The notes under the pieces were generated by a model. It had not been told where the DNA came from. It made no database searches and was given only the letters and a program-made list of their open reading frames with translations. DNA of 64,000 bases, taken from NCBI GenBank assembly GCA_963715985.1, contig CAVQSP010000010.1:224001-288000 (forward strand). Direction: 5' to 3'. Source of the DNA: an uncultured Thermoleophilia bacterium (GTDB taxonomy: Bacteria > Actinomycetota > Thermoleophilia > UBA2241). The translations under genes were made by a program, and so were the position numbers. Shown piece after piece: positions 1 through 64,000 of the stretch. Each line of letters starts with the position of its first letter. Position 1 is the stretch's first letter.

Positions 1-486
1 GGCGGTGACCTGGTAGGCGCCGCCGGAATACGTGACCGTGGCGGTGACCCCTCCGGCGATGGCGAGCGAGCCGCCGCTGCCCGTGGCGGTGTACTCCTGC
101 GGGCAGCTGACCTTGACCGAGCTCAGCCCGCTGCGCAGGCGCACGCGCACGTCGTTGTTGGCGGCGTCGCCGAAGTCGATGCCGGTGTAGTAGTGCTTGA
201 GGATCGCCTTGAAGTCCCGGCCGTGCTTGGCGTACCCGTAGGCGCCCCACTGCGACATGCCGATCCCGTGCCCCCAGCCGTGGCCGGAGATGCGGAAGGA
301 GGCGTCCGTGGTGTATGCGGACGCCGCCCCCGCAGCGGCGAGCAGGACGAGCGCCGCGAGCACCCCGGCCAGGGACGCCGCCGTGCGCCGCCCCAAGCGC
401 CTCGACACCCCGCGCCTCACGCGCGTGCCGCGCGCCGGGGCTGCGGCGCCGTGGGGTCGGAGAGGTGTGGGGGAAGGTGGGTCCAT
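1..486 (-). CDS. SpoIID/LytB domain-containing secreted protein (5' part; runs off the window)
   Basis: Manual translation from ATG 486: signal-like segment, then FRISGHGWGHGIGMSQWGAYGYAKHG...AILKHYY, the SpoIID/LytB signature. Not in the ORF track because it is truncated. Confidence 0.8.
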   Translation of the reverse strand, partial: MDPPSPTPLRPHGAAAPARGTRVRRGVSRRLGRRTAASLAGVLAALVLLAAAGAASAYTTDASFRISGHGWGHGIGMSQWGAYGYAKHGRDFKAILKHYYTGIDFGDAANNDVRVRLRSGLSSVKVSCPQEYTATGSGGSLAIAGGVTATVTYSGGAYQVTA

Positions 487-762
487 GGTGGTGTGGGCAT
501 CAGGTGCAGCCTCGAATCAGGATACGCGGCCCCTGCCGGCGGGGCAAACGCGGTGCTCTCTCGACCTCTGCTTCGGGCGGCGGCCTCGTTCTCCTCCGCC
601 ACGGGCCGCAGGCCACCGTGTCCGGCCGCCGCCCCGTGCGCAAGGAACGCGCCCGGCGGGCCGTTTCTTGCGAGACGTGCTACCCTCTAACGCTCGACAT
701 GAGGAACGAGGCGGCCCGCGGCGAAAGCTCTTCTGGGGCCGCCCTCGCGGTCCCCGGGGCGC

Positions 763-789
763 TCACGCTCTCCGGCGGATCGCCGATAG
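763..789 (+). promoter_or_regulatory. Putative sigma-28/WhiG-type promoter
   Basis: TCAC-N15-GCCGATAG just upstream of RBS GGAG and ATG 803; resembles the TAAA-N15-GCCGATAA consensus. Confidence 0.35.
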
Positions 790-802
790 CAGGATCGGAG
801 CC

Positions 803-2023
803 ATGACCAGACTCCCCCACAGATCCCTCCTCTGCACCCTCGTCGCCCTCGCGCGTGCTGGCGCTCGGCCTCGCGGGCGCGCAGGCCGTGGCGGCCGGCG
901 CAGAAGTACAAGGACGTGCCCAAGACCCACTGGGCGCTACGCCGCCATCGAGGCCGTCACCGAGCGCGGCCCTGAGGGCCACAAGGTGCTGGACGACTAC
1001 GGCGACCTCTTCAAGCCGGAGGAGCCCATCACCCGCGAACTGCTCGCCCGCTCGCTCGTGCTCGCGTCCGGCAACTACGGCGAGGACCTCAAGCCCGTGG
1101 CGGTCAAGGACGTCGGCAAGAACGAGCGGTACTACGACGTCATCCAGGTGGCCCTGAAGCACGGCTACATGAAGCTCGACGACGAGGGCGACTTCCGGCC
1201 GCAGGAGCCTGTCCCCGCCTACCAGGCGGAGGCGGCCGTCATCCGCTGGCTGCAGGAGAAGTACTCGTCGTCGGACTGGTCGCTGCTCAGGACACTGCGG
1301 CCCGCCGAGTGGCAGCCCAACGAAGGCTGGACCACCGAGGCGCCCATCTACCTGCCCTACATCGTCGCCTCCCGCCAGCTGGAGCTGCGGTACAACCACC
1401 CGTCGGGCGGCGACGCCCACGAGGTCACGCCGCTGCAGCCCATCGACCGCGCCGAGGTCGCCTACATGTTCTCGCGCGCCTACGCCGTCGGCGGCGACTG
1501 GCAGCTCTACGGCCTTGCCGACTACCGGAAGATCACCTTTCCCGTGCTCAGCGACCGCCAGAAGCAGATCGTGCGCTTCGCGCTGAAGTACATCGGCTAC
1601 CCGTACATCTGGGCCGGGGAGTACCCCTCCAAGCAGTCGCCGTACGGCGTCCAGGACGCCGGCGGCTTCGACTGCTCGGGCTTCGTCTTCTACGTGATGA
1701 AGATGCACTTCGAGTACCCCATCACGGTCAACGAGCGCGGCGCGCACGACATGGCCGAGCGCGCCAAGCCGCGCATCACCCGCAAAGCGCTGCAGTGCGG
1801 CGACCTCATCTTCTTCGGGCCCAAGGGGCCCAAGTCCAAGGTGGAGACCATCTACCACGCCGGCCTGTACCTGGGGAACGGCTGGTTCATCCACTCCACG
1901 GGCTCGACTGACGGGGTCATGCTCAACTCGCTGGACGCCTCCAGCTACTACAAGAAGTACTTCGCCTGGGGCCGGCGCGTGCTCACGGCGGACGAGCTGC
2001 CGCCGCCCGCGGACGGCTCGTGA
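803..2023 (+). CDS. SLH-domain NlpC/P60 cell-wall peptidase (indels near N-terminus)
   Basis: GYPYIWAG...GGFDCSGFV...GDLIFF...YHAGLYLGNGWFIHS is the NlpC/P60 pattern. SLH-like motifs KYKDVPKTHW (alternate frame), FKPEEPITR and FRPQEPV. Confidence 0.85.
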   Translation: MTRLPHRSLLCTLVALARAGARPRGRAGRGGRRRSTRTCPRPTGRYAAIEAVTERGPEGHKVLDDYGDLFKPEEPITRELLARSLVLASGNYGEDLKPVAVKDVGKNERYYDVIQVALKHGYMKLDDEGDFRPQEPVPAYQAEAAVIRWLQEKYSSSDWSLLRTLRPAEWQPNEGWTTEAPIYLPYIVASRQLELRYNHPSGGDAHEVTPLQPIDRAEVAYMFSRAYAVGGDWQLYGLADYRKITFPVLSDRQKQIVRFALKYIGYPYIWAGEYPSKQSPYGVQDAGGFDCSGFVFYVMKMHFEYPITVNERGAHDMAERAKPRITRKALQCGDLIFFGPKGPKSKVETIYHAGLYLGNGWFIHSTGSTDGVMLNSLDASSYYKKYFAWGRRVLTADELPPPADGS

Positions 2024-2106
2024 CGCTCGCCGTCGCCTGCCGACCCGTCATCTGACGCCGCCGGGTCCTGCCGGTTTCGAGTGCGCTTGCGCTACAATGC
2101 CGGGTC

Positions 2107-2913
2107 ATGAAGGCCGTCCGACTCGCTCTCCTGCCGGCGCTGCTCATCGCGCTGCTGGCCGCCGCCGCGGCGCCGGGCGCTGCGGTATCGCCGCGCGAGA
2201 CGCCTCCGCCGGTTCCCGAGACCTCGTCGCCGTCCCCATCGCCCTCTCCCGTTATCCCGCGGGTATCGCTCACGGCGCCGCGCAGCCTGTGGCTCGGCGC
2301 TCAGGTCACGCTGACCGTGCGCGTCACGCCGGCGCTGCCGGGCGCTTCTGTGGCGGTGGAGAGCCGCCGGGACGGGGTGTGGACGCAGGTGGCCCCCGCC
2401 ACGCTCGACACCGGCTCCCAGGCCTCGCTGCCGTGGCGCCCGGAGGCGTTCGGCTACGTGCGCCTGCGCGCGAGCGTGACGGCAGGTCCGGGCAACGCCG
2501 CCGCGGTGTCCCCTTCGCGGCGCGTCATCGTGAACCGGCCCAACAGGCATCACGTGCCGTACCGCTTCGCGCACTACATCGTGACGGTGGTGCACGAGTA
2601 CAAGCTCTACTACTACGAGCACGGGGAGATGGTGCGCTGGTTCACCGTGGCCCTGGGGCGGCCGGGGTATCGCACGCCGATCGGCACCTTCCGCATCTTC
2701 GGCAAGCGCAAGCCCGCCGGCGGGGCTCTGGGGGCGTGCGCGATGTTCTACAGACGCGAAGGCGGCATCGCCATCCACGGCACCGACCAGCCGGGGCTGC
2801 TGCGCCGCTTTCCCCGGCCCTTCTCCCACGGGTGCTCGCGCATGTACAACAGCCAGGCCCTGTGGCTGTACGAGCGCGTGCCCAAGGGGACGACCGTTCG
2901 CAACATCCGCTGA
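2107..2913 (+). CDS. L,D-transpeptidase (YkuD family), secreted
   Basis: Signal peptide; TPIGTFRI and IHGT...SHGCSRM catalytic motif. TACAAT -10 lies 8 nt before the ATG (leaderless). Confidence 0.9.
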   Translation: MKAVRLALLPALLIALLAAAAAPGAAVSPRETPPPVPETSSPSPSPSPVIPRVSLTAPRSLWLGAQVTLTVRVTPALPGASVAVESRRDGVWTQVAPATLDTGSQASLPWRPEAFGYVRLRASVTAGPGNAAAVSPSRRVIVNRPNRHHVPYRFAHYIVTVVHEYKLYYYEHGEMVRWFTVALGRPGYRTPIGTFRIFGKRKPAGGALGACAMFYRREGGIAIHGTDQPGLLRRFPRPFSHGCSRMYNSQALWLYERVPKGTTVRNIR

Positions 2914-2994
2914 GCGCGGCCGGCATGCCGCGTCTGGCCGCCGGGCTCGCCGGTGCCGTAGACTCGGTCCAGTGAAACGCCCCCGGGGGGTCCT

Positions 2995-4059
2995 GTGCGC
3001 ACGCTGTTGAAGTCCTCAGCTCTCGTCCTGGTCACGCTCTGCGTCGCCATCGTCGCGGCATCCGCGCTCCCCGCCGTGGCGGTTGCGGCCCCCGCACGCG
3101 CCTCCGCTCCCTTGCGGGATCCCGGTCTCACGCTCGAGGTCGCCCCGGCGTCGCTGCAGTACGGGGACACCGCGAGGCTGGTCGCCCATGTGGAGGTGCC
3201 CGGCGCTTCTCTGCGCCTGAGCCGCGCCTACGCCGGCGACGGCGTGTTCGTGCCGGTGGGGACGCTGGTCGCGGACGGAAGCGGCAATGCGGCGTGGACG
3301 GAGTCGCCGGCGTACAGCGCGATCTACCGCGTGGAGTTCGCAGGGGACGGCACGTGGGCCGCGGCGACCGCGGAGGCGGCGGTCACGGTACGGGCCAGGG
3401 TCTCATTCTCCACGTCCGCCGGATCAAAGGTGGACATCGGCGACCGCGTCACCGTCAAGGTGTCGGTCGCGCCCGTGATCTCGGCCGGCGGCGTCGACGT
3501 GCAGGAGTGGAGCGAGGAGGCCGGGTCGTGGGACACGCTCGCGACACTCACCCTGGACGCACAAGCGCGGGCGCAGTGGGTGTGGCGGCCCCAGGACACG
3601 GGCCGTCACCGCCTGCGCGCCCGCCTCGCGGCCTCCGCGTCCTCACCGGTGGCCGTCAGCGGTGTGAGGAGCGTGCGCGTGTACGACTCCAGCGACCCCT
3701 ACGGGGTGCCGGATTCGTACCCGCACCTCATCCTCGTGGACCTCTCCCAATACAAGCTCTACTACTACGAGCACGGGCGCGTGATCCGCGTGTTCGACTG
3801 CGTGCTGGGGCGCCCCTCACTGCCCACGCCGCGCGGGCACTTCCGCATCTACGCCAAGGACCCCGACATGTACGGCGCTTACGGCCCGCGCCGCCTGCGC
3901 TATCTGGGCGCCTACGCCGTCCACGGCACCAACGAGCCCTGGCTGCTGAACCGCTGGCCACGCAACTACTCGCACGGCTGCACGCGGCTCTCCAACGAGC
4001 ACATCCTCTGGCTGTACGACCGCGTGCACGTGGGGACGCCGGTCTGGAACGTGCCCTGA
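2995..4059 (+). CDS. L,D-transpeptidase (YkuD family) with N-terminal beta-rich domains
   Basis: Signal peptide; TPRGHFRI and VHGT...SHGCTRL. Confidence 0.9.
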   Translation: MRTLLKSSALVLVTLCVAIVAASALPAVAVAAPARASAPLRDPGLTLEVAPASLQYGDTARLVAHVEVPGASLRLSRAYAGDGVFVPVGTLVADGSGNAAWTESPAYSAIYRVEFAGDGTWAAATAEAAVTVRARVSFSTSAGSKVDIGDRVTVKVSVAPVISAGGVDVQEWSEEAGSWDTLATLTLDAQARAQWVWRPQDTGRHRLRARLAASASSPVAVSGVRSVRVYDSSDPYGVPDSYPHLILVDLSQYKLYYYEHGRVIRVFDCVLGRPSLPTPRGHFRIYAKDPDMYGAYGPRRLRYLGAYAVHGTNEPWLLNRWPRNYSHGCTRLSNEHILWLYDRVHVGTPVWNVP

Positions 4060-4145
4060 CGGGCCGGTGGCCGGCGTCGGCCCCTGGGGCGCCGCCCAGG
4101 CTTTGGGCGCCGGCCTGAGCGACGGAGGCGCCTTGGCCCCCGCGT

Positions 4146-4619
4146 TCACCCCGCGGCGCCGGTCATCCACCCCGGCAGGGCCGGCGGGTGCCCGGGGTCC
4201 CACGCAAGCATCATGCCGGGACCGCCGTCCGGCCGCGGCGTGAAGCCCCAGCGCTCGTAGAACCCCGCGCGTCCCACGGCTGCCATCAGGCCGATGGTCG
4301 CGTCGCGGGCCGCGTGCTCGCGCAGGTAGCCCCAGACCTCGGCCATCACGAGGTCGCCGACGCCCCGCCGCTGGTGGGCCGGGTCGACGATCATGTCCTG
4401 CAGGTAGAAGTAGATGCCGCCGTCGCCCACCACCCGTCCGCAGGCGACCAGCTGACCGGCCATCGTCACGACGACGCCGAAGAGCGAGGCTGCGAGGCCG
4501 CGTGCCACGGCGTCGTCGTCCTCGGGAAGGCCGGTCCAGCCCACGGCGGCGTTGAGGGCGCGCAGCTCCGCCACGGTGGGCGGTCGCTCCTCGATGCGAT
4601 ACGGCTCGGGGGACACCAT
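4146..4619 (-). CDS. GNAT family N-acetyltransferase
   Basis: VDPAHQRRGVG acetyl-CoA motif and FYERWGF; ATG 4619 overlaps the rfbB stop. Confidence 0.85.
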   Translation of the reverse strand: MVSPEPYRIEERPPTVAELRALNAAVGWTGLPEDDDAVARGLAASLFGVVVTMAGQLVACGRVVGDGGIYFYLQDMIVDPAHQRRGVGDLVMAEVWGYLREHAARDATIGLMAAVGRAGFYERWGFTPRPDGGPGMMLAWDPGHPPALPGWMTGAAG

Positions 4620-5677
4620 CACGGACCTCCTGGAGTGGTGGGTCGCCGGGTCTCCTGGGTGCTGTCGAGCCCCGTCCCGCCGAGCCCCGCGTACTGCCGG
4701 GCGTAGTACTCGTGCCACTCGCCCGACTTGAGCCGCCGCCACCAGGCAGGGTTGTCGCGGTACCAGGACACGGTGCGTTCCAGGCCGGCGTCGAACGACG
4801 TCTCGGGGTGCCAGCCCAGCGCCCTGAGCTTGGCGCAGTCGATGGCGTAGCGGCGGTCGTGCCCCGGGCGGTCGGCCACGTAGCGGATGAGCTCCTCGCT
4901 CTTGCCGAGCAGCTCGAGGATGCGGTGCGTGAGCGCGAGGTTCTGCACCTCGTTGCCGCCGCCGATGTTGTAGACCTGCCCGGGGATACCCTCGCGCAGC
5001 ACGAGGTCGATGCCGGCGCAGTTGTCGTCCACGTGGAGCCAGTCGCGCACGTTGAGGCCGTCGCCGTACACCGGAAGCTGCAGGTCGTCGATGGCGTTGG
5101 TGATGAACAGGGGGACGATCTTCTCCGGGTACTGGAAGGCGCCGTAGTTGTTGGAGCTGCGCGTGATGAGGACCGGCGTGCCGAAGGTGCGGTGGTAGGC
5201 GAGCACCAGCAGGTCGCCGCCGGCCTTGCTCGCCGAGTAGGGGCTGGAGGGGTCGAGGTCCGACTCCTCGGTGAAGGCGCCGCTCTCCGTGGAGCCGTAG
5301 ACCTCGTCGGTGCTGATCTGCAGGTAGCGCGGCACCTCGAGCTCGCGCACCGCTTCGAGCAGCGTGTGCGTGCCGAGCACGTCGGTGCGGATGAAGTCCT
5401 GGGGGCCGCTGATGGAGCGGTCCACGTGCGTCTCGGCGGCGAAGTTGACGACGGCGTCGGCGCCGCGCAGCGTCTCGCCGACCAGGGCCGCGTCGCAGAT
5501 GTCGCCGTGCACGAAGCTGTAGCGCCGGTCGTCCTCGACATCGCGCAGGTTCTCGAGGTTGCCGGCGTAGGTGAGCTTGTCGAGGTTGACGACCTCGAGG
5601 TCGTCGTGGCGGCGCAGCATGTAGCGCACGAAGTTGGAGCCGATGAACCCGGCGCCTCCGGTGACCACGAGTCTCAC
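4619..5677 (-). CDS. rfbB: dTDP-glucose 4,6-dehydratase
   Basis: VTGGAGFIGSNF, DKLTYAGN, AAETHVDRSI, STDEVYG, YSASK, DRPGHDRRY. Confidence 0.95.
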   Translation of the reverse strand: MRLVVTGGAGFIGSNFVRYMLRRHDDLEVVNLDKLTYAGNLENLRDVEDDRRYSFVHGDICDAALVGETLRGADAVVNFAAETHVDRSISGPQDFIRTDVLGTHTLLEAVRELEVPRYLQISTDEVYGSTESGAFTEESDLDPSSPYSASKAGGDLLVLAYHRTFGTPVLITRSSNNYGAFQYPEKIVPLFITNAIDDLQLPVYGDGLNVRDWLHVDDNCAGIDLVLREGIPGQVYNIGGGNEVQNLALTHRILELLGKSEELIRYVADRPGHDRRYAIDCAKLRALGWHPETSFDAGLERTVSWYRDNPAWWRRLKSGEWHEYYARQYAGLGGTGLDSTQETRRPTTPGGP

Positions 5678-5720
5678 GTCGTCCCTCCTTGCCCGCGGCG
5701 CCGGCCGCGGCGGTCGCCGC

Positions 5721-6564
5721 TCAGCCCAGAGGGATGAGCCTGTCCACGGCCTCGGCCGCGCCGTCCGCCCAGTGCGGCAGGTGCGGTATGGGCCGCTCGG
5801 TGACGAGCGCGGAGAAGGCCGGCCGCGGGGCCGGCCGGTCCAGCTCGGCCGTACTGATGGGCAGCACCTCGACGTCGATGCCGGCGAGCTGCACCACTTC
5901 CTGGGCCAGCTCGCACCACGAGCAGTAGCCGCCGCCGGCCATGTGGTACACGCCGGCCCCGACGCCCTGCCGCAGCGCCTCGTCGATGGCGCCGGCCAGG
6001 TGCGGCGCGTAGGTGGGCGAGCCGATCTGGTCGTCCACGACGCGGAGGGGCTCGCCGGCGGCGGCCTTCTCGGCGCGCCGCCTCGAGGATGGTCTTCACG
6101 AAGTTCCTGCCGGTCTCGCTGAACAGCCAGGAGGTACGCACCGAGATGCCGCGCGCCCACTCGAGCACCGCCTCCTCGCCGGCCAGTTTGGTGCGCGCGT
6201 ACACGCCGAGCGGGTTGGGAAGGTCGCTCTCCACGTACGGGCTGCCCTTGAGGCCGTCGAAGATGTAGTCGGTACTGATGTACACCAGCGTGGTGTGCGT
6301 GCCGCGCACCGCGCTGACAACGTTGCGCGTGCCTTGCACGTTGATCGCCTCGGCCAGGTCCGGGTGCGCCTCCGCCCCGTCCACGTCCGTGTAGGCGGCC
6401 GTGTGCAGCACGACGTCGGGGGCGAAGCCGTGCACGGCCGCGTACACGGCATCCGCGTCGCGGATGTCCAGCGCGGCCTCCCGGCTGAGAAAGACGTCGC
6501 CCTCGAGGATCTTCTCGAACGCCGTGGCGAGCTGGCCGCCGGCGCCGGTGACGAACCATCTCAC
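5721..6564 (-). CDS. rfbD: dTDP-4-dehydrorhamnose reductase (frameshifted)
   Basis: TGAGGQL, ISTDYIFDG and YARTKLAGE; continues in another frame with DQIGSPTY and APRPAFS. Confidence 0.9.
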
Positions 6565-7050
6565 CGCAGCTGCACGCCCCAGTCATAGTCGATGGCGGGC
6601 GTGTCGTGCGGCAGCTCGAGCTGATCGGGGTCGTCGTACTTGTACACCTCGGTCGGCGCGTTGACGATGTACGCCTCCTCCAGTGCTCACGCACTTCCAG
6701 CCGTGCCACAGGCCCGGCGGCACGCGCACCAGCAGCGGGTTGTGCTCGCCGAGGAAGAACTGGTCGATCTGCCCGGCCGTCGGCGATGCCGGCTGCCCGG
6801 GGGCCGCGGCCTCGCCCTTCACGCCGCGGCCGTCGAACAGAACGAGCTTGATCATGCCCTTGACGCAGACGATGTTGTCCCACTGCGCGTCGTGCAGGTG
6901 CCAGCCCTTGACCACCCCGGGGAACGTGGTGGTCATGTAGAACTGCCCGAACCGGATGAAGAGCTCATCGTCGTTGCGCAGGCACTCCATGAGGCGGCCG
7001 CGGTCGTCCGGGACCACCTTGAGCTTCTTGATCATCACGCCGTCGATCAT
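6561..7050 (-). CDS. rfbC: dTDP-4-dehydrorhamnose 3,5-epimerase family cupin (frameshifted)
   Basis: DDRGRLME, GVVKGWHLH and VPPGLWHGWK; located in the rml operon. Confidence 0.85.
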
Positions 7051-7064
7051 GCCGTTCTGCCTCC

Positions 7065-8129
7065 CTAGAGGATGCCGATCTGGCAGGAGTCGCCCACCAT
7101 GAAGCGGTAGGCCACGGGCCGCGCCTCGCTGTGGGCGATCACGCAGTCGCGGCCGATGAGGCTGTCCGACATGCGCGCCCCCAGGCGGCAGATGCGGCTG
7201 TTCTCGAGGATGATGGAGTGCTCGATCTCCGCGTGCTCCACGACGACCCCGTCGCTGATCGACGTGTAGGGTCCGACGAAGGTGTCGGAGAGGCGGCAGC
7301 CGGCGCCGATCACCACAGGCCCGCGCACCGTGCAGCGCTCGAGCACGCTGCCGGGGCCGACCTGCACCGGACCCTCGAGGGTGCTCTCCACGAGCTCTCC
7401 CTCGATGCGGCCCTCGATCGTGCTGAGGATGAGGCGGTTGGCCTCCAGCATGTCCTCGAGCTTGCCGGTGTCCTTCCACCAGCCGCTCACCACGTGCGGT
7501 TCCACGCGCAGGCCGCGGTCGATCATGTGCTGGATGGCGTCGGTGATCTCGAGCTCGCCGCGGGCCGAGGGGCGGATGGCCTTCACGCTCTCGAAGACGG
7601 CCGGCGTGAAGAGGTACACGCCGACCAGCGCCAGGTCGCTCCGCGGCTCGGCGGGCTTCTCCACGAGCCGCACGACGCGGCCCCCGTCGAGCTCGGCGAT
7701 GCCGTAGGACTTGGGGTCGCTCGACCTGCTGCAGGAGGATGAGCGCGTCGGGCGCACTCTCTTCGAACGTCGTGCACGAAGGGCGCGATGCCCTCCTTGA
7801 GCAGGTTGTCGCCGAGGTACATGACGAAGGGGCTGCCGGCGAGGAACGCCTCGCTGATGAGCACCGCGTGGGCGAGGCCGAGCGGCGCCTCCTGGGGCAG
7901 GTAGGTGACGGCGAGGCCGAAGCGGCTGCCGTCGCCCACGGCGGCCTCGATCTCGGCGCGCGTGTCGCCGACCACGATGCCGACCTCGTTCGATGCCGGC
8001 GGCGCGCATCGCCTCGAGGCCGTAGAAGAGCACGGGCTTGTTGGCCACCGGCACGAGCTGCTTGGCCGAGGTGTGGGTGATGGGGCGCAGGCGCGTGCCG
8101 GCGCCGCCGCTGAGGATGAGGCCTTTCAT
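7065..8129 (-). CDS. rfbA: Glucose-1-phosphate thymidylyltransferase, long form (compensating frameshifts)
   Basis: LSGGAGTRLRPIT, KQLVPVANKP, EKP, SARGELEITD and WWKDTG, plus a C-terminal hexapeptide region. Confidence 0.92.
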   Translation of the reverse strand: MKGLILSGGAGTRLRPITHTSAKQLVPVANKPVLFYGLEAMRAAGIERGRHRGRRHARRDRGRRGRRQPLRPRRHLPAPGGAARPRPRGAHQRGVPRRQPLRHVPRRQPAQGGHRALRARRSKRVRPTRSSSCSRSSDPKSYGIAELDGGRVVRLVEKPAEPRSDLALVGVYLFTPAVFESVKAIRPSARGELEITDAIQHMIDRGLRVEPHVVSGWWKDTGKLEDMLEANRLILSTIEGRIEGELVESTLEGPVQVGPGSVLERCTVRGPVVIGAGCRLSDTFVGPYTSISDGVVVEHAEIEHSIILENSRICRLGARMSDSLIGRDCVIAHSEARPVAYRFMVGDSCQIGIL

Positions 8130-8152
8130 GGGCGTTGTCGCCGGCGCGGGCC

Positions 8153-8429
8153 TCAGATGATCTCGTCGCCCGGGAGCTCCGCGTCCGTCTCCGTGGAGAG
8201 CAGGTCGAGCACGCGTGACTCGTCGACGGCCTTGCCGACGAACATCACGTTGGGCCCGGCGAACAGCGTCACGCGGGCGCCCACGGGCAGCGGCAGCGGC
8301 GCTCCGTCCAGGATGATGCTGGTGAGGGTGGAGTGCTCGACGTCGCGCTCCACCTCGCAGCTGTCGATGGCGAACGCCTCTGTGTCACCGAACTGCAGCC
8401 GCGGCTGCTTGTCTGCGCCCGATCTTCAT
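8153..8429 (-). CDS. Small hypothetical protein (~90 aa, probable indel near start)
   Basis: TGcTATACT lies 7 nt before ATG 8429; typical codon usage; track ORF 8153..8353 is the C-terminal part. Confidence 0.55.
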
Positions 8430-8479
8430 GCGCGTGAGTATAGCAGTGCACGGGCTTTATCGCGCCGTGGCGCGAGGGC

Positions 8480-8982
8480 TCAGGAGGCGAAGCGAGGTAG
8501 GGGCTGCCAGCTCTCGTGGACGTGGTCCACGTGCATGAAGACGAAGGACGCCGGCTCCGGCGGGCGCGGCTTGCGCATCAGGCTCAGGCCGACGACGTGC
8601 GGGGCGCTGTCGCCCTTCTTGCGGTTGCACGGGGCGCACGAGGTGACGAGGTTGTCCCAGGTGTCGGTGCCGCCCTTGGAGCGGGGCACGACGTGGTCCA
8701 CGGTGAGGTGCCGCTCGCTGCCGCAGTACTGGCAGCGGTGCCGGTCGCGGGCGAACACCGCGCGCCTCGAGATGCGCGCCGAGCCGCGGTGACGCGGCGC
8801 GTTGACGTAGGTGCGAAGGCGGATGACCAGGGGAGCTCGTGGGAGGCACGTTCGCTGCGGAAGGCCGCGCCCGACTGTTCGAGCACTTCTGCCTTGTCCT
8901 TGAAGAGGAGCACCAGCGCCCGCCGCACGCTGCACACGTTCAGCGGCTCGTAGGTCGTGTTGAAGACAAGCACCTTCCGCAT
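8480..8982 (-). CDS. HNH endonuclease (frameshifted)
   Basis: VLVFNTTYEPL start; RDRHRCQYCG...TVDHVVPRSKGG...WDNLVTSCAPCNRKKG. Confidence 0.9.
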
Positions 8983-9065
8983 GGCCGCCGATAGTAGCAG
9001 AAAGGTGCGCGATAGAGGGAGCCGGGCGGCGCGCGGCGGGCCCCGCGCTGTCGGTATACTGCCGT

Positions 9066-10448
9066 GTGGACCTCTTCTCGATCAGCGACGAGCAGGTCGC
9101 GGCCGAGGCGCCGCTGGCGGCGCGCATGCGGCCGCGCACACTGGCCGAGTTCGTGGGTCAGGAGCACATCGTCGGCGCCGGGCACGGTGCTGCGCGCCGC
9201 CATCGAGGGCGGCGAGCTGTTCAGCATGATCTTCTTCGGGCCGCCCGGGCTCGGGCAAGACCACCTTGGCGCGCCTCATCGCCGCCCAGACCGGCGCCCG
9301 ACTCGTGCAGCTCTCGGCGGTCAGTTCCGGCACCGCCGACGTGCGCGCCGCCATCCAGGGCGCGCGCGAGGCGCGCGCCCTCAGCGCGGCGCGCACGCTG
9401 CTCTTCATCGACGAGATCCACCGCTTCAACAAGGCCCAGCAGGACGCGCTTCTGCCGGCCATCGAGGACGCCGTGGTCACGCTGATCGGGGCGACCACGG
9501 AGAACCCGTTCTTCGAGGTGAACTCGGCGCTCCTCTCGCGCTGCCAGCTCTACCGCTTCGAGCAGCTGCCCGCCCGAACTCGTGGAGCGCGTGGTCCGGG
9601 CGCGCTGGACGACGCGGAGCGCGGCCTGGGCGGCCGGGGGGTGACCCTGGCCGAGGGCGGCCTCGCCTTTCTCGCGGAGATCTCGCGCGGCGACGCGCGC
9701 GTGGCGCTCAACGCCCTCGAGACCGCCTGGCGTTCGCGGGCCGCGGGGGCCAGGCGCGGTCTCGCCGCCGGCGCCGCCGGACGGCCGTCGCGCTCACGCT
9801 CGACGACCTTCGGGACGCGGCCCAGAAGAGCCCCGTGTCGTACGACCGCGAGGATGCGCACTACGACACCATCTCCGCCTTCATCAAGAGCATGCGCGGC
9901 AGCGACGCCGGACGCGGCCGTGTACTACCTGGCCTCGATGATCGCCGGCGGCGAGGACCCGCGCTTCATCGCGCGGCGCATGATCGTGTTCGCCAGCGAG
10001 GACGTGGGCAACGCCGACCCGCAGGCGCTGCAGGTGGCGGTCGCGGCCTCCCGCGCGGTCGAGTGGGTCGGCCTTCCGGAGTGCCGCATCAATCTGAGCC
10101 AGGCGGCCGCGTACCTGGCGCTGGCGCCCAAGAGCAACGCCTCGTACAAGGCGGTGGACGCGGCGCTCGAGGATGTGCGCCGGGAGGGCAACCTGGCGCC
10201 GCCGCCGCACCTGCGCGACGCGAACTACCGGGGCGGCGAAGCAGCTCGGGCACGGCGCCGGGTACCAGTACCCGCACGGCCACGGCGGCTGGGTGGAGCA
10301 GCAGTACCTGCCCGATCAGCTCTCAGGCCGCCGCTACTACGTGCCGATACGCGGAGTCGAGCGAGGAGATGGCGGCCCGCCTCGAACAAGACAAGCGGCG
10401 GGCCGCGGAACGACCCTCTCCACCGGCGGACGACGGAGCGCGGCATGA
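9066..10448 (+). CDS. rarA: Replication-associated recombination protein A (MgsA/RarA AAA+ ATPase; several indels)
   Basis: PLAARMRPRTL, FGPPG Walker A, FIDEIHRFNKAQQDALL, GATTENPFF, FIKSMRGSD, ASEDVGNADP, YQYPH. Confidence 0.92.
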
Positions 10449-10842
10449 GTAGCGTGTACGTGACCATCATCATCTTCCTGATCGTCGCGCTGGTCGCGCT
10501 CGCCATCGTATGGTGGTACGCGAGGCGCGTGAAGGACGATCTCGACGACTCCCCACGGCATCGTGGCCGGCGCCCGCGGCGTCATCGAGCTGCGGCCGGA
10601 GAGCGTCGCCCAGCTGCGTGCCCTGAGCGCGGAGCCCATCCTGCTCAAGCAGGGGGAGGACGGAGTGCGCGTGCAGATCGAGCACCGCCCGATGATGCCG
10701 CTCATGGCCTTCCTCGGCAAAGACGTCAGCTCGGCGCTGCAGGAGACGGCGGGTGAGGTGACGGAGCGCTACGGGGTCAAGTGGGTGGTGCTGGTGAGCG
10801 TTCGACGAGGACGGACGCGTGACGGTGCAGCGGCTCGCCTGA
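10445..10842 (+). CDS. Hypothetical membrane-anchored protein (frameshifted)
   Basis: ATGA overlap with rarA; N-terminal TM segment VTIIIFLIVALVALAIVWWY; continues in ORF 10563. Confidence 0.55.
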
Positions 10843-10989
10843 GCGCGCCGCGCAGGACTGCCGGAGCGCGAACCGTATACAGGGCTGTACACTGGTAAAG
10901 TCCGTGTCCGTTTCTTCCGAAGTACACACAGCCGGATCCGCGCGCCCGTGCGGCTGGCGAGACGCTGGGCACCGGCCTAGGAGGCAGCG

Positions 10990-12561
10990 ATGAAGCGGCT
11001 CTTCAAGATCCTTTTGGGACTCTCCGTCGGGGCGGCCATCGGCATGCTGTTCGCTCCCAAGAGCGGCAAGGAACTGCGGCAGCAACTGCTCGGCACGGCC
11101 ACGGGCAGGATGCTGCCCGCCGCGCCGGTGGAGTTCCCCCAGCCCGAGCACGAACGCGACTGGGGCGGCACGGCGACCGCCGTGGCAGAACCGCCCGTGT
11201 TCGAGGCGGAGCCTTCGGTCGTCGAGGAGACGGTGATCGTCGAAGAGAAGGTCATCACCGATGAGGGTGTGGTCGAGGACCTGGTCACCATCGAGGAGCG
11301 CATCGTCACCCCCGAGGGCGAGGTCGTCGAGGAGACCGTCATCGAGGAGGAGACGCTCGTCATCGAGGAGGAGACGCTCGCCGTCGAGGGGCCCGTCGAC
11401 GGATCGGTGGACTTGCGCACGCGCATCGAGGAGACGCGCGCCGAGGTAGAGACATCCCTCGCCGAGCCGTTCGGCGGCGAGGCGCCGACGGAAGAGACTG
11501 AGACTGTCGGTCGACGAGATCGTGGTCGCCGAGGAGCCGGTCGCCGAGGAGGTCGTGGTCGCGGAAGAGACGGTGATCGAGGAGACCGTGGTCGAGGACA
11601 TCGACACCGGTGACGTGGTCGTCACGGAGAGCGTCACCGAGACGACCGTCTCTGAGCAGGCGGACGTGGAGGGACCTCCGCTCGAGGCGACCATGGAGCC
11701 GGCCGGCCCCGCCGTTCTCGAGGAACCGGCGCCGGCGTGGACGGCCGAGGCGGATGTGGTGGCCCCGCCCGAAGAGGCGGCGGCGCCGCTCGTAGAAGAG
11801 CACCCGGGCGCCCCCCGGGCTTGGGACAAGTGGGAGCATGAGAGGAGCCTGAGGGCGTCGCCGTCGAGGAGCCGGCGACGGCTGCGGTCGTCGAGGAGGT
11901 AGCGAGCGAGGTCGCCGAGGAGGCTTCGGTGATCGTCGCGGAGCCTGAGGTGGCGGCCGGCGACGCCGAACCGGCCTACGTCGCCCCCGAGCCTGAGGCA
12001 CCGGAGATCGAACCTGGGGTCGAGGCGGCCGTCGTGGAGGCGGCCGTCGTGGAGGCGGCCGTCGAGGACGGGCCGTCGTGGAGGCGGCCGTCGTGGATGA
12101 GACCGCGGCGCGGTCGCGGCGCCGAGGCCGCGGTCGCCGGATGCCCGCACCTCGAGGAGGTCGTCGTCGCCGAACCGGCGCCGGCGTTCGCCCCGGACGC
12201 TACGGTCGTGGAGCCGCCGATGGCTCCCGTGGCGGAGGCGGCCGTGATCGCGGAGGAGCCGGCGGTCGTCGCGGAAGAGCCCGCCCCCGTCGTCGAAGAG
12301 CCTGCTCCTGGGGCCGAGGAGCCTGCTCCGGCCGAGCCCGCAGCGGCCTCGACGGGCGCCATCGACCAAGCCGAGATGCGCCGCCGCATCGAAGAGACGA
12401 GGGCTCGTCTCAAGGCCAAGGCCTTCGACGCCATGATGAGCGGCGAGGCGGCGTTGCTGGGCCGCGACAGCGAGGGCCGGATTCCGGAACCGGAGGAGAT
12501 CAAGCTGGACGGCGACGTGGAGAGCACCATCGACGAGTCGCTGTCGCAGGAAGACTACTGA
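10990..12561 (+). CDS. YtxH-like membrane-anchored protein with long Glu/Val/Pro/Ala-rich region (frameshifted)
   Basis: GAAIGMLFAPKSGKELR YtxH signature; acidic repeats over ORFs 10990, 11522 and 11929; RBS GAGG. Confidence 0.7.
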
Positions 12562-12585
12562 GCCGGCGACCCAAGGCCGGCGAGT

Positions 12586-12626
12586 GACGAAGGGGGCGGG
12601 CGCCGCAGGCGCCCGCCCCCTTCGTC
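12586..12626. terminator. Perfect 19-bp hairpin between convergent genes
   Basis: GACGAAGGGGGCGGGCGCC-gca-GGCGCCCGCCCCCTTCGTC. Confidence 0.7.
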
Positions 12627-12650
12627 GTCCGCTCGCCGACGCGCCGCGGA

Positions 12651-14513
12651 TCAGCTCTGCAGATCGTCGTCCCGCGGCCGGCCGGTCGTGCCGCGCCGGC
12701 GCCGCGGCGCTGGTCGCGCGCCGGCCGCCGGCCTCGTGCGGCGCGGCGGCCTCGGCTCGCTGGTGAGCTGGGCGGCCCACTCCTCATCGGTCATGCGCTC
12801 AGGGCCGCGCCGCTCGATGGCGGGCCAGGAGAGCGCGCCGGGTGCCAGCCCGCGCTCGTGGAGCGTGTGCGCGAGCACGCCGGCCGTGGACAGGAACAGC
12901 ACGCCCAGCAGCACCGCCCCCGCCGGGATGGTGCGGTTCTCGAGGAGCAGGAAGAAGTACCACCAGACCCCGGCTCCCAGCTCGAGGCGCGTGGCGTAGT
13001 ACGCGAGCACGATGGCGATCATGACCAGCCCCAGATACGCGGGCAGGATCGAGCGCATCCAGCCGCCCGGTCTGGCGAGCGGCCACAGGATGCCCGCCGG
13101 CACCACCAGAAGCACGGCGTAGGGGTTCACCAGCATCGCGAGCAGCGCGATGGCCACGAGGATGCCGTGGGCCGCGAAGATCGTGGCGCGCGGGTCGGTG
13201 TGCACGCGCCGCCGAAGGCGGCGCTCCACTGCCACCGCGTACCAGTAGGCGAGGAGGAGCAGCGCCGCGAGGATGGCCACGCGCAGGTAGCGAGGGTTGC
13301 CGGCCAGTTGGGAGTCGGGCGGGATCACGGCGCCGGGACTCTTGGGCAGCTGCCCGACCAGGTTGGCGAGGTAGATGATGGCCAGCAGAACGAGCCACGG
13401 GGCGAAGTGGAGGGCTGCACGGACGCCGGCCGGCCGCAGGCGTATGCGCGCCCGGCGACAATGCGCGAAGAGGTCCACGGTGACGGCGAGCAGGGGCAGG
13501 AGGAGCGCCGCGAGCATGACGGCCAGCGACCCTCCCGGCAGCGTGCGCGTGTGCGTGAGGAAGATGGTGCCGCCGCTCGGCGCCCCTTGCGCGGTGAGGC
13601 CGTCGATGGCCATGAGCATCGCCTGCACCGCGGTGCCGACCTTGGTCAGCGTCTCCTTGGAGACGTTGGCCAGGGTGTCACTCTGGGGCGGGACCCTCTC
13701 GCCGGCCGCGGACACCGTGATGCCGGGCACGCCGCGCGCCACGAAGGGTCCCTGGCTGCCCGACCCGGTCGGCACCGCCAGGCGCACCACCTGCGCCGCG
13801 ATGGTGGGCAGCAGCGCCTCCATGTTGGCGTGGACGCGGGCCGCGGGTGCCGCCAGTTGCCAGAGCCAGGGCGGCGCCACCTTGGGAGCCGCGCTCCAGC
13901 CGTCCAGGCCGATGCCCTGGGGGTCGCGCGTGGCCACCTCCCGCAGGGCGATGACACCGTAGACGTTGTCCAGCTCGTGGTCCTCGGCGAAGTGCAGGGA
14001 GCCGAGCGCGCCGTACGCGTCGCCGCTGGTGCACAGGTAGATGAAGCTGTGGTCGTGGGCGGTGACGGTGAACGAGCGCGCGAGGGCGAGCATGGCGGCG
14101 ACTCCCGACGCGTTGTCGTTGGCGCCTTGGGTGGCCACGGCCGGCACGTCGCGATTGGCGATCACGATGACGGTACCGGGGACCGTCCCCCGGGAGATCG
14201 CCCACACGTTCTGCAGGGCGACGTCCTTGCCGTTGATGGTCGCCGGGAAGCTGTCGATGTGGGTCTCCAGCCCCATCTGCTTGAACTGCTGCACGATCCA
14301 CAGCGCGAGGCGGTTGTCGGGGTCGCTGCCCGCGACGCGTTGCGGGTAGTCCACGACGATGGTGCGCACGTCTGCGGCAGCTTGCTCGCCGTCGAACGAC
14401 ACGGGCTCGGAGCTGAGTTTGGGGGTGTCGGCGCTGCCCAGCGTGAAGAGGCAGACGACGATGAGGATGAAGGCCAGGACCCAGGCGGCTCTGTACACCT
14501 TGAGGTTGGGCAG
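12651..14513 (-). CDS. M28 peptidase-like membrane protein with multi-TM C-terminus
   Basis: GANDNASG motif, N-terminal TM and several C-terminal TM segments. Start is CTG 14513 (after AAGGAGG) or GTG 14498. Confidence 0.75.
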   Translation of the reverse strand: MPNLKVYRAAWVLAFILIVVCLFTLGSADTPKLSSEPVSFDGEQAAADVRTIVVDYPQRVAGSDPDNRLALWIVQQFKQMGLETHIDSFPATINGKDVALQNVWAISRGTVPGTVIVIANRDVPAVATQGANDNASGVAAMLALARSFTVTAHDHSFIYLCTSGDAYGALGSLHFAEDHELDNVYGVIALREVATRDPQGIGLDGWSAAPKVAPPWLWQLAAPAARVHANMEALLPTIAAQVVRLAVPTGSGSQGPFVARGVPGITVSAAGERVPPQSDTLANVSKETLTKVGTAVQAMLMAIDGLTAQGAPSGGTIFLTHTRTLPGGSLAVMLAALLLPLLAVTVDLFAHCRRARIRLRPAGVRAALHFAPWLVLLAIIYLANLVGQLPKSPGAVIPPDSQLAGNPRYLRVAILAALLLLAYWYAVAVERRLRRRVHTDPRATIFAAHGILVAIALLAMLVNPYAVLLVVPAGILWPLARPGGWMRSILPAYLGLVMIAIVLAYYATRLELGAGVWWYFFLLLENRTIPAGAVLLGVLFLSTAGVLAHTLHERGLAPGALSWPAIERRGPERMTDEEWAAQLTSEPRPPRRTRPAAGARPAPRRRRGTTGRPRDDDLQS

Positions 14514-14569
14514 GGAGGACCTCCTTGGGCGTGCCGTGCATCCTATCAGACGCAGGATAAAATGGATTC

Positions 14570-15274
14570 ATGACTCCCCCCGTTCGCATCCTCGTCGTCG
14601 AGGACGAGGCGCACATCGCAGAAGTCGTGCAGAGCTACCTGGAACGCGAAGGCCACATGGTGGCGTGGGCGGCTTCGGGCGAGGACGGCCTGGATGACTT
14701 CGACCGTCGCCGCCCCGATCTCGTCGTGCTCGACCTCAACCTGCCGGGCATCTCCGGCGAGGACGTGTGCCGGCGCATCCGCGCCGGCTCGGACGTACCG
14801 ATCATCATGCTCACGGCGCGCGACGGGGAGGAGGACCTGGTCAAGGGCCTCGAGCTGGGCGCGGACGACTACCTCACCAAGCCCTTCAGCCCACGGGAGC
14901 TCACGGCGCGCGTGCGCGCCCTCCTGCGGCGGGCGCGCAGCGATGAGACTCCGCAGGCCGACGTGCTGGAGCGCGCCGGCGGGCGGCTGGTGCTGGACAC
15001 CGCCCGCCGGCGCGTCACCCTGGACGGTGAGCCCGTCGATCTCACCGAGTCCGAGTTCCGCCTGCTGCAGACCCTGGCGCGCTTCCCCGGCCGCGTGTAC
15101 ACGCGCTTCGAGCTCGTCGAGAAGGTCCAGGGCTACGAGTACGAAGGCTACGAGCGCACCATCGACGCGCACGTCAAGAACCTGCGCCACAAGCTCGGGG
15201 AGGACGCCCGCCGCCCCGAGCTCGTACAGACCGTGTACGGCCGCGGGTACTGCTTCGCGGAGGATCAGAGATGA
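14570..15274 (+). CDS. OmpR-family response regulator
   Basis: VVEDE, LDLNLPG, IMLTAR, GADDYLTKPF and ERTIDAHVKNLR. Confidence 0.95.
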   Translation: MTPPVRILVVEDEAHIAEVVQSYLEREGHMVAWAASGEDGLDDFDRRRPDLVVLDLNLPGISGEDVCRRIRAGSDVPIIMLTARDGEEDLVKGLELGADDYLTKPFSPRELTARVRALLRRARSDETPQADVLERAGGRLVLDTARRRVTLDGEPVDLTESEFRLLQTLARFPGRVYTRFELVEKVQGYEYEGYERTIDAHVKNLRHKLGEDARRPELVQTVYGRGYCFAEDQR

Positions 15275-16752
15275 AGCGCGGTCTGCGCGTCCGCCTGGCC
15301 CTCACCCACGCGCTCGTCGCGTTGCTCGCCATCGTCATCGTGGCGGTCATCGTCAACGTCGTGGGCGGGCGCAACTTCGATCAGTACCTCGCCAAGGTCC
15401 AGCGCGCCCGCAACGAGGCTGTGGTAGGCACGCTGGCGCAGACGTACAAGGCGCCGGACGGGTGGGATGCGGCGGCCGTCTTCGCCCTCAGCCGCGTCGC
15501 CATGGCCAACAACGTCGACGTGGCCGTGTACTCTCTCGACGGCCAGCTCCTGTTCACGGTGCAGGGCCGGCACATGGGCCGGGGCATGATGAACGGCATG
15601 ATGGGCGGCGGCAACGGCATGATGGGCGGAGGGGCCGCGGGCACGCCGGCCGAGTCGCCGTCGCCGGTCACTTCGGGCTACGGTGCCGGCCAGTTCTCGG
15701 TGCAGAGCTTCCCCGTGCTGGTGAACGGGCAGAAGGTGGCCACCGCGGAGGTGTACGCGCCGGCCGGGGTGCGCGCCGCCGCGGAGTCGGCGTACCAGAG
15801 CGCGCTCACCAAGAACCTCATCGTCGCCGCCGTCGCCGCGGCGATCATCGCCTTCCTCATCAGCCTTGTGGTGAGCCGGCGCATCACGGCGCCGCTGGAG
15901 GAGCTCACCGACGCGGCCGCGGACGTGGCCACCGGCAACTTCGACGTGCGCGTGTCGCCGCGCGCCGACGACGAAGTGGGTGCGCTCGCCAGCGCCTTCA
16001 ACGCCATGGCCGACCGCCTGGCGCGCGACGAACAGTGGCGCCGCGACATGACCGCCGACCTCTCGCACGAGCTGCGTACCCCGCTGGCCACCATCCAGTC
16101 GCGTATCGAGGCGCTCGAGGACGGCGTGCTGCCGGCCACTCCGGAGAACCTGCGCGTCATCGGCGCCGAGGTCGAGCGCCTGGGCCGCCTGCTCGGCGCT
16201 CTGCGCAACCTCAACGAGCTGGAGAGCGAGGACCTCGACGTGGAGCACGATCCGCTCGACCTCGGCGAAGTGACCGGCGACGCGGTGGCGCGCGCTGAGA
16301 CCGCCTTCACGGCCAAGGGGGTCGCGCTGGAGAGCCGGCTCTCCGACGTCGTCGTGCGAGCGGACCGCGACCGGTTGCTGCAGGTCGCCGCCAACCTCCT
16401 CGACAACGCGCTCAAGTTCACACCCGAGGGGGGCCGCGTGGAGGTCGTCGTCGCCCTCGGAGACGGCCCATCGGCGGGCGCGCCCGCGGAGGGGCCGCGC
16501 CTGCCGATGCAGGACGGGGGCCGCTGGGCCGTGCTCACGGTGAGCGACAGCGGGGCCGGCATCGACCCGGTCGACCTGCCCTTCATCTTCGACCGCTTCT
16601 ACCGCTCGCAGGCGGCGCGCACCACGCAGGGCGTCGGCCTGGGTCTTGCCATCGCCCGCGGCCTCGTGGAGGCGCAGGGCGGCGTCGTCGAGGCCGCCGC
16701 CGGCCCGCTTGGCGGAGCCCTGTTCACCGTCCGTCTGCCGGCGGTGAGCTAG
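15271..16752 (+). CDS. HAMP sensor histidine kinase (BaeS-like)
   Basis: Two TMs, HAMP, SHELRTPL H-box, NLLDNALKF, DSGAGI, FDRFYR and GLGLAI. Confidence 0.95.
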   Translation: MKRGLRVRLALTHALVALLAIVIVAVIVNVVGGRNFDQYLAKVQRARNEAVVGTLAQTYKAPDGWDAAAVFALSRVAMANNVDVAVYSLDGQLLFTVQGRHMGRGMMNGMMGGGNGMMGGGAAGTPAESPSPVTSGYGAGQFSVQSFPVLVNGQKVATAEVYAPAGVRAAAESAYQSALTKNLIVAAVAAAIIAFLISLVVSRRITAPLEELTDAAADVATGNFDVRVSPRADDEVGALASAFNAMADRLARDEQWRRDMTADLSHELRTPLATIQSRIEALEDGVLPATPENLRVIGAEVERLGRLLGALRNLNELESEDLDVEHDPLDLGEVTGDAVARAETAFTAKGVALESRLSDVVVRADRDRLLQVAANLLDNALKFTPEGGRVEVVVALGDGPSAGAPAEGPRLPMQDGGRWAVLTVSDSGAGIDPVDLPFIFDRFYRSQAARTTQGVGLGLAIARGLVEAQGGVVEAAAGPLGGALFTVRLPAVS

Positions 16753-16755
16753 GCC

Positions 16756-17799
16756 GTGCGCGAGCTCCTGGACAGCGCCCTCGCGCTGCTCGCGCGACGC
16801 GAACCGTTCGTGCTCGTCACCCTCGTCTCCAAGCAAGGGTCGGCGCCGCGCTCGGCCGGCGCGCGCATGCTCGTGCGCCGCGATGGCACCATCGCCGGCA
16901 CGGTGGGGGGCGGCCTCCTGGAGGCTACCGTCATCCGTGAGGCCGCGGACGTGCTCGCCACAGGCGTTTCGCGCGTCACGGCAGTGGATCTCGGTGGCCC
17001 GTCTGTGGGCAGCGCGGAGATGATCTGCGGGGGCGCCACGCTGCTGCTCGTGGCCTGCGTCTCACCCGGCGACGCCGAGCTCGCAGCGGTGCTCGAGGCT
17101 CTGCGCGCAGCGGTAGCCGGCGAGCGGCCCGCGCGGCTGTTCACCTTCTTCACCGCGGACCCCGGCCCCACGGACGTCGCCTACTGCCTGCTGCCGGAAG
17201 GTGGCGATCCCGTCGGCGCCGCGCCGCTTGCTCCCGCTGGACTCGAGGCGCTGGCGGGGGAGTCGCTGCGGCACGGCCTGGTCACGCTGCCCGACGGCAG
17301 GGCCCTCACGGTGGAGGCGGTCGTGCCGGCGGTGACGGTCGTCGTCTGTGGCGCTGGGCACGTGGGTCAGACGCTCGCCCCAGCCGCCGCCGCCGCTGGG
17401 TTCCGCGTCGTGGTGCTCGACGACCGCGCCGAGTTCGCCTCCGCGGCACGCTTCGGCGAGACCGTCGAGGTGCGGGTGCTCGAGAGCTTCGACGACGCCC
17501 TCGCCCAGCTCGACGTCACCCCGCACACGTTCGTCGTCATCGTGACGCGCGGCCACGCGCACGACTACACCGTGCTCACCCAGGCGTTGCGCTCCCGCGC
17601 CGGCTACATCGGCCTGATGGGCAGCTCGGCCAAGCGCGCCAAGGTGTTCACGGCGCTGCGCGACGACGGCTTCTCGGAACACGACCTGGAGCGGGTCTTC
17701 ACGCCCATCGGCATCGCCATCGGTGCGGAGACCCCGGCCGAGTTGGCCGTGAGCATCACGGCCGAGCTCATCAAGGTGCGGGCCGAGACCCGCGCGTGA
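16756..17799 (+). CDS. XdhC/CoxI family molybdoenzyme accessory protein
   Basis: GSAPR, GTVGGG, MICGG, GAGHVG, TRGHAHD, YIGLMGS and IGAETPAELAVSI. Confidence 0.92.
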   Translation: MRELLDSALALLARREPFVLVTLVSKQGSAPRSAGARMLVRRDGTIAGTVGGGLLEATVIREAADVLATGVSRVTAVDLGGPSVGSAEMICGGATLLLVACVSPGDAELAAVLEALRAAVAGERPARLFTFFTADPGPTDVAYCLLPEGGDPVGAAPLAPAGLEALAGESLRHGLVTLPDGRALTVEAVVPAVTVVVCGAGHVGQTLAPAAAAAGFRVVVLDDRAEFASAARFGETVEVRVLESFDDALAQLDVTPHTFVVIVTRGHAHDYTVLTQALRSRAGYIGLMGSSAKRAKVFTALRDDGFSEHDLERVFTPIGIAIGAETPAELAVSITAELIKVRAETRA

Positions 17800-18929
17800 A
17801 CGCGCCGGAGCTGCGCGCCGTGGTCCTCGCCGGCGGCGCCTCTACGCGCATGGGGGCGCCCAAGGCGCTCCTCCCAGTGGACGGGGTGCCGGCGGTGCTC
17901 CGCGTCACGGGCGCGTACCGCGAGGTGGGTGTGGAGCCGCTGGTCGTCCTCGGGCACGATCCCGACCCCGTCGCGGCGCTGCTCCGGGAGCACGGCGTCG
18001 ATGCGGTCGTCAACGAGCGCCACGCCGAGGGCATGTTCTCCTCGGTCAGGTGTGGCGCGCGCGAGCTCGGCGGCGGGACGCGCGCCTTCTTCGTGCACCC
18101 GGTCGACTGCGTGCTTGTGCGTCCGGAGACCCTGGCGCTGCTGGCGCGCAGCGAGGCGGCCGGCCGGGCGGTCGTGTACCCGTGCCATGCAGGCCGACGG
18201 GGCCACCCGCCGCTCCTGCCCATCGCGCTGCGGGAGGCCATCCTCGCCCGTGCCCCCGCCGGCGGCCTCAGGGAGTTGCTCGCAGGCGCCGGCATGGATC
18301 AGCACGACGTCGACGTCGACGATCCGCACGTGCTGGAGGACATGGACCGGCCCGCCGATCTCGACCGCCTGCGCGAGGATGCGGCGCGCGAGCGCCTGCC
18401 GGGGCCGGAGGAGTGCCGCGCCCTGTTGGCGCGGCACCACACGCCGGCCCCGGTGGTCGCGCACGCGGAGACCGTGGCGGTCGTAGCCGGCCGCCTGGGC
18501 GCAGCCCTGCGGGCGGCCGGCGTCTGCCTGGACCTGCGGCTGCTGGAGGCGGCGGCGCTCACGCACGACATCGCGCGCGCCGCCGCTGCCCACGCCGCCG
18601 CCGGCGCCGCCGTGCTGGACGCCGCAGGCTACCCGCGCGTGGCCGCCGTGGTGCGCCACCACATGGACCTGCCCGCCCGCGAGCCCGGCGAGCCCGGCGA
18701 GGCGGAGGTGCTCTACCTGGCCGACAAGCTCACGCAGGGGACGGAGATCGTGAGCCTTGCGCGCAAGGAGGCGCGCGCCGAGGAGCTGTTCGGCGGCGAC
18801 GCGGCCGCCCTCGCCGGTGCGCGTCTCCGGCTGGCGGACGCCCGCACCGTCGCCCGGCGCGTCGAGGAGCTCGTCGGGCGGCCGCTGGCGGTCGTCGTGG
18901 CCGGCGACCACGGCGGGCCCGCGCGGTGA
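17796..18929 (+). CDS. MocA/MobA-like NTP transferase fused to HD domain
   Basis: LAGGASTRMGAPKALL, GMFSSV, HPVD and GHPP; C-terminal HAETV...LTHDIAR...YLADK. Confidence 0.85.
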   Translation: MNAPELRAVVLAGGASTRMGAPKALLPVDGVPAVLRVTGAYREVGVEPLVVLGHDPDPVAALLREHGVDAVVNERHAEGMFSSVRCGARELGGGTRAFFVHPVDCVLVRPETLALLARSEAAGRAVVYPCHAGRRGHPPLLPIALREAILARAPAGGLRELLAGAGMDQHDVDVDDPHVLEDMDRPADLDRLREDAARERLPGPEECRALLARHHTPAPVVAHAETVAVVAGRLGAALRAAGVCLDLRLLEAAALTHDIARAAAAHAAAGAAVLDAAGYPRVAAVVRHHMDLPAREPGEPGEAEVLYLADKLTQGTEIVSLARKEARAEELFGGDAAALAGARLRLADARTVARRVEELVGRPLAVVVAGDHGGPAR

Positions 18930-19687
18930 ACGCATCCGCACCCGCGGGGGTCCTCGCCTTCGACCTCGACGGCACCGTGCTGGACGCCGCCGGCCAGCCG
19001 GCGTCCGGAATCATCGACGCCCTGCGCGATCTCGCGGCGTCCGGCGTCCTGCTGGTGCCCTGCACGGGGCGGCCGCTGCACGGAGCCGTGCGCGCGGCGG
19101 CCGCGCTCGAAGCCGCTCCGGCCGCGTTCGTCGCCTATCACGGTGCGCTCGTGACCGACGCGGCCACGGGCCGATGGCTCCGCCACTTCTCGCTTCCGCC
19201 CGACCTCGCGGCCCGGCTGCCCCGGCAGGCTCTGGGCGACGGGCTGGAGGTCTCGCTGTACGTCGGCGACGAGCGCGTCGACATCGCCCCCGGCGACTCG
19301 ACGGAGCTGCCTGCGGACTCGCCCGGCGTCACGCGCCTGGTGCTCGCCGGCGCGCCGGCGAGGGTCGTGACGTCGATGCCGCTGCTGGACGAGGCGCGCG
19401 CCTGCGGCCTGCGCCTCGACCCGGTCCGGCCCGGGGTGGTCGTCGTGTTGCCGGGCGCCGCCGACAAAGGCGAGGGCCTGCGGCTGGCCGTCGCCCACCT
19501 GGGCGCCGACCCGGCGCGTGTGGTCGCCTGCGGCGACTCGACGAACGACATCACGCTGCTGCTCGTCGCCGCCCACGGCATCGCCGTCGGCGACGCGCCG
19601 CCTCAGTTGAGGCGCGTCGCCGAGCTGACGGTGCCGCAGGACGAGCTGGCCGGCGCGCTGCGGCACATGTTCGCCCGGCTGCGCTGA
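18926..19687 (+). CDS. Cof-type HAD hydrolase
   Basis: FDLDGTVL, CTGR, DKG and CGDSTND; GTGA overlap with the upstream gene. Confidence 0.85.
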   Translation: MNASAPAGVLAFDLDGTVLDAAGQPASGIIDALRDLAASGVLLVPCTGRPLHGAVRAAAALEAAPAAFVAYHGALVTDAATGRWLRHFSLPPDLAARLPRQALGDGLEVSLYVGDERVDIAPGDSTELPADSPGVTRLVLAGAPARVVTSMPLLDEARACGLRLDPVRPGVVVVLPGAADKGEGLRLAVAHLGADPARVVACGDSTNDITLLLVAAHGIAVGDAPPQLRRVAELTVPQDELAGALRHMFARLR

Positions 19688-19801
19688 CGAGCTCTTCACC
19701 TGTGCGACCCCATTGTGCGGGGTCGTCGCTCGTCGTAGCCTGCCACCGCGGCATGCGACGTACGCCGCGGTGCACCGTCACGAGGCCGGACAGGAGCCGC
19801 C

Positions 19802-20659
19802 ATGGCAGACCCACCCTTCGTCTCGAACTCCACCGGGCGGCTGCGCAAGGTCCTCCTGTGTCCCCCCACGTATTTCGGCTTCCTCCCGATCAACGAGATC
19901 ACCAAAGGCGTGCTCGCCCACGGCGAGACCCCGGACCTCGAGGCGTTCGCGCGCGAGCACGCCGAGCTCGTCGAGGCCTATCGCGCGGCCGGGGTGGAGG
20001 TCGTGCTCGCCGACCCCGTGCCCGGCCTCTCGTACATGGTCTACGCCCGCGACTTCGGCGCCTGCCTCGCCGAGGGCGTGCTCATCGGCAGCTTCAAGGA
20101 ACCGCCGCGCCAGGGCGAGGAGCTCCACTACGAACGCACCGTCCGCGATCTGGGCCTGCCGGTGATCGGGCACGTCACGCGGGGCGCCTTCGAGGGCGGC
20201 GACTTCTGGTACCTGGACGACGCCACCATCGTGCAGGGCGTGGTCGCGCGCACCACGTGGGACGGCGTCCGCAGCGCGGCGGCCATCCTCGAACCGCTGG
20301 GCTACACCGTGACCGGCGTGCAGCTCGCCTCCAGGAACCTGCACCTCGACATGGCGTTCAACATCGTGGCCCCCGGTCTGGCCGTCTGCGCCACGGAGCA
20401 GATGCCCGCGTTCTTCCTGCGCATGCTGCGCAAGCGCCGCTTCGAGCTGATCGACGTGCCCAGCGAGGGGGTCTTCAAGCACCACTGCAACGTGCAGTGT
20501 CTCGGCGACGGCCGCGTGCTCACCTTTGCCGGCAACACTGCCGTCAACGCCAGGCTCAAGGCGCTCGGTCTCGAGGTGCTGACTCCCGAGATCACGCACA
20601 TCCTCAAGGGCGGGGGCGGCCCGCACTGCATGACGTTCCCGCTCCTTCGCGACCCGTGA
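19802..20659 (+). CDS. Pentein superfamily guanidino-modifying enzyme (DDAH/arginine deiminase/amidinotransferase-like)
   Basis: YARD, FEGGD, HLD and GGGPHCMT catalytic Cys motif. Confidence 0.88.
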   Translation: MADPPFVSNSTGRLRKVLLCPPTYFGFLPINEITKGVLAHGETPDLEAFAREHAELVEAYRAAGVEVVLADPVPGLSYMVYARDFGACLAEGVLIGSFKEPPRQGEELHYERTVRDLGLPVIGHVTRGAFEGGDFWYLDDATIVQGVVARTTWDGVRSAAAILEPLGYTVTGVQLASRNLHLDMAFNIVAPGLAVCATEQMPAFFLRMLRKRRFELIDVPSEGVFKHHCNVQCLGDGRVLTFAGNTAVNARLKALGLEVLTPEITHILKGGGGPHCMTFPLLRDP

Positions 20660-20673
20660 GCGGGGAGGCACCT

Positions 20674-21912
20674 GTGGACGTGCGCGGCCTGCGTGTCGAC
20701 GGTGCGCGCCTGCGGGAGAGCCTTGAGCGGATGGCGCAGATCGGGGCGACGCCCGGTGGCGGCGTCCAGCGCCTGGCGCTCTCCGACGAGGACAAGCGCG
20801 CACGAGACCTGCTCGTCTCGTGGTTCGAGGAGATCGCCCTCGAGGTCACGGTCGACGAGATGGGGAGCATCTTCGGCCGCCGCCGCGGGCGTGATGACGA
20901 CGAGCCCCCGGTGATGATGGGGTCGCACGTGGACAGCCAGCCCAGGGGCGGCCGCTTCGACGGCATCCTCGGCGTGATGGGTGCGCTCGAGGTGCTGCGC
21001 ACGCTCGCCGACAACGAAGTGCACACGCGGCGGCCGCTGGTGGCGGTCGACTGGACCAACGAGGAAGGGTCCAGGTTCGCCCCGGCCATGATGGCCTCCG
21101 GCGTCTGGTCGGGCCGGCTCGAACGGGACTGGGTGTGGGAGCGCACCGATCTCGCCGGCACTACCGTGCTCGGCGAGCTGGAACGGATCGGCTACAGGGG
21201 CGGCGAAGCCTGTGCGCGCCGGCCCTTCGCCGCCTACTACGAGCTCCACATCGAACAGGGTCCCAAGCTGGACCGGGAGGGCGTGACCATCGGCGTGCCC
21301 AAGGGCATCCTCGGCATCCACTGGTACGACGTCTACGTCGACGGCCGGGCCAACCAGGTCGGGCCGACGCCCATGGCGGGACGTGCCGACGCGCTGGTCG
21401 CGGCCGCCGAGATGATCGTGAGGGTGCGCGAGCTCCCGTCGCTGATCGGCGGAGACCTGGTGGCCACCGTCGGCGCGATCCACAACGAGCCGAACTCCCG
21501 CAACGTCATCCCGGGTCACGTCCACTTCACGGTGGACATCAGGTCGTGGGACGACGCTCTGGCGCTGCGGGCGTGGCACGAGCTCGGCGCCGCGCTGGAG
21601 TCGATCGCGACGGTACACGGCTGTGCCATCCGCATGGAGGAGACGTGGCGCGTGCAGCACGTGGAGTTCGCCGCCGACCTCGTGCAGCGGGTGGAGGGGT
21701 GGGCGCAGGCCCTGGGCTACTCCACGCTGCCCATGGTGAGCGGCGCCGGGCACGATGCGAGCTACATGGCGCTCACGGGCCCGACGGCGATGATCTTCGT
21801 GCCCAGCATCGACGGGCGCAGCCACGTGGAGGTCGAGGACACCACGTGGGCCGACTGCGAGGCCGGCGCCAACGTGCTCCTGCAGTGCGTGGCGCAGACG
21901 GCCGAGGAGTGA
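20674..21912 (+). CDS. Zn-dependent N-carbamoyl-amino-acid/allantoate amidohydrolase (M20)
   Basis: GSHVDSQPRGGRFDGILG, TNEEGSRF, ELHIEQG and SGAGHDA. Confidence 0.92.
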   Translation: MDVRGLRVDGARLRESLERMAQIGATPGGGVQRLALSDEDKRARDLLVSWFEEIALEVTVDEMGSIFGRRRGRDDDEPPVMMGSHVDSQPRGGRFDGILGVMGALEVLRTLADNEVHTRRPLVAVDWTNEEGSRFAPAMMASGVWSGRLERDWVWERTDLAGTTVLGELERIGYRGGEACARRPFAAYYELHIEQGPKLDREGVTIGVPKGILGIHWYDVYVDGRANQVGPTPMAGRADALVAAAEMIVRVRELPSLIGGDLVATVGAIHNEPNSRNVIPGHVHFTVDIRSWDDALALRAWHELGAALESIATVHGCAIRMEETWRVQHVEFAADLVQRVEGWAQALGYSTLPMVSGAGHDASYMALTGPTAMIFVPSIDGRSHVEVEDTTWADCEAGANVLLQCVAQTAEE

Positions 21913-21916
21913 AGGC

Positions 21917-21965
21917 GAGGGCGGCGGGCCTCACGCCCCGCCGCCCTCACGCCCCGCCGCCCTCC
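21917..21965. terminator. GC hairpin with short tandem duplication between convergent genes
   Basis: GAGGGCGGCGGG...CCCGCCGCCCTC; CCTCACGCCCCGCCGC occurs twice. Confidence 0.5.
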
Positions 21966-21981
21966 CGCCGTTCGACGTGAG

Positions 21982-23072
21982 CTAGCCGCGGTCGGCGAGC
22001 CTGGTCTGGCCGGCCAGTACGTCCTCCCGCAGGATCTGGCGCATCTTCTCGGGCTCCTCGTAGGCCGGGCTGTGGGCCGACTGCTCGAACGTGTAGAACC
22101 CCTTGACCGGCGCCTTCAACAGGGCAAGGTAGTCCTTGGCCTGGGTGTAGGAGACGGTGCGGTCGTAGATGCCGGACACGAAGTAGACGGGGATCTCGAG
22201 TTCCGTGATCCGTCCGGTCAGGTCGTCGCCCTGCATCTCATCCCATAGGCCCAAGCCCTTGACGGCGAACTTGCCGCGCCAGATGTCGAGCTTCTCGCCG
22301 ACCGTGTATTCACGGTCCGACCAGGACGGCAGGAAGATACCGGTGATCACCGATCTCATGTCGTGCGTCGTCCCGACGCCGAGGCCGTGCATCGCCGGGT
22401 CACGCAGCGCCATGTACTTGCGCGACATCGGCAGCGTCCAGGTGCAGGGGGAGGCCACGAGCTTCCGCACCATCCTCGCGTCGCCCTTCTCCCCGTACGT
22501 GTCGAGCATGTACCGGTACGTGGCCATCTCCGACTTGAGTTGGTACGAGACCTGACCCATGCCGATGTAGGCGCGGTACAGCTGCGGATGCTCTGCGGCC
22601 GCCTGGATGCCGATGTAGCTGCCCCACGAATGCCCCAGGAGGTAGATCCTGTCCTGGCGGAAGCGCTCTCGGAGGTAGTTCGTCACGGCGATCGTGTCGG
22701 ACACGAACTGCTCGCGCGTCATGGTCTCCCGGGGCACGCCGTCGCGTGAGAGCCCCGCGCCGCGCTGGTCCCACCACACCACGGTGAAATCGTCCTCGAG
22801 ACCCGTGGGGTACTTGTGCTCGAGGACGTATCCCGGCATCCCGGGCCCGCCGTGCACGAACAGGAGCACGGGATGCGCCTTGTCCTTGCTGCGGATGATC
22901 ATCCCCTGGTCCACGCCGTTGATCTTGACGTGCAGCCTTCTCGTTGATGCTGTCCGGGAGCGGCTTGCCGTTGCTCGTCGAGGATGGGCCGCAGCTTGCC
23001 CGGACTGACGAGCAGGAGGACGACTGCGCAGACGGCCGCGGCCGCGGCCAGGAAGACGACGACGATCACCAT
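21982..23072 (-). CDS. Alpha/beta hydrolase (proline iminopeptidase-like) with N-terminal anchor (frameshift ~22945)
   Basis: HGGPG, WDQRGAG, GHSWG nucleophile elbow and SAHSP. Confidence 0.85.
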
Positions 23073-23084
23073 GATCCGTCCTGC

Positions 23085-23837
23085 CTATCGTGCCGGCGAC
23101 GGAGAGGCGTATCGCTCGAGGCGCCCCATCATGGGGGCCTCGCCTCCGATCTCAGAGTCGGACGGCGCGAGCGTGCCGGCCGCGTGCAGCGCGTGCAGGC
23201 CCAGGGCGAGCGCGCGCATGGCGCGCTCGAACTCGAGACCGGCGCCGAGGGAGGCGCCTGCCGGGAGCATCCGCGTCAGGTTGGGGTACTGGCCGGGCGG
23301 AAACGCGTCCGCAGTGAAGTCCGTCTGACTCGTCTCCTGCTCGTGGTACTCGTTGCGCGTGAGCGAGGCTGCGTGCAGGTTCGTCGCGCCGAGGATGGTC
23401 GTGCCGCAGGTGTCGACGGCGATCATGGCCTCGACCGGGCTGAAGCCGGCGTCGAAGAAGATGCGCGAGAAGGCCTCGATCGGGCGCAGCTGGGCGGGCG
23501 TGCGGAGAGCGCGGACCGCCACGAGCGGGACTGCCCTGGGGTGGCGCAGAAGCGCTCGCCGGTACTCCAGCCCGGCAGTGACGACACGCTCTTCCAGACT
23601 CGCCGACGGATCGTCGACCGAGAGGTCGATGCCGCTCAGGACTTCGTCAACGACGAGGTCGTAGAGCGCGGCCTTGCTCGGGACGTGGTAGTAGATGGTG
23701 CTGGGGTCGACGCCGAGCTCTGCACCGAGCCGGCGCATCGAGTGACCGGCAAGGCCGAGCTCGTCGATGAGCCCCATCGATGCCGAGACGATCTGCTCCT
23801 GCGTGAGCAGCGGCTGGCTGGCCTTGCGAGGAGCCAC
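23085..23837 (-). CDS. TetR/AcrR family regulator (TetR_C type)
   Basis: SMRRLGAELGVDPSTIYYHVPSK helix-turn-helix. Confidence 0.92.
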   Translation of the reverse strand: MAPRKASQPLLTQEQIVSASMGLIDELGLAGHSMRRLGAELGVDPSTIYYHVPSKAALYDLVVDEVLSGIDLSVDDPSASLEERVVTAGLEYRRALLRHPRAVPLVAVRALRTPAQLRPIEAFSRIFFDAGFSPVEAMIAVDTCGTTILGATNLHAASLTRNEYHEQETSQTDFTADAFPPGQYPNLTRMLPAGASLGAGLEFERAMRALALGLHALHAAGTLAPSDSEIGGEAPMMGRLERYASPSPAR

Positions 23838-23861
23838 TTCGAACCACCTCCGACGTGTCGT

Positions 23862-23910
23862 GTATCCAACGACGTTGGAGAAGGTATCAAACGATGTTGG
23901 AATACGTCAA
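23862..23910 (-). promoter_or_regulatory. TetR promoter with two tandem palindromic operators
   Basis: TCCAAC-gac-GTTGGA (23865-23879) and TCAAAC-gat-GTTGGA (23887-23901) at a 22-bp period; minus-strand TTGACG-N18-TACCTT. Confidence 0.7.
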
Positions 23911-23941
23911 GAGGTGGTGGTCGGTCACGTCGCAGCGAGCA

Positions 23942-23977
23942 GAAGGGCGGCGGGGCCTCTCGGCCCCGCCGCCCTTC
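23942..23977. terminator. Perfect 16-bp hairpin downstream of trpB2
   Basis: GAAGGGCGGCGGGGCC-tctc-GGCCCCGCCGCCCTTC. Confidence 0.7.
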
Positions 23978-24079
23978 GCGACGTCTCGCCTCACGTCACC
24001 TCTCCGGGTGACGATCTCGTCTGCGTCTCGGTGTGCGGTGTGCCTTCGGCGCACTCGCACGGTAGGCTCGCTTCGTCGT

Positions 24080-25446
24080 CTACTCGACCTTCGGAAGCCT
24101 GGCGATGGACGCCGCGATGGCTTCCTCCGGGTGGTCGTAGTCTTCGAGCTGGCCGCTGAGGTAGCTGTCGTAGGCGCCGAGGTCGAGGAAGCCATGGCCG
24201 GTGAGGTTGAAGAGGATGTTCCTGCTCACGCCCTCTTCCTTGGCCTTGAGCGCTTCGTCGATCGTCGTGCGGATCGCGTGGGCGCTCTCCGGCGCCGGCA
24301 CGATGCCCTCGGTCTGCGCGAACAGCCGGGCCGCATCGAAGACCTTGGTCTGCGGCACGGCCACGGCGTCGATCAGACCCAGGTCGTAGACGTGGCTGAG
24401 GAGCGGCGCCATGGCGTGGTAGCGCAGCCCGCCGGCGTGGATGCCGGCCGGCATGAAGTCGTGGCCCAGCGTGTACATCTTGAACAGCGGCGTGGTCTGC
24501 GCCTCGTCGCCGAAGTCGTAGCGGAACTGGCCCTTGGTGAGTGAGGGGCAGGCCGTGGGCTCGACGGCGACGAACCGGGTGTTCGTCTTGCCGGCGAGGT
24601 TCTCGCGCAGGAAGGGGAAGGCGATGCCGCCGAAGCTCGAGCCGCCGCCCACGCAGCCGATGACGACGTCCGGGTACGCGTCGGCGTCCTGGCACTGCAG
24701 GATGGCTTCCTCACCGATGATCGTCTGATGCAGCAGCACGTGGTTGGTGACGCTGCCCAGCGCGTACTTGGAGCCGGGGTGCGTGACGGCGTCTTCCACG
24801 GCCTCGCTGATGGCGATGCCGAGGCTGCCCAGCGAGTCCGGGTCCTCGGCCAACACTGCGCGGCCGGCGTTGGTCTGGTCACTGGGGCTGGGGATCACGA
24901 TCGGCGCCCCAGAGCTGCATCATGCTGCGCCGGTACGGCTTCTGGTGGTAGCTGACCTTGACCATGTAGACCATGCACTCGAGGCCGAACATCTGGCAGG
25001 CCATGCTGAGCGCGCTGCCCCACTGGCCGGCGCCGGTCTCGGTGGCAAGGCGCGTGGTGCCGTCGAGCTTGTTGTAGTACGCCTGCGCGACGGCGGTGTT
25101 GCTCTTGTGCGAGCCGGCCGGGCTGACGCCCTCGTACTTGAAGAAGATCTTGGCCGGCGTGTCGAGCGCCTTCTCGAGGCCGGTGGCGCGGATCAGCGGC
25201 GACGGCCTCCAGATGCGGTAGATCTGGTGGACCTCTTCGGGGATCTCGATGTAGCGCTCGGCCGAGACCTCCTGCGCGATGATGCTCGGCGGGAAGATCG
25301 GCGAGAGGTCGTCGGGACCGGCCGGCTGCAGGGTGGCCGGGTTGAGCGGCGGCGCCGGCGGCGTCGGGAAGGTCGGGCACGATGTTGTACCAGGCCTTGG
25401 GGATCCTCTCCTCGTCAAGGACGAACTTCTTCTTGTACTCGCTCAT
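24080..25446 (-). CDS. trpB2: Tryptophan synthase beta chain-like protein TrpB2 (frameshifted)
   Basis: [20 protein letters not shown] (PLP Lys), [34 protein letters not shown] and PAPESAHA. Confidence 0.93.
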
Positions 25447-25594
25447 GACCTACCTCCTTTCGCGGAACGCGCGTCCGTGTGATGGGCGGTATCGGGATGC
25501 ACTGATGCTGCTCTCCGTGTCCGGGTACGGGACGACCACACGATGTGGTCCGGGGGTGCGGGCAGGGCCCGCGCGGGTGTCGAAGAAGGGCGCG

Positions 25595-25669
25595 CTACGC
25601 GCGCCAGAGCCAGCGACGCCACGTGGCGCAAGCGGTGGTGCTGCGGCTATGGGCGTCGCGGGTCGGCAT
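25595..25669 (-). CDS. Putative Trp-rich leader peptide (24 aa) of trpB2
   Basis: MPTRDAHSRSTTACATWRRWLWRA* has three TGG codons near its end, lies ~150 nt upstream of trpB2, and starts 10 nt after a TGgTAGAAT extended -10. Confidence 0.7.
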   Translation of the reverse strand: MPTRDAHSRSTTACATWRRWLWRA

Positions 25670-25731
25670 CGTGGGCGGGATTCTACCATCGTGAGGGGCG
25701 CGCGCAAGCGCGCGCCCTGCCGGAGCGTGCG

Positions 25732-27410
25732 TCAGAGCGGCATGGGGGCCGCTGGTCGCGGCGTCGTCCACCCCCGGCTCGATGACGTCGCGCAGCGGGT
25801 AGGGCGAGCCCGGCCGCGCGAACAGGAACCCCTGGCCGTGGACGATGCCGAGGTCCAGCAGGGCGTCCAGCTGCGCGCGTGTCTCGATGCCCTCGGCCAC
25901 CAGCCCGATGCCGGCCTGGTCGCAGAAGTCGCGCAGGGTGCCCACCAGCTTCTGCTTCACGTGGGACCGCTCGATGCCTCGCGTGAGACTCATGTCCAGC
26001 TTGATGAAGTCCGGCTCGATCTCGACCATCGTCTGGAGGCCGGAGTACCCCGCCCCCGCGTCGTCCACGGCGATGCGGAAGCCGCGTTCGCGGAGCCGGC
26101 GCACCACGTCGCGCATGTGGGCGAAGTCCTCGATGACGCTCTTCTCCGTGATCTCCATGACGGTGAGCTTGCGCAGGTCGTGAGGCGTGGCCGCGACGAA
26201 CTCCTCCGTCCACAGCTCCCCGACCATGTGCGAGAAGAGCGCGCTGGGTTCCGTGTTGATGAAGCGCAGGCACGCGGTGCGGCAGGGTGGCGCTGCCGCG
26301 CGCTGCCGCGATGCGGCAGACGCGGTCGAGCTCGTGCAGGCGGTGTTCCGCGCGCGCCGTCTCGAAGAGGGCGTCGGCGAAGTGCAGCTCGCTGCGCACC
26401 GGCCCTCGCGCGAGCAGCTCGTAGCCCAGCACGGCGAAGTCGCTGAGGGTCACGATGGGCTGGTACACGCAGCTGATCTGGCTCCCGGTGAGTACCCGGT
26501 CCAGCTCCTCGCCCAGCCGGTGCCTGGTCTGGCTGCGCTCGTGCTCGATGCTGAGGGTGGCCTGCTCGATCGCCTCGAGCAGCGCGCGCCTGAACCGGAC
26601 CTTGGGCGACTGCACCAGGCGCGCGCAGCCCACGTAGAGGTCGATGGGCGCGAAGAGCCGCTCCTCGAGCTCGCTCCGGAGGTGGTCGGTGAGCTCACGC
26701 TCGAGACGCTCCTTGACGAGGAGCAGGTCGTCGTCTTTCACCGGGCCGCTCTCGCGGGGGGGTGCGAGGACGAGCAAGAAGGCGTCCCCGAGACTCGCGG
26801 CCGAGAGGTAGTCGTCCTCGCGGACGAGGCGCCCCGGCGTCTCTTTGAGGCGCCGCGAGACGGCGCGGAAGACCTCGTCGACCGCCTCGAAGCCGTGCTG
26901 CCGCTCGAGGGCGTGGATACCGTCGATGGTCACGTACAGCAGGCCGAGCTGGGCGTGGTCCTGGGCCTGCCTCTGGATCTGGACCTGCACGCTGGCCAGC
27001 GTCGGCAGGCCGGTGATCTCGTCGTGGTACACGGAGGCGTCGCGCAGGACGTCCTTGACCGTCTGCAGGAGGCGCTCCGTCTGGAACGGCTTGGTGATGT
27101 ACGCGGAAGCCCCCGCGCGGTTGGCCTCGACCATGTTGGCCAGCTCGGTCTTGGCCGTGAGGAACACCACCGGGATGTCCTTGGTGTAGCCGAACTGCAG
27201 CTCGCGGCAGACCTGGTAGCCGTCCATGCCCGGCATCATCACATCCAGCAGGATGAGGTGAGGGTGTCCGGTGAAGGCGAGCTCGAGGCCCCTCTCGCCG
27301 CTGTGCGCGGCCAGCGCCTCGTAGCCGTGCGCGCGCAGGATCTCGCAGACCAGGGATGTGAGGTCCGGGTCGTCGTCGATGATCAGCACGCGGATCGCGT
27401 CGGTGGCCAT
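25732..27410 (-). CDS. Response regulator with degenerate GGDEF and EAL domain (frameshifted)
   Basis: REC (IDDD, LDVMMPGMDG, KPF), DEITGLP, YQPIV...ELLARG, EITE, DDAGAGYS, IKLD, VAEGIET and QGFLF. Probable true stop is TGA at 25732. Confidence 0.88.
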
Positions 27411-27451
27411 TCCCCTCCCCCGGAGGCCCCTGGGTTCTACCCACGTCCTCT

Positions 27452-27479
27452 CTTTCGGCCTGTCGTCCCCAAAGGTTGA
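27452..27479 (-). promoter_or_regulatory. Putative sigma-28/WhiG-type promoter of the EAL gene
   Basis: Minus strand TCAA-N16-GCCGAAAG. Confidence 0.4.
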
Positions 27480-27533
27480 GCCGACAAAGTACACTAGCTG
27501 CGGTACGGAACCGTGAGGCTGCAGGAGGCGCAC

Positions 27534-28493
27534 ATGAAAGGGTACGGCCCGGCGGACCCGCTGCAGACGCCCCGCTTTGCCGGGATCTCCACGTTCCTGC
27601 GTCTGCCGCACACCACGCATCTGGACGGGGTGGACGTCGCCTTCGTCGGCCTGCCCTTCGACACCGGCGTGAGCTTTCGCGCCGGCGCGCGCTTCGGCCC
27701 CAAGGCCATCCGCGAGGGGTCGCTCTCGTTGCGCCCGGCGTACAACATGGCGCAGCGCGTCGCCGTGTTCGACAAGGTCTCGGCCATCGACTACGGAGAC
27801 TCCGGGGTCGTGCCGGGGTTCACCGAGCGGTCCTACGAGCGCATGGTGGCGTCCCTGCAGCCGATCTGCGAGGCCGGCGCCGTGCCCATCGGCTTCGGCG
27901 GCGACCACAGCGTGCTGCTCGCGGAGCTGCGCGCCGTTGCGGCCACGCACGGCCCCGTCGCCCTCGTCCAGTTCGACGCGCACTCAGACACCTGGGACGA
28001 GTACTTCGGTGAGAAGTACACGCACGGCACCGTTGTGCGGCGCGCCGTGGAGGAGGGCCTCATCGACCCCAAGCGGTCCACGCTGATGGGCATGCGCGGC
28101 GGTCTGTACGCGCCGGACGACCTCGACCAGGCCCGCGACATGGGGTTCACCGTCCTCCCGTGGGAGGATCTCGCGCACCTCGGTACGGGGGCCGTGGCGG
28201 CGGCCGTGGACCGCGCCACGGGCAAGTCCTTCCTGACGTTCGACATCGATTTCGTGGACCCGGCGTTCGCGCCGGGCACGGGCACGCCGGAGTGCGGCGG
28301 GCCGACCTCCATGCAGGCGCTCTCGCTGCTGCGCGCCTGCCGCGGCCTGCACATCGTGGGCGCCGACGTGGTGGAGGTGCTGCCCGACCTGGACAGCTCG
28401 CATCTCACCGGCACGCTGGCGGCCACAGTGGCGTGGGAGATCCTCAGCCTCATCGCCGCCGAGTGGCCCGCCGAAGAGGGCGCCACGTCGTGA
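27534..28493 (+). CDS. speB: Agmatinase / ureohydrolase
   Basis: GARFGP, GGDHS, DAHSD and TFDIDFVDPAFAPGTGTPECGG. Confidence 0.9.
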   Translation: MKGYGPADPLQTPRFAGISTFLRLPHTTHLDGVDVAFVGLPFDTGVSFRAGARFGPKAIREGSLSLRPAYNMAQRVAVFDKVSAIDYGDSGVVPGFTERSYERMVASLQPICEAGAVPIGFGGDHSVLLAELRAVAATHGPVALVQFDAHSDTWDEYFGEKYTHGTVVRRAVEEGLIDPKRSTLMGMRGGLYAPDDLDQARDMGFTVLPWEDLAHLGTGAVAAAVDRATGKSFLTFDIDFVDPAFAPGTGTPECGGPTSMQALSLLRACRGLHIVGADVVEVLPDLDSSHLTGTLAATVAWEILSLIAAEWPAEEGATS

Positions 28494-29341
28494 GCGGTCC
28501 GCTGCTGACCGTCGCCTGCGTGCAGATGAACACGCGCGACGACGCGGCCGCCAACCTGCGCTCGGCGGCCGCGCTTGTGGAGGAGGCGGCGGGCGCGGGC
28601 GCCCGCCTCATCGCCCTGCCGGAGACGTGGCTGTTCAAGGGCCGCAGCGCCGGCATCCGTGCCGGCGCGGAGGCGGTGCAAGGGCCGGGCAACGCCGCCC
28701 TCGCGCAGCTGGCGGCGCGTTTCGGCGTCTACGTGCTGGCCGGCTCCATCTACGAGCCCGCCGGCCCGGACGGCCGGGTGTACAACACCTCCGCGCTCTT
28801 CGGCCCCGACGGCGGCCTGCTCGCCGCGTACCGCAAGATCCACCTCTTCGACGTGGTCGCCGGCGACAAGGTGTACAGCGAGTCGGAGGACGTGCGCGCC
28901 GGCGCGGACTTGGTGACGGCGACCATCGACGCCGGCGCCGGACGGGGCGAGGCCGCGCCCGTCACGCTCGGCCTCTCGATCTGCTACGACCTGCGCTTTC
29001 CCGAGCTCTACCGCAGCCTCGCGCTGATGGGGGCGCAGGTGCTCTGCGTGCCGTCGGCGTTCACGGCGCTCACGGGCGCGGCGCACTGGGAGGTGCTGCT
29101 GCGCGCCCGGGCCGTGGAGAACGGCTGCTTCGTCGTCGCCCCGGGCCAGGTCGGCGAGCACCTGCCGGGGCGTGCCTGCTTCGGCCACAGCATGATCGTC
29201 GACCCGTGGGGCGAGATCCTCGCCGAGCTGCCGGACGGTATCGGTATCTGCCTCGCCGAGATAGACCTCGGACGCGTCGCCGCCGTGCGCGGGCAGATAC
29301 CGTCGCTGCAGAACCGGCGTCCGGACGCCTACCGGCTCTAG
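28490..29341 (+). CDS. Carbon-nitrogen hydrolase (Nit1-like)
   Basis: LPE, YRKIHLFD and ICYDLRFPE carry the E-K-C triad; also ARAVEN and GHSMIVDPWG. Confidence 0.92.
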   Translation: MSGPLLTVACVQMNTRDDAAANLRSAAALVEEAAGAGARLIALPETWLFKGRSAGIRAGAEAVQGPGNAALAQLAARFGVYVLAGSIYEPAGPDGRVYNTSALFGPDGGLLAAYRKIHLFDVVAGDKVYSESEDVRAGADLVTATIDAGAGRGEAAPVTLGLSICYDLRFPELYRSLALMGAQVLCVPSAFTALTGAAHWEVLLRARAVENGCFVVAPGQVGEHLPGRACFGHSMIVDPWGEILAELPDGIGICLAEIDLGRVAAVRGQIPSLQNRRPDAYRL

Positions 29342-29393
29342 GCGGGGGCTGCGGCCGGCGTCGCGCCGGCTCAGGACTGTGTGGTGGCCGGGG

Positions 29394-30272
29394 TCAGGCC
29401 GCGGCCGGCCGGCGCTCCGCCAGCCGGCGCCGCACGAACGCGACGATGATGCCCACCACGAACCCCACGAGCACGCCGGCGGCCACGTTGAGCGACATGC
29501 TCGGGCCGCTGGGTGAGTCCGGCGGCACCGCCTCGTGGAGGATGCGGGGCTGCTCCACCTGCTTGGCGGTGAACAGCATGAGCTCGGTCTTCTGGTTGGA
29601 GGAGGCCAGGGCCTCCTGCTCGGTGGCGGCCGCCTGGACCACGGCCACGTAAGGGGCCGAGGCGGCGGCCCTCTCGGCGGCACTGCCGCCGCCCTTGGCG
29701 ATGGCCATCAGGGCCGCCTGCGCCGCCACGACGCGGGCGTTGGCGGCGGTGAGCTGCTTCTGCCCCTGCGCCAGCTGTGCCTCGAGCAGTGCGATCTTGC
29801 CGGACACGCCGGGGCTGATGCGGTCGACGAGCACCTCGGCGAGGGCGTTCGCCCCGGCCGTGGCACGCAGCTTGTTGGAGTCGGTCACGGTGATGACGAC
29901 GATGTTGACCACCGACGTGGACGTCTTCACCGTGGACGACGGTGTGACCACCGTGGTCTCTTTGCGCAGGCGCTTCGCGGTGATCTCCACCTCGCTCCGC
30001 TTGGCCGCCTCGTTGAGCACCGCCTGGCTGGCGAGCAGCTGGGTGGCCGCCTTGGAGTTGGAGTTCAGACCGGCCATGGGGTTGCCGTTGGCGTCGGTGG
30101 TCTGGCCGATGTACACGGTGGAGGTGGCGCTGTACTCCTTGGGCGACGCCATGGTGACGACGGCGCCCACGACGCCGCCCAGCACGACGAGGCCGAGGAT
30201 GATCCACCAGTTGCGCAGCAGGGTGGAGAACCAGGACCCGACGTCGATGGTGGTGCCGTTGTCGCTGCTCAT
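29394..30272 (-). CDS. Wzz-like polysaccharide chain-length regulator
   Basis: N- and C-terminal TMs, LRNWWII...PKEYSATS, coiled region and a Pro-rich segment before TM2. Confidence 0.8.
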   Translation of the reverse strand: MSSDNGTTIDVGSWFSTLLRNWWIILGLVVLGGVVGAVVTMASPKEYSATSTVYIGQTTDANGNPMAGLNSNSKAATQLLASQAVLNEAAKRSEVEITAKRLRKETTVVTPSSTVKTSTSVVNIVVITVTDSNKLRATAGANALAEVLVDRISPGVSGKIALLEAQLAQGQKQLTAANARVVAAQAALMAIAKGGGSAAERAAASAPYVAVVQAAATEQEALASSNQKTELMLFTAKQVEQPRILHEAVPPDSPSGPSMSLNVAAGVLVGFVVGIIVAFVRRRLAERRPAAA

Positions 30273-30359
30273 GCGGTCCTTTTCGTGAGAGTCACCGGGA
30301 CATCCTACCGCAGGCGCCCCGTGGCGCGCCGCCGGGGGCGCGCTGAGAGGGCGGCGCGC

Positions 30360-31605
30360 TCAGTGACGCGGCGCCGTGCGCACGCGTTCGAGGATGTCCA
30401 GGTAGTCGTGCGCGAGGGCGCGGCGGTCGAAGCGCTCCAGCACGTACCGCCGCCCGGCGGCGCCCATGCGGGCGCGTTCGTCCGGGTCGTCGGCGAGCCG
30501 CACGGCGGCCGCGGCCAGCTCGGCGTCGTTGGACGGCTCGAAGGCGATGCCGCAGCGCGGCCTCCTCGAGCATCGCCCTGGCGTCGCCCTCGAAGCCGAG
30601 CAGGATCGGCCGCTCCATGGCCGCGTCCTCGAAGAACTTGCTCGGGAGGATGGTGCCGAAGAGGTCGTCCTTGCGGAAGTGCACGAGGCAGGCGTCGCTG
30701 CTCGCCAGGTAGCGCGGCAGCTCGGGGCGCGGCACCAGGCCGGTGAAGACGACGTTGTCGAGGCCCTCGGCGCGCGCCCGCTGCTCGAGCCCGGCGCGTA
30801 CCGCGCCGTCGCCGATCAACAGGAAGGCGATGTCGGCGCGACCTTGCGCTTTGAGGCGCGCAGCCGCGTCCAGCGCCACCTCGAGCCCGCTCGCCATGCC
30901 GATGGTGCCGGCGAACGTGACGACGAACGTCTGAGGTCCGAAGCCGAGGCGCGCCCGCAGCTGCGCGTCGGGCGGGCGCGGCGTGAAGAGGTCGGCGTCC
31001 ACGCCGTTGGTGACGACCGAGATCTTGGACGGCGGCACGCCTTTGCGGACCATGTTCATGCGGTAGCCCTCGCCCACGGCGACGATGTGGTCGGCGCCGT
31101 CGTACAGGGCCTTCTCGAGCTTGCCCAGGGCGCGCACCACGCGGCCCTCCCTGAGCGCGCCGACGGCCGTGATGGAGTCCGGCCAGATGTCGCGGATCTC
31201 GAGCACGAAGGGGGCGCCGTGGGCCCGTGCGACCGGCCAGCCCGCCCAGCCGGCGAAGAACTGCGGGCTGGTGGCGATGACCACGTCGGCGCGCGGCCGC
31301 AGCAGCGGGCCGGCCGCGCCGGCCGCGGCCAGGTACGACAGGTAGTTGAGGCCGCGGCGCCCGCGGCCGCGGTTGGCGGCCAGGTACGTCCACACGCGCA
31401 CCGTGCGGATGCCGTCGATCCACTCCTCCTGGAAGAGCTTGTTCTCGTAGCCCTCGTACACCACGCCGGCCGGGACGTTGGGCGCGCAGGTCAGCACGGT
31501 GACGCTGTGCCCCACGCGCGCCCACTCCTTCGCCATGGCGTGCACGCGCGCCGCCGGGGCGTTGTTCTCGGGGACGAAGTAGTGGGTCAGAAAGAGGATG
31601 TGCAC
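30360..31605 (-). CDS. Glycosyltransferase family 4 (WbuB-like; frameshift near 3' end)
   Basis: HYFVPE, TSPQFF, EIRDIWP, NGVD and PSKFFE. Confidence 0.9.
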
Positions 31606-31650
31606 GATGCGGGGCTCCCGGTCGGGGAGGGCAGGTCGGGTCGGGTGGGC

Positions 31651-32695
31651 CTAGTCGTCCCAGAACACCTGGTCGTAGTACCGCACCGAGCGGCGGCTGG
31701 AGCGCACGCGCGCCTGGATAGCGGCCACGTCGTCGGCGCTCAGCTCGCCGAGCGCGTACTTGATGCCGAGGTACGGGATGATGAAATCCTCCTGGTAGAC
31801 GAACGTGCTCACGCGCGGGTTGATCTCCAGGAGGCGGCCGCCGATCCACTGCACGCTCTGGTAGTAGTCCAGCTGCAGGTGGCGCACCACCTTGCGTGTG
31901 AGCTCGACGAGCTCAGGTCGGTCGATGGTCTTGAACGCCATCGCCAGGCCGGTGAGGAACTCCTCGCGGGTGCGCGTCTGGTGGAAGACGACCTCGCCCT
32001 TGTCGGCGAAGAGGTCCACGGTGACCTCGGGCGCGTCCACGTACTCCATCAGCATGAGGTCGGGGAAGGGCTCGTAGCCGCGGAAGAGGTCGACGAAGTC
32101 GTCGAGCGTCATGTAGCGGTTGATGGGCCTCTCGTGCAGGAGGTCGTGCACGCGGTCCACGTGCGCGGAGAGGATGCGGAACCCGCGCGAGCCCTTGGCC
32201 ACCGGCGGCTTGAAGCACACCGGCACGTCCGGGTAGCCGAGCTGCCGGGCGCCGGCGACGAACTCGTCCAGGCTCGCCGGCCGGATGAGCTGCGGCTGCG
32301 GCACGGGGATCTCGCTGCAGGCGGCGTGCATCACGGCCTTGTCGCCGGCGATCTCGATGCCGCGCACGCCGTCGGCGAGCACGCGCGCGCCGAGCGCTTC
32401 GAACACGTCGCGGTGGCGCGCCACCGTCTCGATCTCGTGCGAGGACTGTACGAAGAGCAGGTCCGGACGCTCGCGCCCGACGCACCGCGGCGAGCCCGGG
32501 GATGTACTCGGGCGACGCACCGGCCGGCACCAGGCTGAAGCCGTCGCAGAGGAAGCGGCCCACAGCGTCCGCGCGCATGTCCACGCCGTGGATGTGGATC
32601 TCACGCTCGCCGTTGGCCTTGAGCATGCGGATGAGCGTGCTCGCGCCGGGGCAGCCGGCGGCGGTGAGGACGAGCTTGAGCGGCGGCAGGGTCAT
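31651..32695 (-). CDS. ATP-grasp protein (frameshifted)
   Basis: TAAGCPG N-terminus; DK, KPPVAKGSRGF, MEY, VDL and LEINPR. Confidence 0.85.
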
Positions 32696-32732
32696 GCGCG
32701 GGCGCAACGCGGTGCGTCGCCGGTGCGGGGAG

Positions 32733-33371
32733 CTAGAGGATCCAGCGGTACACCTCGAACACCTCGGCGTACTCGCAACCGATGTTGATGCCGCGCGTCA
32801 GCGCCACGTTGCGGATGTAGTCCTCGCGCGTGTAGTTGCGGTGGCCCTGGCTCTCGTAGCAGGCCAGGGCCTGCACCTTCTTCTCCACGTGGCGCTCCTC
32901 CAGCCGCACGTACGCCTGCTGCTGGAAGTTGAGGTTGTTCCAGGGGATCTCGTAGGCCATCACGGTGGTGCGCTTGAAGGCGCGCAGCCCCTCTTCCGCG
33001 ATGGTCTTGTGGTCCTGGTGGAGGTCGATGAGCGCCGGCATGAGCACGCAGTCGGGGTCCAGCGTCTGCTGGAGCACGATCATCTCCTCGAGGATGTCCT
33101 GGCGGAGCGTGGGGAACATGCGGACCTCGAAGTCGTACACCTTGAGGTCGGCTTCGGGGATGCCGAGCAGGCCGGTGGCGGCGCGCACCTCGTGCTTGAG
33201 GACGTCCTTGGGGAAGCCTTCGGGCACGCTCTTGGCAGCGGTGCTGAAAGCCGCGTAGGTGACCTTGACGCCGCTCTCGATGAGGCGCGCCATGGTGCCG
33301 CCGCAGCCGAACTCGCCGTCGTCGGTGTGTGGTGCGAGGACGAGGACGTTGTGGAACCGTTCGATGCTCAC
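32733..33371 (-). CDS. PIG-L/LmbE family deacetylase
   Basis: LAPHTDDGEFGCGG, HQDH, YE and YESQ. Confidence 0.92.
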   Translation of the reverse strand: MSIERFHNVLVLAPHTDDGEFGCGGTMARLIESGVKVTYAAFSTAAKSVPEGFPKDVLKHEVRAATGLLGIPEADLKVYDFEVRMFPTLRQDILEEMIVLQQTLDPDCVLMPALIDLHQDHKTIAEEGLRAFKRTTVMAYEIPWNNLNFQQQAYVRLEERHVEKKVQALACYESQGHRNYTREDYIRNVALTRGINIGCEYAEVFEVYRWIL

Positions 33372-33431
33372 GTGAGGTGCTCCCCTCGGTGAGGCGTTTC
33401 GTGGGTCGGGCCGCGAGGCGCCGGGCGGCCG

Positions 33432-34565
33432 TCAGGCGAGCCCGGCGCAGAGCGAACCGTAGAAGTCTACCAAATCGCCCTGCACCGCCTCCCAGGAGTA
33501 GGCGCGCTGCACAGCGCTGCGGCCGCGCGCGCCCATCTCCGCAAGGGCCGGACGGTCCGCCAGCAGGCGCCGCACGCCGTCCAGGTGGCCTTCGACGCCG
33601 GGCGGCACGGCGAGGCCGCAGTCCTCGCGGCGGACCAGGTCGCCGCGCCCCGGCATGTCGCTGACCAGCGCCGCGAGCCCCACGGTCATGCCCTCGAGCA
33701 GCTTGGTGGGGATCGTCGGGTGGCTGTACTGGCGGTCGGGCTGCGACGGCACCCAGACGACGTCGGCGGCCGCCAGATAGCGCGGCAGATCAGCGGGGGC
33801 GATACGGCCCAGCAGTCGCACACGGTCGTCGAGGCCCTCGGCGAGCCGCCGCTTCACCTCCTGCTCGATCGCCGGCGAGGCGAACGTGCCGCCGAGATAC
33901 AGCACCGCGTCGGCGGCGGCCAGCTGCTCCATCACATCGAGCATCTGCGCGGTGCCGCGGCTGTGAGACAGGCTGCCCACGTAGATGAGCTTGAGCCGCG
34001 GGTCGGCCGCGAGGTCGGGCAGCGGCTCGGCGCCGTCGAAGCGCTCCAGCCGTGGGTAGTTGGGCAGCACGCAGCGCAGGGTGGGCCTTGCGCCGAGGGC
34101 CTGCAGCTGCTCGTCGGTCACCACCACCACGCCGTGGGCCATGGCCGCCAGGCTCCTCTGCGCCGTCGCGGTCGCCTGGGAGGCCAGGGGCCGCACGGCT
34201 CCCGGGATGTAGTGCTTGCCGGCCACTGCCTCGGGCACGTACTCGTGCATGTCGTACACCAGACGCGGCACGAACGCCCTGACCGCCGGGAAGAGCGTGA
34301 GCAGCTCGGGGTCGTGCACGTGCAGCACGTCCGGGCGCAGGGCGCGCAGGGCCCTGGTGATCTCGACGCTGCTCAGGAAGCGCGTCGTACGCCCGCGTAC
34401 CGGCAGTGGGGCGAGCAGCACGCCCGCGTCGTCGCGGCTCCTCCGGGCGCCGGGCACGAGGTACATCACCTGGTAGCCGGCCCGCGCGAGGGTGCGGCAC
34501 TCGCGCTCGTGGATGCGCGGGTCGTCCGGTCTGTGCACCACGCTGAGGTGGAGCACGCGGGTCAC
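33432..34565 (-). CDS. Glycosyltransferase family 4
   Basis: SVVHRPDDPRI, HDPELL, YDMHE and PTKLLE. Confidence 0.88.
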   Translation of the reverse strand: MTRVLHLSVVHRPDDPRIHERECRTLARAGYQVMYLVPGARRSRDDAGVLLAPLPVRGRTTRFLSSVEITRALRALRPDVLHVHDPELLTLFPAVRAFVPRLVYDMHEYVPEAVAGKHYIPGAVRPLASQATATAQRSLAAMAHGVVVVTDEQLQALGARPTLRCVLPNYPRLERFDGAEPLPDLAADPRLKLIYVGSLSHSRGTAQMLDVMEQLAAADAVLYLGGTFASPAIEQEVKRRLAEGLDDRVRLLGRIAPADLPRYLAAADVVWVPSQPDRQYSHPTIPTKLLEGMTVGLAALVSDMPGRGDLVRREDCGLAVPPGVEGHLDGVRRLLADRPALAEMGARGRSAVQRAYSWEAVQGDLVDFYGSLCAGLA

Positions 34566-36031
34566 GCTGTGGCCTCCTGCCAGCGGGCCACGATGTCCGC
34601 CGCGCGGCCGCAGACGGCGCCGTGCGCGAGCGCCTGGTCCACCAGGCGCCAGTACACGGCGTCGTACCCACGCGAGATGCGCGGGTCGAAGCGGTTGTTG
34701 TGCCAGAGCAGGCTGACCGCGCCGCCGCTGCGCAGGGCGCGGGAGAGCGCGGAGGCGGCGGCGTGCTCGGCCTCTGCCGCCGCCAGGCCGCGGTAGTGCG
34801 GCTCCTGCAGCGTGCCGTCCATCACCGCCAGCGGCAGCTCGACGAGGCGCAGCGGCCGGTCCTTGGCCAGCGAGTACGGGCGGAAGGGGAACGAGCAGGC
34901 GCAGCGGAAGCCCTCGTGCTCGGCGAAGGCCAGCGACGTGTCGTAGGTGAAGCCGGCTGTCTCCAGGAACGGCAGCGTCTCGTGGTACAACGCCCGCAGG
35001 TAGTGGTAGCGGATGCCGGTCACGTCGACGCCGGCGTGGCGCCCCAGCGCCTCGCGGTCGCGGCCGACCTCGTCCGCGCCAAGGCGGTCGGCGTCGTTGC
35101 CGTGCAGGCCCACCTCGCGCTCCCCCTTTCGCAGGAGGCGCAGTGCTGCGGGGAGGCGCTTGTGGTAGGTCTCCGGCTGGTTGCCGTCCCGCTTGTGGGT
35201 GTGCCGCGCGATCACGAAGAAGGTGGACGACACGCCGCGCGCGTCCTCCCCCTCGATGATCTGCGGGAAGGTCCAGAAGGGGTCCGTGCCGCGCGGCAGG
35301 TGACGGACCAGCCAGTCGGCGCCGTCGCCGAGCTCGCGGCGCAGGGCGCGCGCGTCGCGCGCCTTGACGGCGCGGGCGCTGCGGTAGCCGGCGGCGGCCA
35401 GGCCGCGCGGAGTCCAGCGCCACAGGTTGTCGAGGTCGTGCGTGAGGGCGACGGCGAAACCGGCCTCGCCCTCCCACATCCAACCGGCCCGAGGCAGTGG
35501 CTCGAGCCCGAGCTCCGCCAGCCGCGGGGCGAGGACGGCGCGCAACACGCCCACGTAGCGGTCGACCTCCGGCTCCTCCAGGCGCAGCGCCGGGTTGGCC
35601 GCGAAGACGCTCGCCGCCATCGGCAGCCGTCCGTACTGGTCGCGCTCGGTGCTGGTGCGCTCGTCCCAGCAGGCCAGCAGCACGAAGGCGGAGGCCACAA
35701 GGTCGAACGGCAGGGCGAAATCGGCGCCGGGATCGGCGGCGAAGGCACCCACGGCGAAGCCGTGGTCGCTCCGCCGCACGGTGAAGGCGCCGGGGGGCAA
35801 CGGCCGCGCGGCCGCGAGGAGCTCCATGCCGGCCGCGCCGCAGGGGATCGTCGGCACACCCGGCACGGGCTCGGGCGCATACGCAAAGGCCGTGCCGCCC
35901 GCTTGCGCCGGGTCGGTGACGATGCGGGCCCGGCGCCCCAGCGGCGCGAGCATCGTGGTCAGCGCCCAGGCGGCGCGCGGCACGAAGCCGGCGGGCGCGC
36001 CCACGAAGACCTGCAGCTCGGGCAGGCTCAC
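34562..36031 (-). CDS. Polysaccharide deacetylase family protein
   Basis: LTHDLD, STFFV, EVGLHG, RYHYLR, YDTS, GFR...FPF and LLWHN. Confidence 0.85.
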   Translation of the reverse strand: MSLPELQVFVGAPAGFVPRAAWALTTMLAPLGRRARIVTDPAQAGGTAFAYAPEPVPGVPTIPCGAAGMELLAAARPLPPGAFTVRRSDHGFAVGAFAADPGADFALPFDLVASAFVLLACWDERTSTERDQYGRLPMAASVFAANPALRLEEPEVDRYVGVLRAVLAPRLAELGLEPLPRAGWMWEGEAGFAVALTHDLDNLWRWTPRGLAAAGYRSARAVKARDARALRRELGDGADWLVRHLPRGTDPFWTFPQIIEGEDARGVSSTFFVIARHTHKRDGNQPETYHKRLPAALRLLRKGEREVGLHGNDADRLGADEVGRDREALGRHAGVDVTGIRYHYLRALYHETLPFLETAGFTYDTSLAFAEHEGFRCACSFPFRPYSLAKDRPLRLVELPLAVMDGTLQEPHYRGLAAAEAEHAAASALSRALRSGGAVSLLWHNNRFDPRISRGYDAVYWRLVDQALAHGAVCGRAADIVARWQEATA

Positions 36032-37242
36032 ACGTCTGCCCTGGCGCGCGGCGCGCGTGTCACGATCTGCCTGGCGACCGTCCAGGCGTTGAGCAGCCCG
36101 GGCACTGGGTCGTCCAGCGCGTGCAGCCCGTCCATGCGCGTGCCGCGCAGCGAGCGCACGTAGGCGACCGGGTCGCGCTGCCGTTTGGCGACCTCGAGCA
36201 GCGCCAGCGGAACGTCCTTGTTCGCGACGATCCACTTGACGCCGTCGACCTGGTGCGGCGCCACGAACGGCCTGCCGACGGCATCGCCGTACGCGGCCAG
36301 CGAGAGGTTCACGCCGCAGGCCGCGGCCAGCCCGTGCCACTTCCAGTGGCGGGCGTTGACCTCCATGAGGCGGAAGCGCCCGTCGCGCGGGTCGCGCTTG
36401 AACTCCACCTGGCTCACGCCGTGAAAGCGCAGCTCCTGCAGGAGGCGGAGCGCCGCGTCGGCGAGGTCCTCGTCCCAGGCACTCACTCCCGCCAGGCAGC
36501 TGCCGCCCGCGTGCGGGTACTGGCGCAGCTTGTGACCGGTGAACACGGCCAGCGGCCGCGAGCCCGCGTCCAGGTACGAGCCCACGGTCCAGAGCTCGTG
36601 CTCACCGCCGGGGATGCGCTCCTGCAGCATGAGCACGCCGAGGTCGTCGACCTTGTCGTAGATGCGCCGCAGCTCGGCCGGGCTCTGGATGTCGAGGATG
36701 TGGCGGTGGAAGCGCAGCTTGAAGGCCAGAGACTCCACGGGCTTGAGTACGGCCGGGAACGGCACCTCGCCGGCGGCGGCCTCCAGCTCGGCGCCGGAGC
36801 TCACGAAGACCGTCCTGGGCAGGTCCACGCCGGCGCGCGCGGCGGCGTCCATCTGCGCGCGCTTGTCGTACACGCGCTGCATGACGTCCCAGCGCGAGAA
36901 CGGCACGATGAACCAGGGCTCGAGCCGTTCGGCGTTGCGCGAGAGCGGCCAGATGTACTCGTCGTGACTGGGGAAGACCACGGCGCGCTGCGGCAGGCGC
37001 GCGCCGAAGCCCTCGAGCCAGGTGAGGAAGGCCTCCTCGTCGGCGAGCGGGTCCGGGCACACGGCGCCCGCGGCGAAGCGCGAGCTCAGGCCGATGGCGG
37101 AGGGGTCGGCGTCCAGGCCGATCACGGGGACGCCGTGACGTCCCAGGTCGCGCACCACGTCGAGGCCGCAGGCGTAGCTCACCTGGAAGACGGCGGCGGG
37201 GGGCTGCGCCGCCGCCGCGCCGATGAAGCTCGTGAACCTCAA
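36028..37242 (-). CDS. ATP-grasp carboxylate-amine ligase (D-aspartate ligase-like)
   Basis: DK, LKP, LQERIPG, KLRQYP, EFKRDPRDG and MEVNAR. Confidence 0.88.
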   Translation of the reverse strand: MRFTSFIGAAAAQPPAAVFQVSYACGLDVVRDLGRHGVPVIGLDADPSAIGLSSRFAAGAVCPDPLADEEAFLTWLEGFGARLPQRAVVFPSHDEYIWPLSRNAERLEPWFIVPFSRWDVMQRVYDKRAQMDAAARAGVDLPRTVFVSSGAELEAAAGEVPFPAVLKPVESLAFKLRFHRHILDIQSPAELRRIYDKVDDLGVLMLQERIPGGEHELWTVGSYLDAGSRPLAVFTGHKLRQYPHAGGSCLAGVSAWDEDLADAALRLLQELRFHGVSQVEFKRDPRDGRFRLMEVNARHWKWHGLAAACGVNLSLAAYGDAVGRPFVAPHQVDGVKWIVANKDVPLALLEVAKRQRDPVAYVRSLRGTRMDGLHALDDPVPGLLNAWTVARQIVTRAPRARADV

Positions 37243-37276
37243 CGCGCCTCACCTTCGCCGTGGTCGAGGCGGCGCC

Positions 37277-38497
37277 TCACGGCGCCTCCCCCTCGTGCGG
37301 CTCCCCAGTGCGGGTGACGATGCGCTTGAGCTGGCGGCCGGTGATCAGCAGGCCCGGCACAGGGTCGCGCAGCGAGTACAGGCCGTCGACCTTGACGCCC
37401 CGGTACGAGCGGAGCCACGGGCCGAGCTTCTCGTCGCCGCGCCGCCACCGCGAGAGTGCGTCGCGCGCGTCGGTGAGCGCGACCACCCACTTCTTGCCGT
37501 CCACCTGGCGCGGCGCCATGTACGGGTCGCCGATGGCGTCGCGGTAGGCGGCCAGCGAGAGGTTCACGCCGCACGCGGTCGCCAGGCTGTGCCACATCCA
37601 GTGCCGCGCGTTGACCTCCATGAGGCGGTAGCGCCCGTCGCGCGGGTCGCGCTTGAACTCCACCTGGCTGACGCCGTGGTAGCCGAGCTCGTGGAGCAGG
37701 CGCAGGCCCGCCTCCGCGAGCTCGGGCACCCAGGCGCTCACAGCCATGCTCACGTGCCCGAAGCGCGGGGGGTGCTGGCGCAGCTTGTGCCCGGTGAACT
37801 GCGCCAGCGGGCGGCTCTGCGCGTCCAGGTATGAGCCCAGCGTGTACAGCTCCTCGTCACCGCCCGGCACGATGTCCTGCAGCATCAGCGTGCCGCAGTC
37901 GCGGACCGCGTCGTACACGCGCAGCAGCTCGTCCCTGGAACCGATCTCCAGCACGTGCCGCCGGAACCGCACCTTGAACGCCAGCGACTCGACCGGCTTG
38001 AAGATGGCCGGAAAGCCGATCTCCTCGGCGCCGCGCTCGAGGTCGTCGTCGCCGTCCACGAACACCGTCTTCGGGGTGTCCACCCCGACCCGCCAGGCGG
38101 TCTCCAGCTGCTCGCGCTTGTCGTGCAGGCGCCGCATGGTCTCCCAGTGAGAGAAGGGGATGATGAACCACTTCTCCAGGCGCTCGGCGTGCCGCGAGAT
38201 CGGCCAGATGTACTGGTCGTGCGTGGGGAACAACACCGGGCGCCGGCTGAAGCGCCCTCCGAGATCCTCGAGGAAGCGCAGGAACTCAGCCTCGTGCTCG
38301 CGGGGATCGGGGCACACCGCTCCGGCCGCCAGGCGCGAGTGCAGGCCGAGGGCGCGCGCGTTGGAGTCCAGGGCCAGGAGAGGGACGCCCGTCTGGGAGA
38401 GGTCGCGGATGATGTCGAGGCCGTTGGCCCACGACACCTGCATCACGATGGCCGCGTTGCGTTCCTCAGCCGCTTTCATGAACCTGTCGAAGCGCAT
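37277..38497 (-). CDS. ATP-grasp carboxylate-amine ligase (close paralog of 36028..37242)
   Basis: Same motifs: KPVESLAFK, FTGHKLRQ and EFKRDPRDGRYRLMEVNARHW. Confidence 0.88.
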   Translation of the reverse strand: MRFDRFMKAAEERNAAIVMQVSWANGLDIIRDLSQTGVPLLALDSNARALGLHSRLAAGAVCPDPREHEAEFLRFLEDLGGRFSRRPVLFPTHDQYIWPISRHAERLEKWFIIPFSHWETMRRLHDKREQLETAWRVGVDTPKTVFVDGDDDLERGAEEIGFPAIFKPVESLAFKVRFRRHVLEIGSRDELLRVYDAVRDCGTLMLQDIVPGGDEELYTLGSYLDAQSRPLAQFTGHKLRQHPPRFGHVSMAVSAWVPELAEAGLRLLHELGYHGVSQVEFKRDPRDGRYRLMEVNARHWMWHSLATACGVNLSLAAYRDAIGDPYMAPRQVDGKKWVVALTDARDALSRWRRGDEKLGPWLRSYRGVKVDGLYSLRDPVPGLLITGRQLKRIVTRTGEPHEGEAP

Positions 38498-38506
38498 GTC
38501 TCCCTC

Positions 38507-39682
38507 TCAGGTCTCGCGGCGCAGCACGCGCTCGTACACTTCGCGGGTGAGCCGCGCGTTGCGCTCCCAGCTGAGGGCCAGGGCGGCGGCCTTGCCGGCG
38601 TCGCCTACGGCCGCCGCCTTCAGCGGATCGTCCAGCACCCCGGCGATGATATCTGCCAGCGCGGCCGGGTCGCGAACCGGGACGAGGTAGCCGCTCACCC
38701 CGTCCTCGATGAAGTCCTCGGGGCCTTCGCCCTTGCCCGCCACCACCGGGGTGCCCTGTGCCATGGCCTCGGTGTAGACGAGACCGAAGGCCTCGTCCCA
38801 GCTGGGCAGGGCGAAGAGGTCGGCGCGCGCCATGAGCGACAGCACGCGCGCGTGCTCCACGCGGCCGAGGAAGTGGACGCTGTCGGCCACGCCCTCGGCG
38901 GCGGCCTGTTCGGCGAGAGCGCCGCGCAGCGGGCCGTCGCCGACGACGGCGAGCTGGACGCGGCGGCCGGCGCGGCGCAGCCGCCCGGTGGCCGCCACCA
39001 GCTCGCGCAGGCCCTTGCGCTCGATCAGGTACCCCACCGTGAGCACGAGAGGCTCGCCGGGCAGGTAGTCGTCCGCCGGCGTGACCGCCTGCCCGAGGCC
39101 GGTGGTGCCGTTGAGCACCACGGTGAGGCGCTCGGGCGTCACCGTGCCGGCCAGCAGGCGCGCCACGGCGCTCGAGTTGGCCATCACGGCGTCGGCGCCG
39201 CCGAGCACGCTCCTGGCGCGGCGCTCCACGGCGCCGCCCATGCGGAAGTGCTGGTACACGTCGGCGCCGTGCACGGTGACCACGTACGGCACGCGCAGGT
39301 CGGCGGCCAGGCGCTGCGCGAGCGCGCCGTCGGGCAGCGCCTGGTGCGCGTGCACGAGGTCGTACCGACCGGCCGTCACCGACGGCAGCGAGCAGACCTT
39401 GCGGTAGGCGAGGTCGCCGAGGCGGTCGAAGAGCAGGCGCCTCGGCGGCTGCAGCACGCGCGGATACTCGGCCACGATGCCGTCGCGCACCGCCTCCCTG
39501 GGCTTCTCGGCGCGGCGGCGCTGGCGCGGGTCGCGGCGCAGCACCGGCGGCACCCACGGTGTGGGGCTGATGACGTGCGCCTCCACGCCGAGCTCGCGCA
39601 GCGCCAGGAGCTGCTCGTGCACGAAGAGGTGGCGCTCCACGCCGGGCGACGGGTACAGGTGCGAGATGACGAGGATCTTCAC
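38507..39682 (-). CDS. Glycosyltransferase family 4 (TuaC-like)
   Basis: Own GTG start with RBS (VKILVISHLYP); VHAH, TVHGAD, RKG and EAFGLVYTEAMA. Confidence 0.88.
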   Translation of the reverse strand: MKILVISHLYPSPGVERHLFVHEQLLALRELGVEAHVISPTPWVPPVLRRDPRQRRRAEKPREAVRDGIVAEYPRVLQPPRRLLFDRLGDLAYRKVCSLPSVTAGRYDLVHAHQALPDGALAQRLAADLRVPYVVTVHGADVYQHFRMGGAVERRARSVLGGADAVMANSSAVARLLAGTVTPERLTVVLNGTTGLGQAVTPADDYLPGEPLVLTVGYLIERKGLRELVAATGRLRRAGRRVQLAVVGDGPLRGALAEQAAAEGVADSVHFLGRVEHARVLSLMARADLFALPSWDEAFGLVYTEAMAQGTPVVAGKGEGPEDFIEDGVSGYLVPVRDPAALADIIAGVLDDPLKAAAVGDAGKAAALALSWERNARLTREVYERVLRRET

Positions 39683-41225
39683 CCCTCGGCCTCCGCCCGC
39701 TCGACGGTGCGACGCTCGCGCAGCGCCGGGCGCGAGGTCATGCCCCGGCGCGGCCGCCGCCGCCAGCCGCGACCGCGAGATCACGGCGAGGCCCAGCCCA
39801 TACAGGATCCACAGCGGCGCGAAGCTCACCGAGCTGCTGGGGCCGACGGCTCCCACCGTCCAGCCCAGCAGCGCCAGCACCGTGCCGCTGGCCAGGTAGC
39901 GCGTGAACGGGTCCGGGTCGCCGCGGGCGATGGGCCACAGCCCCACCACCAGGAGCACGAAGAAGGTGAGGTGCAGGGCGAAGCCCACGAGCCCGCCGTT
40001 CGCGTAGGTCTCCAGCCACCAGTCGTGCAGGTTGGAGATGCCGAGGGCGTTGGTGCCCGACGAGATGATGCTCTCCGCCTGCCCGGGGCCCGCGCCGAGC
40101 AGGAAGGTGCTGCCGGCGATCTGGAAGCCGCGGCTCGTGAGGCTGGAGCGGATCTCACCGGAGCCCTTGCCGGCCTGGGCCTGGTCGAGCAGCGCCTCCA
40201 GACGGAACTGGCGCAGCATGTCGCTCTGCGAGTCGTTGAACAGCAGGTAGCCGGCGCTCGCCACGAGCACGACGGCCACCACGGCCGTGATGATCTTGCC
40301 GGTGCGCGGCGAGAAGCGGGCGCTCAGGTGCCAGAACAGGACGACGGCGGCCAGGGTCGAGATGCCGGCCGCCACCAGGCTGGAGCGTGAGCCGGTGCGC
40401 ACGAACGCGGCGGCGCCGAGCAGGATGAGCAGGACGTCGAGAGCCAGCCAGCGCAGCTTCCTCGTGAAGAAGAAGGCGCACAGCATGAACGGCCAGCAGA
40501 AGGCGAGGTACGTGGCCAGGTCGTTCTGGTTCACGAAGACGCTGGTCACGGCGTAGGTCTGCGAGGTGACGGCGGTGATGAGACGCGAGGTGGGCAGGCG
40601 CACGCCGAAGCGTGCCTCCAGCATGCTGAAGCCGGCCACGAAGAGGTAGGCGAGCACGAGGAAGCAGCCGAGCCAGATCAGGCGACGGCGGGTGCCTCCG
40701 GCCGCCGCCGTCGCCAGCATGAGCGCCATCATCGTGACGACGATGGCGAGGTAGTCGAGCGCGCCCGGCTTGTCCGCCGACCAGGCGAGCCCGATGAACA
40801 GCCAGGCGAACCAGAGGACGATGGGCAGGGCCACGTCCTGCGCCGCGAACGGCAGCGGCTCGCGGCGCACGATGAGGTAGGTCACGCCGAGCGCCACGAT
40901 GCCGGCGAGCACGAGGCGGAAGAGGAAGAGCTGTGGGAACGCCGGCACCGCGAACGACGGCCCCAGCAGGGCCGCGGCCGGCAGCACGACCAGGCCGGCG
41001 ACCAGCAGCGAGCTCACGCGCAGGCGCGCCAGGCGCGGGCGCGCGAGCAGGACGAAGGCGATCACGGCGAGGACGACCGAGCAGGCCCAGCGCCGGGAGC
41101 GGCTTGCGCGCTGCGGCCGCCGCGAGCAGCGCGGTGAGCGCGACGCCCGCGGCCACGACGGCCGCGTCGGTGCGCGTGAAGCGGGCCCGCGGCGCCGGGG
41201 CGGCGCCCGGAGCGCGGGCGCTCAC
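39679..41225 (-). CDS. O-antigen ligase/Wzy polymerase family membrane protein (TuaE-like; indels)
   Basis: About 12 TM segments; NQNDLA, TGSRS, GAGPG and LHDWWLE. Confidence 0.82.
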
Positions 41226-42447
41226 GCCGGCGCCTCCTCGCGGGCGCGACCGTCCGGTCGTCCGGCGACGAGGCCGTCCAGGATGCGCCGCCAGCTCGCC
41301 GGTGAGGCGGCCCAGCTCGTAGCGCTGCAGGGCCGCCTGGTCGGCGACCGGGGCGGAGCCGTCGCGGACGGCTGCGACGAAGGTCGCCAGAGGCGTGCTC
41401 ATCGGGTCGTCGGGCAGCACGCAGGTGCCGCCGCCGACCTCAGCGAAGAGCGCGCGTGCCGCGGAGCCGGCCGGTGAGATGGCGAAGACCGGCGCGCCCG
41501 CCTGCAGGTACTCGAACACCTTGCTCGACATCGCCTCGGGGCGGCGGCCGTTGACCAGCAGCAGCGCGTCCGCGGCGCGCTGGTAGCCCAGGGCGCGCCC
41601 GTGCGGCACGAGGGGCTCCACGCGCACGCGCGCGCCCAGCCCGAGCCGATCGGCGCCGGGCCGTACGCGGCTCTCGTCGACGCCGACGAACAGAGCCTTA
41701 ACATCCGGCGGTTGTGCCGCGAGGGCGGTGAGGAACGCCTGCCACCTGCTGCTCGCGGCCGTAGAGGCGGCCGGTGTGCACGATCCAGAAGCCTTCGCCG
41801 AGGGCGACCTCGTCGGCCCGCTCGGCGAGGTCGAAGCCGTTGGGCAGCACGTGGGCGCGGCCGGCGAGCCAGGGGTGCCGCGCCACGAGGTCGTCGACGA
41901 TGGGCTTGTTCACGGCGGTGACGGCGGCGGCGCGGCTCAGCGCCCACGCCTCAAGGCGTGCGTGGGCGGCCCTGTGCGCCGCGGTCGGGTACCTGCGGAA
42001 CATGTAGGTCGTCCACGGATCGCGGTAGTCGGCCAGCCAGGGCAGGCCGCTCGCCCGCGCGAGCAGAGCGGCCACCAGGTGCACCGAGGGGCGCGGTGAG
42101 CTCGAGAAGATCGCGTCGAAGCGCTCGCCGCGCAGCAGCTCGCGACCCCGGTACGCGGCGGCCCCGACCCAGCCTACGTAGGGGTCGGGCACGGCGATCC
42201 AGCTGTTCACGCGCGTGCTCCGCCTGCCGCCGCCGAGCAGTCGTCGCGGCCACGGTACCGGCGCGCGGACCACGCGCACGCCGGGCGGCTCTGCCGCCGG
42301 CCCGGCCGCCCGCGCCGCGAGCACCGTGGGCTGCCAGCCTTCGTCGGGGAGGTGCCGCAGAAAGCGCACCACGCGCGTCGTCCCGGCGCTCGCCATGGGC
42401 GGGTACGGGTTGGCGATCACGAGCAGCTTGTGTGACCGCATGCTCAC
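41222..42447 (-). CDS. Glycosyltransferase (GT4-like; frameshifted)
   Basis: YPP...G..R, SSSPRPS.H, ADYRDPW, PNGFD, HTG and SSKVFEYL. Confidence 0.82.
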
Positions 42448-42469
42448 GGTCCGGCGCTCGCGTGCGGGG

Positions 42470-43513
42470 TCAGCGGCCCGATCCGGACGCCTCCGCGAAC
42501 GCTTGCGGACTGTGCGCCACGACGGCGTCCACCAGCCGGCGCGCGTTGGCGCGCCGGAAGTGGAAGCCGTCGTAGAACGCGTCGGGGTCGCCGCCGATGG
42601 TGGAGAGCTCGCTGAAGTCGAGGAGGGTGAAGCCGTAGGCGGACTGCTGGCGGCGCAGGTAGGTCATCACCTCGCGGTGCCGCGCGTTCCAGCCCGCTTT
42701 GCGCACGGCCGCCAGCAGCTTGGGGTGCATGGGCGTGAGGACCACCGTCTGTGTGGTCCCCATCTCCGAGAGCAGAGTTAGCGTCTGCTCGAAGTACTGC
42801 GTGGACCGTGCGTACAGGGCCGGGCTGCTTGTGGCGTAGCGCTTGAGCGCCGTGTCGATGGACCAGGCCAGCGCGTGCTTGAGCGTGCGGCCCTTCTCGG
42901 CGGCGATGTCGTAGCGGTTGCGCATCACCACGCCGTCGCTCGCGAACTGCGTGAGTGCGAGGTCGGTGCCCTTGGGCAGGTCGGCCTCGGTCCGCGGCAG
43001 CTTCGCCTGCTCGGCAGCTACAAGCTCGGGCGGGAACCAGCGGCTCAGCTCCGGCTCCTGGATGAGGCCCGGCGAGAGGCCCTGCTTGCGGAACGCCTCG
43101 ACGTGGAGGAACCAGACGATCTGGATGGGTGCTTGGGGGTCGCGCTCGTGCAGGAGATTCACGTAGGCCCACGCGTCCTCGGGGCGGCCGTTCTGGAGGG
43201 CCAGGTTGAAGCCCGGCAGCCCGGTGAGGCGCTCGAAGCGAGCCGGTTCGATGCGGGCGGCTCGCGAGCCACCGAAGATGAGCAGGCGCGGCTGCACGGT
43301 CTGCTTGTCGAGAAGGCGCAGCTTGACGGTGCGGTCGGTGAGGACGAAGGGCGTCTTCTCCTTCTGCATGATGGCCTGGAACGGCCGCGACACCGCCACG
43401 CCGGCGCAGATGCCGGCGATCAGCACGACGAAGACGAAGAGGGATCCTCTGGTAGGACGCGCCAGACGGCGTCGTCGCGGACTCTCAGTGATGTCGTGTG
43501 TGCGGTTCCCCAT
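42470..43513 (-). CDS. Membrane-anchored SGNH-like protein
   Basis: Single TM; IFGGSR, FNLA, TPMHP and FYDGFH (Ser...DxxH). Confidence 0.65.
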   Translation of the reverse strand: MGNRTHDITESPRRRRLARPTRGSLFVFVVLIAGICAGVAVSRPFQAIMQKEKTPFVLTDRTVKLRLLDKQTVQPRLLIFGGSRAARIEPARFERLTGLPGFNLALQNGRPEDAWAYVNLLHERDPQAPIQIVWFLHVEAFRKQGLSPGLIQEPELSRWFPPELVAAEQAKLPRTEADLPKGTDLALTQFASDGVVMRNRYDIAAEKGRTLKHALAWSIDTALKRYATSSPALYARSTQYFEQTLTLLSEMGTTQTVVLTPMHPKLLAAVRKAGWNARHREVMTYLRRQQSAYGFTLLDFSELSTIGGDPDAFYDGFHFRRANARRLVDAVVAHSPQAFAEASGSGR

Positions 43514-43612
43514 GTCTGACCAACGAATGATTCTACTATCGCGGGCGCCTCGAGGCTCCCGGCCGCCCTCTGAGCTTTCGGCTGTGGCTCGTGCCTTCCT
43601 CCGCGGCGGCGC

Positions 43613-45350
43613 TCACACCTGCACGCTCCCGCCCTCGGCGATGTCCACTTCGGCCTCCAGCTCCGTCTCCTCCGCTTCGGCCTCCAGGTCGTCCTCCGAG
43701 AGCTCCTCATCACAGGCGTGGTCGCACGGCGCGGTCGCGGCGGCGGTGCCGGCCACGGCGTCCGTGGCCACGGCGCCCGCGGCCCCGGCGCCGGCCAAGG
43801 CCGGCGCCGGGGCTCGCCGGCCGGTGAGGCGCCGGCCCGCGCCGGCCAGACGCCGGCGCTCGGACGGCGTGAAGAAGCGCCCGGCCCACAGCACGAGCGG
43901 GAAGAGCAGCAGCGCCGGCGTGACGGCCAGCTCGCGCACGATCAGGTCGCTCAGCGGGACGTCGACGGCCAGGCCGACCGCCCTGCCGATCGCCCAGGCG
44001 ACGACCAGGGTGACGGCCGTGGCAGCACCGAGGGTGATCAGGCGTCGCCACTCGTAGGGGATCGGGTACCAGCGGTTGGAGATGAAGTAGACGAGCACCG
44101 CGAGGATGCCGAAGCCGATCGTCGTCGTCCACGCCGCCGCATACATCCCGTACACCGGGACGAGCAGGAAGTTGAGGCCCACGTTCACGCCCGAGGCGAT
44201 CAGCGTGATGACCGGGATCAGGCGGTTCTTCTTGGCGACGTTGGCCCCGATCCAGAAGATGAAGTACAGGTTGTAGAGCGCCACGGAGAGGGTGAGCACG
44301 AACGTGGTCGGCCCCACCGACCAGAACTTCTCGTTCAGCAGCACGTGGATCACGAGCGGCAGGTAGAGCCCGACCAGCGCCAGCAGGATGCCGTTGAACG
44401 CCATGAAGTACGTCGACGAGCGCGAGACCATGTGCTTGTGCCTCTCCGGCTCGTTCAGTTTCGCGTAGTGCCACTGCGGCCAGGCCATGCGGAAGGCCAT
44501 CCCCACGATGTAGAGCGGCTGCGAGAGCGAGTTGGCCACCGTGTACAGCCCGACCACGGCGATCCCCTGGTAGTGAAGCAGGAAGAAACGGTCGCTCAGC
44601 TTGAGGAAGAAGAACGAGACGGCGGTGAACATCGCCGGGATGGCGAAGGCCAGCATCGAGCGCATCAGCGCCCTGTCCCAGAGAAAGCGCAGCCGGGGTG
44701 CGTAGAACGGCAGCGCCGCGAGGTTGAGCAGCACGGCGGTGACGAGATTGGCGCCCAGGTAGCCGGCGGGCCCCCAGTGGAAGACGGCGAGGAAGACGAC
44801 CGCCATCGGTACCTGGATGAGCACCCGGGCGATGGTGAACGAGGTGAAGGTCCACGGCCGGTGCTCGAGTCGCATGAGCGTGAACGGCAGGTCGCTCAGG
44901 TTGGTGAAGAACAGCGTGGCGACGCCGATGTCGAAGTAGATGGCGTAGCCGTCCCCGCCCATGAGCAGACTCGAGATCCACGGCATGAAGGCCATCAGGA
45001 CGCCCAGCAGGAGTGCTCGGGTACAGGCACTTCACGTAGAAGACGTGGGTGATGACATCGCTGCGGTGCTTCGGGCTCTTGTCGTCGAAGTAGAAGCGCG
45101 TGAAGGCGACGTCGAAGCCGAGGGTGACGAACACGTCGAGCAACGTGGTGACGGTCACGACCATGCCGACGATCCCATAGTCGCTCTTCGTCATGAACGC
45201 CGTGAAGAGCGGCAGCATGAGCGCCGTCAGGAACTTCTGCAGCATCCGGCCGCCGCCGTAGATCGTGGAGTCCTTGAGCAGCACCGAGTAGGAGTGGCCC
45301 TTGGGCTTGGCGGCTGAGGCCGCGCGTCGGCGGGGGAGAAGGTTCGTGGC
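43613..45350 (-). CDS. Wzx polysaccharide flippase (frameshift ~45015; start uncertain)
   Basis: KDSTIYG...LMLPLFT...DYGI, SDRFFL...VGLY, LNFLLVPVYGMYAAA; many TM segments. Confidence 0.88.
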
Positions 45351-45578
45351 GCCTCCGGGTGCTGGGGTGCGGCCCCGGCGGGTGGTGCCGCCGGCCGCCG
45401 GTCGGCGTGGTCGGCTGGCTATTCTACCATCGGGGCCGTGGACCTCCGGCGCACCGTGTACGGGCGACGGGCTCGAGCGTGCGGCCTGCGGGAATGAAGA
45501 ACCGGATCTCGTGAGCGGCCGGCGCCGGCTCAAGCGCCGGCCATCTTCGGCCGCCCTTCGGTCCCGACGCGGCCCCCG

Positions 45579-46703
45579 TCAGCGGCCCGCGCCCGCCAGG
45601 TCCTTGGGCAGCTGCTCGGCGTGCGCCTCGGCGGCGGCGAGCTGCTCCGCCGCGAGCGGCGAGGAGCCTCGCCGCCGGGCGCGCGTCATGGCTTCGCCGA
45701 CCTTGAGCCCGGCCGCGTGCAGGTCGATGAGCGGCTGCGGCAGCAGCTCGAGCGGCTGGGGGTCGCCCGGGCCGGGCCAGCAGCGCAGCCCTGCAGCGGC
45801 CAGACTGCTCCTGTCCGCGTCGCCGCTCAGGCTCACGACGGCGAGGTGCGGCGCGGCCGCCGCCAGGGTGGCCGCGTCGGTCCAGCCGCGCGGGCCGATG
45901 GTCCTGGCGCCGGGCGTGCCGGCGCACAGCACCAGTGCGTCGGCCTCGCCGAGGCGGCCCACGACGCCGTCCCCTGCCAGGCCGTCGCCGATCTTCTCGC
46001 CGCCGCACAGGCTCACGCGGCCGTCGCCGTCCGGGCTCGCCACGAGCACGCGTGCGCCGGCCTGCGACAGCCCGTGCACGACCTTGCCGGAGGCCGGCCC
46101 ATCGCCGGCGACCAGCACGGTGGCGCCCACGACCTCCACGGCCAGCTGCAGCAGACCCCAGGTGGCCACGGCGGCCAGGTAGCGGTAGTAGTCCACGCCG
46201 TCCTCGTCCACGCCCGCCACGGCGATGGCGCCGCGCCGGCAGGTGGCGACGTCCACGTCGGCGGCACGCCAGTGGGCGATGCCGCGCATCAGCGTGACGG
46301 CGGCCGTGTCGCGCACGTTGCGGATGATGGAGTCGTCGATGGGCCGTACGCCGGGCAGGTCGGTGACGACGTCCACGTCCGAGAGCTGCGCCTGCAGGCG
46401 GTCGGGCACGATGTGCACGCGGTCCTGCAGGCCGGCGAGCTCCACGAGGTAGGCCGTCTGCGCCTCGGCGTCGCGGCGCGCGGCCTCGGCGCTGTCGCGC
46501 GCCACGGCGTACACGGCGGACGCGCCGGCCAGGCCGGCGATCACCGGCGTCACGCGCCGGTAGCCCACGCCGGCCTCGGTGAGCACCGTCAGCCCGGCGA
46601 GGTCAAGCCGGTGGCGTGCGATGGCGCGGCGCACCAGGCGCAGCACCTGGCGCCCGGGAAAAGCGTCGTCGCAGGCGGATCTGGGATCACTGGTCTGAGT
46701 CAT
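45579..46703 (-). CDS. Hypothetical protein with probable Rossmann-like fold, polysaccharide-locus associated
   Basis: Intact ORF with TAGGAT -10 7 nt before the ATG; LDLAGLTVLTEA...DVVTDLPGVRPID...DVDVATCRRGAIAVAGVDE resembles 2-hydroxyacid dehydrogenase/AdoHcyase-type folds. Confidence 0.55.
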   Translation of the reverse strand: MTQTSDPRSACDDAFPGRQVLRLVRRAIARHRLDLAGLTVLTEAGVGYRRVTPVIAGLAGASAVYAVARDSAEAARRDAEAQTAYLVELAGLQDRVHIVPDRLQAQLSDVDVVTDLPGVRPIDDSIIRNVRDTAAVTLMRGIAHWRAADVDVATCRRGAIAVAGVDEDGVDYYRYLAAVATWGLLQLAVEVVGATVLVAGDGPASGKVVHGLSQAGARVLVASPDGDGRVSLCGGEKIGDGLAGDGVVGRLGEADALVLCAGTPGARTIGPRGWTDAATLAAAAPHLAVVSLSGDADRSSLAAAGLRCWPGPGDPQPLELLPQPLIDLHAAGLKVGEAMTRARRRGSSPLAAEQLAAAEAHAEQLPKDLAGAGR

Positions 46704-46824
46704 GCGACCCATCCTATCGCGCGCACTGCCGGGTCGCATCCCGCGGCGCCGCCGCCGGGTCGGAACGCAGTCGGCCTCCCTTCGACTATACTGGAGCCCG
46801 CGCCAGTACAGAAAGGACCGCGTC

Positions 46825-47809
46825 CTGCGCGTCTCTCTCCGCCTCGCAACCCCCATCTCCCTCACCCTCGCGCTGCTCATCGTGGTCGCGGCCGCGCTGG
46901 TCGTGGCCGGCCTCGGCCTCGCCGGGTCGGCCGCCGCGGCGCCCAGACGCCTCCCAGATCGACGACTTCCTGGCGCTGCACGGCTCACCCATGACGGGCA
47001 GCGGCGCCGCCTTCGTCGCCGAGGGGCAGAAGAACGGCGTGGACCCCGCCTTCCTGGTCGCCATCAGCGGCGCCGAGTCGAGCTTCGGGCAGTTCCTCTA
47101 CTCGGAGGGCGGTGACCAGTGCACGTACAACGCCTTCAACTGGTTCTACGGCGCCACGTGGCCGCAGAGCGACTTCAGCTCGTGGGACGAGGCCATCGCG
47201 CGCGTCGCCCAGGGCCTCGCCGGTCGATCTGTACTTCGGCTCCGGGCTCTACTCCGTCCAGGCGATCGCCCCGCGGTACTGCCCGGACGGCACGGCCAAC
47301 TGGGTCGCCAACGTGACCTCGTTCATGATCCAGCTCGGCGGGGAACCCGCTCGACACGCCGCCTCGCGGGCGCAGCTTCCTCCGGACCGCCGTCCACGGA
47401 CCCGTCGCTGCTGGGCGTGAGCGGCGCAGTCGAGCTCTCGGGCGAACCGTTCGACGTCGGCCGCGAGGTCACGGCGCGGTTCACGCTGACCAACAGCGGC
47501 GACCAGCCCGTGGCTCTCGAAGGCATCCGCCTGACCGCGGTCGGGCCGGGACGGCGCCAGCGCCGCGCTGGTCTCCGACCAGGCGGTCACGCTGGCGCCC
47601 GGTCAGCCCCTGGCCGTGACCGCCGTCTGGCCGCTCGACACGGTCGGGCGCTGGAGCGGCTGGATCGAGGTCGTACAGAACGGTCAGGCGAACCTGGTCG
47701 GTCAGAAGACGGCGTTCACGCTTCCTCGTCATCGCTGCCCAAGGACGCGCTCTGCGTCGCTGGATCCGCGCAGACGCCGTGCTCTCGCCCGGGCGGCAGC
47801 GCACGCTGA
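46825..47809 (+). CDS. Secreted glucosaminidase/lysozyme-like domain protein (frameshifted)
   Basis: Signal peptide; GVDPAFLVAISGAESSFG...YNAFNW...FSSWDEAI...IAPRYCP; C-terminal Ig-like region. Confidence 0.7.
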
Positions 47810-47856
47810 GCCCGTGCGGCGCGGCTTCGTCGCCGCGCCGCCCGCCCGGATCCGCC

Positions 47857-49253
47857 TCAGAACTGGAAGTACAGGAAGGGGCTCGGCGCGCTCAGCGTGA
47901 GCAGTGACGCTCCCCACGAGGATGCCGATCACCAGCGCGTAGCGCAGCTTGGGCTGCGGCTTGATCTGCCAGGTGTTGGGGGCGAAGTTCACCCACAGCA
48001 GCCCGGCCACGATGAGGAGCGCCAGCACCGGCGCCAGCGGCAGCAGCGCGCCGCCCTTGACGCCGTTCAGGCCGATCATCGCGCGCAGCACGTCGAACGC
48101 CTCGCTCATGGACGCGGCGCGGAAGAACACCCAGGCCAGCACCGCGGCGAGGAACGTGAGCAGGCGGTTGAGCCACACCCAGCTCGGCGTGAGGCCCCAC
48201 TTGCGCATCAGCACGTGGAACGACTGGAACACGCCCCACAGCAGGCCCCAGAACACGAAGGTCCAGGCGGGCCCGTGCCACAGGCCGGCGAGCAGGAAGG
48301 TGATCAGCAGGTTGCGCACGGTCGCGAAGGTCGTGCCGCGCGACCCGCCCAGCGGGATGAAGAGGTAGTCGCGCAGCCACGACGAGAGCGACATGTGCCA
48401 GCGGCGCCAGAAGTCCGAGGGGTTGACCGCCTTGTAGGGCGAGTCGAAGTTCTGGGGGAAGCGCAGGCCGATCAGGAACGCCACCCCCACGGCCATGTCC
48501 GAGTAGCCGGAGAAGTCGAAGTACAGCTGCAGCGTGTAGCCCAGCGCCGCGCCCCAGCCGGAGAGCAGACCCAGGTGGGCATGGCCGGCGAACAGGCTGT
48601 TCACGTAGGGCGCCATCATGTCGGCCACGAGCAGCTTCTTGGCGAGGCCCATGGCGAGGAAGAAGACGCCCGTGCCGATGAGGCTCAGGCGGAAGCGCTG
48701 CTGCGAGCTCTCGAGCTGCTCGCCCACGTGGCCGTAGCGGATGATGGGGCCGGCCATGAGGTACGGGAAGAGCGTGGCCCAGGCGAGGTAGTGGATCACC
48801 GACCTGGCCGGGCGGATCATGCCGCGGTACACGTCCACCACGTACGAGATGGCGGCGAAGGTGTAGAAGGACACGCCCACCGGCAGCAGCACCTTGAGCA
48901 CCGGCAGCGGCTCGCCGGCTGCCCACCAGTTTGAACAGCCCGTCGAGGGAGCTGAAGAAGAAGCCACGGTACTTGAAGTAGGCCAGGAGCCCGAGGTTGA
49001 CGGTGATGGCGGCGGCCAGGAGGAGCTTGCGCCGCCGCCCCGGCGCCATCTTCGCGATGGCGTGCCCGGCCGCCCAGTCCACGAGCGTGGTGACCAGCAG
49101 CAGGGCGACGTAGCGCCAGTCCCAGAGGCCGTAGAAGACGCACGAGGCGACGATGAGGAAGGTGAGACGCGGGTAGCCGCGCGGGATCAGCCAGTAGAGG
49201 ACGACGACGACCGGCAGGAAGACGAAGAGGAAGCCGAAGCTGTTGAAGAGCAC
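47857..49253 (-). CDS. MBOAT O-acyltransferase (AlgI/PatA/DltB family; frameshifted)
   Basis: MLFNS, YFKY, LPVGVSFYTF, AGPI.R, DFSGYSDMA, FWRRWHMSLSSWLRDY, GLWHG and PFLYFQF. Confidence 0.92.
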
Positions 49254-49312
49254 GGCTTCCTCTCAGGCTCGGCGCGGCGCGGGCGGCGGGCGCGGCGCGG
49301 CGGGCGGGCGCG

Positions 49313-50602
49313 TCACTTGGGCAGCCCGCCCGTCTGCTCGAGGACGTAGTCGACGGCCCTGCGCGTGTTGATGGTCGTCATGTGGACGCCGTCGTAGAAC
49401 TGCTTGGGGTCGGCGCCCCACCTGGTGATGTCGGTGATGTCGATGAAGACGAAGTCGTACTTGTCCTTGAGCGACTCCACGTAGTCCACGACCTGCTGGT
49501 GACGCTCCGGCCAGCCCAGTGGCCCCACCGTCTTGAGCAGCTTGGGGTTGATGGGCGTGAGCACGATGAGCGGCGTGGCGCCCTGCTCGTTCATGAAGGC
49601 CAGCGTCTTCTCGAAGTACCACTGCGCCTTGGGATCGAGCTCCTTGTAGGCGTTGCGGTACAGGTCGCCGTAGCGCTTGACCGACTTGGGCCAGCGGCGG
49701 TCCCACTCCTTCTGGGTCCAGGGACGCTCGACCTGACCGCCGTCGGGGAGGAACTTCTCGCGATACTTGTCGTAGGTGCGCTTGACCTTGTCGCGGTTCA
49801 TCATCACGCGCACCGCGTCCTTGGCCGTCACCCAGGAGAACACCGAGGAGCGGTTCTGCCACACCTTGCGGGCCACGTTGGCCGGCGTGCGCTTGATCGT
49901 GCCCGAGCCCTCCACGTACTGGGCCAGGCGCGGCTCGTTGGCGGTGCGGCCCTGGATCTTGAAGGGCACGAACGACTCCACGTCGAGGAGCCAGAGGTAC
50001 TTGGGGTCCGCCATGGGCCACGTGTCGTGGATGAAGTTCACCATGGCCCAGGCGTCGGCGGTGCCGCCGATGCCGTTGACGCCGGCGTTGAAGGTGCGCA
50101 GGCCGGTCTTCTGCTCCAGGTAGCTGGGCTCGTAGCGCAGGGAGCGCGAGCTGCCCAGCACGACCAGCTCCGGCCCCTGCTTGAGGTTCTGGATGGCGTC
50201 GGCCTTGATGGTGCGGTCCGACGTGGTGACGGTGGGCAGCAGCTTCATGCCGATGAGCCCGTAGGGGTCGGCCAGGGTGTTGAAGGCGCCGACCGCCGCC
50301 ATGACCAGCAGGGCCACCACGACGACGCCGAGCAGGAACCACAGCGTCTTGCGGCCCTTGGCCTGGTCGATCTCCGGCGGGTCCGGGATGACGCGCTTCT
50401 TGAGACCCGTGGGCGCCGGCTCGCCGGGGGCGCCTTCGGCGGGGCTCGCGGCCAGCGGCGTCTCGCCGCCGCCGGCGTCGCCCGCGCCGCTCAGTCCCTC
50501 GGCCTTGTCCAGAGACTGGGCGCCCGGCAGCAGCTCCGGCGGTACGCCGGGGCCTTCGTCCTCGGGGGACAGGGCGAACGGTTCGTTGTCGCGTGGGTCC
50601 AA
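49313..50602 (-). CDS. Membrane-anchored SGNH-like protein, MBOAT partner
   Basis: TM then DPYG, VLGSSRS, FNAGV, TPINP and FYDGVH; probable TTG start at 50602. Confidence 0.7.
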   Translation of the reverse strand: MDPRDNEPFALSPEDEGPGVPPELLPGAQSLDKAEGLSGAGDAGGGETPLAASPAEGAPGEPAPTGLKKRVIPDPPEIDQAKGRKTLWFLLGVVVVALLVMAAVGAFNTLADPYGLIGMKLLPTVTTSDRTIKADAIQNLKQGPELVVLGSSRSLRYEPSYLEQKTGLRTFNAGVNGIGGTADAWAMVNFIHDTWPMADPKYLWLLDVESFVPFKIQGRTANEPRLAQYVEGSGTIKRTPANVARKVWQNRSSVFSWVTAKDAVRVMMNRDKVKRTYDKYREKFLPDGGQVERPWTQKEWDRRWPKSVKRYGDLYRNAYKELDPKAQWYFEKTLAFMNEQGATPLIVLTPINPKLLKTVGPLGWPERHQQVVDYVESLKDKYDFVFIDITDITRWGADPKQFYDGVHMTTINTRRAVDYVLEQTGGLPK

Positions 50603-50687
50603 GAAGGTGGCGGAAGCGCCGGATGATGGCGAGCAGGAGGCTGAGAATACCACAGGCGGGGACGCGGCCCGGCCGGCGGCGGTTCGC

Positions 50688-51285
50688 TCAGACCGGGGCT
50701 TCCAGCGCTTCGCCGATGCGTTCTTCCAGTCCGTCGGCCGGTACTTCGTCAACGCCGCCGTTGACGGTGCTCGAGTCGTGGAACGCGGCGATGCCGCGTC
50801 CGTCGAAGAGGCAGCGCACGAGGCGGATGCTGCCGCCGTGCGTCACCACCAGCGTGGGCCGGCCGTCACGGGCCACGTCGCGCAGCGCCGCCAGCACCCT
50901 GCGCTGCTGGTCGACGAGGCTCTCGCCGCCGGGGAAGCGGAAGGTCTCGGGATGCTCGCGGTACTCGCGCCAGATGACGGCGTCCTCCACCATGATCTCC
51001 GCGAACAGGCGCTGCTCCCACTCGCCGCGGTGCGACTCGGCGAGGCGCGGGTCGAGCACGACCGGCAGGCCACCCAGCTCGTCGCGGACGATCTCCGCGG
51101 TCTCGCGGGCGCGCCGCAGGTGGCTGCTCACGATCAGCTCGAGGCCGCGCCCGACGAGCTCGCGACCCTGGTCGCGCGCCTGAGCGCGGCCGGTCTCGTT
51201 GAGGCTCGACCTCTGCCCAGCCCAGGCAGCGCGCCGGCTCGCGGTTCCAGTCGGTCTCGCCGTGCCTGATCAGAAGGATCGTCAA
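50688..51285 (-). CDS. Histidine phosphatase (phosphoglycerate mutase family; frameshift ~51210)
   Basis: LIRHGETDWN, SSHLRRARETA, LAE..GEWE, PGGES and VTHGG; TTG start overlaps the comA stop. Confidence 0.88.
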
Positions 51286-52034
51286 TGAAAGTGCAGCAGC
51301 GTGTCGCCGCGCACGCCCAGGCGGAGCGTCTCGACCGAGATCACCTCGTCGGGCGGGATGTTGCCGAGGTTCACGTTGGCGCCGAACTGCTTGATGAACC
51401 AGGCCTGCTGCTTCTTGATCGGCGCCTCGAACAGGAGCTGCGACGTGTCGAACGCCGTGCGGATCTCCTCGAGGAGGCCGTCCTTGACGTCGCCCGTGGG
51501 GCGGTAGATGCCCACGGTCCCGGACTCGCGCCCCTCGGTGATGACCTTCCAGGCGCCGGCCTCGAGCTCGCGCTTGATCGAGTCGACCCACTTCGTCGGG
51601 GTGATCACCACGGCTTCGTCCTTGCTGCCCACCTCGCTGAGCACGCGGAACTCCTTGGAGAAGCGGCGCAGCAGGGCGAGCTTGTCCTCTTCGTCCATGG
51701 CGACGGTGCCGTCGGAGATCTCCACGCACGTCATCTCACAGGCGCGCACGAGGGCCAGCCACTCCTCGAGCTTGTTCTGGCGCAGGCAGACCTCGAAGAA
51801 CGTGCCGCCGAAGCACACCGGCACATCGTGGCTCCGGTACAGGGCGACCTTCTCCTTGAGGTTGGGCGTCACGGCCGCCGTGCCCCATCCGAGCTTGACG
51901 ATGTCGACGTAGTCGCTCGCGACTTCCATGAACTGGCGTACCTGGTCCAGGCTGAGACCCTTGTCGAGTACGTGCGTCAGCCCGCTCTCGCGCGGCCTGC
52001 TCGTGCGCTGCGGCAGGGTGAGAAAGTCGAACAT
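51282..52034 (-). CDS. comA: Phosphosulfolactate synthase
   Basis: PRESGLTHVLDKG, DIVKLGWGT, GGTFFE, EISDG, SEVGSK, EGRESG, FEAP, NLGNI and ETLRLG.RGDT. Confidence 0.93.
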   Translation of the reverse strand: MFDFLTLPQRTSRPRESGLTHVLDKGLSLDQVRQFMEVASDYVDIVKLGWGTAAVTPNLKEKVALYRSHDVPVCFGGTFFEVCLRQNKLEEWLALVRACEMTCVEISDGTVAMDEEDKLALLRRFSKEFRVLSEVGSKDEAVVITPTKWVDSIKRELEAGAWKVITEGRESGTVGIYRPTGDVKDGLLEEIRTAFDTSQLLFEAPIKKQQAWFIKQFGANVNLGNIPPDEVISVETLRLGVRGDTLLHFH

Positions 52035-52172
52035 CGGTCGTCCTCCGTTGGTCAGGCGCCGCTCACGGCGGCGCTCGCAGAATGCTACCAGACGCGCCCG
52101 CGACCGGTCGGCGGCGCGGCGCTGGAGGCCGCAGGCGCTCCAGCGAGTGGGGCGCCGCAGGCAGACCGCTCA

Positions 52173-53192
52173 TTACCCCTTGAACAGCAGCGCCAGGCCG
52201 CTCAGGAACAGCACCGCGGCGAGGATGCCGCGCAGCACGCGGGTCGGCGCCTTGACGGTCAGCTGGGAGCCGAGAAGCACGCCGGGGATGGAGCCCATCA
52301 GCAGGGCGGCGACCATCCAGAGGTCCACGTTGCCCACGCCGATCTGCGCCAGGCCGGTGACGAGCAGCAGGATCATCGCCTGGAAGACGTCCGTCCCGAC
52401 GATGCGGTCCGTCGTGAGCGGATAGAAGAGGATCAGGAACACGCCGATGAGCGTGCCGCTGCCGACGGACGTGAGGCCGATGATGAAGCCCACCACGAGG
52501 CCGAGGCACACGGTGCCGAACTTCATACGCCGCGACATCTTGATGTTCTCGCGGCGGTACTTCATGTCGACGTGGAGGACGATCTTCACGACCAGCAGCA
52601 CGCCGACCATCATCAGGGCCGAGCCGATGGCCCGGTACAGGATGACGTTGATGAGGTCGCCGTAGTGGTTCTTGACGTAGGTGACGGCGGCCACTCCGGT
52701 GAGCGCCGCCGGCACGCTGCCGAGGCACAGCCAGAGCGCGAGCGGGATGTCCACCGACCCCTGGCGCCAATGCTTCCAGGAGCCGGCGATCTTGGTGACC
52801 GCGGCATAGGTCACGTCGGTGCCCACGGCCATGGTCGGCGAGAAGCCGAAGACGAAGATGAGCACCGGCGTCATCAGTGCGCCGCCACCCATGCCCGTGA
52901 GGCCCACGAGGAAGCCGACCATGAGGCCGGCGATGCTGAGGTAGCCGTTGAGGTTGGCGCCCAGCGTCAGGTACATGATGAGGACGAACACGCCCCAGCC
53001 GGCGAGGCCGATGCCCCAGCGCTTGAGCCACGTGCGGGTGGACATCGCCTCCGGCTCGGGGCCGGGGCGGAACGGCGGGATCGTCTCGTCGATCTGCGGG
53101 TCGAAGATCTCGCCGTCGCTGTCGAGCTCGTGGATGCCCGGGAGCAGGTGACCGGCGTCGATCGCCGCGGCGCTGCGTTCGCTGTCGCTCAT
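52173..53192 (-). CDS. TauE/SafE family sulfite/organosulfonate exporter
   Basis: GLTGMGGGALMTP, AVGTD, GLTSVGSG, IVGTD and GSIPG. Confidence 0.9.
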   Translation of the reverse strand: MSDSERSAAAIDAGHLLPGIHELDSDGEIFDPQIDETIPPFRPGPEPEAMSTRTWLKRWGIGLAGWGVFVLIMYLTLGANLNGYLSIAGLMVGFLVGLTGMGGGALMTPVLIFVFGFSPTMAVGTDVTYAAVTKIAGSWKHWRQGSVDIPLALWLCLGSVPAALTGVAAVTYVKNHYGDLINVILYRAIGSALMMVGVLLVVKIVLHVDMKYRRENIKMSRRMKFGTVCLGLVVGFIIGLTSVGSGTLIGVFLILFYPLTTDRIVGTDVFQAMILLLVTGLAQIGVGNVDLWMVAALLMGSIPGVLLGSQLTVKAPTRVLRGILAAVLFLSGLALLFKG

Positions 53193-53250
53193 GATCTCCC
53201 GACCGTCGCCCGCGCTGCAGCTGTGAGGCTGCCGGCGCCTGAATGGGCGG

Positions 53251-53294
53251 AGTATGGGCAGCCCGCACTTATCTGTCAAATAAGGTCAGGCTAT
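53251..53294 (-). promoter_or_regulatory. Sigma70 promoter of tauE overlapped by LysR-type boxes
   Basis: Minus strand TTGACA-N17-CATACT; palindrome CTTAT-N7-ATAAG (53268-53284, T-N11-A) covers the -35; adjacent ATAG-N7-TTAT. Confidence 0.7.
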
Positions 53295-53421
53295 GGATAT
53301 CCGACCCGAGCCGGGGTCCCATCGAGCCGCGAGCCTGAGCGGGGCGAGGGGTATCAGCTCAGCTGATGCGTGGCGCTCCGCTCATGCGGAATACGAATGA
53401 CGTGTGGCCCTGCCGGAGCGG

Positions 53422-54620
53422 TCAGCGCACGTACGCGTCGAGGAAGCTCCACCAGGCGACGCCGATGGGCTGCGGCTGCGCGAAGGCGGCCTGGGCGTAG
53501 TACGCCGCCTCGCTCGCGTCCCACGAGTCGCGGCTGGGCCACCAGACGCTGAGGCCGGTGGCCCTGGCGGACGCCGGCCCCGTGTCCTGGGCGATGAGCG
53601 CCGCCGCCACGTCCGCCGCGACCCGCCGTGACGCGGCCTTGAGCGCCGGGTCCGCGATGCCGCTGTCCGCCGCCAGCTGCCGGCACAGGTCGCCGAGGTC
53701 GGCGTAGTCCGTGGCCCATGCGAACCAGGACGTGCTCGGCGGCCGCGGTGATCCCCTCCCTGGAGGCCGCCAGATCGATGCGCAGCAGTGTGGCCCAGTT
53801 CTGCAGGTCGGCGGTGGCGCTGTCCAGCCTGGCCAGGTCGATCGCCGCGAGGTGGGCGCCGGGGGCCCACGTCTGTGCGTCGTAGTAGGTCTTCCAGCCG
53901 GCCACCATGTCGGCGCCCACCTGCGCCGGCGTCCGTGTGGGATCCGCCGCCACCGGCGCGAGCATGAGGTCGTAGGGGTAGCCGTTCTGCGGCACCGTCT
54001 CCTCCGAGGCGACAAGGATGCCCACCTTGCCGCTGCGCGCGGCCTCGTAGGCGACCTCCGTGTTGGCCATGTTGCAGCAGTCGAAGGCGAGGAGGTCCAC
54101 CGTCACGCCGGCGTTGGCGAGCGCGCTGCGGAACTCGTCCATGGTGATGCGGTCGCCGCCTGAGGTGTCGTCGGCGGCGAAGTAGCGCCAGCCGTAGCCG
54201 TGGTCCCACACACTCACGGCCAGCCGCCCCGAGGGATACCTGGCGCGGACCTCCTGGATGAACCACTGGAAGGTGGCGCCGTCGCCGAAGTCCTTCTCCG
54301 GGTACACGGCGACGAGCGACTGCGTGGAGCCCTCAAGCTCGACCAGCTCGCGTGCCCGTCGCGCCGCTGCGGTCCATCATCGCGACGATCTCGAATCCCT
54401 CACCGGCGGGGATCCTGAGCAGGGCGGGGAGACTGTACTGCTCCCAGTACCTGTCGAGGCTGTTGTCGCCGTCCATGTAGATGGCGTAGACCCACTGCGT
54501 GCCGGGCGCGGCGAGGGCGGTGGTCGCGGGCGCCGGGCGCGCGAGGGCGGCGGTGGACGCCGCGAGGAGCGCGACCACGGTGAGCATCGCGAGGATGACG
54601 AGAGATCGCCTCGAGCGCAT
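53422..54620 (-). CDS. Secreted clostripain-related cysteine peptidase (C11; frameshifted)
   Basis: Signal peptide; IYMDGDNSL, WDHGYGW (His), AFDCCNM (Cys) and VASEE. Confidence 0.85.
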
Positions 54621-54733
54621 GGCTCCTCCGTTCCTGTGGCCGCACAGGGCGCAGGCCCGTTCTGCGATGGTCCCGAGTATTCGCCGCCGGGGCGGCGAGC
54701 GCAAGCCGGGGCGCCGCAGGGATGAACGGACGA

Positions 54734-54826
54734 GAAGGGTCCGGCCGGCCGCGCGGAGGGCCGCGGAAGGCCGCGCGGAGGGCCGCGGAAGGCCGCGGAA
54801 GGCCGCGCGAAGGGTCAGCCGGCCGC
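54734..54826. repeat. Short tandem repeat at the LysR 3' end
   Basis: About 6 copies of GGCCGC(GC)GGA(A/G), flanked by two copies of GAAGGGTC...CCGGCCGC. Confidence 0.75.
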
Positions 54827-55717
54827 CGCGTACTGCTCGCGGAAGAACGCGAGCAGGGCCTCGGCGGCCCGGCTCAGCACGCGCGTCTTGGAGCGCACGC
54901 TGTAGAAGTCGCGCAGCACGCGGAAGCCCTCGATGGGCACGACCGCCAGTGTGCCGTGCTCCACCTCAGGTCCGATGGCCCAGCGGCTCACGAAGGTCAC
55001 GCCGCCGCCGGCGATGGCGGCCTGCTTGGCGGACTCCATGAGACCCATCTCCATGACCACGTTGAGGCGCTCGGGGCGGACGCCGGCACGGCGCAGGTGG
55101 TCCTCCACCACGATGCGCACGCCGGCGCCCTGCTGCTGCATCACCTGCGGCTCGCCGACGAGCTCGTCCAGGGTGACCTGCTCGCGCGAGGCCCACGGGT
55201 GCGAGGGGCTGCACACCAGCACGATCTCGTCGCGGGCCAGCGGCTCGGCGACCAGCTCCGGGCGCGGCGTGACGGCGCCCACGGCGCCGATCTCGAACTC
55301 GCGCGCCAGCACCCGCTCCACCACAGCGTGGGTGTCGTCCACGTGCAGCGAGATGGTGACGCCGGGGTAGGCGTCCTTGAACTGCGTGAGCATGCCGGGC
55401 AGCACGTGCTCGCCGGGACCGGTGGAGGCGCCGACCACGATGCGCCCCGCGATGAGCTCGCCGAGGTCGAGGATCTCGGTGCAGGCACGCTCGTGCAGGT
55501 CGAGGATCTCGCGACCGTACCGGTAGAGCACCTGGCCGGCGTCGGTGGGCACCACGGTGCGGCGCGAGCGGTCGAGCAGCGTGGTCTTGAGCTCGCGCTC
55601 GAGGCTGTGCACCTGCTGGCTGGCTGCGGGCTGCGTGATGTGGAGCTCGTCGGCCGCCAGCGAGAAGCTGCGCCGGTCGACGATGCGGCAGAAGAGCCGG
55701 ATCTGACGGATATCCAT
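54815..55717 (-). CDS. LysR family regulator (CysL/YeiE-like)
   Basis: SFSLAADELHITQPAASQQV helix-turn-helix; GASTGPGEHVLP, ESAKQA and GVTFVS. Confidence 0.92.
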   Translation of the reverse strand: MDIRQIRLFCRIVDRRSFSLAADELHITQPAASQQVHSLERELKTTLLDRSRRTVVPTDAGQVLYRYGREILDLHERACTEILDLGELIAGRIVVGASTGPGEHVLPGMLTQFKDAYPGVTISLHVDDTHAVVERVLAREFEIGAVGAVTPRPELVAEPLARDEIVLVCSPSHPWASREQVTLDELVGEPQVMQQQGAGVRIVVEDHLRRAGVRPERLNVVMEMGLMESAKQAAIAGGGVTFVSRWAIGPEVEHGTLAVVPIEGFRVLRDFYSVRSKTRVLSRAAEALLAFFREQYAAAG

Positions 55718-55880
55718 GCACGTATCTTATCTCATGGATTCTGCGGCGAGGAGCCGCGCCACAGCACGTGTTGCGCAGAGGCGCGTGCCGCGCCAAAGCG
55801 CGTGCTGCGTAGGGGCGCGTGCCGCGCCGGAGCGAGGAGCCGCGCCAAGGCGCGCGCCCTGGCGCGCCGAGGTGTGCGCC

Positions 55881-55967
55881 CTCCCAACCGGGAGGCATAC
55901 TCGGATCCGCGATTTCAAGCAAAGGTGTCGTTGGACGTACGCCCGGTTGAAACCGCCGAACGGAACA
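55881..55967. repeat. Dispersed intergenic repeat, copy 1
   Basis: Shares CCGCGATTTCAAGCAAAG...CGTTGGA.GTAC...TGAAAC...ACGG.ACA with 62146-62229. Confidence 0.75.
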
Positions 55968-56027
55968 GGCCCGCGGCGCGGTGTGACGCCTGCGAGCTCG
56001 GCAGAGGATGGCAGCGCCGGAACGGCA

Positions 56028-56100
56028 CGCATCGCCGTCGCTCAGACGAGCGGAGGCGCATCGCCGGCGGTCAGACGAGCGGAGGGGCCTCGCCGTCGCC
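56028..56100. repeat. 29-bp tandem repeat (~2.5 copies) spanning the DUF354 stop codon
   Basis: CGCATCGCCGTCGCTCAGACGAGCGGAGG then CGCATCGCCGGCGGTCAGACGAGCGGAGG, then a partial copy. Confidence 0.8.
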
Positions 56101-57186
56101 GACGTCGCTCACCAGGCGGCCCAGGCGCGCCCGGCGGGAGCGGGGCTGCGCCAGGTCGATGAGCCGCTCGACGAAGATGGACGGGTCCCGCGGCTGCACG
56201 GCGGCCAGGCGGTCGTCCTTCTTGCGCAGCACGATCTCGGCGGCCGTGGCCGCCGGGCGCAGGCGCCGGTCGGCGAGCAGGGCAGCGTCCACCGCCGAGG
56301 GCGGCCGCTGCGAGACGGTGTAGGCCGGCGTGCCCAGGGCGGCCGCCTCGCGCGCCATCACCCCGCCGGCGCCGAGCACGAAGTCGGCGGCGGCGAGCAG
56401 GCTGACCGCCTCGGGCAGCGGGCCATCCGGCGCGGTGAGCCCACGCGGCACACGGGCCAGAAACCGGGCGCGCTGCTCGGCGTCGCGGGCCACCAGCACG
56501 AGGGCCACGTTGCGGCGCCCGGCCAGCTCGCCGGCGAGGTCCAGCAGCGCGGCCTCCGAGCGCGCCGCCTCGCCGGACGGCAGGGCGGCGCGCTCCGCGC
56601 GCACGCGCGGCGGCCGGGGCGGGCGCAGCACGCCCACCACGTGCCGGCGGTCCACGCCGAGCCGAGCGAGGACCTCAGGGTCCGGGCGCAGGTCGTAGAG
56701 GTAGTACTCCTCCTTGAAGCCGGGGTAGCGGAAGAGCTTGTCGGGCGACGCCCCGAGGTCGGCCAGCGTCGCCTGCGGGATCGCCTCCGGCACGGCGACC
56801 TCGTCGACGAGGCGCACGTTCACGGAGTTGCTGCGCCGCGAGCGCTCGTCGTCCAGAAAGGTGAGCTGCGGGATGCCGAGGGCCCAGGCGGCGAGCACGA
56901 AGTCGCTGGCGTGGCTGCCCGCCGCCACGTCGAAGCGGCCGCTGGAGGCCGAGCCGATGAGCTGCGCCGTGCGGTTCACGAGGCCCACGGCGCGGGTGCC
57001 CAGCCCTCCGCCGCGGTGGCCGGTGGTGAGCACGCCGCCCAGCCCGTGGCGGCGCAGCACGAGGTCGGCGCCGGCGAAGCGGCGCGCCGTCACCGTGACG
57101 GTGTGCCCGGCGCCCTCCAGACGGCGGACGATGGGGGCGAAGAACACCACGTGGGAGGCGTCGGTGATGTCGACCCACACGCGCAT
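56071..57186 (-). CDS. DUF354 family protein (GT-B fold)
   Basis: MRVWVDIT..SHVVFF, TARRF, YPGFKEEYYL and GGVMAREAAALGTP. Confidence 0.85.
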   Translation of the reverse strand: MRVWVDITDASHVVFFAPIVRRLEGAGHTVTVTARRFAGADLVLRRHGLGGVLTTGHRGGGLGTRAVGLVNRTAQLIGSASSGRFDVAAGSHASDFVLAAWALGIPQLTFLDDERSRRSNSVNVRLVDEVAVPEAIPQATLADLGASPDKLFRYPGFKEEYYLYDLRPDPEVLARLGVDRRHVVGVLRPPRPPRVRAERAALPSGEAARSEAALLDLAGELAGRRNVALVLVARDAEQRARFLARVPRGLTAPDGPLPEAVSLLAAADFVLGAGGVMAREAAALGTPAYTVSQRPPSAVDAALLADRRLRPAATAAEIVLRKKDDRLAAVQPRDPSIFVERLIDLAQPRSRRARLGRLVSDVGDGEAPPLV

Positions 57187-57228
57187 GGTGTCAACCTTCT
57201 GCGGCCGCCGCCGCCCGCGCGGCGAGCG

Positions 57229-58326
57229 TCAGGCGAGCCCCGCGGCCACGGCGTCCGCCACTTCCTTCACCTGGTCCTCGCCGAGGTTGGGGTGCATGGG
57301 GATGGCGAGGTTCTGTGCGGCGGCCTCGTCGGTGTTGGGGAAGTCGCCGAGCTTGTGACCCTGGCCGGCGAAGGCCGGCTGCAGCTGCAGCGGCGTGGTG
57401 TAGTAGGCGGCGCTGTCCACGCCGCGCTCCTTGCAGGCGGCGGCGATGGCGTCCCTGCGCGCGTGCCGGATCACGTAGAGGTGGTACACGTGCGTGAGAC
57501 CGTCGGGTACGGCCGGCCGCGCGACTTCCGCGGGGAGGTAGTGGTCGTACCAGGCGGCGACCTGAGCGCGCCGCGCGTTCCACTCGTCGATGACCTCGAG
57601 CTCCAGGCGCAGGATGGCCGCCTGCACCTCGTCGAGGCGCGAGTTGAAGCCGATGTCGGTGAAGGTCTTCTTGTCCTTGCTGCCGTGGAAGCGCAGCTCG
57701 CGGGCGCGGTCCACCAGCACCTTGCTGTGGGCGGTGACCAGGCCACCGTCACCGTAGCCGCCGAGGTTCTTGGTCGGGAAGAAGCTGAACACGGCCATGT
57801 CGCCGAGGCTGCCGGCGCGGCGGCCCTTGTAGGTGGCGCCCCAGGCCTGGCAGGCGTCCTCCACCACGGCCAGGCCGTGCGCGTCCGCCACCGTCTTGAC
57901 GGCGTCGGCGTCGGCCGGCAGGCCGAAGAGGTCGACCGGCATCACGGCCTTGGTGCGCGAGGTGATCGCGGCCTTGATGGCGGAAGGGTCGATGCACAGC
58001 GTGTCCGGGCGGATGTCGACGAAGACCGGCTTGGCGCCGGCCTGAGCGATGGCCTCCGGCGTGGCGAAGAAGGTGAACGGCACGGTGATGACCTCGTCTC
58101 CGGGGCCGATGCCGAGCGCCCGCAGGGCGATGGTGAGGCCGTCGGTGCCGTTGGCCACGCCCACGGACCCCGTGGTGCCCATGTAGGCCGAGGCCTCCTC
58201 TTCGAAGCCCTTGACGTTGGGCCCAAGGATGACGCGTCCGCTGCGCAGCACGTCGAGGACGGCCGCCTCGATGCGCTCCTGAAGCTCCGCGTACTGTCCC
58301 TTGATGTCCATGAGTCCGACGGCCAT
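57229..58326 (-). CDS. DegT/DnrJ/EryC1/StrS sugar aminotransferase
   Basis: ANGTDGL, VEDACQAWG, FSFFPTKNLGGYGDGG and NSRLDEVQAA. Confidence 0.93.
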   Translation of the reverse strand: MAVGLMDIKGQYAELQERIEAAVLDVLRSGRVILGPNVKGFEEEASAYMGTTGSVGVANGTDGLTIALRALGIGPGDEVITVPFTFFATPEAIAQAGAKPVFVDIRPDTLCIDPSAIKAAITSRTKAVMPVDLFGLPADADAVKTVADAHGLAVVEDACQAWGATYKGRRAGSLGDMAVFSFFPTKNLGGYGDGGLVTAHSKVLVDRARELRFHGSKDKKTFTDIGFNSRLDEVQAAILRLELEVIDEWNARRAQVAAWYDHYLPAEVARPAVPDGLTHVYHLYVIRHARRDAIAAACKERGVDSAAYYTTPLQLQPAFAGQGHKLGDFPNTDEAAAQNLAIPMHPNLGEDQVKEVADAVAAGLA

Positions 58327-58490
58327 GCTGACGCCTCCTTGCGGCGGGGAAGTCGTGAGGGGTGGTGGCGAACCTACCATACGCGTGCGCGGGCGGGCCA
58401 CCGGAGCGGGACGCGCGGCGCCGGTGACGGGCCGTCGAGGGGCGGGCGAGGCGTTAGCACCCGCGCCCGCCGTGCGGTACTGTCTGCCGC

Positions 58491-59136
58491 ATGCAGTCCA
58501 TCATCAACGACGTGGTGCAGTGGGCCACGCATCTCATCGGCGCGTGGGGCCTGCCGGCCGTGTTCTTCCTCATGCTGCTGGAGAGCGCCTGCATCCCGGT
58601 GCCCAGCGAGGCCATCATGCCCTTCGCCGGCTTCGCCGTGAGCGAGGGCACGCTGACCTTCCTGGGCATCGTCGTCGCGGGGGTGGCCGGCAACCTCGCT
58701 GGGCTCGTGGATCGCGTACGCCGTCGGCTACTACGGCGGCCGCCCCTTCGTGGACCGCTGGGGCAAGTACGTGCTGCTGCGGCCGCATCACCTGGACACG
58801 GCGCAGCGCTGGTTCGACCACTACGGGGCCCCGGTCGTCTTCTTCGGGCGCATGCTGCCCATCGTGCGCACCTTCATCTCCCTCCCTGCCGGCTTCGGCA
58901 AGATGAAGTTCTGGAAGTTCACGCTGTACACCGTGCTCGGGTGCGTGCCGTGGGTGGCCTTGCTGGGCTACGTCGGCGTCAAGCTGGGCGGCAACTGGGA
59001 GAAGATCCGCCCGCTGCTGCACTACGTGGACTACGTCGTGGTCGCGGCGCTGGTGGCGCTCGTGGTGTACGTATTGGTGCGCTGGCGCCGTCGCAAGGCC
59101 GTGGCTGCGGCCGCCGCGGCGCCTGACGAGGACTGA
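58491..59136 (+). CDS. DedA family membrane protein (frameshifted)
   Basis: LESACIPVPSE and FFGRMLPIVRTFISLPAG. Confidence 0.9.
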
Positions 59137-59163
59137 CGTGGGCGCGCCGCGGGGGGACGCCGC

Positions 59164-60076
59164 ATGAGTACGGCCTCGTGCCGGGTGCGGGTGCCGGCCA
59201 CCACCGCCAATCTCGGCCCCGGCTTCGACTGCCTCGGCCTCGCCCTGGACCTGTGGAACGACGTCCACTTCTCGCTGGAGGGCGACGGCGTCGTCGTGAC
59301 GTCCAGCGGCACCGGTGCGGAGGCCCTGCCGGCGGACGAGACCAACATGGTCGCCAGAGCCTTTCTGCGCCTGTGCGAGGAGGCCGGACGCGCAGCGCCC
59401 GCCGGCCTCCGCATCCACAGCGAGCTCGCCGTGCCGCCGTCCTCGGGGCTGGGGTCGAGCGCCGCCGCCGTGGTGGCCGGCCTGCTCGGCGCCAACACGC
59501 TCCTCGGCCGGCCCCTCGACCGGGCGAACCTGCTTGAGCTCGCCGCCGCCATCGAGGGCCACCCCGACAATGTGGCGGCCACCGTGCTCGGCGGCCTCAC
59601 CATCGTGGTGCGCCGCGGCGACAAGCTGCTGACCAAGAAGATCCTGGTGCCGGAGGTGCACGTGGCGCTCGCCGTGCCCGAGCTGCCCTTCAGCACCGGC
59701 GCGGCGCGCGCGAGCCTGCCGAGCGAGGTCTCCATGCAGGACGCCGTGTTCAACCTGGGGCGCACGCCGCTCGTCGTCGAGGCGCTCCGCACCGGCGACT
59801 ACGAGCTGCTGCACGAGGTGATGGAGGACCGTCTGCACCAGGCCGCCCGCCTCAAGCTCATCCCGGGCGGCCCGACGGCGTGGCTGGCCGCCCAGCATGC
59901 CGGGGCGGCGGCCGTGGCCATCTCCGGCTCCGGCCCCAGCCTCGTGGCCTTCGTCGAGCCTCACCACCGACGCGATGCGGGTGGCTCGGGCGATGTCCGA
60001 GGCGTTCGCCGGCGAGGGCGTCACGGCGCGGCCGCTGGGCCTGAGGGCCTCGACGGCCGGCGCGACGGTCGCGTAG
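59164..60076 (+). CDS. thrB: Homoserine kinase (frameshift near 3' end)
   Basis: PATTANLGPGFD, GLGSSAA, EGHPDN, DRLHQ and ISGSGPS; probable stop TAG 60074-60076. Confidence 0.92.
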
Positions 60077-60153
60077 CCGTCAGGCGGGTCGCCTGCGCGT
60101 CTGCACTCATCGGCCGCGCGTGGCCGTTTCTGCAGGGTGGGTATAGTCGGACC

Positions 60154-60573
60154 ATGAACGCCGGCTACGAACTCGTTGACCACACCGCCGACATCGGCGT
60201 ACGCGCTCGCGGCCACACGCGCGAGGAGGTCTACGAGCTGGCCGCCGAAGGCATGTTCTCGCTCATCTGCGACCCCATGACCATAGCCGGCACCGAGACG
60301 GTGGACGTGGAGGTGGAGGCGGCCCAGCCGGACCTGCTCCTGGCCGCCTGGCTCAACGAGCTGCTCTACCGCTTCGAGGCGACCCGCGTGCTCTTCGAGA
60401 GCTTCGAAGTCACGGCGCTCACCGACACCAGCCTGAAGGCGCGTGTCGGCGGAGAGCCGCTCGACCCCAAGCGCCACGCCGTGTGCGGCGGGGTCAAGGC
60501 GGCCACCCTCCACCAGCTCTCCCTCGCCCCGTGCGAAGGCGGCTGGGAGGGCTTCGTCCTGCTCGACGTCTGA
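60154..60573 (+). CDS. Archease
   Basis: YELVDHTADIG, WLNELLY and VKAATLH...LDV; TATAGT -10 lies 6 nt before the ATG. Confidence 0.92.
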   Translation: MNAGYELVDHTADIGVRARGHTREEVYELAAEGMFSLICDPMTIAGTETVDVEVEAAQPDLLLAAWLNELLYRFEATRVLFESFEVTALTDTSLKARVGGEPLDPKRHAVCGGVKAATLHQLSLAPCEGGWEGFVLLDV

Positions 60574-60580
60574 GGGCCGC

Positions 60581-62014
60581 ATGCGCGTCACGCGCACCGG
60601 GACCCACACCTACGAGATCGCCCGCGAGGGCGCCATGCGCGTGCCCGGCCGCGTGTATGCGGACGAGAGCCTGTTCACGCAGGCGGGCCACGAGGAGGCC
60701 CTGCAGCAGGTCGCCAACGTGGCTACGCTGCCCGGCATCGTGAGCGCGAGCATCGCGATGCCGGACATCCATTGGGGCTACGGCTTCCCCATCGGCGGCG
60801 TGGCGGCGATGGACGAGCGCGACGGCGTGGTCTCGCCGGGTGGCGTGGGCTTCGACATCAACTGCGGGGTGCGCCTGGTGCGCACCGGTCTCGGCGTCGA
60901 GGAGGTGCGCCCCAGGCTGGAGCAGCTTCTGCAGGAGCTGATGCGGCGCGTGCCGCAGGGGGCCGGGCCGCGCGGCGCCCTCGAGTTGGGCGAGCGGGAG
61001 CTGGCCAGGCTCGTCGAGTGCGGCGCGCCGTACCTCGTGGACCGCGGCTTCGCCACGACGGACGATCTGGAGCACATCGAGGAGGGCGGCGCCATGGCCG
61101 GCGCCGATGTCTCCGCCGTGAGCGCGAAGGCCATGGCGCGCGGCCGCTCCCAGGTGGGCAGTCTGGGCTCCGGCAACCACTTCCTGGAGCTGCAGGTGGT
61201 GGACGAGGTGCTGGACGAGGAGGCGGCGAGCGCCTTCGGCGTCGCCGCCGGCCAGGTGATGGTGATGATCCACTCCGGCTCGCGGGGCTTCGGGCACCAG
61301 GTGTGCACCGACTACCTGGCGCGGATGGCGCAGGCGGCGGCGCAGGCCGGCATCGAGCTGCCCGACCGGCAGCTCGCCTGCGCGCCGCTGGACTCGGCCG
61401 CCGCGCGCGAGTACCTGGCGGCCATGGCGTGCGCCTGCAACTTCGCGTTCGCCAACCGGCAGATGATGCTGCACGAGGTGCGCGGCGCGTTCGAGCGCGT
61501 GTTCCGCGCGAGCTGGGAGCGCCTGGGCATCGAGCTCGTCTACGACGTGGCGCACAACATCGCCAAGCGCGAGGTCCACCTGGTGGAGGGCGCCGAGCTG
61601 CCCGTGTGGGTGCACAGGAAGGGGGCGACCCGCGCCTTCGGCCCCGGTCGCCCCGACGTCCCCGCCGCCTACCGCGCCGTCGGCCAGCCGGTCATCATCC
61701 CCGGCAGCATGGGTACGGAGAGCTGGCTGCTGGCCGGCACGGAGACGGCCATGCGCGAGACCTTCGGCTCGACGTGCCACGGCGCCGGCCGGGCGCTCTC
61801 GCGGCACGCCGCCAGGAAGCTCAAGAGCGGCGCCGACGTGCGCCGCGAGCTGGAGGCGCGCGGCATCGTCGTCAAGGCCGGATCGGTGGGGTCGCTGGCC
61901 GAGGAGGCGCCGTACGCGTACAAGGACGTCGCCGGCGTGGTGGACGTGGTGCACGACGCCGGCCTGTCGCGCAAGGTGGCGCGCCTCAAGCCGCTCGGCG
62001 TGCTGAAGGGGTGA
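60581..62014 (+). CDS. rtcB: RtcB RNA ligase (archaeal/tRNA-splicing type)
   Basis: MPDIHWGYGFPIGG, GFDINCG, GSLGSGNHF, HSGSRG, HNIAK, HRKGAT, PGSMG, HGAGR and EEAPYAYK. Confidence 0.95.
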   Translation: MRVTRTGTHTYEIAREGAMRVPGRVYADESLFTQAGHEEALQQVANVATLPGIVSASIAMPDIHWGYGFPIGGVAAMDERDGVVSPGGVGFDINCGVRLVRTGLGVEEVRPRLEQLLQELMRRVPQGAGPRGALELGERELARLVECGAPYLVDRGFATTDDLEHIEEGGAMAGADVSAVSAKAMARGRSQVGSLGSGNHFLELQVVDEVLDEEAASAFGVAAGQVMVMIHSGSRGFGHQVCTDYLARMAQAAAQAGIELPDRQLACAPLDSAAAREYLAAMACACNFAFANRQMMLHEVRGAFERVFRASWERLGIELVYDVAHNIAKREVHLVEGAELPVWVHRKGATRAFGPGRPDVPAAYRAVGQPVIIPGSMGTESWLLAGTETAMRETFGSTCHGAGRALSRHAARKLKSGADVRRELEARGIVVKAGSVGSLAEEAPYAYKDVAGVVDVVHDAGLSRKVARLKPLGVLKG

Positions 62015-62145
62015 GGCGCGGGGCGGCTTCGCCCGCCGCGCCCCGCCTCACTGCCGCCCGCCGCCGCGCCGCGCCGCCCGCCCACCACCAACCGCCCGCC
62101 CACCACCCACCGCCCGCCCGCCGCCGCCCCCCTGGATGCGGAAGT

Positions 62146-62229
62146 GCCCACCCGCAAGCAGTGTCCCGACCGCGATTTCAAGCAAAGATACCGTTGGAAG
62201 TACCGTTGCCTGAAACACGAGACGGGACA
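62146..62229. repeat. Dispersed intergenic repeat, copy 2
   Basis: 18-bp identity (62170-62187) plus colinear similarity to 55881-55967; internal inverted repeat TTTCAAGCAA/TTGCCTGAAA. Confidence 0.75.
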
Positions 62230-62368
62230 TTCCCTCCGGCTCAGGTGAGGCGCGACGGGAGGAGGCGGCGCGAGTCCGCCGGTGCAGACGAGGGCGCACC
62301 GGCGACCCGCTGGCCGGCGCGAGTGGGGGTGCGCGGGCAGATCAGCCGCCGAACGCGGCACGGTGCAG

Positions 62369-62476
62369 GCGGCTCGGCCGCCGTCGCCCAGCCGGGCAGG
62401 GACGCATGCGGCTCAGCCCTCCGCGCCCAGCCGCGCGGGGACGCGTGCGGCTCAGCGACCGTCGCCCAGCCGGCCC
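62369..62476. repeat. 39-bp tandem repeat (3 copies) spanning the chorismate mutase stop codon
   Basis: GCGGCTCrGC...CGCCCAGCCG units start at 62369, 62408 and 62447. Confidence 0.8.
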
Positions 62477-62745
62477 GCCTCTTCCTTCGTCACCTCGACG
62501 ATGGCGCGATACACGCGCTGGAGGGCGTCTGCGCTGAGCGGGCCCTTGTTGGCTCGCGCGAGGAAGGTGAGCATCCACTCCTCGCGTTCCGCGTTGTAGA
62601 CCTCGATGCCGTGCTCGGCCTTGTAGCGCCAGAGCTTGTCCACGAGCGAGAGGCGCTTGTTGATCAGGTCCACGATCTTGAGGTCGTTGTCCGAGATCTG
62701 ATCGCGGAACTGCTTCATCACAGGGTCGTCACCGGGGTTGCTCAA
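62452..62745 (-). CDS. Chorismate mutase (AroQ type)
   Basis: FRDQISDNDLKIVDLINKR...K...VYNAERE...GPLS. Confidence 0.8.
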   Translation of the reverse strand: MSNPGDDPVMKQFRDQISDNDLKIVDLINKRLSLVDKLWRYKAEHGIEVYNAEREEWMLTFLARANKGPLSADALQRVYRAIVEVTKEEAGRLGDGR

Positions 62746-62800
62746 GGCTGGTTCTCCGTTCCGGGGTGGCGGGAGGCACGGGCGCGCCGGGCGCCGGGCG

Positions 62801-63433
62801 TCAGTTGTGAGGGTGCCCCTCGTCTTCGTCGTCTTCGTCTTCGTCGTCGAGATCGTCCTCGTCCTCGTCGTCCTCTTCGTCGTCCTCGTCCTCGTCGTCG
62901 ACGGGGCCGTCCACGGCCTCGGCAATCTCGTCGGGCGTGCCCTCCGCGCTGAGGAAGTCGTCCGGCGAGACGCTCTCGAGGAAGTCGCGGAAGCTGTCCA
63001 CGATCTCCTCGGTGTCGTCCACCTCGCGCTCGAACTCGATGGCGTTCTCGTCGATGAGCGCTGTGGAGGCGAAGATGGGGGCGTCGGTGCGCACCGCCAG
63101 GGCGAGGGCGTCGCTGGGCCGCGAGTCGATCTCGATGAGCTCGCCTTCCTTCTCCAGCGTGAGCGTGGCGTAGAAGGTGCTCTCCTTGAGCTCGGTCACG
63201 GTGATGCGCGCCACGTCGGCGTCGAAGCGCCCGAGGATGCTGGCCAGGAGGTCGTGCGTCATCGGCCGCGGGAGCGCCGTGCCCTGCAGCTTGATGAGAA
63301 TGGCGGCGGCTTCGGGGTGCCCGATCCAGATGGGCAGGAACTTGTTGCCCTCCATCGTCTTGAGCAGCACGATGGGCTGCTTGCCGATGACGTCGAAGCT
63401 CACGCCGTAGATGACCATTTCCTGGACGTCCAT
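62801..63433 (-). CDS. Bifunctional nuclease family protein (DUF151) with acidic tail
   Basis: LPIWIGHPEA, RPMTHDLL and IDSRPSDALALA. Confidence 0.92.
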   Translation of the reverse strand: MDVQEMVIYGVSFDVIGKQPIVLLKTMEGNKFLPIWIGHPEAAAILIKLQGTALPRPMTHDLLASILGRFDADVARITVTELKESTFYATLTLEKEGELIEIDSRPSDALALAVRTDAPIFASTALIDENAIEFEREVDDTEEIVDSFRDFLESVSPDDFLSAEGTPDEIAEAVDGPVDDEDEDDEEDDEDEDDLDDEDEDDEDEGHPHN

Positions 63434-63614
63434 GATGAACTGAGTATACGGCAACGGCGTCCGGGCTCGCACGGCGACCGGCGCCGATGGCCGAGGGTCT
63501 CGCACTCTGCCGAGGCGCCACTGCAGCACGGACGTATGATGAGGCCTCGGGTCGTCCGTGCCGACGGGCGGTCGCAGGGCCGCGGGCCGCGCCCGCGGTG
63601 GCGGAGGAGGGACC

Positions 63615-64000
63615 ATGGGGGGCATAGGCAGGACCGTTGGGCGGCGGCGCCTGAGAGGTGCGTGCATCGCCGCAGTCTGCGCTGCGGTCCTGCTCAGTCT
63701 CGCGGTCGCGGCTCCCGCTCTGGCGCGCAGCGGCCGCGTCGGCCCGGATCGCTCGCCGGCGTCCTGGGCGCCGGGCGAGACTGTCGCCCGGCTCATGGAG
63801 AGCGACCTGGGTCAGGCACGGCATCTGGGACGCTCAGCCGACGGGCGCGCTCACGTACACGATGACCGAGGTCGCCCCCGAGTTGACCATGACCGCGACC
63901 GACGCCGACGGTGCATCCGTCTGGTCGGTCGAGGCCGGCGACGTGTCGGCGGCCACGGGCACGCTGCCCGCCGCCTTCGTCGCCGTGTACACAGACCCCG
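63615..64000 (+). CDS. Secreted hypothetical protein (partial)
   Basis: RBS GGAGGAGG; signal peptide ...ACIAAVCAAVLLSLAVAAPALA; runs off the window. Confidence 0.55.
   Translation, partial: MGGIGRTVGRRRLRGACIAAVCAAVLLSLAVAAPALARSGRVGPDRSPASWAPGETVARLMESDLGQARHLGRSADGRAHVHDDRGRPRVDHDRDRRRRCIRLVGRGRRRVGGHGHAARRLRRRVHRP

Follow-up and report, generated by a model that had tools for sequence, protein, structure and literature searches.

A comA-histidine phosphatase gene pair in uncultured Thermoleophilia as a putative sulfolactate synthesis unit

Sulfolactate synthesis is known in methanogens and in Bacillus spores and relies there on ComB; in Bacillus subtilis, the YitC/YitD operon serves for spore sulfolactate. 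In the ComA-ComB pathway, PEP and sulfite give phosphosulfolactate and then sulfolactate (PMC9457059, in excerpt). The same excerpt describes how a bacterial ComA homologue in Xanthobacter (XcbB-XcbC) uses PEP and sulfite to begin a sulfonate pathway; in that coenzyme M pathway a fumarase/aspartase-family lyase eliminates phosphate to give sulfoacrylate. In misaugamycin biosynthesis, misNOPQ encode an ACP together with an acyl-CoA ligase, a ComA homologue and a glyoxalase, to provide a 2-sulfoacetyl group, which as a sulfonate building block is then joined to a different molecule (PMC9136965, in excerpt). There are also cyanobacterial loci with a ComA-glyoxalase-TauE layout.

The locus described here has a ComA homologue in common with class I methanogens (ComA-ComB, for coenzyme M) and with B. 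subtilis, and the same predicted route. It differs in that the partner is a histidine phosphatase (His_Phos_1, with an RHG motif) rather than the Mg-dependent ComB fold (PF04029), and there is no comDE context; a ComC-family gene is found only at a distant locus. ComA entry is also shared with XcbB-XcbC, but the partner here is a hydrolytic phosphatase and no Lyase_1 gene flanks it. Judged against the excerpted account of misNOPQ, an actinobacterial ComA is the entry to a sulfonate building block in both cases and the partner enzymes differ. A literature search, judged partly by titles and the beginnings of abstracts, found no paper that connects ComA in this manner to either a histidine phosphatase or TauE. 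Phosphosulfolactate and TauE are mentioned together in a paper on sulfofucose catabolism.

We consider it probable, with moderate confidence in the explanation as a whole, that comA and the phosphatase gene are a two-gene sulfolactate unit with its own promoter, that tauE is a separate gene controlled by a LysR-type regulator, and that a frameshift in the assembled phosphatase gene is an assembly error. In the core unit, expressed from a conserved extended -10 promoter, ComA would join sulfite and PEP to give phosphosulfolactate, as its family function suggests, and a PhoE-like histidine phosphatase would convert this to sulfolactate, doing the work of ComB with an unrelated fold. Conserved linkage and chemistry make such synthesis likely: the classic ligand of the histidine phosphatase superfamily is 2,3-bisphosphoglycerate, which phosphosulfolactate mimics as a sulfonate. 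The sulfite would probably come from the organism's own cysH-cysDN. The tauE gene would be transcribed separately, from a near-consensus promoter overlaid by a LysR operator dyad, and TauE would move sulfite or a sulfonate anion as its putative substrate.

Genes and regulatory sites around comA

We analyzed the window (the whole 64,000-nucleotide stretch of DNA) from a metagenome-assembled genome of an uncultured wetland actinobacterium of the Thermoleophilia (G000; 4.35 Mb). This source genome is 88.8% complete with 7.3% contamination, so gene absences are provisional. Pfam profile searches of the window placed the LysR, tauE, comA and phosphatase genes all on the minus strand (Table 1), in keeping with an earlier note on this DNA that had described the last three as co-oriented. 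Comparisons were made with 42 related loci, with 40 relatives aligned over the phosphatase, and with a sample of 201 genomes from the class; because the relatives are kin, counts across them are not independent.

Table 1. Positions of genes and sites in the window.
Feature	Position	Strand	Basis
MBOAT gene, frame break near 48918	47879-49253	-	Pfam; tblastn vs intact orthologues, frame -3 to -1; conserved downstream neighbour
DltD/SGNH-like gene	49313-50752	-	Pfam; conserved downstream neighbour
His_Phos_1 (PhoE-like) phosphatase, TTG start, frame broken at 51204-51208	50688-51285	-	PF00300, alignment of relatives
comA, (2R)-phospho-3-sulfolactate synthase homologue, 250 aa	51282-52034	-	PF02679, 304.6 bits (cut-off 25.2)
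5'UTR hairpin GCGCCGC-CGTGA-GCGGCGC, between -10 and Shine-Dalgarno of comA	52056-52074	-	Read from sequence
Extended -10-like element TGGTAGCAT, putative separate comA promoter	52082-52090	-	Read from sequence, conserved in relatives
tauE, TauE/SafE-family anion transporter, 339 aa from ATG, ~85 aa N-terminal extension	52173-53192	-	PF01925, 150.4 bits (cut-off 32.6)
tauE promoter, -35 TTGACA (53279-53274), 17 nt, -10 CATACT (53256-53251)	53251-53279	-	10/12 consensus matches
Perfect dyad CTTAT-N7-ATAAG, T-N11-A type, 17-mer CTTATTTGACAGATAAG, putative LysR operator over tauE -35	53268-53284	.	Genome scan, relatives
LysR-type regulator, HTH_1 + LysR_substrate, putative binder of tauE dyad	54815-55717	-	PF00126, PF03466

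ComA matched its Pfam profile over the full length (positions 2-243 of 243) and is homologous over its full length to the solved enzymes 1U83 (E 9e-61) and 1QWG (E 1.5e-46). It fell narrowly below the NCBIfam equivalog for archaeal ComA (TIGR03849; 263.8 bits vs a cut-off of 280), as would be expected of a member of the bacterial branch. The extended -10 element that had been noticed upstream of comA is present and conserved: TGGTA(C/G)(C/G)AT occurs at -53 to -59 from the comA ATG in 31 of 41 relatives, and most of the others have TGCTAGGAT or TGCTACCAT at the same spot. The distance from the ATG is fixed in nearly all relatives, whether or not tauE is upstream. The position of the 5'UTR stem is also kept in relatives, with different paired bases, and a search of Rfam gave no match to the hairpin.

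The gap between tauE and comA is 138 nt. TauE, one of four TauE-family matches in the source genome, is encoded immediately before comA in 18 of the 42 related loci; in 10 others the distance is 2-5 kb, and in nine tauE is absent from at least 3.7 kb upstream. The tauE promoter was the only sigma-70-like site in the 5.5 kb from 50500 to 56000 (shuffled sequences gave 0.2 ± 0.4), and both hexamers are conserved in relatives. That its -35 lies within a CTTAT-N7-ATAAG palindrome had been reported before and was confirmed here. The core TTAT-N7-ATAA is found at a single place in the 4.35-Mb genome and precedes tauE exactly in 19 of 25 relatives and as a block variant in three more; in three other loci (L065, L041 and L039) a dyad of the same type stands 10-24 nt ahead of the LysR start. 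We think it likely that this putative operator belongs to the adjoining LysR, and its position over a near-consensus -35 suits repression better than activation.

The LysR gene is 1.6 kb upstream of tauE, as the earlier note had it, and its orthologues adjoin ComA in families f1 and f2. The protein passed the model NF040786, 'selenium metabolism-associated' (261.3 bits vs a cut-off of 250), and there were no selenium genes among the Pfam matches in the window from 27.8 to 64 kb. A similar arrangement is the YeiE-YeiH sulfite tolerance system of Enterobacteria (PMC12880088, in excerpt), which also has a LysR-type regulator beside a sulfite-handling membrane protein. The regulatory domains are homologous (8sbh, E 5e-23), but the transporter here is TauE and not YeiH, and the window LysR is far under the cut-off of the YeiE model NF040889 (155.3 vs 480 bits). 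YeiE is a proven sulfite sensor whose bound sulfite is lined by Ser96, Ser97, Asn126, Ser127, Glu145, Arg191, Ser195 and Thr197 (PMC8931317, in excerpt). At these eight positions the window LysR has S, T, D, T, G, Q, A and V, so that of the residues listed there only Ser96 is identical; the sulfite-binding Arg191 is replaced by Gln, and Glu145, which discriminates sulfite from sulfate, by Gly. The residues S-T-D-T-G-Q-(A/S)-(V/I) are invariant in 15 LysR orthologues. As aligned, the effector pocket is conserved and unlike the sulfite pocket of YeiE; sulfite sensing by this regulator is unsupported, and so is its earlier description as a CysL/YeiE-like LysR of a sulfite-responsive module.

These results bear on a different explanation, in which tauE, comA and the phosphatase gene are one operon induced by sulfite through a YeiE/CysL-like activator, sulfite is detoxified to sulfolactate, and TauE exports the product. 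The shared orientation of the three genes, the loci with tauE directly upstream of comA, the homology of the LysR to the regulatory domain of a proven sulfite sensor, and the very name of family PF01925, 'sulfite exporter TauE/SafE', speak for it. We nevertheless find it unlikely. The promoter of comA is kept with or without an upstream tauE, which is distant or missing in many loci; Gln and Gly stand in for Arg191 and Glu145 in all 15 orthologues; and the dyad fits repression more than sulfite induction. On this evidence from sequence, tauE and the comA-phosphatase pair are unlikely to be one operon.

Detoxification is also at odds with the sulfur genes of the lineage, which makes its own sulfite. 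The source genome has cysH (270 bits on NF002537, cut-off 154; 245 on TIGR02055, cut-off 235) together with cysD and cysN. Sulfite reductase (NIR_SIR) was not found in the source genome or in any of the 36 genomes of its family, f1, and was found in 34 of 36 genomes of f2, 12 of 13 of f5, 24 of 24 of f6 and 17 of 17 of f7. In five f1 genomes comA has a PAPS_reduct gene at a distance of 1.5-5 kb, and no such gene was found in 7 of the 30 ComA-bearing f1 genomes; some relatives have a sulfate ABC transporter between tauE and comA. The presence of cysH and the absence of sulfite reductase look like sulfite supply, not detoxification, and sulfite derived from sulfate would then pass into sulfonate and not into sulfide. 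TauE accompanies ComA in three settings with differing downstream enzymes, which suits sulfite, on the substrate side, no less than the product; TauE may export sulfolactate, though this is unsupported.

The histidine phosphatase partner of ComA

The survey of comA neighbourhoods that the earlier note had proposed found a linked His_Phos_1 gene in all 41 assessable loci (40 adjacent, one at 2 kb). In the class sample, the two genes were adjacent in 27 of 30 ComA-bearing genomes of f1 and 6 of 9 of f5. Phosphatase identity in these genomes is 39-81%, and the flanks differ. Among 36 f1 genomes, 28 had both genes, two had ComA only, two the phosphatase only, and four neither.

The earlier note had also proposed that the phosphatase replaces an absent ComB, and a profile search of the source genome with PF04029 indeed gave no match, while the control search matched seven known genomes. 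A ComB-family match was missing in 58 of the 102 ComA-bearing genomes of the class sample. It was present elsewhere in the genome in 11 of 33 genomes with an adjacent pair, so the pair and ComB are not complementary; such ComB-family genes are unlinked to comA in the class, and at four f1 loci their neighbours are unrelated. Replacement is favoured by the conserved partnership and by the absence of ComB from this genome, but with coexistence in others a clean replacement is unsupported. As a PF00300 and not a PF04029 protein, the phosphatase would be at most a functional analogue of ComB. Nor can it be the sole route from phosphosulfolactate, since an adjacent His_Phos_1 gene was not found beside ComA in f2, f3 or 17 other Actinomycetota loci. 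In f2, ComA is present in 33 of 36 genomes and ComB in none of the 36; at the 17 other loci the neighbours are Lyase_1, PrpD-like or FAD_binding_2 genes, and ComA has Lyase_1 neighbours in Verrucomicrobia and in some Actinomycetota.

The catalytic residues of the phosphatase can be read in the motifs LIRHGETDWN, SSHLRRARETAE, ESHRGEWE and VVTHGGS. PhoE is a stand-alone, broad-range phosphatase. The Geobacillus stearothermophilus enzyme (1EBB, 1H2E) is the nearest solved structure (E 3e-22, residues 2-156); the window protein is likewise short, lacking a mutase tail, and its catalytic RHG, second Arg, Glu and second His align with those of PhoE (through an orthologue). What sets its clade apart is the fixed position beside comA. 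It fell under every NCBIfam equivalog cut-off (CobC, PspA, GpmB, dPGM and MSMEG_4193 subfamilies; best TIGR03162, 127.9 bits vs 162.9), so the substrate cannot be read from the sequence.

The pair lies inside a ~30-kb same-strand cluster of surface-glycan genes, as identified with Pfam: Wzz, GT4 genes, a Wzy-GT fusion, a flippase, PIG-L, DegT, MBOAT and DltD-like genes, and three ATP-grasp ligases. The gene after the phosphatase is DltD-like in most f1 loci, and in other f1 genomes flippase or glycosyltransferase genes come after ComA. Two of the ATP-grasp genes (36028-38497) align end to end, at 34-37% identity, with the ATP-grasp gene heading a Verrucomicrobium operon (ATP-grasp-FAD_binding_2-Lyase_1-ComA) that is itself set in a glycan locus.

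This setting, the broad substrate range of His_Phos_1 enzymes, of which this one reaches no equivalog cut-off, and the ComA lineages that process their product without a linked phosphatase could all be accommodated if the phosphatase acted on a phosphorylated sugar or a glycerate-type glycan intermediate, another enzyme processed phosphosulfolactate, and the adjacency reflected a shared pathway. That seems improbable to us: in both families the two genes remain immediate, co-directional neighbours as their flanks change, the two genes overlap in the window strain, and neither ComB nor orthologues of the ComA-linked kinds of Lyase_1, FAD_binding_2 and fumarase were found in the source genome, where the best matches are paralogues elsewhere with 34-38% identity. 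The overlap, reported earlier, is present: the TTG start (51285-51283) and the comA TGA (51284-51282) share TTGA at 51285-51282, and a contig from run X1 covers 51235-51375 across the junction without gaps. It is private to this strain: in each of the 40 relatives the two genes are ~20-70 nt apart.

The phosphatase gene itself, with its RHG motif, is as the earlier note had it, except that in the window it is split between two frames. One surplus base at 51204-51208 puts the RHG part (51285-51205) out of frame with the remainder (51203-50688); the C-terminal part scored 122.1 bits against PF00300, and the N-terminal part 21.2 (cut-off 21.7). The base is absent from all 40 aligned relatives, in which the gene is intact, and from near-identical contigs of four of four public runs, one of them a 2012 soil run from a separate study. 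At least four genes within 46.9-54.7 kb carry frame breaks relative to intact orthologues, as does Ldh_2 elsewhere in the genome. The frameshift is most likely an assembly error. Decay of the module, with a phosphatase pseudogene, would fit the surplus base and the broken C11 peptidase and MBOAT genes nearby, but is very improbable given those contigs and relatives, the many breaks in 8 kb and in Ldh_2 that mark an indel-prone assembly, and catalytic residues none of which is lost on either side of the break.

Sulfolactate, the cell surface and sulfur cycling

A wider reading, which we put forward only tentatively, is that in f1, soil and wetland Thermoleophilia without sulfite reductase, sulfate is reduced to sulfite, which ComA and the histidine phosphatase turn into sulfolactate, and that this may be ligated onto a cell-surface glycan, giving an undescribed sulfonated envelope polymer. 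The glycan cluster around the pair, the likeness of its two ATP-grasp genes to that of the Verrucomicrobium ComA operon, and the flippase or glycosyltransferase genes after ComA in other f1 genomes point in this direction.

A fixed histidine phosphatase partner of ComA in two abundant uncultured soil and wetland actinobacterial families would be a non-orthologous replacement, and the pairing offers a substrate that can be tested for an orphan branch of a very large enzyme superfamily. The unique, conserved putative operator and its own LysR clade make a compact regulatory system. The link to cysH in a lineage that lacks sulfite reductase suggests that sulfate may reach sulfonate without passing through sulfide, which bears on organosulfur cycling in wetlands.

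Gene content and the phosphatase reading frame

The window has a G+C content of about 70% and corresponds to G000:C10:224001-288000, where G000 is the source genome (4.35 Mb in 22 contigs, 88.8% complete, 7.3% contamination). The genes, start/stop overlap, tauE promoter and comA -10 element described in the earlier note are real; the exception is the phosphatase, which had been taken for one open frame. As predictions from sequence, the TauE, ComA and His_Phos_1 family assignments are firm. For ComA, the alignments to B. subtilis YitD (1U83, E 9e-61) and to M. jannaschii ComA (1QWG, E 1.5e-46) are full-length, and the score against the archaeal ComA equivalog model is slightly below its cut-off (263.8 vs 280). 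The ComA relatives come almost all from metagenome-assembled genomes (MAGs) labelled Thermoleophilia. The genomes compared here are kin, mostly MAGs, and absences mean "not found in those searched".

Features of the comA region and of the surrounding cluster
Feature	Position in window	Strand	Remarks
LysR regulator gene	54815-55717	minus	
Direct repeats upstream of LysR gene	55740-55900	minus	about four, TTGGCGCGGC-type unit
Clostripain-type (C11) peptidase gene	53354-54704	minus	split among at least three frames
Dyad, CTTAT-N7-ATAAG	53268-53284		CTTATTTGACAGATAAG
tauE promoter	53279-53251		TTGACA-17-CATACT
tauE (from ATG)	52173-53192	minus	TauE, 150 bits
comA extended -10	52082-52090		TGGTAGCAT
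comA 5'UTR hairpin	52056-52074	minus	between -10 and Shine-Dalgarno sequence
comA	51282-52034	minus	ComA, 305 bits
comA TGA/phosphatase TTG overlap	51285-51282		TTGA
His_Phos_1 gene	50688-51285	minus	122 bits over the C-terminal 171 residues
MBOAT gene	47879-49253	minus	frame shifts near 48918 vs intact orthologues
Plus-strand gene	46991-47732	plus	frame shifts near 47565 vs intact orthologues
ATP-grasp gene	37277-38497		
ATP-grasp gene	36028-37242		

The start/stop overlap is covered without a gap by a contig from public run X1 (51235-51375). It is private to the window strain, as the spacer is about 20-70 nt in 40/40 relatives in a MAFFT alignment. The first 27 codons of the phosphatase (MTILLIRHGETDWN...) and the remaining 171 are in different frames, a break that the earlier note missed. 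It stems from a single extra C (GAGCCTCAAC vs GAG-CTCAAC) found in none of the 40 related loci aligned with MAFFT. All four public metagenome runs compared, including a soil run of 2012 that belongs to a different study, yielded near-identical assembled contigs in which one base is missing at 51204 or 51208; these contigs show one other difference in 254-351 bases. Comparison with intact orthologues shows that the MBOAT gene, the plus-strand gene and the C11 peptidase gene of the window are frame-broken as well, and an Ldh_2 gene on contig 11 of G000 is likewise split. The MBOAT, plus-strand and phosphatase breaks point to an indel-prone assembly. Because relatives and run contigs lack the base, and because these other genes are also broken, we attribute the phosphatase break to an assembly error. 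The two frames taken at face value would make the gene a true pseudogene, which we consider highly improbable; its catalytic set (RHG, the Arg of SSHLRRARETA, the Glu of ESHRGEWE and the His of THGG) is present across both sides of the break.

Two side observations concern neighboring genes. The C11 peptidase gene sits between the LysR gene and tauE; intact orthologues of 431-500 aa occur in loci L003 and L018, and in some relatives the gene is absent and LysR directly precedes tauE. In G140, a genome of the same genus, ComA matches for the first 51 positions only (contig 4, 726015-726865) next to an intact phosphatase, which points either to decay of comA or to a further break in the assembly.

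The comA-phosphatase pair and its relation to ComB

The linkage of comA to a His_Phos_1 gene, noted earlier at this one locus, proved to be conserved in f1 (the family of G000) and f5. Among 42 related loci with ComA of at least 66% identity, the phosphatase directly follows comA in 40 and lies 2 kb downstream in L041; L015 ends too early to be scored. We also analyzed an evenly sampled set of 201 genomes of the class, 102 of which have ComA, and scored pairing by matching ComA positions with those of the phosphatase orthologue (query, the C-terminal part from the window; E ≤ 1e-15). The phosphatase was adjacent in 27 of 30 ComA-bearing f1 genomes (one split over contig ends, two without a match) and 6 of 9 in f5, and in none of 33 in f2, 28 in f3 or 2 in f10. 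Over 36 f1 genomes, 28 had both genes, 2 ComA only, 2 the phosphatase only and 4 neither. In f5, the pairing is kept at 39-48% phosphatase identity, and no TauE, LysR or DltD-like match was found inside the 1.5-kb flanks of the pair, so the pairing is more than inherited synteny. Outside the class, none of 17 non-Thermoleophilia Actinomycetota ComA loci had a His_Phos_1 neighbor within 1.5-kb flanks (scan of 46 ORFs out of the 73 called at 19 loci; ComA ORFs, shadow ORFs and the unpublished L081 left out); neighbors were PrpD-like, Lyase_1, DUF7714 or ATP-grasp genes. Verrucomicrobial, cyanobacterial and flavobacterial ComA loci also had no His_Phos_1 neighbor among the 30 of 79 ORFs scanned.

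The proposal that the phosphatase replaces ComB holds in part. There was no match to PF04029 (ComB) in the 88.8% complete G000. ComB-family genes are present in 52 of the 201 class-sample genomes; cross-tabulated by hand, 44 genomes have ComA and ComB, 58 ComA only, 8 ComB only (e.g., G110 and G191) and 91 neither. ComB adjoins comA in no class-sample genome, and its neighbors in four f1 loci are unrelated (Fur/peroxidase, aldolase, MFS transporter, response regulator and others). Because a ComB-family gene co-occurs with the adjacent pair in 11 of 33 genomes, and also occurs without ComA, the phyletic pattern is not cleanly complementary. Replacement is a fair reading for G000 and for the 22 of 33 pair genomes without ComB, and not a general rule.

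The catalytic set aligns with that of PhoE phosphatase (1EBB/1H2E, E 3e-22), the closest solved relative, and the protein scores below every equivalog cut-off (best, CobC, 128 vs 163). The presumed substrate, 2-phospho-3-sulfolactate, is isosteric with 2,3-bisphosphoglycerate, the standard ligand of the histidine phosphatase superfamily. Since phosphosulfolactate lacks a free 3-hydroxyl, hydrolysis would be the only sensible reaction. From the catalytic set and the likeness of the ligands, it is plausible that the histidine phosphatase hydrolyzes phosphosulfolactate. Overall, ComA and a stand-in histidine phosphatase probably make sulfolactate, a reading well supported by the comparative evidence. 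We found no published description of this form of the known sulfolactate pathway in the literature searched.

At one locus (L027), genes for a 584-aa thiamine-diphosphate enzyme, an NMT1/TauA-like binding protein and an ABC permease lie upstream of comA-phosphatase, perhaps as a set for sulfonate uptake and an Xsc-like reaction.

Promoters, the dyad and the LysR regulator

Apart from the tauE promoter, 50500-56000 contains no sigma-70-like site (shuffled sequences, 0.2 ± 0.4). TTAT-N7-ATAA, the core of the dyad, occurs once in the 4.35-Mb genome, and a whole-genome search for a regulon found no second site for the 17-mer at up to 3 mismatches and no second TTAT-N7-ATAA. The exact dyad is conserved ahead of tauE in 19 of 25 relatives, together with the two promoter hexamers and a block downstream. 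Three others have a variant of the block (in L014 the change is symmetric, TAT/ATA to TGT/ACA), and in the three that lack the dyad, tauE is preceded by another gene. Dyads of this type also precede the LysR orthologue in L065, L041 and L039, at 10-24 nt from its start. Because so rare a motif recurs before LysR orthologues, we tie it to the clade of the window LysR. In f2, a LysR orthologue (40-57% identity) also adjoins ComA, without tauE, and only reversed ATAAG-N5/6-CTTAT arrangements were seen near it. The position of the dyad over a near-consensus -35 suggests repression.

The LysR protein had been described as a CysL/YeiE-like sulfite sensor, and this description is not supported. The protein scores 155 vs 480 against the YeiE model and passes the NCBIfam 'selenium metabolism-associated LysR' model (261 vs 250). 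According to the YeiE report (PMC8931317), eight residues line the sulfite: Ser, Ser, Asn, Ser, Glu, Arg, Ser and Thr. Aligned with the regulatory domain of YeiE (8sbh), the window LysR has Ser, Thr, Asp, Thr, Gly, Gln, Ala and Val at these positions, and thus lacks both Arg191, the ionic partner, and Glu145, which discriminates sulfite from sulfate. Since all 15 orthologues compared, from f1 and f2, share the substituted pattern, the effector pocket is conserved but unlike that of YeiE.

Other elements were seen near the LysR gene. The direct repeats lie in the 350-nt gap upstream of it, a 7-bp inverted repeat (ATCCATG/CATGGAT) spans its start codon, and an isolated ATAAG half-site is found 8 nt ahead of the ATG.

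A strict pattern places the extended -10 of comA (TGGTACCAT and close variants) 53-59 nt before the comA ATG in 31 of 41 relatives, and most of the others have TGCTAGGAT or TGCTACCAT in its place. Because this promoter is conserved, even at loci without tauE upstream, tauE and comA-phosphatase are most likely separate transcription units. Together with the LysR pocket, this conservation argues against a single sulfite-sensing detoxification and export operon.

The hairpin in the comA 5'UTR recurs in relatives with other paired bases (e.g., GCCGGC/GCCGGC and CGCGTCGC/GCGACGCG) and matched no Rfam family. An Rfam scan of 50000-56500 (E ≤ 1) found no known riboswitch or leader; one IRES_Bip match (14.9 bits) was dismissed as chance.

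ComA contexts, product fate and sulfur metabolism

TauE accompanies ComA also where the downstream enzymes differ, as in f3 (FAD_binding_2, fumarase alpha, fumarase beta, ComA, TauE) and cyanobacteria (ComA, glyoxalase, TauE). In cyanobacterial loci L044, L045 and L054, a small glyoxalase-fold gene follows ComA, with TauE alongside on the opposite strand; the layout recalls the half of the misaugamycin sulfoacetyl cassette that holds ComA and glyoxalase. In L063/L074 (f3), L060-L062 (f2) and L042/L043 (Verrucomicrobia), ComA is linked to a FAD_binding_2 flavoprotein and class I fumarase subunits or Lyase_1 (XcbC-like). Sulfolactate is a malate analogue, and this layout suggests a sulfoacrylate to sulfopropionate route, of which we found no description. 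A ComA fusion protein in f2, suspected from open frames of about 695 aa, was ruled out at L061 and L062 by ORF calling and Pfam: FAD_binding_2, ComA and a 664-666-aa protein are separate genes. Searches of G000 with tblastn for the ComA-linked FAD_binding_2, class I fumarase, f2 664-aa protein and L008 sulfate-binding protein gave matches of 24-38% identity, elsewhere only, which places these companions outside the G000 module.

In the window, the pair lies inside a long same-strand surface-glycan cluster (Wzz, several GT4, a Wzy-GT fusion, flippase, PIG-L, DegT and DUF354) that also holds three ATP-grasp genes, an MBOAT gene and a DltD-like gene; the last comes next after the phosphatase in most f1 loci. 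A flippase or glycosyltransferases follow comA in other f1 genomes. For two of the ATP-grasp proteins (from 37277 and 36028), full-length identity to the one heading a verrucomicrobial ComA operon (ATP-grasp-FAD_binding_2-Lyase_1-ComA), itself inside a glycan locus, is 36.6% and 33.8%. Using ComA to supply sulfonate units for attachment has precedent: PMC9136965 predicts that a Streptomyces cassette containing a ComA homologue provides an antibiotic's 2-sulfoacetyl group. It is possible, though doubtful, that the product is attached to a surface polymer. Export of the free product via TauE is a weaker alternative.

On contig 11 of G000 (658000-666000, L096), the frameshifted Ldh_2 gene (ComC/2-hydroxyacid dehydrogenase family) is flanked by two ATP-grasp genes, an RraA-like aldolase/decarboxylase gene and a GINT1_N-like gene. 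One of these ATP-grasp proteins is 28% identical to that of the L042 ComA operon; candidate substrates for this locus are sulfolactate and sulfopyruvate.

G000 carries cysH (NF002537, 270 vs 154; thioredoxin-dependent APS reductase TIGR02055, 245 vs 235), cysD (338 vs 195) and cysN together on contig 11. A sulfate ABC transporter lies between tauE and comA in L008 and L021 (TIGR00971, 196 vs 155; TIGR00968, 409 vs 343). PAPS_reduct genes are present in 41 of 60 other f1 genomes, 1.5-5 kb from comA in five (G020, G080, G038, G161 and G176). Among 36 f1 genomes scored for both, 23 had ComA and PAPS_reduct, 7 ComA only, 1 PAPS_reduct only and 5 neither. No NIR_SIR-domain sulfite reductase was found in G000, and none (sulfite or nitrite) in the 35 other f1 genomes of the class sample (0/36 with G000); the domain is present in sister families f2 (34/36), f5 (12/13), f6 (24/24) and f7 (17/17). 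Most simply, the f1 family would produce sulfite and stop the reduction there, with ComA as a main consumer of the sulfite.
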